Shown: positions 1 through 34,038 of the stretch, one piece after another
Layout of the letters: every line of letters begins with the position of its first letter
Position numbering within the stretch: the stretch's first letter is position 1
DNA from: an uncultured Lachnospiraceae bacterium
GTDB lineage: Bacteria; Bacillota; Clostridia; Lachnospirales; Lachnospiraceae
NCBI GenBank assembly: GCA_910589105.1
Contig: CAJUST010000011.1
Coordinates: forward strand, 64,001 to 98,038
DNA length: 34,038 bases
Direction: 5' to 3'
The notes under the pieces: model-generated
Seen by the model: the letters and a program-made list of their open reading frames with translations, nothing else
Database searches by the model: none
What the model was told of the DNA's origin: nothing
Position numbers and translations under genes: made by a program

Positions 1-743
1 TCTTTAACCGCGCAGTGGAAGGCGAGAATGATGAAGGAAAAGTTCTTGGCAGCTATGACAAGTGCGCATTCGTAGGAACGGACGCTCCGGAAGCAGGCCA
101 TATGCAGGGCCAGATGGTTGGCGAATATGTAGTGGATAATTTTGAATCCATTGACTTAAACGGCGATGGAAAAATCTCTTATGCAATGTTCATGGGTCAG
201 TTGGGCAATGTGGAAGCAATCGCGCGTACACAGTATGGCGTAGAAGATGCGAACAAAGTCATCACGGAAGCTGGAAAACCGGAATTGGAATTTTTCGATT
301 CTTCCAATCCTGACAAATATCAGGTAGACCAAGATGGTAACTGGAGCGCAACTGCCGCAAACAACTATATGAATACAAACCTTTCCCAGTTTAATGAAAA
401 CAGCAATAACATGATTGAGCTTGTAATCTGCAACAATGACGGTATGGCAGAAGGCGTAATCTCCGCATTAAACGATAAGGGATATAACTTAGGAGACGGA
501 AACTCCAAGACAATCCCGGTATTCGGCGTAGATGCAACGGATGCAGCAAAACAGTTAATTAAAGACGGCAAGATGGTAGGAACCATTAAGCAGGATGCAG
601 AAGGTATGGCAGACTGTATCGCTTTCTTGACAGAGAACTGCGCAACTGGCAAAGACGTTATGGATGGAACAGATTCCTATAATATTTCAGAAAATGTTTC
701 CAACAAGATTTTCATTCCATATCAGCCATATACAGGAGAATAA
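1..743 (+). CDS. mglB: Periplasmic galactose/glucose-binding protein of a sugar ABC transporter (MglB-like); the 5' end lies outside the window
   Basis: The reading frame is open from the window edge. Motifs match MglB: SYDKxxxVGTD, ELVICNNDGMAEGVISAL (compare EVVIANNDAMAMGAVEAL in E. coli MglB) and IPVFGVDA. It is followed by mglA/mglC homologs. Confidence 0.8.
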   Translation, partial: FNRAVEGENDEGKVLGSYDKCAFVGTDAPEAGHMQGQMVGEYVVDNFESIDLNGDGKISYAMFMGQLGNVEAIARTQYGVEDANKVITEAGKPELEFFDSSNPDKYQVDQDGNWSATAANNYMNTNLSQFNENSNNMIELVICNNDGMAEGVISALNDKGYNLGDGNSKTIPVFGVDATDAAKQLIKDGKMVGTIKQDAEGMADCIAFLTENCATGKDVMDGTDSYNISENVSNKIFIPYQPYTGE

Positions 744-775
744 TCACAGAAATATAAAATTGAATTAGGATCATA

Positions 776-811
776 AAAGATGGCCGTCCAAGGGTGGCGG
801 CCTCTTTTATG
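776..811 (+). terminator. Intercistronic hairpin plus T-run between mglB and mglA (partial terminator/attenuator)
   Basis: aagatggccg...cggcctctttt forms an imperfect stem of about 9 bp followed by TTTT. This is the usual arrangement where the binding-protein gene is expressed above the downstream ATPase/permease genes. Confidence 0.4.
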
Positions 812-858
812 CTATACGAATGGTAGATAAGGCATAACAAGAGATTGGAGGGCAGATT

Positions 859-2352
859 ATGGAACATGATGTTCTATTACAGATGACAGGTATATGTAAA
901 GAGTTTCCGGGCGTAAAAGCGTTGGATAATGTTTCCCTGACTGTCAGGAGAGGGACTGTCCATGCGTTGATGGGTGAAAACGGAGCCGGAAAGTCTACGC
1001 TTATGAAGTGTCTGTTTGGTATGTACAACAAAGATGCCGGACAGATTTTCCTTGAGGGGAAGGAAGTAAACTTCGCTAATTCAAAACAGGCATTGGAAAA
1101 TGGCGTTGCCATGGTACATCAGGAATTAAATCAGGCATTAAAACGAAGCGTTCAGGATAATCTCTGGCTTGGGCGCTACCCCAAAATCGGCGGCGTTATG
1201 ATCAATGAAAAGAAAATGTATGATGATACAATGGGGCTTTTTAAGAAACTAGAGATTACAGTAGATCCGAGAAGGATCATGAGCACTATGCCAGTGTCCC
1301 AAAGACAGATGGTAGAAATTGCAAAAGCAGTTTCCTTTAATTCGAAAATAATTGTATTTGATGAGCCTACTTCCTCCTTGACCGAAGAGGAAGTGGAACA
1401 CTTATTCAAAATTATAAATATGCTGCGTGATCAGGGCTGTGGGATTATTTATATATCACATAAAATGGCTGAAATCCTGCGTATATCTGATGACGTTACC
1501 ATCATGCGCGACGGTCAGTATGTCGCTACAAAACCGGCAAAAGAGCTGACGATGGATGAGATTATCCGTTTGATGGTAGGACGTGAACTGGGCAACCAGT
1601 TCCCGCCAAAGACAAATAAACCGGGGGATGTGGCGTTAGAAGTGGAAGGGCTTACTGCGCAGTATTCTCTGTTGAAAGACGTGTCTTTTAAAGCGCGCCA
1701 AGGTGAAATTATAGGGTTTGCCGGGCTCGACGGAAGCGGGCGGACCGAATGTTTAGAGAATATTTTCGGCATTGCGACGCGCAGGGACGGCGTAATTAAG
1801 CTTCACGGCAAAGAGGTAAAAAACCGCAATGCGAGAGAATCCATTGCGAACGGGTTTGCCATGCTGACGGAGGAACGCCGGGCGACAGGTATTTTTGGCA
1901 TTTTAAATATTCGGGAAAACACGGTAATTTCCAGCTTAAAGAAACACAATGCGCTTTTCCTAAACGGTAAGACGATGCGGGACGACACGCAATGGTCTAT
2001 TGACGCCATGCGCACCAAGACGCCGACTCAGGAGACGCAGATCCGTTCTCTTTCCGGTGGAAACCAACAGAAGGTTATCCTTGGCCGGTGGCTTTTGACG
2101 GAGCCGGAAGTGCTTCTTTTAGATGAACCGACCAGAGGAATTGACGTTGGGGCGAAATATGAGATTTACCAGTTGATCCTTGATTTGGCAAATAAAGGTA
2201 AAATTGTCCTTGTAGTGTCTTCCGAGATGCCGGAGCTTCTTGGAATTTGTGACCGTATCCTTGTAATGTCCGGCGGACGGCTTGCCGGAGAGGTAGACGC
2301 AAAGAATACCACGCAGGAAGAAATTATGACTTACGCTGCAAAATATGTATAA
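859..2352 (+). CDS. mglA: Sugar ABC transporter ATP-binding protein with duplicated ABC domains (MglA-like)
   Basis: 497 aa. Two Walker A sites (GENGAGKST and GLDGSGRTE) and two ABC signature motifs (LSGGNQQK). RBS ggag 8 nt upstream of the ATG. Confidence 0.85.
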
Positions 2353-2367
2353 AGGAGGCAGAGCAAA

Positions 2368-3438
2368 ATGAAAGCTATTGACAATATGAAAAACAAATAT
2401 GCAGCTTATCAGGAGCTGGATAGCAGAGATAAAAAGACATTTTGGAAGGAATCGTTGATGAACAACGCGATGTATATCCTTCTAATTCTTGTAGTAATTT
2501 ATACGACAATACAAAATCCAAAATTTTTGGGTGTCAGCTCAATTATTAACATTGTTTCGCTTGTTGCGGCATACATACCGATTTCCTGCGGAATTGCAGG
2601 ATGTATCGTATTAACGGGAACCGACCTTTCGGCAGGGCGTGTCGTTGGTCTGACCGCATGTATCTCTGCATCGCTGCTTCAGTCGATGGATTATGCAACT
2701 AGAATGTTTGGCGATATGAAGCCGCTTCCAATTCCGGTAGTTATCTTAATTGTGCTTGCAGTCGGCGGCGTTGTCGGCTGGGTAAATGGTTTCTTCGTTG
2801 CAAAGTTTGGACTGCATCCATTTATCGTAACATTGGCGACACAGCTTATTGTATATGGTATCCTGTTGATGTATATTATGATTAACGGCAACAATGGCCA
2901 GCCGCTTTCCGGTTTGGATCAGTCTTTTAAAGATTTCGTAACAGGAAGCATTATTGGAATCGGAGGGACGCCTATTCCGAATTATGTATGGTTTGCAGTT
3001 CTTGTTGTCATTATTATGTGGTATGTCTGGAATAAGACTTCTTTCGGCAAAAATATGTTTGCCGTAGGATCGAATCCGGAAGCCGCAAATGTATCCGGCG
3101 TAAACGTTGCCAGAACGACAATTTTAGTGCATACGCTTGCTGGGGCAATGTATGGAATTACCGGATTTATCGAAGCTGCCCGCGTTGGCTCTAACTCAGC
3201 GACGACCGGACAGAACTACGAGTGTGATGCGATTGCAGCCTGCGTTATCGGCGGCGTGTCTTTCGTAGGCGGTACCGGTAAAATCAGCGGCGTTGTATTA
3301 GGCGTATTCGTGCTTCGTATTATCTTCGGCGCATTGATTTTCTTATCTATCAGCCAGAACTGGCAGTATGTCATCAAGGGCGTGATTATCCTTGTAGCGT
3401 GCGCGATTGATATGAGAAAATATTTGGTTCGTAAATAA
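2368..3438 (+). CDS. mglC: Sugar ABC transporter permease (MglC-like)
   Basis: 356 aa, polytopic and hydrophobic. Strong RBS aaaggagg. Immediately downstream of mglA. Confidence 0.8.
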   Translation: MKAIDNMKNKYAAYQELDSRDKKTFWKESLMNNAMYILLILVVIYTTIQNPKFLGVSSIINIVSLVAAYIPISCGIAGCIVLTGTDLSAGRVVGLTACISASLLQSMDYATRMFGDMKPLPIPVVILIVLAVGGVVGWVNGFFVAKFGLHPFIVTLATQLIVYGILLMYIMINGNNGQPLSGLDQSFKDFVTGSIIGIGGTPIPNYVWFAVLVVIIMWYVWNKTSFGKNMFAVGSNPEAANVSGVNVARTTILVHTLAGAMYGITGFIEAARVGSNSATTGQNYECDAIAACVIGGVSFVGGTGKISGVVLGVFVLRIIFGALIFLSISQNWQYVIKGVIILVACAIDMRKYLVRK

Positions 3439-3509
3439 ATATAGTTTGGGGGCTGCCATGGAATCGTTCCGGTTCCATGGCAATTCCATTCTTAGAAATG
3501 AGGTTTTTT

Positions 3510-3779
3510 ATGAATGAAAGGGTAAAGACAAATTTGCGCAGCGCAATTTATGAAATGGGCGGCATTTATCTTTTATATCTTGCCTACCAGATGTTCCGGA
3601 ATAAGGAGGAAAGCTCTGGAGGGGAATATCTGGCAGTCATAGCCGCAATCATTGGGTTTTTGGTGATTGGGATAGGCATGATTGCGTTTGGCTTTTATAT
3701 GATGAATAAAGTCAGGAAACAGGATATACAGGCGAGAGAAGATGCAAAAGCCGTTGAGGAAAAGAAAACAGAAGATTGA
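3510..3779 (+). CDS. Small hypothetical membrane protein (2 TM, charged C-tail)
   Basis: The track ORF is 3477-3779. The ATG at 3510 (MNERVKT...) has a GAGG 8 nt upstream. Two hydrophobic helices followed by a K/E-rich tail. Confidence 0.4.
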   Translation: MNERVKTNLRSAIYEMGGIYLLYLAYQMFRNKEESSGGEYLAVIAAIIGFLVIGIGMIAFGFYMMNKVRKQDIQAREDAKAVEEKKTED

Positions 3780-3791
3780 CAGGAGGAACTT

Positions 3792-4505
3792 ATGGAATTA
3801 CAATCATTAGAAGGACAGCTTTCAAACAATCCTTATCCGGGCAGGGGAATTATAATTGGAAAGAGCAAAGACGGCTTGTTTGCCGTAATGGCATATTTTA
3901 TTATGGGGAGAAGTGAAAACAGCCGGAACCGTATCTTTGTAGAAGATGGGGAGGGCATACGCACACAGGCTTTTGATCCGGCGAAATTAAGCGATCCAAG
4001 CCTGATTATTTATGCTCCGGTCCGTGTGCTTGGAAACAAGACGATTGTCACGAACGGAGACCAGACGGATACGATTTACGAAGGGATGGACAGGCAGCAG
4101 ACATTTGAACAGGCGCTTAGAAGCCGTGAATTTGAACCGGATGCGCCAAATTTCACGCCAAGGATTTCCGGTATTTTGCATATTGAGAACGGCGGATATA
4201 ACTATGCGATGTCTATTTTAAAAAGCAGTGACGGCAATCCGGCTTCTTGCTGCCGTTATACGTTTGCGTATGAGAATCCGCTGAATGGGGAAGGGCATTT
4301 TATCCATACCTACCAACAGGACGGCAACCCTCTGCCATCTTTTGAGGGAGAGCCGAAGCGGGTGGCGATAGAAGGAGACATCGACACGTTTGCAGGCAAA
4401 ATTTGGGAGAATTTGAATGCCCAGAATAAAGTCTCTTTATTTGCGCGTTATATTGACTTAGCGTCAGGGGCTTATGAATCCAGAATTATCAACAAGAACA
4501 GTTAA
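3792..4505 (+). CDS. purO: PurO-type IMP cyclohydrolase
   Basis: GRGIIIGKSKDGLFAVMAYFIMGRSENSRNR and NGDQTDTI align with archaeal PurO ([35 protein letters not shown]). RBS aggagg. Confidence 0.8.
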   Translation: MELQSLEGQLSNNPYPGRGIIIGKSKDGLFAVMAYFIMGRSENSRNRIFVEDGEGIRTQAFDPAKLSDPSLIIYAPVRVLGNKTIVTNGDQTDTIYEGMDRQQTFEQALRSREFEPDAPNFTPRISGILHIENGGYNYAMSILKSSDGNPASCCRYTFAYENPLNGEGHFIHTYQQDGNPLPSFEGEPKRVAIEGDIDTFAGKIWENLNAQNKVSLFARYIDLASGAYESRIINKNS

Positions 4506-4523
4506 GCAGGAGAGTGTAAAACG

Positions 4524-5702
4524 ATGAAGGAATTAGAGTTAAAATATGGATGCAATCCGAATCAGAAACCATCGCGGATTTATGTGGAAAATGGGGAATT
4601 GCCAATTAAGGTATTGAGCGGCAAGCCGGGATATATTAATTTTTTGGATGCATTAAACGGCTGGCAGTTGGTGAAAGAATTAAAAGAGGCCACGGGACTT
4701 GCGGCGGCGGCTTCGTTTAAGCATGTTTCTCCGGCCGGCGCGGCTGTCGGGCTTCCATTATCGGAAGTAGAGAAAAAGATTTACTGGGTGGAAGACATGG
4801 ATATGGAATTTACGCCGCTTGCCAACGCTTATGCAAGGGCGAGAGGGGCGGACCGCATGTCCTCTTTTGGTGATTTTATTTCGCTTTCGGATACTTGTGA
4901 CAAGGAGACGGCGCTCATTATAAAGCGGGAAGTTTCAGACGGCGTAATTGCGCCGGGGTATGATCCGGAAGCGCTTGAAATTTTAAAAGCGAAGAAAAGT
5001 GGCGCTTACAATGTCATTGAAGCAGATCCTTCTTATCAACCTGATCCGATTGAGAAGAAACAGGTATTTGGCGTTACGTTTGAACAGGGAAGAAATGAAC
5101 TAAAGATCGATGATGCATTTTTCCAAAATATTGTGACGGAAGAAAAAGAACTGACAGAGCAGGCAAAAATTGATTTGGCAATTTCCATGATTACGCTAAA
5201 ATATACACAGTCTAATTCCGTCTGCTACGTCAAAGACGGACAGGCAATCGGCATCGGGGCGGGCCAGCAGAGCCGTATCCATTGCACAAGGCTGGCAGGG
5301 CAGAAAGCAGACAACTGGTTTTTACGTCAGTCGCCGAAGGTGTTGAACCTACAGTTTGTAGAGGGGATTCGCCGCGCAGATCGGGACAACGCGATTGATC
5401 TTTATATCGGGGAGGAATACATAGATGTGTTAGCGGACGGCGTTTGGGAAACCATTTTTAAAGTAAAGCCGGACGTTTTCACAAAAGAGGAAAAGCGGGC
5501 ATGGCTGGATCAGATGACAGGGGTCACGCTTGGATCGGATGCGTTTTTCCCGTTTGGCGACAATATTGAACGCGCGCATAAGAGCGGCGTGAAGTATGTG
5601 GCGCAGCCGGGCGGTTCTGTACGGGACGACCATGTGATCGCCACTTGCAATAAATACAAAATGGTGATGAGTTTTACCGGACTTCGTTTGTTCCATCATT
5701 AA
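4524..5702 (+). CDS. purH: AICAR formyltransferase (PurH AICARFT domain only; no MGS-like cyclohydrolase domain)
   Basis: 392 aa. LKYGCNPNQ (compare the PurH motif YGENPHQ) and SFKHVSPAGAAVG. The length corresponds to the C-terminal AICARFT half of the bifunctional PurH. Confidence 0.8.
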   Translation: MKELELKYGCNPNQKPSRIYVENGELPIKVLSGKPGYINFLDALNGWQLVKELKEATGLAAAASFKHVSPAGAAVGLPLSEVEKKIYWVEDMDMEFTPLANAYARARGADRMSSFGDFISLSDTCDKETALIIKREVSDGVIAPGYDPEALEILKAKKSGAYNVIEADPSYQPDPIEKKQVFGVTFEQGRNELKIDDAFFQNIVTEEKELTEQAKIDLAISMITLKYTQSNSVCYVKDGQAIGIGAGQQSRIHCTRLAGQKADNWFLRQSPKVLNLQFVEGIRRADRDNAIDLYIGEEYIDVLADGVWETIFKVKPDVFTKEEKRAWLDQMTGVTLGSDAFFPFGDNIERAHKSGVKYVAQPGGSVRDDHVIATCNKYKMVMSFTGLRLFHH

Positions 5703-6949
5703 ACGATAAGCAGTTTTTGCTGTAATTCATTTTTGGGCGGAGTGTTGCTTTTTTGGGCAAAAACGCCATAGTATAAATCAGATGCAAATACATCATGCTG
5801 AAACAATGCCGCGGCGTCTTTTGAAAGCGCCGCGGCGTCTTTTGCAGGCCTTGCAACGATTGGGACGGCGGCATTTTTTTTGATTTCAGGGAAAAAATCC
5901 GCGGCGTCTTTCCGGTAGCCTAACAAACGCAGATAAGGGACGGTTCCGCAGTTTCTGGCGGATTCATAGTCTTTTTTCCGATGGTTTAACAGGATATGCG
6001 TCAGAGCTCGGCTTATACGCGTATAGGTGACGTCTTTGCTTTTGAGCTCTTTGCAAAAAGCTGTAAAATCCGTAAAATTGCGGATGCGTTTTATAATTTT
6101 GTTGGAAAGATCTTCTGAGTTGTCGGCATAACCGGAAAATCCTTCCGCCCGTTCTGAGAGTAATTTGTAAAATAGGATTTGGGAAAAATCCTGTTCGGAT
6201 AAAAAATATCCTTCCGCCGCATTTAATTGGCGTATTGTTTCAGGCGGGGCATAGGCGGCAATTTCTGCTAGGGGGCGGCGCGGCTGTAGAAGATGGCGGC
6301 GGAGGGCGGAAGCGGAACAATGCGTTTTGTTTAATTTTGTATCGTGGTAGCCGGAGCCGTCCCGTAAAATGGGAAGCGGGCAAATCGGGGAATGGAGCCG
6401 GATAAGGGCTTTTTGATATTCTAGGGCGAGAATATTATTTGGGGACTGTAAGAGCGCCCGTAAATCGCTCTCTTTTGTGTTTGGGGACTGTTGTTTGAGA
6501 ATGGAAAGCAGGGACTGCTCTCTTGCGGCAGGGAAGGAAACCCCCTGTTTTAAAAAGCGGGAAACGGAATCTTGATATGCGTCCGGTTCTTCGGCGAGCA
6601 GTCTTGCAGTCAGGCCGATCAGCGGGAAATCCGGCGTTTCACAGCCGAAACAGAGCGTATCGATGCAGCCGAGCAGATGAAAAAGGGTGACGCCTGCCGC
6701 GGCAAAGTATTCAGCGGACGAAACCGCCCAAAGCGTAGGGAGTTCAAAGACGAAATCCGCGCCGTTATGCAGCGCCATAGCGGTCCGGCTGAATTTATCC
6801 AGAATGGCGGGCGCGCCCCTTTGCGTAAAATTTCCGCTTAAAGCAACAATGGCATAATCGGCTTTTGCCAGTTTTTTTGCCTGTGTGAGCTGATAGGCGT
6901 GTCCATTGTGGAATGGATTGTATTCTGCGATAATTCCGACGGCTTTCAT
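5699..6949 (-). CDS. tmcAL: tRNA(Met) cytidine acetate ligase (TmcAL / YlbM family nucleotidyltransferase)
   Basis: The N-terminus MKAVGIIAEYNPFHNGHAYQL is the hallmark of this family. 416 aa. Its stop overlaps the convergent purH stop. Confidence 0.75.
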   Translation of the reverse strand: MKAVGIIAEYNPFHNGHAYQLTQAKKLAKADYAIVALSGNFTQRGAPAILDKFSRTAMALHNGADFVFELPTLWAVSSAEYFAAAGVTLFHLLGCIDTLCFGCETPDFPLIGLTARLLAEEPDAYQDSVSRFLKQGVSFPAAREQSLLSILKQQSPNTKESDLRALLQSPNNILALEYQKALIRLHSPICPLPILRDGSGYHDTKLNKTHCSASALRRHLLQPRRPLAEIAAYAPPETIRQLNAAEGYFLSEQDFSQILFYKLLSERAEGFSGYADNSEDLSNKIIKRIRNFTDFTAFCKELKSKDVTYTRISRALTHILLNHRKKDYESARNCGTVPYLRLLGYRKDAADFFPEIKKNAAVPIVARPAKDAAALSKDAAALFQHDVFASDLYYGVFAQKSNTPPKNELQQKLLIV

Positions 6950-7112
6950 TTGGTTTCCTCCCCGTTTGTTCTAGCATGCTTCCTCTACTCTAACATGGAG
7001 TGCCAGATGTTTCAAATTTAATACATGAAAAAAGTTATTTGACATTGTTTCCCATTTCAAAAAGGATTATACTTTTTATAAAGAAATTGTATGAAGGAGG
7101 GATTCCGCTAAT

Positions 7113-8303
7113 ATGAACGTATTAGTAATTAACTGCGGCAGTTCGTCGCTGAAATATCAGGTGATCAATTCAGAAAGTGAAGAAGTTCTTGCAAAGGGGC
7201 TTTGTGAGCGGATAGGGATTGACGGCAGATTGGTTTATCAGCCGAAAGACGGCGAAAAGGAGATTACGGAGGCGCCGATGCCGACGCATACGGAGGCGGT
7301 CCGTATGGTTTTGGATGCCTTAGTGAATCCGGACACAGGAATTTTTCAGAGTTTAGATGAAATTGAAGCTGTAGGGCATCGTCTTGTGCATGGCGGTGAA
7401 AAGTTTGCGGCTTCTGTTTTAATTAATGAGGAAGTCATTACAGCAGTGGAAGAATGTTCGGATTTAGCGCCTTTGCATAATCCGGCGAATTTAATCGGCG
7501 TGAGAGCCTGTCAGGAGGTATTGAAAGATGTGCCGATGGCGGGCGTGTTTGACACGGCATTTCATCAGACAATGCCGAAAGAAGCGTATCTGTATGGCAT
7601 TCCATATGAATATTATGAAAAATATAAGGCGCGGAAATACGGCTTTCACGGCACGAGCCACAGTTATGTGTCGAAACGGGCGGCGGAGTTTTTGGGAAAA
7701 CCCTATGACAGTTTAAAAACGATTGTCTGCCATCTGGGAAACGGCTCAAGCATCTGCGCAGTGAAAAATGGCAAGTCTGTTGACACTTCCATGGGGCTTT
7801 CCCCGTTAGAGGGGCTGATTATGGGGACGCGTTCCGGAGACATTGATCCTTCCGCCATAGAATTTTTGGCGAAAAAGGAAAACTTGAGCTTAGAAGAAAT
7901 GTTAAACGTGTTGAATAAAGAGTCGGGAGTTTACGGCATTTCGGGACTGTCGAGCGACTTTAGGGATTTGGATCAAGCGGTAAGCGAAGGGAATGCGCGC
8001 GCGAAAACGGCTAGGGAGATGTTCTGTTACCGGGCGGCAAAATATATCGGTTCTTACGCAGCGGCGATGAATGGCGTGGACGTGATTTGTTTTACGGCGG
8101 GAGTCGGAGAAAATGACGGGAAAGTCCGTGAAATGATTTGCAGCTATCTGGGCTATCTGGGTCTTGCGTTGGATTCAGAAGCGAACAAGAAACGCGGCGA
8201 GGAAACTGTTCTTTCGACCCCTGATTCGAAAGTGACGGTGTTGTTAGCGCCGACCAATGAAGAACTTGCAATTTGCCGGGAAACGGTTGCATTGTTGAAA
8301 TAG
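7113..8303 (+). CDS. ackA: Acetate kinase
   Basis: MNVLVINCGSSSLKYQ N-terminus, 396 aa, RBS gaaggagg. Confidence 0.9.
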   Translation: MNVLVINCGSSSLKYQVINSESEEVLAKGLCERIGIDGRLVYQPKDGEKEITEAPMPTHTEAVRMVLDALVNPDTGIFQSLDEIEAVGHRLVHGGEKFAASVLINEEVITAVEECSDLAPLHNPANLIGVRACQEVLKDVPMAGVFDTAFHQTMPKEAYLYGIPYEYYEKYKARKYGFHGTSHSYVSKRAAEFLGKPYDSLKTIVCHLGNGSSICAVKNGKSVDTSMGLSPLEGLIMGTRSGDIDPSAIEFLAKKENLSLEEMLNVLNKESGVYGISGLSSDFRDLDQAVSEGNARAKTAREMFCYRAAKYIGSYAAAMNGVDVICFTAGVGENDGKVREMICSYLGYLGLALDSEANKKRGEETVLSTPDSKVTVLLAPTNEELAICRETVALLK

Positions 8304-8316
8304 AGGAGGATTAGTT

Positions 8317-8991
8317 ATGAAATATTCAATCGAAGGAGAACCGCTGCCAGTTGTTATCTGCCAGTTAGAGCAAAATGAAAAAATGATTACGGAAAAAGGG
8401 GCAATGTCATGGATGTCCCCGAATATGAAAATGGAGACTGTGGGCGGCGGCGTTGGCAAGATGTTTGGCAGAATGTTCAGTGGAGAGAGTATGTTTGTCA
8501 ACCACTATACCGCGATGGGAGGACCGGGAGAGATTGCGTTCGCTTCTAGTTTTCCGGGCGCAATCCGCGCATTTGACATTTCACCGGGACGTGATATGAT
8601 CTGCCAGAAAACAGCGTTTTTGGCTTCTACGGATAAAGTGGAGTTTTCTGTGCATTTCCAGAAAAAAGTTGGAAGTGGGCTGTTCGGCGGAGAAGGGTTT
8701 ATTATGCAGAAACTGTCGGGAAGCGGCGTGGCGTTTGTGGAATTTGACGGTTATATCAAAGAGTATAACCTTGCTCCAGGACAGTCGATTGTCATTGACA
8801 CCGGATATTTGGCGGCAATGGATGCGACCTGCTCTATTGAAATCCAGAAAGTGCCGGGCGTGAAGAATATGCTGTTCGGCGGGGAAGGCGTATTTAATAC
8901 AGTTGTGACGGGACCGGGACGCGTGTTGCTTCAGTCTATGCCGATTGGACAGATGGCAGGAACGCTGATTCCGTACCTTCCGGCAAAATAG
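8317..8991 (+). CDS. TIGR00266 / DUF124 (AIM24-like) family protein
   Basis: 224 aa, Gly-rich repeated GGEG motifs (GGGVGKMFG, LFGGEGF, LFGGEGV) typical of this family. RBS gaggagg. Confidence 0.6.
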   Translation: MKYSIEGEPLPVVICQLEQNEKMITEKGAMSWMSPNMKMETVGGGVGKMFGRMFSGESMFVNHYTAMGGPGEIAFASSFPGAIRAFDISPGRDMICQKTAFLASTDKVEFSVHFQKKVGSGLFGGEGFIMQKLSGSGVAFVEFDGYIKEYNLAPGQSIVIDTGYLAAMDATCSIEIQKVPGVKNMLFGGEGVFNTVVTGPGRVLLQSMPIGQMAGTLIPYLPAK

Positions 8992-9036
8992 AGAGTTTTT
9001 GCCGGAATGATCTGAGTATTGTAATATTAATAATAT

Positions 9037-9099
9037 ACACGAAAATTGTGCTTTGCATGACTTTATGTGATGTAAAGCCACAATTTTCGTGTTTTTTTA
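9037..9099 (+). terminator. Long hairpin terminator after the ackA/TIGR00266 operon
   Basis: A perfect 14-bp inverted repeat (acacgaaaattgtg / cacaattttcgtgt) extends by a further 8 bp including a G-U pair (ctttgcat/atgtaaag). It has an 11-nt loop and a run of 7 T. Confidence 0.6.
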
Positions 9100-9106
9100 T
9101 GCCTAA

Positions 9107-9135
9107 TTGACAGAAATAATATTCTGTGGTATTAT
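9107..9135 (+). promoter_or_regulatory. Sigma-A-like promoter (TTGACA-17-TATTAT)
   Basis: TTGACA at 9107-9112, a 17-bp spacer, TATTAT at 9130-9135. It would give a leader of about 200 nt before the ORF at 9343. Confidence 0.4.
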
Positions 9136-9342
9136 TATGTATATTCTATAGTATAAATTTTGCAAAGGACTTATCTGTAAAGATTAGGAAAGGTTTTTGG
9201 CAGTTAGGAAAGAGTAAATTTATATAAAAGTATGTAGATTTTGTTGAGAGATAGAATGCTTGCTCAGATAGCGTGGGGGTATTCTATTTTTGTGTTTAAT
9301 TTTGGGGGATATGGATTGAAAAATAACTGCAAAGAGGTGGGA

Positions 9343-9579
9343 ATGGAGAAGAAAAAAGTTTTCGCATGTTTGGGTTTTGAAGCGGGTCTGGCATTGCTCT
9401 ATCTGTTTTTCTGGAATATTGGCATAAAGCAATTTATTCCAGAACAAGACTTCTTTCTTATAAAAAATGTCTATTTGGCATTGGCGTTTTTGTCCATGAC
9501 TCTTTTGGGTTTCGTAGAACTGTATAGAGATAAAAAGAAAAAAAGTAAGATGGAAGTCCGCTTTTTTGGATGCTGCTGA
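9343..9579 (+). CDS. Small 2-TM membrane protein (hypothetical)
   Basis: The ATG at 9343 sits after AGAGGTGGG. Sequence MEKKKVFACLGFEAGLALLYLFFWNIG... Its stop overlaps the next ATG in an ATGCTGCTGA arrangement, which suggests translational coupling. Confidence 0.4.
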   Translation: MEKKKVFACLGFEAGLALLYLFFWNIGIKQFIPEQDFFLIKNVYLALAFLSMTLLGFVELYRDKKKKSKMEVRFFGCC

Positions 9580-11400
9580 TCATTGGCATAATGTACCAAT
9601 TAGTATTGCCTGCCTTTTCCGCTCCAGATGAAGATACGCATTTTGCAAGCGCATACCGTTTGTCGAATCGAATGATGAAAAAGCAAGAGACGGATGCCAA
9701 GGGATACACTGTCATGCGGGAGGAGGACAGGAAGGGTCAGACATACACTTATGGAGAAAAAGAATTTGCGGGTTATTACCGAAAAATGTTTTCAACTGAA
9801 AAAGTGGATTCCCAGACAGTTTCGTATACAAGGAAAAAAGCAGAGCAAACAGTTCCTTTTCCCGTTTATTTGGCGCCTGCGTGTGGGATTACTATTGCAA
9901 GGCTTTTGCATTGGAATGGCGTATGGACTGCATATTCAGCCAGAATATTCAGTTTGCTGTTTGTTGCGCTGTCAGGGGCTGTTTCTTACAGAATACCGCT
10001 ATACCAATTCTGATGCGGGGCTTCATTTGCGGGAAGCGACTATGGTCTTGCGGACAAATCAGGTGGAAGGAATGTTTTTTTCGCATTTTCAGTTTGCAAT
10101 GGTGTTTGAAATTTTACAGCCTTTTTGCGTGAAGTAACATGGTACAAAGGATATATTGCCGCAGATATTGCGTTTCAATGGCTGGAGATTTTGATTTTTT
10201 TTGTTTGGATAAAGAAGCTTGCGGCAGGTAAATTTTTGACGGCGCTTGTTTGTCTTACTGTGCCTTTCTATTATCTGGCGTATCCGATCCATAGTTTTTA
10301 TTTTTCATTCACTTACTGGGGATTGGGCGTATTGTTATTAATATATATTTTGCTACTTCTGCAAAGGGAGAGGGAGCGTATGGAGCGCCGTTCAATTGTT
10401 TTAGCCCAGCTTATGCTTGCCTGCTTTTCCCTTTGCGTCTGCTATATGTTGTTTGCGCCTGTGGCGTTTGTCTGCGTCTGGCTGGAATTGATGTGGGGCG
10501 GGGAGAAAAAAAGGCGTTTCTCTGCCAAATGTAAAGAGACGCATTTTGTGTTTTTACTGCCGTGCGCATTGGGGATTTATTTCTGCTATTTTGATTTTTT
10601 CTTCGGTCAGGGAACAAGTATTTTAGGAAGCATTCAAAATGAAGGCGGGATTTATTCAAATTTATTTGGAAATTTTATTCTTTTAATGCCAATGGCGGGG
10701 TATGGGTGGATACGGGGGATCAGGAAAAAACAGCCTCAGGCAGTGTGTTTTACCGGATTTTTGGTTTTTGCGGCGTGTATGCTGCTTGGCGCGCTGTATG
10801 GCAGGATTTCAGAATATTATTTTTATAAGAATTATTATCCTCTTTGGGCATTTAGCTGGTATTTTTTCTTTTGCGGGATTTCTATTTTATATAAAAAGAA
10901 CAGGGAATTAGCGGCGGCAAATTTAGGATGCTGTTTGCTCTGCGGCATTTTGGTTTTTAGCGGCATTGATGGGAGGTTTGTTTCTTCCATGGACGAAAGG
11001 AACGGCGTAGACAGGCATTACAGTGAGGCGTTTGAGCTTTATGCGTGGAACCGGATTTACCGATCTTGGGGGGCGGTCAGATCCGTCAAAAGGGCAGCTT
11101 GCGTTGTATGAATGGGTGATGGCAAATTGCCGGACAGACGGACTGGAAACGCCGCTTTTGACGGAAAAAGAAGATTATGCGGACTGTTGTTTTTATGAAG
11201 GCGTGGCCGGCTATGATTTGGGAGAGTTTTACGGGTGGCGGTATCCGAAAGAGGAGATCTTTAAGCGGATAAAAGAAAAAGGGATTTTGTACGCGGTTAT
11301 TTTAAAAAAGAGTGATTTTATAAAAAAGCATAAAGAAGCATTAGAGGAGTATCCGGTATTGTTTGAAAATGAAGCGGGTTATGTGATTGGCTTTGAATAA
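9570..11400 (+). pseudogene. Disrupted GT-C-fold (DUF2142/ArnT/PMT-like) polytopic membrane protein gene
   Basis: The N-terminal piece has a TM helix followed by SAPDEDTHF (the DE motif of GT-C glycosyltransferases) and further TM segments. The same frame continues with plausible protein through two in-frame TGA codons (10011-10013 and 10107-10109). It then switches frame near a G6 run (about 11067) into a soluble C-terminal domain ending at 11400. Confidence 0.45.
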
Positions 11401-11412
11401 ATGAGAAATTAT

Positions 11413-11440
11413 TGTAATGTAAGATACTTTTTTGTATAAT
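11413..11440 (+). promoter_or_regulatory. addBA promoter (TTGTAA-16-TGTATAAT)
   Basis: TTGTAA at 11413-11418 and TATAAT at 11435-11440, preceded by TG. The TTG 'start' at 11432 in the ORF track lies inside this promoter. Confidence 0.5.
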
Positions 11441-11488
11441 TATTGTAGGATACAAGCAGTTCTGGCAGAAAAGGATAAGGGATCGATT

Positions 11489-14400
11489 ATGGCATTACAA
11501 TTTATTTTTGGCAATTCCGGCAGCGGCAAAACGCATTTTATATCTCATAAAGTAGTTGAATTGGCGGCAGATTCGCCAAAGAAAAATTTTTTGTTTCTAG
11601 TGCCGGAACAGTTTACATTGCAGACGCAGAGGGAATTGGCGGCGGTACATAAAAATCACAGTATTTTAAATATTGACGTGTTAAGTTTTAACCGTCTGGC
11701 GTACCGTATTTTTGACGAGCTTGGCAGTTTCCGCGGGCAGGTCTTAGAGGAGACGGGGAAAAATCTGGTTTTAAGGCGGGTGGCGGAGGAAAAAGCGGAC
11801 GAACTGACTGTTTTAAAAAAGAATATCACGAAAATGGGGTATATTGAAGAATTAAAATCCCTGATTTCGGAATTGTCACAGTATAATGTTGCGCCGTCCC
11901 AGTTATTGGATGCATCGGAGAATATTTTAGATGGCAGTTTTTCGCATAAACTGCATGATGTGCAGATTATGTATCAGGGATTTTTGGATTTTTTGGAAGG
12001 GCGGTTTGTCACGGCGGAAGAAATTTTGGAACTTTTAACCGATGTGGCAGGGCAGTCGGAAATCTTAAAAGGAAGCGTAATCTTTTTTGACGGGTTTACC
12101 GGATTTACGCCGATTCAAAATTTGCTGCTGAACCGTTTGTTTGCCATTGCCGAGGAAGTTTATGTTACAGTGACGATTGACGTTAGGGAGAGTTTCTATC
12201 AGTGCGCAGGCAGCCATGAACTGTTTGCAATGAGCAAGAAAATGATAAAATCATTGCGGGAAATGGCGGATAGGATACATATTCCGGTCAGAGAGCCCAT
12301 TGTACTGCCACATTCCAAAGAGAGCCGTTTTGGGCATTCCAAAGAGCTCCTTTTTTTGGAACAGAACTTGTTCCGGCAAAAGGGAACGCGGTTTACGCTT
12401 TCAGACGAGCCGGATCTGAAACTATACAGTTTTAAAAATCCAAGAGCGGAGCTTCACTTTGTGGCAAGGGAAATAAACCGCCTGACACAGGAAGGCTTCC
12501 ATTATCGGGAGATAGCCGTAGTCTGCGGGGATTTGGCGGGGTATGCCAATTATGCGAAGGAAGTGTTTGCAAAATACCGGATACCATTGTTTCTCGATCA
12601 GAAATCGACGGCGCTGTTCCACCCGTTTGTGGAATTTTTACGCGCCGCGTTAGAGACAGTCCTTTATGATTTTTCGATGGAGAGCATATTTCGGTATTTA
12701 AGAAGCGGTTTGTCCCAGATTCCGGATAAGGAAGTGGACATATTAGAGAATTATTGTCTGGCGGCAGGCATTCGCGGTTATCGGAAATGGAAGGAAGCGT
12801 TTTGCTATCTGCCGAAAGGATACGACGAGGAATCTCTTATGGCGGTGAATGAAATCCGTGAAAAAGCAGCAGGCCAGTTTGCGGATTTTTATGATATTAT
12901 GAAAGAAAAGAATCTGACCGTGGAGCAGCGGACAAAAGCATTTTACCGTTTTATCTGTGACAGGGACGCCGAGAGGCAGCTAAAGCAGAGGGAATTGGCG
13001 TATGAACAAGCGGGGGATTTAAAGAATGCCAAAGAATATGCCCAGATTTACCAGATTATCATGGATTTGTTTGATAAAATGGCGGAGCTATTAGGCGGCG
13101 AGACGATTCCGCTGGAAGAATATGCGCGTATTTTGGATTCCGGATATGAAGCCGCAAAGGTGGGGATTATCCCTCCGGGATATGACCGCCTTGTCTTTGG
13201 GGACATTGAGCGGACGCGTCTTGAGCATATAAAGGCGTTGTTTTTCGTCGGGGTCAACGATGGCATAATTCCGAAAGCTCAGGGGGCGGACGGCATCCTT
13301 TCTGCGGCAGAGCGGGAACAGTTGGCGGGTTTTAATCTTGAGCTTGCGCCGACTGTGCGGGAACAGACGTTTATTCAGAAGTTTTATTTGTACCTGACTT
13401 TGACAAAGCCATCAGAGAAGCTTTACCTTTCTTATGCAAGGGTGAGCGGGGACGGAAGCGCAATGCGCAGTTCCTATTTAATCCATACGATTTTAAAGCT
13501 ATATGAAAATTTAAGCATCTGCGAAGTGGAGGACGAGCCTTTTCTGGAACGCATTGCCACGCCGGAAAGCTCCCGTGGGCTTTTAGTGGAAGGATTGCAA
13601 TCCGCGGCGGAGTGGAAACGGAAAAAGCGGGAAGATGAAATCCGCTGTTGGTCGGCTCTCTGCCGTTGGTATTTATCTAAGGAAGAATGGAGGCAGGAAG
13701 CTAAGCGTCTGTTTGAGGCGGCAAAGTATGTCTATGCCGATATGCCGATTTCCGCTTCCGTGACGAAAGCCCTCTATGGCGTGGAATTGGAAAACAGCGT
13801 GACGCGTCTGGAGAATTTTGCATCTTGCGCGTTTGCCCATTTCCTTACTTATGGGTTAAATTTAAAGGAACGCATAGAAAGCGGTTTTTATGCCGTGGAT
13901 TATGGGAATATTTTCCATGACGCGCTTCAGTTGTTTGCTGAGGGCATCCGTCAGAACAATTATAGCTGGCATACCATTACGAAAGAGGAGAGTGAGAGCC
14001 TTCTGGAAGAATCCATGGCTTTGGCGTTGGAGAAAAACCACAATTTGGCGTTGTATGAAAATGCGAGGAGCAACTATGCCAAAGAGCGGATGCGACGGAT
14101 ATTAAAACGGACAGTCCATGCCCTTTTGTATCAGGTCCGGCAGGGGAGGTTTACGCCGGATGAGTTTGAAGTTTCGTTTTCGTACACAGAAGATTTAAAT
14201 GCTGTTAATTTCCGTCTGAGTGAAGAAGAAAGAATGCGTCTGCGGGGACGGATTGACCGCATAGACACATTAAAGGAAAACGAAAAATTATATGTGAAAA
14301 TTATTGATTATAAGTCGGGAAATACCAGTTTTCAGTTCTTAAACGTCTACCATGGGCTTCAGCTTCAGTTAGTTGTCTATATGAACGCCGCATTAGAACT

Positions 14401-14926
14401 GATGGAGAAACGCTATCCTGAAATTACTGCCGTTCCGGCAGGCATTTTCTATTACCATGTCAATGATCCGATGGTTGAAGCAGATGAAACGCTTGTAGAG
14501 GAAGAATTAAATGAAAAAATATTCCGTGAGTTAAAGCTAAACGGCGTTGTCAATGCAGACAGGGACGTGATCGAAAGTTTGGATGTTTCTCTTAGAGAAG
14601 GAGAGGGCAAAAATTCCAGCGTAATTCCGGTTGGAATTAACAAAGACGGCAGTTTGAAAAAGACTTCCAAAACTTTGACGGCAGAAGACTTTGGGGCGCT
14701 GTCCTCTTATGTCAATGAGACGATACTGCATTTGGGACAGCGCATAATTCAGGGGGATATTGGCTCAAACCCGTATTCGCTGGACGGGAAGACAGGCTGT
14801 GATTACTGTGAGTTCAAAAGCGTCTGCCAATTTGACGTAAGGGCGCCGGGATATGCGTACCGGAAATTAGAGGAGCTGTCCGAGGAGGAACTTTTATTCA
14901 GGATTAGAGAGAAAAAGGAGAAGTGA
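11489..14926 (+). CDS. addB: Helicase-nuclease AddAB, subunit AddB (RexB), with a C-terminal Fe-S cluster nuclease domain
   Basis: MALQFIFGNSGSGKTH N-terminus with Walker A. The C-terminal Cys cluster CDYCEFKSVC is typical of the Firmicutes AddB Fe-S domain. RBS aaggataaggg. The stop overlaps the addA start. Confidence 0.9.
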   Translation: MALQFIFGNSGSGKTHFISHKVVELAADSPKKNFLFLVPEQFTLQTQRELAAVHKNHSILNIDVLSFNRLAYRIFDELGSFRGQVLEETGKNLVLRRVAEEKADELTVLKKNITKMGYIEELKSLISELSQYNVAPSQLLDASENILDGSFSHKLHDVQIMYQGFLDFLEGRFVTAEEILELLTDVAGQSEILKGSVIFFDGFTGFTPIQNLLLNRLFAIAEEVYVTVTIDVRESFYQCAGSHELFAMSKKMIKSLREMADRIHIPVREPIVLPHSKESRFGHSKELLFLEQNLFRQKGTRFTLSDEPDLKLYSFKNPRAELHFVAREINRLTQEGFHYREIAVVCGDLAGYANYAKEVFAKYRIPLFLDQKSTALFHPFVEFLRAALETVLYDFSMESIFRYLRSGLSQIPDKEVDILENYCLAAGIRGYRKWKEAFCYLPKGYDEESLMAVNEIREKAAGQFADFYDIMKEKNLTVEQRTKAFYRFICDRDAERQLKQRELAYEQAGDLKNAKEYAQIYQIIMDLFDKMAELLGGETIPLEEYARILDSGYEAAKVGIIPPGYDRLVFGDIERTRLEHIKALFFVGVNDGIIPKAQGADGILSAAEREQLAGFNLELAPTVREQTFIQKFYLYLTLTKPSEKLYLSYARVSGDGSAMRSSYLIHTILKLYENLSICEVEDEPFLERIATPESSRGLLVEGLQSAAEWKRKKREDEIRCWSALCRWYLSKEEWRQEAKRLFEAAKYVYADMPISASVTKALYGVELENSVTRLENFASCAFAHFLTYGLNLKERIESGFYAVDYGNIFHDALQLFAEGIRQNNYSWHTITKEESESLLEESMALALEKNHNLALYENARSNYAKERMRRILKRTVHALLYQVRQGRFTPDEFEVSFSYTEDLNAVNFRLSEEERMRLRGRIDRIDTLKENEKLYVKIIDYKSGNTSFQFLNVYHGLQLQLVVYMNAALELMEKRYPEITAVPAGIFYYHVNDPMVEADETLVEEELNEKIFRELKLNGVVNADRDVIESLDVSLREGEGKNSSVIPVGINKDGSLKKTSKTLTAEDFGALSSYVNETILHLGQRIIQGDIGSNPYSLDGKTGCDYCEFKSVCQFDVRAPGYAYRKLEELSEEELLFRIREKKEK

Positions 14927-14927
14927 C

Positions 14928-17900
14928 ATGGACTGGACAACCGAACAAAAGCAGGTAATTACCTTAAGGGACAGGAATATCTTGGTTTCCGCCGCGGCGG
15001 GAAGCGGCAAAACAGCCGTTTTGGTTGAGCGGATCATTGGCAGGATTTTAGATCAAACGCATCCAATGGATATTGACCGTATGCTGGTTGTGACATTTAC
15101 TTCCGCCGCCGCCGCGGAAATGCGGGAGCGTATCGGAGCGGCGATAGAAACTGCATTGGAGGAAAATCCTTACGACAGCCATCTGCAAAAGCAGGCGGCT
15201 CTTGTGCATCACGCGCAGATTACGACAATCCATAGTTTTTGCCTGTATTTAATCCGCAGTTATTTCCACCGCGTTGATTTAGAGCCGAATTTTCGGATTG
15301 CGGAAGAAGGAGAGCTGAATCTGCTTCGGGAAGACGTCATGGCAGAGGTTTTAAATAAAAATTATGAGGAAGCAGGCGAATCCTTTCTGCGTTTTGTGGA
15401 ATGTTTTGCAGTTGGGAAAACAGATGAAAAATTAAAAGATATGACGTTAAAAATGTATCAGTTTGCCATGAGCAACCCATGGCCAAAAGAATGGCTTGAT
15501 AAAGCATCGGCGGACTATCAGTTTCAGACATTTGAGGAACTGGAGCAAAAGCCATTTATGAAGGCTCTGATGGATTATTTACAAAAAATGTTAGAAAGCA
15601 TAAGCGCTATCGCGCAGAGCAATATCAGGCTGGCAAGCGAGCCCGACGGGCCGGATTATTTGAAAGAGACGGCAGAGCGGGACGCTTTGCGTATCCGGCA
15701 TTTGGCAAACGCTTCAGATTACCGGAGCATATCTGCGCTGGCGGCAGGCTTTTCTTTGGACAGGCTGCCGTCAAAACGGGGGTATGAAGGAAGCATTGAA
15801 AAATTAGAATTGTTGAAGGAACAGCGGGATACGATTAAGTCCGCCATGAAAAAAATGAAAACGGAGTTCTTTTTTGCAGACGAAGACGCATTGATGGAAC
15901 GTATGTGGCAGATGGCTCCAGTTGCCGGAGAACTGACGCGTCTGACAGCGGAATTTATCGATGCGTTTGAGAAAAAGAAACGTGAAAAAAATATTTTGGA
16001 TTTTGATGATTTAGAGCATTTTGCATTAAAAATCCTGCTTGATGAGGAGACAAAAGAGCCGACAGAAGCCGCGATCCAATGCAGGAAACTATTTGAAGAA
16101 GTGATGATTGATGAGTATCAGGACAGCAATCTTGTCCAAGAATGTCTGATGCGGGCTGTTTCGAGAGAGGAGACGGGAGAATTTAACCGCTTTATGGTCG
16201 GGGACGTGAAACAGAGCATTTACCGCTTCCGTCTGGCAAGACCAGAGCTGTTTATGGAAAAATATGAAACTTACACAGAGGAAGCTTCTTCCTGCCAGAA
16301 AATAGAATTGCATAAAAACTTTAGGAGCCGTGTAGAGACGCTTGATTTTGCGAATGGGATCTTTTATCAGATTATGAAAAAAGATCTGGGGAATATTGAA
16401 TACAACGATGCCGCCGCCCTCTATTGCGGAGCCGTCTATCCCGAAAGCGGCTCCATGCAGGCGGAACTTATCGTTTCTGACAGTCAGGACGAATTTGCCG
16501 CAGAAGCGGGACTTTCTGATCCGATCCGTCTTGAAGCGGAAATTGTTTCTTCGAGAATCCGGAGAATGATGAAAGAGCAGCAGGTAACAGACAAGAAGAC
16601 AGGAAAGCTCCGCCCGATCCGCTATTCCGACATTGTTATTTTGCTTCGCAGTTTTGGGAATTATGCCGACACATTTTTAGAAGTGTTTGGGCAAAAGAAA
16701 ATCCCTGCCCATGCAACGTCAAAGACCGGATATTTTCAGGCGCCGGAGATTCAGACAATTTTAAGTCTGCTTCGGATACTGGATAATCCAAGGCAGGATA
16801 TTCCGCTTGCGGCGGTGATGCGTTCGCCCATTGGAGGATTTACCGATGAAGAACTAGCCATTTTAAAAACAGCCGGAATGAAAAAAGCATTTCATTGCTG
16901 TGTATTGGAATCCGATGCATCCAGTCTTTCGGAGGGCTTATATGGCAAGTTAAACTGTTTTTTAGAGGAACTGTCCAAATTCCGCGCCCTTGTGCCTGCG
17001 CTTCCAATTCATGAACTGCTGTACCGGATTTTAGAGGAAACCGGATACGCCCGTTATGCGGCGGCTATGCCAAATGGGACGAAAAAAAAGGCAAATATTG
17101 AAATGTTGTTAGAGAAAGCCGCCGCATATGAGAAAACAAGTTACCGTGGTTTGTTCCATTTTATCCGTTACATTGACAGATTACAGAAATATCAGGTGGA
17201 TTACGGGGAAGCGGACGTAGTGGCTGAAAATGCCAATGCAGTCAGGATTATGACGATTCATAAAAGCAAGGGTTTGGAATTTCCCGTCGTTTTTTTGTGC
17301 GGCGCAGCAAAAATGTTTAACCGTATGGATGCCAGAAGCAGTTTGATTATCCATCCGGATTTAGGGGCGGCGTTAGAATATATTGATCCAGAGCTTCGCA
17401 TCCGCGGCGCAACTCTTTATAAAAAAGCGGCGGCAAAGCAGTTAGAGCTGGAAAATTCTGGTGAGGAGCTCCGCGCGCTTTACGTCGCGCTTACCCGCGC
17501 CAAAGAAAAACTGGTGGTAACAGGCGTATCGAAAGATATGAAGAAACGGCTGGAAAAAATGAAACGGCAGGAAAGGCAGCCGTTATCCTTTTTTCAGCGG
17601 GCGGGCGCAAATTCTTATTTGGACTGGCTTTTGCCGGCTGTGGCGGCGGCAGGTTTTACGGATCTCCTTCAAGTATGGAACGTGACTGATTTGGTGGAAG
17701 AAGAAGCGGAAGACAAATTGGACGAGGCTGAAGGCATAAGCGCGCTTTTGTCAGACTTTTCCAAGCCAAACGAAAAGTTTGATGCATATGTTGATCGGAA
17801 GTTGTCTTATAACTATCCAGATATAGTGGAAACGACGCGTAAAACAAAATATTCCGTATCCGAATTAAAGCACAGATCGGCTCTGGCGGTGTATGAACCG

Positions 17901-18506
17901 GAGGAATTGCCTGTAGGGCAAGAGAAAATGGAGGAATACGCGCCTTATATCCCACGTTTTGCCGGAGGGGAAACGGAACGAAGTTTTGGGACGCTATATG
18001 GAAACGCGATGCATCGCGCGGTGGAATGCCTTCCAATTGAACAGATTGCCGGAAAGCCGGATCTGGAAGAACTCTTGGAACAATGGTTAAACAGGCTGAC
18101 GGAATCCGGAAAAATCAATGAAGAAGCGCGGTCTTACATACAGATGCCAAAATTAGTCTGTTTTTATAAGTCCCCTCTGGCTTTCCGTATGAAACAAGCG
18201 GCAAAAGAAAAGGAGCTTTATACGGAACAGCCTTTTGTTATGGGACGGCCCGCAGATGAAATTGAGCATGACGGAAGCAATACCATGGTGTTAATTCAGG
18301 GAATTATTGACGCTTTCTTTATCGAGAAAGACGGCATTGTTTTAATTGATTATAAAACGGACAGAGTGAAAACGAAAGAAGAATTGATACGGCGGTATCG
18401 AAAGCAGCTTGAACTTTATCAGGAAGCTTTGGAACAAAATCTGGGCAAAAAAGTCAAAGAAAAAATTATTTACTCGTTTGCGCTTGGCGGGGAAGTTGTG
18501 ATTTAA
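14928..18506 (+). CDS. addA: ATP-dependent helicase/nuclease AddAB, subunit AddA (UvrD-like helicase plus RecB nuclease)
   Basis: MDWTTEQKQVI...VSAAAGSGKT, 1192 aa, C-terminal nuclease motif GIIDAFF...IDYKTD. Confidence 0.9.
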   Translation: MDWTTEQKQVITLRDRNILVSAAAGSGKTAVLVERIIGRILDQTHPMDIDRMLVVTFTSAAAAEMRERIGAAIETALEENPYDSHLQKQAALVHHAQITTIHSFCLYLIRSYFHRVDLEPNFRIAEEGELNLLREDVMAEVLNKNYEEAGESFLRFVECFAVGKTDEKLKDMTLKMYQFAMSNPWPKEWLDKASADYQFQTFEELEQKPFMKALMDYLQKMLESISAIAQSNIRLASEPDGPDYLKETAERDALRIRHLANASDYRSISALAAGFSLDRLPSKRGYEGSIEKLELLKEQRDTIKSAMKKMKTEFFFADEDALMERMWQMAPVAGELTRLTAEFIDAFEKKKREKNILDFDDLEHFALKILLDEETKEPTEAAIQCRKLFEEVMIDEYQDSNLVQECLMRAVSREETGEFNRFMVGDVKQSIYRFRLARPELFMEKYETYTEEASSCQKIELHKNFRSRVETLDFANGIFYQIMKKDLGNIEYNDAAALYCGAVYPESGSMQAELIVSDSQDEFAAEAGLSDPIRLEAEIVSSRIRRMMKEQQVTDKKTGKLRPIRYSDIVILLRSFGNYADTFLEVFGQKKIPAHATSKTGYFQAPEIQTILSLLRILDNPRQDIPLAAVMRSPIGGFTDEELAILKTAGMKKAFHCCVLESDASSLSEGLYGKLNCFLEELSKFRALVPALPIHELLYRILEETGYARYAAAMPNGTKKKANIEMLLEKAAAYEKTSYRGLFHFIRYIDRLQKYQVDYGEADVVAENANAVRIMTIHKSKGLEFPVVFLCGAAKMFNRMDARSSLIIHPDLGAALEYIDPELRIRGATLYKKAAAKQLELENSGEELRALYVALTRAKEKLVVTGVSKDMKKRLEKMKRQERQPLSFFQRAGANSYLDWLLPAVAAAGFTDLLQVWNVTDLVEEEAEDKLDEAEGISALLSDFSKPNEKFDAYVDRKLSYNYPDIVETTRKTKYSVSELKHRSALAVYEPEELPVGQEKMEEYAPYIPRFAGGETERSFGTLYGNAMHRAVECLPIEQIAGKPDLEELLEQWLNRLTESGKINEEARSYIQMPKLVCFYKSPLAFRMKQAAKEKELYTEQPFVMGRPADEIEHDGSNTMVLIQGIIDAFFIEKDGIVLIDYKTDRVKTKEELIRRYRKQLELYQEALEQNLGKKVKEKIIYSFALGGEVVI

Positions 18507-18632
18507 CTGATGAAAACATACTTTTTTCATATTTTCATCAAAATCTTAACATAAATTCGCCATATACTTACTTTTGTAAACGAAAACAGAAGAAAGCAGG
18601 ATAAAGGGTTTTAAGAAAGGAGCGTTTTTTAT

Positions 18633-19835
18633 ATGGGAAGTTCAAAATTTATGGGTAAGGTAACGAAATGCGCGGCTCTGGCTCTGGTGTTTGGAGTGGT
18701 TGGAGGAACAGCGTTTTCCGGAGCGAATTATTTTATGGAAAGTAATCTCTTTGCAGATGGAAAAGAAGTGACTGAGGAGGGAAAGACGATTGATTCCGAC
18801 AAGATTCAGCCGGTGAGCACAGGGGCGACTTCCGCTTCCACAGATATTTCAGGCGTGGTAAAAGACGTTATGCCATCGATTGTATCTATTACGAGCATGA
18901 CGCAGCAGGAAATTTTAAGCTTTTTTGGACAGAACAGAATGTTTGAAAGTGAGAGCAGCGGTTCCGGAATTTTGATTGATAAAGATGACGAGTATTTGTA
19001 TGTTGCGACGAATAATCATGTGGTAGAAGGCGCGAATGCTTTGACGGTGCAGTTTTCCGATGAGACGACGGCTCCCGCAACGGTGCGCGGCACAGATCCG
19101 GCCGATGATTTGGCGGTTGTCCAGATAAAGCTGTCAGATTTGACAGAGGAAACTTTGAAAACAATACAACTTGCGGTTATGGGCGATTCGGAAAAGATTT
19201 CTGTCGGGGATTCCGCGATCGCTATCGGTAACGCGTTAGGGTACGGTCAGTCGGTGACAACTGGCGTGATTAGCGCATTAGGGCGTGAGGTGACATTTCA
19301 GGATGAATCTACCGGAGAGACCGTAATGAGCCGTCTGATTCAGACGGATGCGGCAATTAATCCGGGCAACAGCGGCGGAGCGCTGATTAATACAAAAGGC
19401 GAGGTAATCGGGATTAATTCTTCAAAATATTCAGATACGAAGGTAGAGGGTATGGGCTTTGCGATTCCAATCGCGACGGCAGGCCCGATTTTGGAAGATT
19501 TGGTTGCAAACGGGAAAGTGACGACGACAGGCAGCCCATATCTTGGCATTTATGGAAAAGAGGTAACGGAAGAAGTTTCCAGCCAGTACCAGATGCCGCG
19601 TGGCGTTTATGTTGCGCAGGTGATTGAAGGCGGCGGAGCCGAGGCAGCCGGCATAATCGAGGGCAATATTATTACGAAAGTGGGAGATAAGGAAATCGTG
19701 TCCATGGACGATTTAAAAGAGGCGCTCAGGGATTATCAGGTTGGAGATGCGGTAATGGTTACAGTTCAGGTAGCGGACAACGGCGGGTATTTGGAAAAGG
19801 AGGTTTCCGTTTCATTAACGGCTAGGACGGACTGA
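18633..19835 (+). CDS. htrA: HtrA/DegP-family trypsin-like serine protease with an N-terminal TM anchor and C-terminal PDZ domain
   Basis: The catalytic-triad context includes GNSGGALIN. A PDZ-like C-terminus. RBS aaaggag. Confidence 0.8.
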   Translation: MGSSKFMGKVTKCAALALVFGVVGGTAFSGANYFMESNLFADGKEVTEEGKTIDSDKIQPVSTGATSASTDISGVVKDVMPSIVSITSMTQQEILSFFGQNRMFESESSGSGILIDKDDEYLYVATNNHVVEGANALTVQFSDETTAPATVRGTDPADDLAVVQIKLSDLTEETLKTIQLAVMGDSEKISVGDSAIAIGNALGYGQSVTTGVISALGREVTFQDESTGETVMSRLIQTDAAINPGNSGGALINTKGEVIGINSSKYSDTKVEGMGFAIPIATAGPILEDLVANGKVTTTGSPYLGIYGKEVTEEVSSQYQMPRGVYVAQVIEGGGAEAAGIIEGNIITKVGDKEIVSMDDLKEALRDYQVGDAVMVTVQVADNGGYLEKEVSVSLTARTD

Positions 19836-19905
19836 TGGTTTGGCTTTTGGCATAGTCCTAGCTTTTACTGCAAATACTGCAAATTAGAATAAGAAAGGCA
19901 AAAAA

Positions 19906-19938
19906 CCCTTGAAAATAATATATTTTCAAGGGTTTTCC
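19906..19938. terminator. Bidirectional rho-independent terminator
   Basis: A perfect 12-bp stem (cccttgaaaata / tattttcaaggg) with a 3-nt loop. It is flanked by an A-run on the left and a T-run on the right, so it reads as hairpin plus U-tract on either strand. Confidence 0.6.
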
Positions 19939-20017
19939 ATAATTTGTTATGTTGATGATTATCTCCTGCATAAGTTCAAAGCCTTATTTTTCGGCAATCA
20001 TAAACATTCATATTCAC

Positions 20018-20412
20018 TCACTTAGGTTTATTCAGGCTGTTTAATGTATGATTTATGTCCATCAAAACAATCTGGATTCCTCTTTTATTTAGTCTGATCA
20101 CCTTTTTCACAATACCATTTATTTCTGCCGTCAGTTTATCATTTATCTTGACCGGCACAGTATTGTTTTTAATCATATACTGACAGTCAATATACTCTTT
20201 ACTTACAGGACAAACATTCTGAATTAAAAAAGCTCTATATTTACCATTTACATATCCGAATCGTAAACCATCGTATTCCTTATAACGTTTTTCTTTTCAT
20301 TATATAAATATCTTATACTTTTCCGTTTTAGATGATATAGGAACCATCCATAAATATCCTTCCATTTCAAAACAATAAAAACAGGGTCTCCCATGTACAC
20401 CCTTTTCATCAT
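20018..20412 (-). pseudogene. Cryptic hypothetical ORF of about 138 aa, disrupted by a +1 frameshift in a poly-A/T tract (plus-strand T5 at 20288-20292), inside an AT-rich island
   Basis: On the minus strand, MMKRVYMGDPVFIVLKWKDIYGWFLYHLKRKSIRYLYNEKK (54 codons) is followed, in the +1 frame and without a start codon, by 90 codons (RYKEYDGLRFGYVNGKYRAF...RGIQIVLMDINHTLNSLNKPK). Adding one A to the A5 run fuses the two. Neither piece is in the supplied ORF track. Confidence 0.35.
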
Positions 20413-20506
20413 TATCTTTATTTCCCATCAATCCACAATTTGGAAAGCATTATAATATTCATCCTTAATAAAATAAAAGTTACCTGTATTCAAATTATTT
20501 CCTATG

Positions 20507-20536
20507 TACAAAAGCGCTCCGCTGTTAAGCGGAGCG
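20507..20536 (-). terminator. Rho-independent terminator downstream of rpsI (minus strand)
   Basis: On the minus strand, cgctccgc-uuaaca-gcggagcg followed by CTTTTGT. A weaker hairpin with a T-run also overlaps the rpsI stop (20717-20756). Confidence 0.45.
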
Positions 20537-20748
20537 TAAATATTTGTATCCCAGCCATTTGTTAGTCGCTCGCTGGGTAGCGAAAAATATTTGTATCTGC
20601 GCCTTTTCTATAAATGCCGATATGCAGTTCCGGCAGAATAATAAGAGGTTCATCTGAACTTCTTATTTACATTATATTCATTTTCTAATAAATATCCACT
20701 GGGATTTTATATAAAAAGAGATAAAATCCGTACTCGATATTCCTTTTC

Positions 20749-21147
20749 CTATCTCTTTGAGAACTGCGGAGCGCGACGAGCCGCCTTGAGGCCGTATTTC
20801 TTACGCTCTTTCATTCTTGGATCTCTGGTAAGATATCCGTTCGATTTAAGAACTGGACGATAGTCTGAATCTGCCTGAAGCAGCGCTCTTGCAATGCCGT
20901 GGCGGATTGCTCCTGCCTGACCGGTATAGCCGCCGCCTTTTACGTTTACTAAAACGTCGAATTTATCAACAGTTTCTGTAGCCACTAATGGCTGGCGTAC
21001 AATCACTTTTAAGGTTTCCAATCCTAAATAATCATCAATGTCTCTTTTATTTATTGTAACTTTACCTGTTCCCGGAATTAAATATACTCTGGCAACAGAT
21101 GATTTTCTTCTTCCTGTTCCATAATATCTTGCATTAGACACTTTCAC
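20749..21147 (-). CDS. rpsI: 30S ribosomal protein S9
   Basis: [14 protein letters not shown]...[22 protein letters not shown] ggagg. The true start may be the second GTG (21141). Confidence 0.9.
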
Positions 21148-21162
21148 TTACCTCCTTACCGG

Positions 21163-21591
21163 TTAAAATGTTAAAACTTCTGGTTTCTGAGCTGCCTGTT
21201 TGTGTTCCGGCCCAACGTATACAAATAATTTTTTGTACATCTGCCTTCCCAAAGGCCCTTTTGGAAGCATTCCTTTTACTGCGCGCTCCATAACCCGTTC
21301 CGGATGTTTTGCTAACATTTCTTTTAATGTAGTTTCTTTCATGCCGCCTACATAATCGGAGTGATGATAGTAAATCTTTTGATCTTTTTTCTTTCCGGTT
21401 ACTTTTACTTTTTCGGCATTAACTACGATTACATAATCGCCGGTATCGATATGCGGCGTAAAGATCGGTTTGTTTTTTCCTCTTAATATTTTAGCGACTT
21501 CAGATGCTAAACGTCCTAATGTCATTCCATCTGCATCCACGACATACCATTTTCGGTCAATGGTAGCAGGGCTGGCCATAAATGTGTTCAT
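21163..21591 (-). CDS. rplM: 50S ribosomal protein L13
   Basis: The track ORF is N-terminally over-extended. The ATG giving [20 protein letters not shown] sits 7 nt after GGAGG. L13-family sequence throughout. Confidence 0.9.
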
Positions 21592-21743
21592 TGGTTTACC
21601 TCCTAAAATGAAAACTGTTGCATTTTGTCGTCGGCAGGCGTAAATCCCGTATGTCCGGACGTGATTCTTTGCCGCCATTGTTTATAGTCAAAATGAATGC
21701 CGGGGCTTTGGCGTTCATTTCTATACTGTTTACAGACTTTACT
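21592..21743 (-). promoter_or_regulatory. Leader of about 150 nt upstream of rplM-rpsI with a stable stem-loop (plus coordinates 21691-21720); possible L13-type autoregulatory leader
   Basis: An imperfect 10-bp inverted repeat (aaatgaatgcc/ggcgttcattt) in the 5' UTR between the promoter and the rplM RBS. Confidence 0.3.
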
Positions 21744-21772
21744 AGTATATTACAGGTTTTTCCTAATGTCAA
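21744..21772 (-). promoter_or_regulatory. rplM-rpsI promoter (minus strand TTGACA-17-TATACT)
   Basis: The minus-strand TTGACA corresponds to plus 21767-21772 and TATACT to plus 21744-21749, with a 17-bp spacer. Confidence 0.55.
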
Positions 21773-21805
21773 GATTTTTCAAATGAAATCAGAATAATGA
21801 ACAGC

Positions 21806-21837
21806 AAAATAAAAAACGGCAGGGCATAACCCTGCCG
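21806..21837 (-). terminator. Strong rho-independent terminator closing the minus-strand gene array
   Basis: A perfect 8-bp G/C stem (cggcaggg / ccctgccg) with a 5-nt loop. On the minus strand it is followed by TTTTTTATTTT. It starts 10 nt after the stop at 21848. Confidence 0.65.
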
Positions 21838-21847
21838 CCGCTGCCGT

Positions 21848-22987
21848 TTAGGTTTCTGAGGGAGGATTGTTTTGATCCTCTTTTTTGAGTTCGATTCCTG
21901 AAATTAATTTGTTATAGTCTATTTTTTTCTGGCTGCATTGTCTGGAAATTTCATCTGCATGTTTTTGCGCTTCGACGGACTGGTTCTGCGCTTCTGCAAG
22001 CAGGCTGTAATAATTAGATTCTTCTTTGGCATAGGAATCTAAACTGCCTGTGTCGCTTACGCTTTTTAGCGTAAATAAGCAGGAAAGCTCTGCCGCATCG
22101 GCAGGTTCCGTTTGGGCAGGTTTTGAAGCGAGCGATTTTACAGCGTTTGGAATTTGGGTCTGGAAAGTGTTCCAGTATGTATTTAACTGGTCAAGGTTTG
22201 CCTGTAGTTGTTCCGCTTCTTCTGTTTCATTTTTGTTGATAAGTTCCTGAAGTTTTAACTGGTATTGGTTTTGCTGCTGGCTGCCAATCCGTTTAAACTG
22301 CTGTAATTGTTCATTTAATGCTTTTTCGGCGGCGGACTGTTGGGTTTCTAAAAGCAGGATTTCCTGATTCAACGATTTGATTCTTTCGCTTCTGTCTTTT
22401 CGTTCTTCCGGCAGTTCCTGTCCGTTTGCATCTTTTATTTTCGAATCAATAAGAGCTGGGGATACGGAAGCCGCCATCATATCAAGGACTCTGGCAAGGC
22501 CTTCCGGCGTCCCATGGTTGGTCGCCCGCACATCGACGTGGTATTTGGCGGAATTGTCCGTACTTCTAGTGTTGGAGCTATGGGAGCTGACGCTTCCGCT
22601 GATATTGACTTTTGCAATTCCAAGATTAATAGAGCCGGAAGCAGCCGCGCTTAAATCGGTTGCTTTTTCACTTTTTTCGCTTTCCTTGACTTCCATATCA
22701 AATAAGATATTCACTTCATCGACCTGAAGGTTTGGAATTGGGACAATTGCAAGCATTGGCACGTCGATTTTCATTTCGTCTTGATTTGTGGTGCCGTCTT
22801 CGTTATAAGATTTTTTCTCAAATTGGAACGAGGCTTTTCGTGTATTCCCTTTTTCGTCAAAGCCTACTTTATTGATAAATGACGCTGTGCTGTCTGCAAG
22901 CTGCATACTTGCATCTGCAGCCGCGCGTAAAGGCCCGCCGATAAGGTTTCCCATATCTAGGCCTGAAAACTGATCTCCGATCGCCAT
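21848..22987 (-). CDS. Hypothetical protein, module paralog 2: N-terminal alpha/beta domain (possibly DUF2589-like), Ser/Thr-rich linker and a long Q/E/K-rich coiled coil
   Basis: The ATG giving MAIGDQFSGLDMGN... sits 8 nt after AAGGAGG (the track start is 21 nt further upstream). KIDVPMLAIVPIPNLQVDEVNILFDMEV is shared with the paralog at 25083-25943. Confidence 0.6.
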   Translation of the reverse strand: MAIGDQFSGLDMGNLIGGPLRAAADASMQLADSTASFINKVGFDEKGNTRKASFQFEKKSYNEDGTTNQDEMKIDVPMLAIVPIPNLQVDEVNILFDMEVKESEKSEKATDLSAAASGSINLGIAKVNISGSVSSHSSNTRSTDNSAKYHVDVRATNHGTPEGLARVLDMMAASVSPALIDSKIKDANGQELPEERKDRSERIKSLNQEILLLETQQSAAEKALNEQLQQFKRIGSQQQNQYQLKLQELINKNETEEAEQLQANLDQLNTYWNTFQTQIPNAVKSLASKPAQTEPADAAELSCLFTLKSVSDTGSLDSYAKEESNYYSLLAEAQNQSVEAQKHADEISRQCSQKKIDYNKLISGIELKKEDQNNPPSET

Positions 22988-23000
22988 AAGCGTTACCTCC

Positions 23001-24716
23001 TTATTCATTTACTGGTAAAAATGTTTCGATTAGTTCATCTGCTGAAAATTCTGCTAAATAATGAATGGTATTTTTGAAAATTTCACATATCGCGCCAGTT
23101 TCCTGATACAGATCTGTTTGGGCAAAAGCCATTCCGTTTATCAGTACATTCGAGAGATTTCCTGTAGAAAGGTCTAGTTGGATTAGAGGAATATCTCCTT
23201 GCTGGAAACTGTGATGAAGGGCTTCTTTTAACACATTTTCCTGTATATTTTGTATAAAGAACGTTGTTTTTAGATTTTCCTGAATGAGATTGCAGTAGTC
23301 ATCAGCAATCCTATCTTTATCTTCGTAATCCACATAAATTGAAAGCGCCCGCGCAAGTTCTGAAGTCCGGACAGGAACTAGACGCAGGAGAGGATTTTGC
23401 CGGATTAAAGAAGTCAAAAAATCAGAGAGTTCTTCAATGTGTTCCATACAATACTGGCTTGCAGTGAAAAAACCATTTGTAAAATCTGGATAAAAAAATT
23501 GAACATTATCATAACAAGTTCCATCTTTGCCGTCAAATGTGAAATATGATACGGCGTCGTCCCCAAAAGCGTTCTGACGTGAACAAAGACTGTCCCGAAT
23601 CATTGTGGCATTTAGGCTGGCAGAAGTGATGACGTTTATCTGAAAGGCGCATTCGGCATCGAGGACGATGGGGCCGTTTTCTGTGGGCATGATATTGTCC
23701 TGATGAAGATCGGTTACGCCTGCAAGTTTTGCCGCATAGGCTAAGACCCCCATTTTTTTGTAGTAACTGTGTAATTCCGTTTCCGTAAAATCCGGCTTTT
23801 TCGTGACAAGTTCTTCCATTCCGTAGTTTGCATTGTCAAAAATAACCATACACGGCAGATGGCATTCATCGGGAAGCCGTTCGTTTAAATAGGTGATGAA
23901 GCTGTTTGGCCCTGTAAATAAATAATCCGCTTTCATATTCCGCGGCTTATATGCCCATTGGCTGGAATTTCGTTCCGCAAACAGTACCTGTCTGCCAAGC
24001 ATATGTGGGTCAGATCCGGAAACGCGGATATCATATCCTTCTAAATCAACGCTCACAGCGCCTAATAGGAAGTTTACGGTATTTTCAAAACGTGTATGTA
24101 CAAGCGCATAACGGGTTTCAGACGGTTCTTCCGCATATAGATTTATGCTGACGTCCATAATGGCGGAGGCATATAAATCAGAGAGCTTTTGCGGAGAGTT
24201 TAAAAGCGGCCGGATCATATGCGTTTGTCCGATGTACTTTTGGATAAGCGGAAGGGGATTTACTTCCATAATGTCCCAAAATGACAATTCGGCTTCCGCA
24301 AATGGAGCAATTCCCTCATTTATTCTAACGGGAACTGCCATTTGATTTAAAATAGGAAGCAGTTCCATAAACTGATGAAACAGTTCACCGGAATGTATGG
24401 CTTCCATACAGCAGATAACGCCGGAGCAGGACTGTGGTTCGGAAAGGGTGGATTCCCTTAGTTCTGCAAGTTCATCTGAAATGTCCATATTTAACCGTTC
24501 GGAAAGCGAAGCTGCCGCCTGATCAAACGAATCTTCTGTATTCTGAGAAGCTGTAATCATCGCATCTCCTTTCTGGGTTTTGGCATTTTTCAGTTTCATT
24601 TTTTGGTCTGGCAAAAATACGCTGTATTGCGCTTCGTCTGCCAATATAGGGCGGTAGTCTGCCAGATAATAATAATATATGGGAAGCTTTTCTCCATTAT
24701 GTGTTTGTACCGTCAT
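23001..24716 (-). CDS. Stand-alone LanM-type dehydratase/kinase-fold protein (DUF4135-like); no LanC cyclase domain
   Basis: GVTDLHQDNIMPTENGPIVLDAECAF matches the DLHxEN...D catalytic-loop signature of class II lanthipeptide synthetase dehydratase domains. The start was reassigned to MTVQTHNGEKL..., 10 nt after GGAGG (the track start at 24836 has no RBS). Confidence 0.65.
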   Translation of the reverse strand: MTVQTHNGEKLPIYYYYLADYRPILADEAQYSVFLPDQKMKLKNAKTQKGDAMITASQNTEDSFDQAAASLSERLNMDISDELAELRESTLSEPQSCSGVICCMEAIHSGELFHQFMELLPILNQMAVPVRINEGIAPFAEAELSFWDIMEVNPLPLIQKYIGQTHMIRPLLNSPQKLSDLYASAIMDVSINLYAEEPSETRYALVHTRFENTVNFLLGAVSVDLEGYDIRVSGSDPHMLGRQVLFAERNSSQWAYKPRNMKADYLFTGPNSFITYLNERLPDECHLPCMVIFDNANYGMEELVTKKPDFTETELHSYYKKMGVLAYAAKLAGVTDLHQDNIMPTENGPIVLDAECAFQINVITSASLNATMIRDSLCSRQNAFGDDAVSYFTFDGKDGTCYDNVQFFYPDFTNGFFTASQYCMEHIEELSDFLTSLIRQNPLLRLVPVRTSELARALSIYVDYEDKDRIADDYCNLIQENLKTTFFIQNIQENVLKEALHHSFQQGDIPLIQLDLSTGNLSNVLINGMAFAQTDLYQETGAICEIFKNTIHYLAEFSADELIETFLPVNE

Positions 24717-24820
24717 TTTTTTTAAACCTCCGTTTGACATAAAATGTGTTTTTAATCCCATGAAATAGGAGTGCATAAGGTGTAAATTCAGCCATTTTTT
24801 CAAAGTATCCATTTTAAAGC

Positions 24821-25093
24821 CTACAATTCTAACCATATCGGTTTTCGGGGAAAGCCGATATGGTAGGTGGTCTGCTCCATTGTCAGTTCATGTTCCCCGA
24901 TGGCGTACCTGCCAATAGAAATATCCTTGCCGATAATGACCCCTTTTGGGCTTTCGTTTAGACATCGGTTTAACAAGGCCGCCTGCTGTTGTTTGGATTC
25001 CTCAGAAAGCGGGTGGTTCGGGTTTATGCTGCCAAGTGTAATTGTTTTAATAAACCTTATATCTTCATAATGTGTTTTGCAGTCAGGATTCAT
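24821..25093 (-). CDS. Small hypothetical protein (90 aa)
   Basis: The ATG sits 9 nt after GGAGG. Sequence MNPDCKTHYEDIRF...GVIIGKDISIGRYAIGEHELTMEQTTYHIGF. Its start overlaps the end of the upstream paralog by 11 nt. Confidence 0.5.
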   Translation of the reverse strand: MNPDCKTHYEDIRFIKTITLGSINPNHPLSEESKQQQAALLNRCLNESPKGVIIGKDISIGRYAIGEHELTMEQTTYHIGFPRKPIWLEL

Positions 25094-25943
25094 TTGGGGC
25101 GCCTCCTTTTTTGAAGGATTCCACTTTATTTTCTAGCATCGCTTCTTTCACGCTTATGAGTTCTGTTAAGATTGTTTGTCTTAATTCTTCATATTCCTTT
25201 GGGTCATATGGAGCGTTAGAGAACTCTTTAGACAGGCATTCCGGCTCTAGTTCTTCTTGTAAAGATTCTCTTGTTTCCATATATTCTGTGATTTCCTGAT
25301 GCAGTTTATGTAACGCCGCTTCTTGCTGTCTGAGGGAACGTTGGAGTAAAAAATCATCTTTTTCAGAATTTTGCACAATTCCGTCACTTGAAATGGGTGA
25401 AGCATCGATTTGCTTTGCGACAGGATTTGCGTTTAGAATGTCTAAAATCCGCATATAGCCTTCCGTTTCGTCTACTGCTTTTAAATCGATTTTATAGTTG
25501 ACAACGGGCTGTGCGGCGGATTTTTCCCGCTTCAGGGAACTAATTTTTCCGACAGTGAGCGGGGCGTTTTGCTCGTTTTCGGAAATGTGGACTTCCGTTG
25601 AAAATTCTAGCGTGGCATTTTTTATTTTTAAGTTTGGGATTTTTATAATTGATAACAGAGGCACTTCGATTTGGACGCTTTCCATATAGGGTTCATTGTG
25701 TTCTGCCGGGTGTAAGCGTTCATATGCCAGATTTAATTTTTTCAGGTACAGTGTTTCTTCGCCGTTTCTAAGTTTCACTGTGCCCATGCTTTTGATTTCG
25801 TCAAGGATTGCCAGTGAAAGCCTTGCATTTGAGGAGGCAATGGCGTCAATGGGCGCGTAGACTAGGTCATTAAGCGGAAGAAATTGCTTTCCGCTTGTTA
25901 TTTTATCTTGATTGGACTGTTCCTTTTGTTCTGTTTCCTTCAT
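25083..25943 (-). CDS. Hypothetical protein, module paralog 1: same N-terminal domain as 21848-22987, then a shorter coiled coil
   Basis: The ATG giving MKETEQKEQ... sits 7 nt after GGAGG. VQIEVPLLSIIKIPNLKIKNATLEFSTEV and LVYAPIDAIASSNARLSLAILDEI align with the paralog. Confidence 0.6.
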   Translation of the reverse strand: MKETEQKEQSNQDKITSGKQFLPLNDLVYAPIDAIASSNARLSLAILDEIKSMGTVKLRNGEETLYLKKLNLAYERLHPAEHNEPYMESVQIEVPLLSIIKIPNLKIKNATLEFSTEVHISENEQNAPLTVGKISSLKREKSAAQPVVNYKIDLKAVDETEGYMRILDILNANPVAKQIDASPISSDGIVQNSEKDDFLLQRSLRQQEAALHKLHQEITEYMETRESLQEELEPECLSKEFSNAPYDPKEYEELRQTILTELISVKEAMLENKVESFKKGGAPNES

Positions 25944-26052
25944 GGCTTCCCCTCCATATCCATGCTTGTCCATGGTTATTCTTACTTTTAGTATATGCAA
26001 GAGATTTTGGAAATAGAACCAGATTTTAGAAATAATGGTAAAATTTTTATTT

Positions 26053-26841
26053 CTAGTCTTTATTTTTCAGTTCGACTGTATCCGCCCAGAACCTTTTTGG
26101 GATATTTTGAATTTGGAGTTTTGGATTTTTCCGCGCTTCTATGGCAATCGTTTCAAAAAAAGCAAGCCAGAGATTTTTTAAGCGTGTCTCATCTGAGGAT
26201 AAATCCTCTGTAAGTTCCATCGGAAAAGATGCAGCGTCAGTGATGAAATAACCTTTGCCCGACGGGTGGGCGGCTGCAATCCGGCGCGTGGCATCGTAGA
26301 TGATAAAATTCTCTAATGGGAGACGGTCGGTAAAGTGCTCCGCCAAAATTGGCAGGACATAATTTTTGGCATGAATCTGTGAAAATAAAATTCCGGTTTT
26401 TAATTCTGCAAAACGAAGAAATTCTAACAGATGGTGGGCTTCATTCAGCGTCTGGCGGCGCAGTTCAAAGATGCAGGCGATACAGGGTTCGCCTAAATAG
26501 TCTAAGACTTTTGCGCCAGCCGGAAGCGTAAGCGCCATAACGACAGTCTGGTAAATGGCATTTGCTTTATCCATAGCCAATGCGCGGCAGTTTCCGTTTG
26601 CCATTGCGCTGCTGCAAATTGTTTCATAGAAGTGGGCGCCAAGACGTTCTGTCAGTGTACGCGCCACTTTCCGGCTTTTTTCAAAATCGGTTTTTACCGG
26701 AATATATTCTGAAAAAAGCGTAAGCGTTCCGCTTTGGTCGGAGGAAAGCTGTATATTTTTGTGCCCATAGCGGGACGCCCATGCATCATAGATGCCTGTT
26801 AAAATTCCGTCAATACTGTCTTCACATTGAAATACATACAT
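26053..26841 (-). CDS. TIGR03915-family putative DNA metabolism/repair protein (DUF4130-like), the partner of the radical SAM protein
   Basis: About 262 aa. The start MYVFQCEDSIDGILTGIYDAW sits 8 nt after GGAGG. Overlaps the upstream radical SAM gene. Confidence 0.6.
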   Translation of the reverse strand: MYVFQCEDSIDGILTGIYDAWASRYGHKNIQLSSDQSGTLTLFSEYIPVKTDFEKSRKVARTLTERLGAHFYETICSSAMANGNCRALAMDKANAIYQTVVMALTLPAGAKVLDYLGEPCIACIFELRRQTLNEAHHLLEFLRFAELKTGILFSQIHAKNYVLPILAEHFTDRLPLENFIIYDATRRIAAAHPSGKGYFITDAASFPMELTEDLSSDETRLKNLWLAFFETIAIEARKNPKLQIQNIPKRFWADTVELKNKD

Positions 26842-28201
26842 GTTTGCCGCCTCCAAATGAAACGTCGTCGAATAGGGAAAGCTGCCGGTAGCCTTCTTCC
26901 CGCAGTTCTTTTGGGATCTGCGTTTTGTCGGAGAGCAGGTTTCGGCAGATATAGTCCTCGTCCAGCTTGGTCGGATACATCATATGGCCGGAACAGGTGA
27001 TAAAATATAAGGCGCGCTTTAGGACGACGCCGATTTTTTTTAGGTCGCAAAAATCAAGCGTAGAGCCGCGGCGGGCAGCTACAATGCGTTTGGCGGATTT
27101 TGCGCCTATGCCCGGGACGCGGAGTAAGGTTCTATAGTCGGCAGTCTGGATTTCGATTGGAAAAATCTCTAAATGGCGAAGCGCCCAGTCACATTTCGGG
27201 TCCAGATAGACGTTGAAATTCGGGCGGTCTTCGGAGAGAAGCTCGTCTACGGTAAAATGGTAGTAACGTAAAAGCCAATCCGCCTGATAAAGCCTATGTT
27301 CCCGCAGGAGAGGAGGGCCGCCGGAAAGGACGGGAAGGTTTGGATTTTGGCTGACATTGACGAACGCGGAATAAAAGACGCGTTTTAAGTCAAAGTTTTG
27401 ATAAAGACCTTCTGCAACGCTCATAATTTGATAATCGTTTTCAGGCGTGGCTCCGATGATCATCTGTGTGCTTTGTCCGGCCGGCGTAAATCTGGGGGCG
27501 TTGCGGTACAGCATAAGTTCATTTTTGTTCTGGGCAATGCTGTTTTGGATTTGGCGCATGGGTCTTAGGATTGTGCGGCGGGATTTACAGGGCGCAAGCT
27601 CTTTTAAGGCTCTGTGGGTGGGCAATTCTAAATTCACGCTCATGCGGTCTGCAAGAAATCCCGCTTTTTCAATTAAGAGAGGGTCAGCGCCGGGGATTGC
27701 CTTCACATGGATATAGCCTTGAAAGCGGTAGAAGGAACGCAGGCGGCAGACAACTTGGTAGATGAGATCCATGGTGTAATTTGGGGACTTGATAATTCCG
27801 GAACTTAAAAATAACCCTTCAATGTAGTTGCGGCGGTAAAATTCTATAGTAAGCGCGCAGATTTCTTCCGGCGTAAAAGTGGCGCGGGGAATGTCGTTTT
27901 CGCAATTATTCTGGCAGTAGGAGCAGTTAAAAATACATTCATTGGTAAGTAGAATTTTCAGCAGTGAGACACAGCGGCCATCTGCGGAAAAGGAATGGCA
28001 GATCCCGCAGGATTTTGTATTGCCGATTCCCATGCCGTCGCCGCGTCTGTCAACGCCGCTGGAAGTGCATGCAACGTCATATTTTGCGGCGTCTGCCAGA
28101 ATGGTGAGTTTTTCCATAATCGTGGGGGACAGGTGTGTGGCAGGAGAGCTTTTTTGTAAAATGGGGTCTGGGATTAAGGTGATATTGGCAGAGTTCTTCA
28201 T
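26822..28201 (-). CDS. Putative DNA modification/repair radical SAM protein (TIGR03916-like) with a helix-hairpin-helix motif
   Basis: CIFNCSYC radical-SAM cysteine triad, the HhH motif LRVPGIGAKSAKRIV, and the N-terminus KLTILADAAKYDVAC. The start MKNSANITL sits 8 nt after AAGGAG. Confidence 0.75.
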   Translation of the reverse strand: MKNSANITLIPDPILQKSSPATHLSPTIMEKLTILADAAKYDVACTSSGVDRRGDGMGIGNTKSCGICHSFSADGRCVSLLKILLTNECIFNCSYCQNNCENDIPRATFTPEEICALTIEFYRRNYIEGLFLSSGIIKSPNYTMDLIYQVVCRLRSFYRFQGYIHVKAIPGADPLLIEKAGFLADRMSVNLELPTHRALKELAPCKSRRTILRPMRQIQNSIAQNKNELMLYRNAPRFTPAGQSTQMIIGATPENDYQIMSVAEGLYQNFDLKRVFYSAFVNVSQNPNLPVLSGGPPLLREHRLYQADWLLRYYHFTVDELLSEDRPNFNVYLDPKCDWALRHLEIFPIEIQTADYRTLLRVPGIGAKSAKRIVAARRGSTLDFCDLKKIGVVLKRALYFITCSGHMMYPTKLDEDYICRNLLSDKTQIPKELREEGYRQLSLFDDVSFGGGKHVCISM

Positions 28202-28242
28202 AGCAATGCTCCTTACTTGCAAACAAATGTTCTTGATAATGT

Positions 28243-28271
28243 ATTTTATCATGTCATTATTCAAATTGCAA
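28243..28271 (-). promoter_or_regulatory. Minus-strand promoter (TTGCAA-17-TAAAAT) for the radical SAM array
   Basis: TTGCAA corresponds to plus 28266-28271 and TAAAAT to plus 28243-28248, with a 17-bp spacer, about 45 nt upstream of the start. Confidence 0.5.
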
Positions 28272-28366
28272 GAGAAAATCGAATATTTGTTCTGAAAATT
28301 TTTGGAATAATGAAGTCTTTACATTCTCCTTAAAAGGGGAGATGAAATAGCAGGGAGGCGGATATG

Positions 28367-28395
28367 TTGACGCGGTCTTTTGCCTTTTGTATAAT
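28367..28395 (+). promoter_or_regulatory. Plus-strand promoter (TTGACG-17-TGTATAAT) for the response regulator/kinase operon, divergent from the feature above
   Basis: TTGACG at 28367-28372, TATAAT at 28390-28395, with TG immediately upstream. Confidence 0.55.
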
Positions 28396-28470
28396 GATGC
28401 CAGAGTAGGGACGGAATGGGCTGATGATGGCAAAAACCGGATTTGTCGGAGCGGAAAAGGAGAATATAAA

Positions 28471-29121
28471 ATGGCGTACATTTTAATTATAGAAGATGAG
28501 GAGCCGATTAACAGGCTGATCAAACAAAACTTGGCTCTTGCAGGGCATAGCTGCGATCAGGAATATGACGGATTAGCGGCAAAAGAGCGTTTATTATCGG
28601 ATAACAGGTATGATCTTGTGATTATGGACGTGATGCTGCCGCATATTGACGGATTTTCCCTGATGGAATATACAGGGGAAACGCCTGTGATTTTTCTGAC
28701 GGCAAAGAGCCGGATTGCGGATAAGCTGACGGGGCTGACAAGCGGCGCGTGGGATTATTTGACGAAACCGTTTGAGATGCTGGAACTGATCGCGCGCGTG
28801 AATCTGGTTCTTACGAAAACGCAAAAGGCGGTCAGCCGGATTTGCATTGCGGACACAAAAGTGGATTTGAAAGCGAGGAAAGTTTCGGTCTGCGGCAAGG
28901 AGACAGAACTTGCAAAACAGGAGTTTGATCTATTGGAAGCGTTGATTTTGAACAGGAATATTGCGCTTTCGAGAGAAAAATTATTGGAACTGGCTTGGGG
29001 ATATGATTTTATGGGAGATACGAGGACAGTCGATGTGCATATTACGAAACTAAGAAAAAAATTAAAGCTTGAAAACCATATTAAAACAGTTTACAAAATG
29101 GGCTACCGCCTAGAATTATAG
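28471..29121 (+). CDS. OmpR-family response regulator (receiver plus winged-helix domain)
   Basis: The start MAYILIIEDEE sits after aaaaggag. DLVIMDVMLP phospho-acceptor context. C-terminal trans_reg_C-like region with VDVHITKLRKKL. Confidence 0.85.
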   Translation: MAYILIIEDEEPINRLIKQNLALAGHSCDQEYDGLAAKERLLSDNRYDLVIMDVMLPHIDGFSLMEYTGETPVIFLTAKSRIADKLTGLTSGAWDYLTKPFEMLELIARVNLVLTKTQKAVSRICIADTKVDLKARKVSVCGKETELAKQEFDLLEALILNRNIALSREKLLELAWGYDFMGDTRTVDVHITKLRKKLKLENHIKTVYKMGYRLEL

Positions 29122-29136
29122 AAAAGGGATTTAAAG

Positions 29137-30501
29137 ATGCGTATTTGGCAGAAAATCTATTTTGCAGTATTGTTGTTGTTTTTATTGATGTTAAATGCCG
29201 GATTGTTTTTGGCGGCCGGATTTATTTTTTCTTATAATATGGATCAGGAACAGAAAAAGGCAGAAACGGACAGTTTTTTTCTTTGCCAGAATTTAGGACA
29301 TGATTTTACTATTTTAGGGCAGAACGCGCGTTTTACGGAAGAAACGGCCGCTCAGTTATTTGAGAGTTACCAGAGGTATTATCAGTCGCAAGGCATTGAG
29401 CTGACTTTGGAAAAAAGCGGTGGAAGCAATTCATTTGAAGTCCGTTCCACGGTTCAAAAAGGAGGGGGACAGATTGAGACGTATGCAAAACGGAGCTTAA
29501 AAGAGCCGTATGAGGATTATTTTATCCAATACCGGAAGCGGCTGTCAGAATTTGAGGGAATCTGGCGGGATCTGAAGCGGACGTTTGCTGTAATCAGCTT
29601 TGTCATGTCGGTTTTTCTTTGTGTGATTTTATATGTATGGATGCGCAGGATTTTAATGCCGCTTGGAGAATTAAATGAGGGTGTGGCGAAAATTGCATCG
29701 GGAGAATATGGGATTCGGGTTCCTTTCAAAAATAATACGGCATGGCAGAGAGATGAAATATCAGAGCTTTCACAAAATGTCAATAAAATGTCACAGATGA
29801 TTCAAAGGCAGATTGGAAGGTTAGAGGAGGAAAATGAGAAGAAACAGCAGTTAATGGACAATTTGGCGCATGAGCTTCGGACGCCGTTGACTTCGATTTA
29901 TGGATATGCGGAATATGCGCAGTTCGCAAACGCTGCGGACGAAGAAAAGTATGAAGGGCTGGCTTATATTATGGAAGAAAGCAGGCGGCTGGTAAAAATG
30001 AGCGAGACGATGCTTTCCATGCGTTTGTATGAGAAAGAAGAAAGAATAATGCTTCCGGTTGATTTGAAAATGCTTGCCGGACATCTTGAGAAAATTCTGG
30101 CGCCTAAATTAAAAGAAAAAAATTTAACGCTGAAAAAGGAGTTCGCCGTAGAAACGCTCTATGGAGAAGAAGATTTATTTCTGGCATTGTTTCGGAATCT
30201 TTTGGAAAATGCGGCGCGCGCAAGCAGGGAGGGCGATTTGATTATATGGAGTGTGACGCAGGAAGAAAAGATACAGACGATTGAAGTGATTGATTTTGGG
30301 ATCGGAATGCAAAAGGAGGATTTGGGCAGGATAACGGAAGCGTTTTACCGCATTGATAAAGCGAGATCCCGACAGGAAGGCGGCGTTGGACTTGGATTGT
30401 CTATTGTGGATTTAATTGTAAAAAAGATGGGCGGGACGCTTTCTTTTTCATCTGAACCGCAGAAGGGCACAAAAGTTACCATTGTTTTTACAACTTCATA
30501 A
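29137..30501 (+). CDS. Sensor histidine kinase (2 TM, HAMP, HisKA, HATPase_c)
   Basis: H-box LAHELRTPLTSI and the G-box region GGVGLGLSIV. Confidence 0.85.
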   Translation: MRIWQKIYFAVLLLFLLMLNAGLFLAAGFIFSYNMDQEQKKAETDSFFLCQNLGHDFTILGQNARFTEETAAQLFESYQRYYQSQGIELTLEKSGGSNSFEVRSTVQKGGGQIETYAKRSLKEPYEDYFIQYRKRLSEFEGIWRDLKRTFAVISFVMSVFLCVILYVWMRRILMPLGELNEGVAKIASGEYGIRVPFKNNTAWQRDEISELSQNVNKMSQMIQRQIGRLEEENEKKQQLMDNLAHELRTPLTSIYGYAEYAQFANAADEEKYEGLAYIMEESRRLVKMSETMLSMRLYEKEERIMLPVDLKMLAGHLEKILAPKLKEKNLTLKKEFAVETLYGEEDLFLALFRNLLENAARASREGDLIIWSVTQEEKIQTIEVIDFGIGMQKEDLGRITEAFYRIDKARSRQEGGVGLGLSIVDLIVKKMGGTLSFSSEPQKGTKVTIVFTTS

Positions 30502-30605
30502 TAAGGGCATAAAAAGCCGCTTATATTTTTTTGATAGAGTGTCCTTACCGGAAGAAAAGCCGGAATAAAGACGCAAGAAAGAATGGCGCGGGAAAGAAGG
30601 AAAAT

Positions 30606-31553
30606 ATGAAGAAAAAAAATGTATGTATGATGTTTGCGGCGGCTGGGATTTGCGCGGCATGCGCGCTTTTGCTGGTTGGGAGCATGGGGATTTATGCGGA
30701 AAAAACAGGAAAAGAACAGCTTATTCCTATATCATCGGATAGTGAAACGGCGCAAATGCTGTCCGATGTTTTGGAGGAAAGTATGGAACGCAAAACACCC
30801 GTGGCAAGCGGGCCGTTATCAGATGGGGAGTTAAAAAATATCTGGGATCGCATGTATGCAGAATATGAATCTTCAGATCAGGGGCGGGAGGAATTAAAAC
30901 AGGAGGAAACGGAAGCCGCATTGCATGAAAAACTGGTGAAAGAAGGCTATGGGGACGTGTATGGATTGTCTTTGGACTCCGCTAAGCTTGGCGTATCGGA
31001 TGCGGGCCTGCTTTTTCTAAAAGAGATAAACCGGCTGTTTCCAAAAGAACAGTTTGAAAGTTTCTACATTCGGAGTGCGCGTTTGGAAAGTGAGATTGGA
31101 GTGAACGGTTTATCATATATTGCATGGACAGGTTCTATCGTAAATATGGAAAATGCCGCAGATCCGTCCTATCGGTCGTATGATTTTGAAATTGATGCGA
31201 TAAGTGGGAAAATCAATTCATTTGGCAAATTTCGCCCTTATCAGGCAAATCAGGATTATTCTAAGATTTCTTGGACGGACGAGGAGATTTTGGAACAGGC
31301 AAAAGAACTGGCGGCAAACTATGGGCTGGCGTCTGGAGAAGAATTGGATTGGCAGAATGTGGAGCTTTTGAATGGGACAAATGAGGCTGGCTCTTTGATG
31401 GACGAACTGAAGCAGGACCCGGAAAGCAGCATAAGTCTGAGTAATGTAGTGAAGTTTCAGAAGAATGGGAAAATGAATTTTTATCTTGGCATGGATTTTG
31501 AGACAGGTGAACTTTGCAATTATTTCTGGCCGGGAACAAGCCATGGATATTAA
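30606..31553 (+). CDS. Secreted/membrane-anchored protein of unknown function, probably co-transcribed with the two-component system
   Basis: The start MKKKNVCMMFAAAGICAACALLL (signal peptide) has an RBS gaaggaaaat. The track start at 30531 lacks an RBS. Confidence 0.5.
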   Translation: MKKKNVCMMFAAAGICAACALLLVGSMGIYAEKTGKEQLIPISSDSETAQMLSDVLEESMERKTPVASGPLSDGELKNIWDRMYAEYESSDQGREELKQEETEAALHEKLVKEGYGDVYGLSLDSAKLGVSDAGLLFLKEINRLFPKEQFESFYIRSARLESEIGVNGLSYIAWTGSIVNMENAADPSYRSYDFEIDAISGKINSFGKFRPYQANQDYSKISWTDEEILEQAKELAANYGLASGEELDWQNVELLNGTNEAGSLMDELKQDPESSISLSNVVKFQKNGKMNFYLGMDFETGELCNYFWPGTSHGY

Positions 31554-31676
31554 GACGGCTGCGTGGGCTTGGGATAGGTTAGAGGGCAGGGCGTTAGGGC
31601 ATAAGATTCTTCTTTACAGGCAGATGGGAGTATGCTATATTTTAGATAGAATAAAAAATAAAAGAGGAGAATCATT

Positions 31677-31865
31677 ATGTCAAAGAAGCGTTTTGTGGAA
31701 ACCTATTCACAGGGAGTTACTAATTGCCATAGAATCATAGTGGATACGGAAACGGGAGTGAATTATTTAATCGTGTCAGAGGGCTCCATGTCAAGCCGCG
31801 GAGTGACGGTTCTGGTTGATCAGGACGGAAAACCACTTATTACGCCGATGAAGCCAAAAGAATAA
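31677..31865 (+). CDS. Small conserved hypothetical protein (62 aa)
   Basis: Strong RBS aaagaggag 8 nt upstream, and its own terminator immediately downstream. The GVNYL...GVTVLVDQDGKPLITP pattern recalls a small conserved family (possibly DUF6440-like; unverified). Confidence 0.5.
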   Translation: MSKKRFVETYSQGVTNCHRIIVDTETGVNYLIVSEGSMSSRGVTVLVDQDGKPLITPMKPKE

Positions 31866-31876
31866 GATGGATATGG

Positions 31877-31907
31877 GCAGTCCGATTTTTGCCGGACTGC
31901 TTTTTTT
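31877..31907 (+). terminator. Rho-independent terminator
   Basis: gcagtccg / cggactgc 8-bp stem, 8-nt loop, then TTTTTTT. Confidence 0.6.
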
Positions 31908-31993
31908 GCTGCAAATGGCGACACTGATGTGGAAAGAAAATCGGGGATTTTGGGCGGGAAAAAATGACTGTCTATGTGTTTGGGCGCCGGAGA

Positions 31994-33382
31994 TTATCCG
32001 TTTTTCTCCAAGGGAAAATTTAATGTAACGGAAAAATATTCTCCATCTGCGTGATGTGAGACAGAGCCGCCGATCCGTGACATAATTTTTTGTACGCTTT
32101 TCATTCCAATCTGTGTGCTCTCGATTTGTTTGAGATCCGTTTTTATTTTGTTTTTGAGAGAAACTGTTAGGAAAGCGTCTAAGGAAGCCGTAATGACAAC
32201 GGCTTCTTTTTTATCGGCATATTTTATGATATTGGAAAACAGATTATTGAATACCCGTTTTATCATTGTTTCGTCAGCCAAGACAGTAACAGGGCTGTCT
32301 GGGAGTTCAAATATGTGAAGATCTGCATTAAATCCGGTAAGACGCAGAAATTCTGTATGTTCTTGTATACTGTTTCGGAAAAAAGAGCAGGGAAGGCTTG
32401 CCAGATGGATGCTGTCTGTTGTAAGCGTGGTCTCATCATACACATAAGCATATTCAAACATTCGATCTGTCAGTTCTTTGATTTCATCAGTTTTTTGGAT
32501 ACAGCGGCTGATATATTCTGTATGCATCTCTTGTTTTGGGCTTAATTTTACGATTTCTAAATAGCCTTTTAAAATAGTGAGCGGCGTGCGCAGATCATGG
32601 GAAAGCGCCGTAATTAAATCACGGTTAGAGGCGTGGATTTCTTGCTCATGCAGAAAATTTTCTTGAAGCGCGCAGCGCAGTTTATTGAGTTCCTGCCCTA
32701 AAATGCCAAGTTCGTCTTCTCCGGCATAACGCACAGGGGTATGTAAATCACCGGAAGCCATCTGTAGAATGTCCTGTTTTAAACGGGCAATCGTTTTAAT
32801 TTTACGGCTGGCAAAAAACAGTATAAAAAACAGAAACAGGGCAATACAAAGTAATAATGAACATATTGTATAGGGCACAAAAAAACTTGTGGCGTGGTAA
32901 AAAACGACAATCACATTCGCATATCCGTTTTTAAATTCTACAGGACGTTCTATCCGCTGTTCCCCCAGTCCGTCTGTCCATTCCAATCCGGTTCGAAACA
33001 GAGCGGAATAGGTATTCTCTTGTGTCATAATCCGTGGAATCTGTCCGGCGCGGTAGAGCCCGTCTTCCAGTCCGTAAATATAAATAGCCGTATAGTCATC
33101 TGCCTGTGATAAATAAGGTTCTAAAGCTTCTTGGGCTTTCTTGTCGTTTTCGGATTCCGGCACATTATAGTGAATGGCGTCTGAATAAATCTTTTGCCAA
33201 ATGTCGTTTTGCGGCTTTTTAAAAATCGGAGGGCTGGAGGTGACGTCAGTGGAGAAAAAATACCATGCATCCCATTTTTGCAGCCAGAGAAACCGGAATA
33301 AAAGCATACAAAAAGCCCCGGCAATAAAGATCAGAAGGAGAAGTTTGGTTTGTATTTTTAAATGTTTTAATTTTTTTATCAT
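31994..33382 (-). CDS. Orphan sensor histidine kinase (2 TM, extracytoplasmic domain, HisKA, HATPase_c)
   Basis: H-box LSHDLRTPLTIL and a C-terminal ATPase domain. No response regulator on either side. Confidence 0.8.
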   Translation of the reverse strand: MIKKLKHLKIQTKLLLLIFIAGAFCMLLFRFLWLQKWDAWYFFSTDVTSSPPIFKKPQNDIWQKIYSDAIHYNVPESENDKKAQEALEPYLSQADDYTAIYIYGLEDGLYRAGQIPRIMTQENTYSALFRTGLEWTDGLGEQRIERPVEFKNGYANVIVVFYHATSFFVPYTICSLLLCIALFLFFILFFASRKIKTIARLKQDILQMASGDLHTPVRYAGEDELGILGQELNKLRCALQENFLHEQEIHASNRDLITALSHDLRTPLTILKGYLEIVKLSPKQEMHTEYISRCIQKTDEIKELTDRMFEYAYVYDETTLTTDSIHLASLPCSFFRNSIQEHTEFLRLTGFNADLHIFELPDSPVTVLADETMIKRVFNNLFSNIIKYADKKEAVVITASLDAFLTVSLKNKIKTDLKQIESTQIGMKSVQKIMSRIGGSVSHHADGEYFSVTLNFPLEKNG

Positions 33383-33921
33383 TATTTATATCCTTATAAA
33401 TTTTTTTCATTCATATTTTAAGTGTGAAAGCAGATAAGAATAAAAACCCATAAGACAGCAACCGCCCTAAAAATAAATTTTTGAGAAAAATGCAAAAGAG
33501 CATCGGATCGTATGCCATAATCTATATGTTGCTCACCGAAGCCCGCAACGGGGGGACGGTGTTTGCATGGCGTTATTCTTTATATTTCTTGTGACAGCCG
33601 CGGCAGGTTTGGCTGCCTCCTCATCAGCAAATGGCTAGACAGGAACGGCAGCGGCAACAAATTGCATAGGGGGAGCCTTTATCAGCTTAAAAAGAAGAAT
33701 CCCCCGACTGTACGCTGCTACGGTTTGGGGATTCATTCTGCGTTCATATGGAACTGTCATATCTTTTTGCCTGTTGGCATTATAGCATTTGTAAAAACTT
33801 TCTTCAATATGCTTTTCTCAATCTATAATTTATTGCTTTTCGCAGTCTAAAATTTATCTTTATCTTGTATCAGTCAATGCGTATAATCAAAAGTTTATCT
33901 TTTTTTGACACGAGAATCAAG

Positions 33922-33950
33922 TTGACAAATAAAATTCTATATGTTATTTT
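33922..33950 (+). promoter_or_regulatory. Promoter-like TTGACA-17-TATTTT immediately upstream of the heptamer array
   Basis: TTGACA at 33922-33927, a weak -10 TATTTT at 33945-33950. A second TTGACA sits at 33905-33910 and a TATAAT at 33882-33887. Confidence 0.3.
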
Positions 33951-34038
33951 AAGTAGTAAGTAGTAAGTAGTAAGTAGTAAGTGGTAAGTAGTAAGTAGTA
34001 AGTAGTAAGTAGTAAGTAGTAAGTAGTAAGTAGTAAGT
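33951..34038. repeat. Tandem heptanucleotide repeat (AAGTAGT)n, at least 12 copies with one variant (AAGTGGT); it runs off the window edge
   Basis: Counted directly: 12 full 7-nt units plus a partial 13th at the window boundary. Confidence 0.9.

Follow-up and report, generated by a model that had tools for sequence, protein, structure and literature searches.

The analyzed window, a stretch of 34,038 nucleotides from a Lachnospiraceae contig, contains at positions 21806-25943 four open reading frames on the minus strand, all present in the ORF listing and designated here A, B, C, and D in this order. They encode a short DUF2589 paralog (gene A, 25083-25943, 286 aa), a 90-aa protein of no known family (gene B, 24821-25093), a predicted stand-alone LanM-type (DUF4135) Ser/Thr kinase/phosphate lyase that has no cyclase (gene C, 23001-24836), and a long DUF2589 paralog (gene D, 21848-22987, 379 aa). 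Genes A and B overlap by 11 nt, 13 nt lie between the stop codon of C and the start of D, and non-coding space within the operon is almost nil. Shine-Dalgarno-like GGAGG or AGGAGG sequences are located upstream of A (25943, where an AGGGG-type sequence precedes the ATG), B (25093), and D (22987). The operon is closed by an intrinsic minus-strand terminator at 21815-21839, the top-listed candidate in the terminator scan, which combines an 11-bp stem (seven of the pairs being GC) and a loop of 3 nt with a T-run after the hairpin. The original prediction, made from the letters of this DNA and its open reading frames, proposed four minus-strand genes followed by one strong terminator, and this layout is borne out by the ORFs and by the single hairpin with its T-run at 21839-21815.

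The boundaries of gene C require revision. Its start had been placed at 24716, leaving a gap of 104 nt after B. This position is internal, as the frame is open upstream to 24836 (611 aa), and the residues upstream of 24716 (LKKWLNLHLMHSYFMGLKTHFMSNGGLKK) are kept in a 43%-identical homolog (P0002 in locus L001). Other loci conserve this region too, as small independent ORFs in the equivalent position. The GGAGG preceding 24716, which had been taken for the ribosome-binding site of C, is a part of conserved Asn-Gly-Gly codons; the sites assigned to the other three genes stand. Judging from the reading frame and its conservation, the probable start of C is 24812 (MDTLKK, 603 aa), the one used in the gene call of locus L004, or else 24836. 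The latter start would overlap B by 16 nt, matching locus L005 exactly. Because the frame of C reaches back to 24812 or 24836, the 104 nt thought to separate B from C are coding sequence, and only the predicted spacings of 11 and 13 nt remain.

The products of A and D had been described as unannotated coiled-coil paralogs. Their paralogy is confirmed by BLASTP (E=4e-12, 25% identity over 234 aa), but both are members of a Pfam family, PF11655 (DUF2589), which is itself uncharacterized. At a cut-off of 23 and a profile length of 154 positions, A matches profile positions 1-153 with 62.6 bits (7.3e-17) and D matches positions 2-152 with 139.6 bits (1.4e-40). The domain occupies residues 23-172 of A (25428-25877), ahead of a helical/coiled-coil tail, and residues 12-172 of D (22472-22954), after which long helices are predicted over about 200 aa. 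The searches yielded 35 homologs of A, all with PF11655, and more than 2130 homologs of D, the N-terminal domain of which is 69-92% identical across Clostridia. Foldseek comparison of the DUF2589 model with PDB gave nothing below E=0.05, and a profile search of PDB with DUF2589 gave chance-level matches only. AlphaFold2 models are of low confidence both for full-length D (no alignment, pLDDT 42, helices at 197-353) and for its N-terminal domain (49-sequence alignment, pLDDT 54). A literature search returned no paper on the function of DUF2589 or on a link between DUF4135 and DUF2589.

D contains a Ser/Thr-rich loop at residues 129-146 (ISGSVSSHSSNTRSTDNS, minus strand, 22550-22603), a putative modification site. 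In the D family, G131, S134, H136, N139, T140, R141, S142, D144, N145, and S146 are conserved in at least 90% of sequences, and R141 and D144 are conserved across both the A and D families. Since the conservation of the loop is the same in loci without the enzyme, it is not an enzyme-specific site. A Cys-to-Ser switch in the A-family loop (ARICSP) was considered as a correlate of the enzyme and rejected: loci L001, L003, and L010 have both the enzyme and Cys, and loci L132 and L127 carry Ser without the enzyme.

Gene B is the universal non-DUF2589 partner, conserved across the DUF2589 loci. An iterative search retrieved 77 homologs among the fetched loci, and an alignment of 24 sequences covers Clostridia and Proteobacteria, with G21, P25, L41, N42, C44, P49, G51, Y77, G80, F81, R83, and P85 invariant. 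Pfam contains no relative of B, and a profile search of PDB produced matches at chance level only. Of 80 metagenome loci, almost all contain A, B, and D together. When only non-redundant loci with complete flanks are counted, all 30 have B, 28 have two or more DUF2589 genes, and none has the enzyme. The enzyme is also absent from the nested L005/L091 lineage; in the closest relatives (L005, L091, and L092) only a short ORF corresponding to the N-terminal segment of C occupies its position. As the enzyme is missing both from all 30 other loci and from L005/L091, the core functions without it. Thus, what had been seen as a four-gene module is a conserved core of three genes, usually without the enzyme, and C is a rare addition limited to one D subclade. 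The locus is a chromosomal operon built on this widespread uncharacterized three-part core plus the added enzyme. Downstream of the trio, STAS and PP2C-HATPase partner-switching genes occur in 8 to 16 of the 30 loci, and the trio often adjoins lysozyme/amidase genes, encoding signal-less peptidoglycan hydrolases, and a tyrosine recombinase gene. The window and the enzyme-bearing T1 loci showed neither the partner-switching genes nor an amidase. The frequent proximity of the core to signal-less peptidoglycan hydrolases and partner-switching genes points to an envelope- or lysis-related, phosphorylation-regulated role of A, B, and D.

The N-terminal segment of C (residues 1-80, minus strand, 24597-24836) is related to the same family. 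By HMM and hhalign comparisons, it looks like a truncated DUF2589-like half-domain consisting of a helix and a beta-hairpin. The segment is fused to the enzyme in the window and in L001, and is encoded by a separate gene of 75-86 aa in L003, L010, L005, and L091. Outside its own family (the five source sequences and close relatives), an HMM of five such segments matches only the 136-aa mini proteins of loci L160 (5.8e-5) and L145 (0.014), which are Pfam DUF2589 proteins at 1e-9 to 2e-11. The reverse search from the mini proteins recovers the N-segment ORF of L005 at 5.2e-5. In hhalign, the segment aligns with the mini proteins at a probability of 67% (E=5e-5, 47 columns), the comparison with the broad DUF2589 profile being not significant (E=0.02). 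The segment and the mini proteins also share one operon slot, after B. The N terminus of C resembles a truncated third DUF2589 paralog, with homology moderately supported by these comparisons. The paralogy noted earlier for A and D is correct as far as it goes; the relation of the enzyme N terminus to them had been missed.

The rest of C is a LanM-type dehydratase. The protein matches Pfam DUF4135 (PF13575) at E=2.4e-25, and its profile retrieves from PDB the lanthipeptide synthetases CylM (5dzt, 1e-29) and LicM2 (6st5, 1e-24). The C terminus (residue 611) coincides with the end of the LanM dehydratase domain, and no Pfam LANC_like match was found in C. Against TIGR03897 (LanM), C scores 67.9 bits at a cut-off of 304, covering only profile positions 139-271 of 932. 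Given this score and the end of C at the end of the dehydratase domain, there is no cyclase, and the original assignment of a dehydratase domain without LanC holds.

The kinase core, corresponding to the DUF4135 match (residues 269-407, minus strand, 23616-24032), aligns to CylM and is marked by invariant columns both in a 40-sequence alignment and in the 13-sequence alignment of the genome scan for enzyme relatives. It includes the P-loop residues D276 and H278 (24011-24003), K297 (23948-23946), the catalytic loop D376-L-H378-Q-D-N381 (23711-23694), and the metal ligand D393. The loop had been reported as DLHxEN; the motif in fact reads DLHQDN, with the catalytic Asp, His, and Asn present as claimed. 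Further downstream, the phosphate-elimination motif R485-L-V-P-V-R-T491 (minus strand, 23364-23384) is aligned with R506...T512 of CylM, and its residues R485, P488, and T491 are invariant among the stand-alone relatives in both alignments. Nine residues of C (D276, H278, K297, D376, H378, N381, D393, R485, and T491) are shared without exception by 39 stand-alone relatives and align one-to-one with D252, H254, K274, D347, H349, N352, D364, R506, and T512 of CylM. The catalytic roles of these CylM residues were demonstrated by mutagenesis: K274, D347, H349, N352, and D364 act in phosphorylation, D252, H254, R506, and T512 act in elimination, and phosphorylated peptide accumulates in the R506A and T512A mutants (PMC4550811). 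With all phosphorylation and elimination residues present, C appears to be a complete and active class II dehydratase domain. It shares with the LanM dehydratases (CylM, LicM2) the signature of the DUF4135 kinase-like fold, the nine catalytic residues, and a downstream GDIP motif. It differs from them in the low identity (about 25%), the absence of a LanC domain, LanA, and LanT, the structural-looking neighbors, and an N-terminal region unique to C, about 230 aa long and DUF2589-like at its start.

The combination of a DUF4135 protein lacking LanC with these paralogs, the recurrence of which had been proposed as a check, is observed in L001/L002, L003, and L010 and in seven further genomes. 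In L001/L002, L003, and L010 the gene order is the same and the enzymes are 40-43% identical. A related enzyme clade, as delineated in a crude neighbor-joining tree, is tied to a different DUF2589 operon, in which a DUF2589 gene is followed by genes for proteins of 284, 180, and 119 aa and by the enzyme (L015, L017, L018, L019, and L024); a variant of this type-2 architecture with two enzymes and a vWA protein is found in L013 and L014. At the 19 closest stand-alone enzymes (L010-L028, from species-representative genomes), a DUF2589 neighbor is present in eight cases and absent in 11. The 284-, 180-, and 119-aa proteins were considered as homologs of DUF2589, B, or the N segment, which was unsupported; the best score was an hhalign probability of 26% for the 284-aa protein over the VP-L-IVP motif. 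None of the type-2 module proteins matched PADLOC, and among the type-2 loci a weak amidase-like match occurs only in L019. The short ORF left in the enzyme slot of L005, L091, and L092 could be taken as a trace of an enzyme that landed between B and D by chance, without a functional tie, and is now being lost. We consider such a decaying insertion very unlikely, as four diverged lineages sharing the gene order retain an intact ORF and every catalytic residue, the related clade is linked to another DUF2589 operon, and a DUF2589-derived segment is joined in frame to the enzyme.

The operon is not a lanthipeptide cluster. In the 34-kb window, no LanC-like gene, LanT or peptidase-type ABC exporter, and no LanA or Cys-rich small ORF was found (ORFs of at least 40 aa; Pfam on ORFs of at least 100 aa), consistent with the prediction that a recognizable precursor is lacking. 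The Pfam content of the window is housekeeping genes (AddAB, HtrA, rplM/rpsI, a DNA-repair radical SAM protein) and a sugar-type ABC system, and scans of the same 34 kb with Rfam and for tRNAs found nothing. A literature search on stand-alone LanM enzymes and on defense roles of lanthipeptide synthetases gave nothing relevant. To our knowledge, the chemistry of DUF4135, the ATP-dependent dehydration of Ser and Thr, is known only from RiPP enzymes and peptide natural products, and by this precedent C might dehydrate B or a distant precursor to a linear dehydro-peptide, A and D being unrelated or serving in immunity or export. One parallel is CcaM (LanMbC), from the dehydrazole pathway. This divergent dehydratase of the DUF4135 type works independently of a classical leader and makes no lanthionine; its substrate is a peptide modified by YcaO, and its gene belongs to a RiPP cluster (PMC10676384). 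The locus of C differs in having no cyclase, YcaO, or precursor: C has no second domain, and no YcaO is among the Pfam matches of the window ORFs tested. Another parallel, the orphan LanM-like protein CA_C0082 of Clostridium acetobutylicum, has a physiological, non-antibiotic role and no lanthipeptide cluster; its cyclase domain persists in degenerate form, its dehydratase domain is truncated and without catalytic residues, and it is encoded downstream of agr (PMC10301443). C is its opposite, with a complete dehydratase domain, no cyclase, and no agr, and neither LytTR nor Agr families are among the Pfam matches of the window ORFs tested. A Cys-rich 75-aa ORF does follow the type-2 module of L024. 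Nevertheless, we regard a cryptic RiPP pathway as barely plausible. Neither a cyclase nor a protease or exporter, an immunity gene, or a small ORF rich in Ser, Thr, and Cys is encoded in the 34 kb; B, the only small protein, is conserved in sequence and present in all 30 enzyme-less loci, including those of Proteobacteria; conservation in B falls on Gly, Pro, Cys, His, and aromatic residues rather than on Ser/Thr runs; and the N segment of the enzyme is DUF2589-like and not a RiPP recognition element.

Other stand-alone relatives connect the family to toxin delivery. Stand-alone DUF4135 proteins form 283 clusters at 50% identity with E<=1e-10, the weakest of which are full-length LanMs. In L021, the eCIS_core toxin marker is fused to a full DUF4135 domain, and the enzyme of L012 is located inside an eCIS gene set. 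C itself has no match to PF13699, and there are no eCIS genes in the 34-kb window. These relatives, as well as the TIR+STALD (Thoeris-like) gene adjoining the vWA-containing type-2 operon of L013 and L014, are what would be expected of a conflict or defense module in which C, as an effector or sensor, phosphorylates or dehydrates foreign proteins, from phages or competitors, or proteins essential to the host, with A, D, and B serving as a scaffold, trigger, or delivery device. The patchy, clade-limited occurrence of the enzyme with its signs of gain or loss and the lysozyme/amidase and tyrosine recombinase genes often found beside the trio fit this scenario too. We nonetheless consider it unlikely. 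In PADLOC-DB v2, A, B, and C have no match and D has only a coiled-coil-level match to DruG (E=0.03); PHROGs gave no match for the four proteins, and NCBIfam added nothing. Together with the absence of LanC, LanA, and LanT, this agrees with the original statement that no described lanthipeptide or defense system corresponds to the locus. The type-2 proteins likewise have no PADLOC or PHROG match, the window is a housekeeping region, and the D N-terminal domain varies less across Clostridia than is usual for an immunity gene. A search of 50,697 phage records did not find the enzyme and hardly any DUF2589 (one weak match for D in the protein search, none for C). Finally, the N-terminal half-DUF2589 points to a target within the module. 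Phage origin was rejected, as the 4.1-kb DNA has no match in the same phage records; a plasmid search with C found true LanMs only.

The best explanation, to which we assign a probability of about 0.45, is that C is a protein-directed kinase/dehydratase that docks on a DUF2589 assembly and modifies A, D, or B rather than making a peptide antibiotic. The half-DUF2589 N segment would dock C onto the assembly of A and D, and possibly B. C would then phosphorylate Ser or Thr residues of A, B, or D and, most likely, beta-eliminate the phosphate to yield dehydroalanine or dehydrobutyrine. Among possible sites, the conserved Ser/Thr-rich loop in D would be the leading candidate. Such a mark would be irreversible, might cross-link, and would alter the behavior of the assembly; C would thus act on a folded partner protein instead of a peptide with a leader, and no lanthipeptide would result. 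This reading draws on the catalytic completeness of C, the lack of peptide-pathway genes, the recurrent DUF2589 link, the homology of the N segment, the eCIS-linked relatives, and the phospho-regulation neighbors. Weighing against it are the 30 trio loci and the L005/L091 lineage that lack the enzyme, the equal conservation of the D loop where the enzyme is missing, the moderate support for the N-segment homology, the low-confidence DUF2589 models, and the 11 of 19 closest stand-alone enzymes with no DUF2589 neighbor; the conserved elimination residues do not by themselves prove elimination on a protein substrate.

Irreversible beta-elimination on folded proteins, leaving dehydro-residues, is the reaction of the phosphothreonine lyases OspF and SpvC, which are injected effectors and with which the lyase domains of class III/IV lanthipeptide synthetases are grouped. 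Their use as effectors parallels the eCIS-linked stand-alone DUF4135 proteins. They differ in having an unrelated fold and in relying on a separate kinase for the phosphate, whereas a LanM-type domain performs both steps in one active site. CotH, an atypical kinase of Bacillus spores with Ser-rich structural substrates CotB and CotG encoded beside it, is similar to C as an atypical kinase-fold enzyme encoded beside structural proteins; however, it belongs to another kinase family and has no lyase step, and CotB and CotG are not DUF2589 proteins.

A purely regulatory kinase would be another role: C would reversibly phosphorylate A, B, or D without elimination, taking the part of the STAS/PP2C/anti-sigma-type kinase genes found beside other DUF2589 trios. 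The kinase residues are intact, partner-switching genes do adjoin trios (the enzyme-less ones, not the enzyme-bearing T1 loci), and LanM enzymes whose final products are phosphorylated are known (PMC10235938). At the same time, the operon has no phosphatase gene, and the residues required for elimination in CylM (R485, T491, and D276/H278 of C) are invariant across 40 diverged stand-alone proteins, which argues that the lyase activity is under selection. On balance, a kinase-only function seems quite improbable.

The apparently complete enzyme without a cyclase or precursor, its embedding among DUF2589 proteins and partial derivation from them, and the toxin-delivery fusions suggest that proteins, too, are targets of this chemistry. 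More tentatively, and with doubt prevailing, C may represent an unrecognized class of protein-directed LanM-type dehydratases, stand-alone kinase/lyases placing dehydroalanine or dehydrobutyrine in folded proteins. In this operon, the enzyme would recognize its substrate by inserting its half-DUF2589 into a self-assembling DUF2589 scaffold, perhaps cross-linking it covalently; in other lineages, the domain would be injected as an eCIS toxin. If so, lanthipeptide chemistry would extend to post-translational modification of proteins, and DUF2589 would gain its first functional handle. Confirmation would define a new bacterial protein modification and would explain a sizeable group of LanM-like orphans that are now mislabeled as lanthipeptide clusters by genome miners. 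It would also provide an experimental entry to the DUF2589 and B module of gut Clostridia and Proteobacteria.

The array consists of four open reading frames arranged in tandem on the minus strand of the window (25943 to 21848): gene A (25943-25083, 286 aa), gene B (25093-24821, 90 aa), gene C, whose frame is open from 24836 to 23001, and gene D (22987-21848, 379 aa). GGAGG-type ribosome-binding sites precede A, B, and D, A shares 11 nt with B, C and D are 13 nt apart, and a strong hairpin with a T-run (21839-21815) closes the array, confirming the original prediction of four same-strand genes ending at one strong terminator. According to Pfam annotation of its ORFs, the 34-kb neighbourhood is ordinary chromosome, containing a sugar ABC transporter, purine genes, acetate kinase, AddAB, HtrA, rpsI/rplM, a DUF4130 and radical-SAM pair, and two two-component systems. 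A scan of these 34 kb detected no tRNA, Rfam elements, or mobile-element genes, and two plus-strand ORFs (10125-11111, 328 aa; 30531-31553, 340 aa) match no Pfam family at E≤1e-4.

The Pfam match of protein C is DUF4135, which in class II lanthipeptide synthetases forms the dehydratase domain. Its C terminus coincides with the domain end and it scores 68 bits on the LanM family model against a cut-off of 304, so the prediction of a LanM-type enzyme without LanC stands. A profile built from C together with 39 stand-alone relatives matches the LanM structures CylM (5dzt) at 1e-29 and LicM2 (6st5) at 1e-24. Mutagenesis of CylM demonstrated that K274, D347, H349, N352, and D364 are needed for phosphorylation, and that phosphate elimination requires D252, H254, R506, and T512 (PMC4550811). 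As read from the printed profile alignment, the P-loop residues D252/H254 correspond to D276/H278 of C; the kinase residues K274, D347/H349/N352, and D364 correspond to K297, D376/H378/N381, and D393, and the elimination pair R506/T512 to R485/T491. All nine positions are invariant columns in alignments of the stand-alone relatives; hence, judged by sequence, C is a complete kinase and lyase and no degenerate relic. Its catalytic loop is DLHQDN, not DLHxEN as initially read.

C resembles the dehydratase half of LanM but lacks the cyclase domain, precursor, and exporter of a LanM system. CcaM (CcaM/LanMbC) depends on a class III cyclase fused to it and on a peptide modified by YcaO (PMC10676384), and the clostridial orphan CA_C0082 keeps a dead cyclase and has lost the dehydratase catalytic residues (PMC10301443); C differs from both. 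These comparisons uphold the earlier view that there is no cyclase or precursor and that the architecture matches no described lanthipeptide system. A cryptic RiPP pathway is the least probable of the alternatives.

The proteins flanking the enzyme both match Pfam DUF2589 (A, 7e-17; D, 1e-40), with a helical tail extending the domain in each, and are paralogs, as predicted (BLASTP E=4e-12). Homologs of D number more than 2130, and a literature search found no paper assigning DUF2589 a function. Protein B has no relative in Pfam, NCBIfam, PHROG, PADLOC, or PDB. In an alignment of the window protein with 23 homologs, Cys44 and the C-terminal motif YHxGFxRKPxW are invariant and His68 and His78 near-invariant; this small protein may bind metal or have a catalytic role.

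The gaps and overlaps originally listed were correct at 11 and 13 nt, but the 104-nt gap between B and C is coding sequence. The amino acids encoded ahead of the 24716 ATG are conserved in P0002/L001, which has an enzyme 43% identical to C, and are kept in short separate ORFs at the equivalent place in other loci (L005 7725-7976, L091, L092, L010 4603-4863, and L003). The predicted start of C is therefore 24812 (603 aa) or 24836. The former matches the gene call on the independent contig L004; the latter would overlap B by 16 nt, identical to L005. The resulting N-terminal segment of about 80 residues, N, forms one polypeptide with the enzyme in the window and L001 and has its own gene in L003 and L010. 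Outside its own family (the five source sequences and close relatives), an HMM built solely from five N sequences detected only the 136-aa ORFs of L160 (5.8e-5) and L145 (0.014). These small proteins (136-138 aa), bona fide DUF2589 by Pfam (1e-9 to 2e-11), share the operon slot of N, following A and B, and the reverse HMM built from them recovers the N ORF of L005 at 5.2e-5. In hhalign comparisons, N aligns with them over 47 columns (probability 67%, E=5e-5); the broad DUF2589 profile gives no significant match, though the alignment falls at the equivalent VP-L-IVP hairpin. N is probably the helix-plus-hairpin half of a third DUF2589 paralog.

Across 5.8 billion proteins, a word-indexed search yielded only three C-like clusters, whose contigs keep the window gene order. 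Searching 1.84 billion representatives exhaustively with a profile gave 3462 matches (283 at ≤1e-10, 45 at ≤1e-30). The best of these are 500-850 aa, i.e., stand-alone, with full-length LanMs appearing only around 1e-14, and only two to four of the enzyme clusters are of the window type. Eight of the 19 closest stand-alone enzymes from species-representative genomes (L010-L028) have a DUF2589 neighbour: L010, which reproduces the window order; L015, L017, L018, L019, and L024, with a second architecture, DUF2589-284aa-180aa-119aa-enzyme; and its variant in L013 (668-9590) and L014 (2489-11726), where two DUF4135 enzymes bracket DUF2589, 290-aa, 185-aa, and vWA proteins. In a rough NJ tree the two architectures fall in separate enzyme clades; a literature search found no paper reporting a DUF4135-DUF2589 association. 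A TIR and STALD (Thoeris-like) gene is transcribed divergently from the variant operon. In L024, the second-architecture module is directly followed by a 75-aa Cys-rich ORF and then three larger ones of about 460-486 aa (3769-8260), which together may represent an unrelated RiPP cluster. The stand-alone enzyme of an Agathobaculum MAG (L016 5975-10318) has no DUF2589 neighbour and is flanked by a LytTR regulator and, by eye, small membrane (holin-like) and amidase-like ORFs. The enzyme is absent from sequenced phages (50,697 records), and DUF2589 almost absent.

Two relatives are linked to eCIS. In Glaciecola amylolytica (CP034120.1; L021 6684-9086), one 800-aa polypeptide contains eCIS_core followed by a full DUF4135, and in Anaerobacterium chartisolvens (L012 3657-12034), the enzyme lies among genes for an eCIS_core protein, an AAA ATPase, DUF4280, and Pvc16_N. 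These enzymes look like injected effectors or cargo, which implies that this DUF4135 branch targets proteins, not leader peptides. A conflict or defence role for the window operon is conceivable but unlikely.

In a metagenome scan that gave 80 loci, A, D, and B are near universal, in several orders and orientations. When the set is narrowed to the 30 non-redundant loci that have 2.5 kb or more of flank at each end, B is present in all, at least two DUF2589 genes in 28, and the enzyme in none; the only enzyme-bearing locus of the 80 (L090) is the window's own contig. In the tree of D, the enzyme loci (window, L001, L003/L010) and N-only loci (L005, L091, L092) form a single subclade, and the core reaches Proteobacteria (L009, L158, L164, L169, and the Vibrio plasmid L170). 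Given the 30 enzyme-free loci and this single subclade, the conserved unit is the three-gene core, and the enzyme is a clade-specific elaboration, lost or never gained in close relatives. Thus, the DUF2589 core of the proposed four-gene module holds, whereas C is a rare addition; DUF4135 without LanC does recur beside such paralogs, in two architectures, but at none of the 30 trio loci. Juxtaposition without function is improbable.

A signal-less Amidase_2 and Phage_lysozyme protein adjoins the trio on either side in 18 of the 30 loci (L093-L136 and others; e.g., L124 4760-5830), and a GH108 and PG_binding_3 hydrolase, non-homologous to this clostridial protein, precedes it in high-GC Proteobacteria (L009 6776-7312, L169 5817-6374). 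The occurrence of two unrelated peptidoglycan hydrolase families in two phyla argues for a functional tie of the trio to the envelope or to lysis/release; a canonical holin is mostly absent beside these loci. A SpoIIE-type PP2C fused to a HATPase_c_2 kinase domain follows the trio in 16/30 loci and a STAS protein in 8/30, with no sigma factor seen beside them (examples of these genes are at L113 8414-11537 and L114 1379-1690). These partner-switching genes suggest that the core is controlled by Ser phosphorylation; that C is a regulator acting as a kinase only, its elimination pair being invariant, seems quite unlikely. Other recurrent neighbours are a small tyrosine recombinase, a GNAT-like protein, a Peptidase_C58 protein, and, in termite-gut loci, a 123-aa membrane protein. 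In 13 loci (e.g., L096 2817-3638, in the L094-L113 set), the recombinase, a 273-aa protein with Phage_integrase and SAM-like N domains, is encoded 1-3 kb upstream of the amidase and trio, possibly marking a segment that is invertible or mobile. None of these neighbours occurs in the window or in enzyme loci of the same order; the second architecture has a weak amidase-like match in L019 only.

Our preferred reading, held tentatively at a probability of about 0.45, is that C would use its half-DUF2589 segment to dock on an A/D(/B) assembly, phosphorylate Ser/Thr of these proteins, and then probably beta-eliminate the phosphate. The candidate modification site is the conserved D loop ISGSVSSHSSNTRSTDNS (22603-22550), which is just a lead because it is equally conserved in loci without the enzyme. 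In summary, the feature is real and modestly conserved, and C is better described as a DUF2589-tagged variant of the LanM-type enzyme inside an uncharacterised protein module.

Follow-up and report, generated by a model that had tools for sequence, protein, structure and literature searches.

The window, as we call the whole stretch of 34,038 nucleotides of Lachnospiraceae DNA analyzed here, encodes a LanM-type dehydratase that lies outside any lanthipeptide pathway and is joined to a subunit of a cassette of DUF2589 genes. By alignment with CylM, its dehydratase domain (DUF4135) is complete and keeps every residue that CylM requires for Ser/Thr phosphorylation and β-elimination. We consider it about an even chance (probability near 0.5) that the protein is a tethered Ser/Thr kinase/phospho-lyase, docked on a DUF2589 assembly and modifying one of the cassette proteins.

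Cassette layout and gene boundaries

The four-gene DUF2589 cassette is unnamed and was defined in this analysis. In the window it consists of DUF2589_A, the 90-aa protein S90, the S83 module fused to DUF4135, and DUF2589_B. The features are as follows:

25083..25943, minus strand: DUF2589_A, which opens the cassette and has 286 aa when read from the ATG at 25943 (Pfam DUF2589, E = 5.9e-17)
24821..25093, minus strand: S90, 90-aa protein, with GGAGG 8 nt before its ATG
23001..24836, minus strand: DUF4135 open reading frame of 611 aa (603 aa from the probable start at 24812), with S83 module, linker and DUF4135
24627..24809, minus strand: S83 module, residues 10–70, homologous to a free-standing protein of 74–94 aa found in cassettes without DUF4135
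24543..24626, minus strand: low-complexity linker, about residues 71–98, unconserved among the window, L001 and L004
23001..24542, minus strand: LanM-type dehydratase (DUF4135) domain, residues about 99–611, plus the stop codon
24003..24017, minus strand: P-loop GSDPH, D276/H278, equivalent to CylM D252/H254 in HMMER alignments
23946..23948, minus strand: K297 in YKPR, aligned with the catalytic lysine K274 of CylM
23643..23720, minus strand: catalytic loop and metal ligands D376, H378, N381 and D393, equivalent to CylM D347, H349, N352 and D364
23364..23384, minus strand: phosphate-elimination pair R485...T491 in RLVPVRT, equivalent to CylM R506...T512 by profile alignment
21848..22987, minus strand: DUF2589_B, 379 aa if read from the ATG at 22987, with its coiled coil at the C-terminus (Pfam DUF2589, E = 1.4e-40)
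21815..21839, minus strand: intrinsic-terminator-like hairpin at the end of the cassette, 11-bp stem with 7 GC pairs and a T-run

The four cassette genes overlap or abut on the minus strand and therefore leave no space for a hidden peptide gene. The ATG of DUF2589_A has GGAGGGG 6 nt upstream (the mechanical start of its open reading frame is the TTG at 26000), and that of DUF2589_B has GGAGG 8 nt upstream (mechanical start at 23008); the latter is the probable start, judging by the 'MAI..QF' consensus and by P0153, which is 379 aa long. The terminator-like hairpin begins 9 nt past the DUF2589_B stop codon; beyond it lies a promoter match (11/12) for rplM. The neighbours of the cassette are housekeeping genes, and no marks of mobile elements were seen around the locus. 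Two large open reading frames at 11.4–18.5 kb of the window are AddB/AddA; an identity as rpoB/rpoC was rejected.

The reading frame of the enzyme is uninterrupted over its 611 aa. The initial annotation had preferred the ATG at 24716 as the start, which gives about 571 aa, and noted that GGAGG lies 10 nt before this ATG and that no Shine-Dalgarno sequence precedes 24836. Both observations were correct, but the proposed start and length have to be revised. An HMM built solely from the free-standing small proteins of L073, L079, L082 and L083 covers residues 10–70 (E = 1.8e-16). As residue 41 corresponds to the ATG at 24716, a start there would halve the conserved S83 module; the GGAGG before it codes for the conserved 'NGG' of this module (DG in relatives). 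In locus L001, an in-frame stop is directly followed by the ATG of 'MERLKQRLNIRL', which aligns with M9 of the window protein, 'MDTLKKWLNLHL', and P0001, an identical database protein, has 603 aa. Because of the S83 match, the L001 alignment and the length of P0001, the true start is likely to be 24812 or 24836; S83 homology and the starts of the relatives give a protein of 603–611 aa.

The protein is thus not a bare domain, and consists of an N-terminal adaptor module, a linker and DUF4135. The S83 HMM also matched residues 2–62 of the L001 protein (E = 1.5e-19) and a separate 86-aa open reading frame of L004 (E = 2.4e-21); the module is fused to the kinase in the window and L001 and split from it in L004. 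In most related cassettes, S83 is a separate gene of about 80 codons between the 90-aa gene and DUF2589_B, and free-standing proteins of this type occur in many Lachnospiraceae, amid two DUF2589 genes and the conserved 90-aa gene. The linker (about 25 residues) had an AlphaFold pLDDT below 50 for model residues 62–90.

The dehydratase domain and the absence of lanthipeptide genes

It had been claimed from the sequence that a D-x-H-x-x-N loop and a downstream metal-binding Asp mark a LanM/CylM-type kinase-fold dehydratase domain, and this was borne out. The motif string GVTDLHQDNIMPTENGPIVLDAECAF is present at residues 373–398 (window 23643–23720), and both elements aligned with CylM. The proposed check against a DUF4135 HMM gave a match to Pfam PF13575 of 90 bits, with a cutoff of 29 (E = 2.4e-25), confined to residues 269–407 (profile positions 48–183 of 378). 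Beyond this motif, the P-loop Asp/His, the catalytic Lys and the R...T elimination pair were also found. The profile alignment sets 'VRNVIRPT' of CylM on 'iRiVPlaT', and the R...T spacing of 6 residues is the same. The domain has a PI3K-like (lipid-kinase-like) kinase fold with the LanM-specific KA subdomain.

The roles of the CylM residues in phosphorylation and elimination were established by mutagenesis; the T512A and R506A mutants build up phosphopeptide, and mutation of any of the four elimination residues halts the reaction at that stage (PMC4550811). By alignment with CylM, D376, H378, N381, D393 and K297 would serve phosphorylation, and D276, H278, R485 and T491 elimination. All of these residues are invariant in 21 stand-alone relatives. 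The relatives of the enzyme were collected by an exhaustive search; a word-index profile search returned only 6 proteins. The nearest ones are mostly cyclase-less DUF4135 proteins. The matches listed from the plasmid collection were annotated LanM-family synthetases, with 21–31% identity over at most 47% of the query.

The absence of a cyclase partner, already stated in the initial annotation, was confirmed: a LanC-like domain is missing from the protein and from all scanned open reading frames of the window of at least 100 aa. The protein has a single DUF4135 domain and ends at residue 611 without a LanC match. With TIGR03897 (class II LanM), whose cutoff is 304, it scored 67.9 bits, over model positions 139–271 of 932 only. 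Genes for a LanA precursor, LanT, a protease and immunity were not found in the window, nor were an RRE protein, an exporter or further tailoring enzymes. The sole ABC transporter of the window, of sugar type, lies 20 kb away. Since LanC, LanT, protease and precursor are lacking, the neighbours are housekeeping genes and there is no room for a peptide gene, this is not a RiPP cluster.

The enzyme differs from LanM/CylM-type synthetases in several ways. It is only 15–18% identical to them; it lacks the C-terminal LanC cyclase and the accompanying LanA, LanT and immunity genes; and it has an unrelated N-terminal adaptor and DUF2589 proteins as genomic partners. A stand-alone DUF4135 protein is in itself not new. 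One that has been studied is LanMD (HomMD), from the hominicin daptide cluster of Staphylococcus hominis, which makes Dha/Dhb without ring formation; its plasmid-borne cluster encodes a 65-aa precursor, an RRE protein, a protease, methyltransferases and a reductase (PMC12749797). The window enzyme resembles LanMD in having a single DUF4135 domain and no cyclase, a likeness of domain content. However, the window has none of the RiPP partner genes of the hominicin cluster, and DUF2589 proteins are found instead. A divergent DUF4135 outside classical lanthionine formation is CcaM (LanMbC), from the dehydrazole (carnazolamide) pathway. It recognizes its substrate independently of a leader, depends for activity on the zinc-less class III cyclase domain fused to it, and acts together with a YcaO on a core peptide of 30 residues (PMC10676384). 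The window enzyme, unlike CcaM, has neither a cyclase domain nor a YcaO.

Related cassettes and their proteins

The DUF2589 cassette is widespread in Clostridia and uncharacterised. Most of 80 metagenomic loci show its pattern of two DUF2589 paralogues, A with about 290 aa and B with about 380–420 aa and a coiled coil. Orthologues of DUF2589_A stand in the matching position in L004, L073–L084 and most of L086–L165. The gene set abounds in Lachnospiraceae of the gut, and one orthologue was found in 723 blocks of the assembly collection.

The enzyme was present in only one of the 80 related metagenomic cassettes surveyed, and that one was the window's own contig; it was absent from all four close orthologue loci looked up (69–73% identical). 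It is therefore dispensable for the cassette. The gene order of the window recurs in L001/L002 and L003/L004, with kinases of no more than 40–43% identity. A second cassette type (L008–L015, from Lachnospiraceae, Eubacterium and Anaerotignum) also couples DUF4135 with DUF2589, with a kinase about 25% identical; in a rough NJ tree the kinases of types I and II were not sister clades. As homologues of the window proteins, the type II proteins of 284, 180 and 120 aa were rejected, there being no signal beyond a stretch of 34 residues over which the 284-aa protein weakly matched DUF2589 (52% probability). The other close stand-alone relatives have quite different genomic contexts.

In sister cassettes, the equivalent slot or its flank is taken by genes for a PP2C phosphatase and a serine kinase of the HATPase_c_2 type, as a rule accompanied by a STAS protein. 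In the major branch the cassette is followed by genes for STAS and a Cache-HAMP-SpoIIE-HATPase_c_2 protein, in L115 the SpoIIE and HATPase_c_2 genes are placed between A and B, and L127 has its small middle gene (E = 1.7e-11) joined to Acyl_transf_3-HAMP-SpoIIE-HATPase_c_2 in one protein. Homology of S83 to the middle gene (about 100 aa) of the STAS-linked branch was unsupported (hhalign E = 0.012, probability 3.5%), so the parallel with L127 is positional. No STAS or PP2C gene was found near the window cassette.

S90 is the most conserved component of the cassettes, with 56–74% identity across 31 loci. It is conserved over its whole length (mean column identity 65%), with G21, N24-P25-N26, C44, D57, H68 and H78 invariant, and no match was found in Pfam, NCBIfam, PADLOC or PHROGs. 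For DUF2589_B there were more than 1140 homologues; the 120 listed have 51–100% identity (close orthologues 51–73%) and, three fragments excepted, cover 93–98%. AlphaFold, with 83 homologues, confidently modelled its coiled coil (201–370) and gave the conserved DUF2589 domain (residues 87–188) a pLDDT below 50. Profiles of DUF2589_B and S90 found nothing significant among PDB sequences. Searches of the cassette proteins against PADLOC, PHROGs and NCBIfam yielded nothing but the sub-threshold LanM match, and the only match to PADLOC-DB 2.0 defence models was a coiled-coil one to DruG (E-value 0.03). In the literature searched, DUF2589 has passing mentions only.

The DUF2589 domains contain an invariant, Ser/Thr-rich and poorly ordered loop (residues 119–165 in DUF2589_B), which is equally conserved in cassettes without the enzyme. 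The strictly amphipathic, Ser/Thr-rich β-hairpin of DUF2589 may point to a membrane-inserting, pore-forming-like device. In DUF2589_A, S90 and DUF2589_B, no Ser/Thr column separates enzyme-bearing from enzyme-less cassettes; two Thr-versus-Glu candidates in DUF2589_A vanished once L001 was added.

Proposed function and alternatives

The initial annotation had suggested that a stand-alone domain could act on a neighbouring protein and not on a ribosomal peptide. The fusion to a cassette subunit and the conserved synteny with DUF2589 lend weight to this idea, and the enzyme probably has proteins, not an antibiotic peptide, as its substrates. We propose that the S83 module docks it on an assembly of DUF2589_A, S90 and DUF2589_B, a role that we infer from the gene fusion only. 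The enzyme would phosphorylate Ser/Thr in one cassette protein at the expense of ATP, and the phosphorylated residue would then probably be dehydrated to dehydroalanine or dehydrobutyrine. The most attractive target may be the Ser/Thr-rich loop of the DUF2589 domains, and the modification may be a covalent on/off or maturation switch of the assembly. The PP2C and HATPase_c_2 modules that fill or flank the slot in sister cassettes offer a parallel. These modules resemble partner-switching systems (STAS / PP2C of the SpoIIE-RsbU type / HATPase_c_2 of the SpoIIAB-RsbW type), by which the DUF2589 device appears to be controlled in other lineages; by analogy, their role is likely to be the same kind of Ser/Thr phospho-control of an assembly. 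However, partner-switching serine kinases have a GHKL ATPase fold and a chemistry unrelated to the window enzyme, and their control is reversible.

That equivalence also makes a purely regulatory kinase conceivable, one that reversibly phosphorylates a cassette protein without elimination, as the HATPase_c_2 serine kinases do, and the Pfam match is indeed restricted to the kinase core of DUF4135. We regard this as unlikely: the four elimination residues are all present and invariant in the 21 relatives, CylM mutants in such residues stall at the phosphopeptide (PMC4550811), and no phosphatase gene was found alongside the cassette in the window. Distinctly unlikely is an effector or toxin, in which a variable payload on a conserved adaptor would irreversibly dehydrate outside proteins, of a phage or a competitor cell. 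The rare, fast-evolving domain (40–43% identity) on a conserved cassette (69–73%) would fit it, as would the surroundings of some relatives. A close one (L005/L006) follows Baseplate_J, Tail_P2_I, eCIS_core, CPCC and AAA ATPase genes in a contractile-injection-system-like locus, and payload genes are usually carried at such positions; another (L012) is ahead of a holin and an amidase; and the cassette of L008/L009 adjoins a TIR-SLOG gene and contains a VWA protein. Yet an effector should be weighed against the lack of a PADLOC or PHROGs match, the absence of homologues from the phage collection, the single related DUF2589 locus in viral contigs, a locus amid housekeeping genes without mobile-element marks, and the failure to find a secretion signal or delivery apparatus encoded near the window cassette.

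More doubtful still is a RiPP-type dehydratase like LanMD, with S90, the module of about 80 aa or an unrecognised peptide as precursor. Single-domain DUF4135 enzymes do modify peptides (PMC12749797), excised LanM dehydratase domains are enough for dehydration (PMC10676384), and two small genes adjoin or sit inside the open reading frame. But S90 is conserved end to end, unlike a leader with a variable core, and it occurs in most of the 80 surveyed cassettes, dozens of them without the enzyme; the missing protease, exporter, immunity gene, RRE protein and tailoring enzymes, and the lack of intergenic space, also argue against it. A kinase that uses its PI3K/PI4K-like fold to phosphorylate a lipid, a cell-wall precursor or a metabolite seems very improbable.

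The tethered kinase/phospho-lyase remains the reading that we prefer. Weighing against it are the lack of a Ser/Thr column specific to enzyme-bearing cassettes, a candidate loop no less conserved in cassettes without the enzyme, the rarity of the enzyme among the surveyed loci, the separate places of the type I and type II kinases in the NJ tree and the different contexts of the other close stand-alone relatives. In the fullest form of this reading, LanM-type chemistry would act as a covalent switch on a folded multi-protein DUF2589 assembly, with the enzyme tethered through a cassette subunit; this version we put forward tentatively, as possible. Precedent for β-elimination of phosphate from Ser/Thr in folded proteins is given by OspF, SpvC and HopAI1 and by the lyase domains of class III/IV lanthipeptide synthetases. 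Elimination by the OspF/SpvC/HopAI1-type lyases is an irreversible switch; their fold is unrelated to that of the window enzyme, and they have no kinase activity and rely on host kinases.

To our knowledge, LanM dehydratase domains are known solely as makers of peptide natural products. If the proposal is true, the window would hold a natural case of a LanM kinase-lyase hard-wired to a protein complex, and the enzymatic installation of dehydroamino acids, or irreversible phospho-elimination, would extend to bacterial proteins; a protein-directed dehydratase would also be available for protein engineering. The enzyme offers a first way into the function of DUF2589 and its 90-aa partner, and from the repeated coupling to Ser/Thr phospho-enzymes the DUF2589 assembly is predicted to be a regulated device.

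Identity and setting of the DUF4135 enzyme

The initial annotation described a LanM dehydratase-like protein without a cyclase partner at 23001-24716. Its gene belongs to a cassette of four overlapping or abutting minus-strand genes, two of them DUF2589 paralogues (DUF2589_A and DUF2589_B, hereafter A and B).

Features of the cassette and its flanks in the window
26053-28264, minus: TIGR03916 radical-SAM/HhH and TIGR03915 (DUF4130), putative DNA-repair pair, 52 nt upstream of the cassette
25943-25083, minus: DUF2589_A; likeliest start ATG 25943, GGAGGGG 6 nt upstream
25093-24821, minus: S90, a 90-aa protein
24836-23001, minus: DUF4135 ORF (S83-DUF4135 fusion), uninterrupted, 611 aa
22987-21848, minus: DUF2589_B, long coiled coil; likeliest start ATG 22987, GGAGG 8 nt upstream
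21839-21815: strong terminator-like hairpin, 3' of the cassette

The catalytic string quoted in the annotation was found at residues 373-398 of the 611-aa ORF, and the LanM-type dehydratase identity was confirmed. Pfam DUF4135 scored 90 bits against a cutoff of 29 (E=2.4e-25), the match being limited to residues 269-407 (profile positions 48-183 of 378). A single-sequence query of the PDB matched LicM2 (6ST5, E=1.8e-8) and CylM (5DZT, E=1.9e-5); with a profile of 21 stand-alone relatives the CylM match reached 1.5e-24 and the alignment extended into the C-terminal half. In this profile alignment, K297, D376, H378, N381, and D393 correspond to the CylM phosphorylation residues K274, D347, H349, N352, and D364, and D276, H278, R485, and T491 to the elimination residues D252, H254, R506, and T512, whose roles in CylM were established by mutagenesis (PMC4550811). 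None of the nine varied among the 21 relatives, and at the level of aligned residues the active site is shown to be complete for kinase and lyase. The protein belongs to the DUF4135/LanM-dehydratase domain family, every testable defining feature of which was found.

It is not a LanM: cyclase, precursor, and exporter are missing, and the full LanM model TIGR03897 gave 67.9 bits against a cutoff of 304. Pfam revealed no LANTHIPEPTIDE pathway (no LanC, LanT, protease, or precursor) in any scanned window ORF of at least 100 aa, in agreement with the missing cyclase partner of the initial annotation. The window genes include a sugar ABC system, purine genes, acetate kinase, AddB/AddA, HtrA, ribosomal proteins L13 and S9, a two-component system, and the TIGR03916/TIGR03915 radical-SAM DNA-repair pair. 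The stretch that separates the pair from A showed no promoter-like site, so co-transcription with the cassette is possible. A DUF2142-like membrane protein (9570-11111, plus strand) seems broken across overlapping ORFs in different frames (9570-10013, 9694-10137, 10125-11111) and may represent a frameshift or a pseudogene.

Cyclase-less DUF4135 enzymes are already known, as LanMD of hominicin (PMC12749797), and CcaM carries a different partner domain (PMC10676384). Both act on peptide substrates inside RiPP clusters. The LanM-type dehydratase domain of the window protein is real and intact, and its setting is that of a protein complex, not of a RiPP cluster. This core idea of the annotation held; its start codon did not.

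Translation start and the S83 module

The start had been proposed at ATG 24716 (residue 41). Residues 10-70, however, form a conserved small-protein module, the S83 module, which is a separate gene of about 80 aa in most related cassettes. An HMM built only from free-standing 74-94-aa proteins of related loci matched them with E=1.8e-16, and found the module at the N-terminus of the orthologue in the related locus L001 (E=1.5e-19). In L001 the ATG of 'MERLKQRLNIRL', the counterpart of window M9 'MDTLKKWLNLHL' in the alignment, comes immediately after an in-frame stop, and the identical database protein P0001 has 603 aa. The start therefore lies at 24812 or 24836; the latter would overlap the upstream stop by 16 nt, as likewise seen in locus L073. 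The GGAGG does lie 10 nt 5' of ATG 24716 as described, but its role as a ribosome-binding site was not upheld: judging by the alignment, it merely supplies codons for the conserved NGG (DG in relatives) of the module.

The module is joined to the DUF4135 domain through a disordered linker. The two are fused in the window and L001 and split in the L003/L004 lineage, represented by two independent assemblies (L003:4485-6352, L004:4603-6497; S83 ORF of 86 aa, DUF4135 ORF of 533 aa), where the 86-aa ORF of L004 lies 5' of the enzyme gene and matches with E=2.4e-21. A 136-aa mid-position protein (L139:4296-4706, L148:4321-4731) matches both the DUF2589 and S83 HMMs (E=4e-5 to 4e-4), and the S83 segment 'ISIPYIALTDYTP' is similar to the DUF2589 strand 'IDVPMLAIVPIP'. 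Possibly, the S83 module derives from a DUF2589 paralogue by truncation.

Distribution of the cassette and its phospho-enzymes

The longer mechanical ORF starts of A (26000) and B (23008) are probably too long; B homologues have 379 aa and begin MAI..QF. S90 had no family in any library searched. It is the best conserved component (mean column identity 65%), with GS.NPN, C44, D57, H68, and H78 invariant across 32 loci, and lies between A and B or after B. In the literature searched, DUF2589 received passing mentions only, and no mention of PF11655 was found.

The window gene order recurs in L001/L002 and L003/L004, with a kinase only 40-43% identical. More than 1140 B homologues exist (51-100% identity among 120 matches listed). 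The four close orthologues looked up (69-73% identical) all lie in the order A, S90, 74-83-aa gene, B, and DUF4135 was absent from all four loci; one of them, P0164, is alone indexed in 723 blocks. Among 80 loci from a metagenome-contig scan, with A, B, and S90 as recurrent core, DUF4135 occurred only in the window's own contig (L086). By this distribution the enzyme is a rare accessory that has been grafted onto the small middle subunit. Amidase_2 flanks several DUF2589 cassettes. It lies upstream of A in L076 and L078; in L125 it lies downstream of B, separated from it by a small gene that contains a hydrophobic stretch. In L126, L128, L130, and L141, similarly sized genes occupy the corresponding positions.

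The largest branch has the order A, ~100-aa gene, B, S90, STAS, 354-aa protein (weak, sub-threshold GNAT match, Acetyltransf_1), and Cache-HAMP-SpoIIE(PP2C)-HATPase_c_2; its STAS gene was confirmed together with PP2C (SpoIIE) and HATPase_c_2 (L098:3536-7464). L115 (3610-5796) carries a HAMP-SpoIIE and a HATPase_c_2 gene between A and B, and in L127 (2564-5920) a fusion joins the ~100-aa middle gene (E=1.7e-11) to Acyl_transf_3-HAMP-SpoIIE-HATPase_c_2. The middle subunit thus recurrently has a Ser/Thr phospho-enzyme attached to it or encoded beside it. The parallel with the window is positional only, because homology between the S83-type and ~100-aa-type middle genes was not demonstrable.

An exhaustive HMMER search gave 1334 relatives of the enzyme at E<=0.001; among the best 50, none was of LanM length (at least 850 aa) and 35 had 450-700 aa. 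Among the genome loci of these relatives, a second cassette type occurs in L008-L015 (Lachnospiraceae, Eubacterium, Anaerotignum), in the order DUF2589, 284 aa, 180 aa, 120 aa or a VWA protein, and DUF4135. In two of these, L008 (2668-11590) and L009 (4465-13702), DUF4135 is present as two paralogues, together with a VWA-domain protein. A TIR-STALD (SLOG) gene adjoins the L009 cassette, which hints at a conflict-system context, and L008 has a similar-sized gene at the same place. The kinases of the two types fall into separate clades of an NJ tree built without bootstraps; the DUF4135-DUF2589 link is therefore ancient, or else it arose on two occasions.

Possible action of the enzyme

Fusion of the enzyme to a cassette subunit, and DUF2589 synteny conserved in two cassette types, are shown. 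We propose that the S83 adaptor would dock the enzyme on an A/S90/B assembly, where it would phosphorylate Ser/Thr on one of these proteins and probably then dehydrate them. A loop of DUF2589 is a plausible target. In B (83 homologues; window 22442-22987, minus), residues 119-142 and 154-162 show strict hydrophobic/polar alternation (L119, A121, A123, I127, L129, I131, V134, I136, V140 ... A154, Y156, V158, V160, A162) around an invariant polar turn, HSSNTRSTDNS. Ser/Thr account for 30% of this region vs 15% overall, and AlphaFold gave the loop, the most conserved region, a pLDDT below 50. By inference only, the alternation resembles insertion hairpins of beta-pore-forming toxins. No residue pattern tracking enzyme presence was found in the cassette proteins, and the substrate thus stays putative.

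Among the alternatives, regulation by the kinase activity only carries the most weight. Next comes an effector or payload role, favored by relatives in other settings. In Anaerobacterium chartisolvens (L005:2316-11227, L006:1918-11053), a 635-659-aa stand-alone DUF4135 gene lies at a contractile-injection-like locus, directly after the AAA+/WHD ATPase and 3' of Baseplate_J, Tail_P2_I, eCIS_core, and Cys_rich_CPCC genes; this position is the usual site of payload genes in such loci. In an Agathobaculum MAG (L012:7975-12318), a LytTR regulator and a 224-aa unknown precede the stand-alone DUF4135 gene, and a phage holin and Amidase_2 follow it, so that the enzyme adjoins holin and amidase. RiPP-type action on a small gene product is less probable than either, and a substrate other than a protein the least probable. 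With docking on the A/S90/B assembly as the preferred reading, the finding opens the protein-level role of the enzyme, and the DUF2589 cassette, to experiment.
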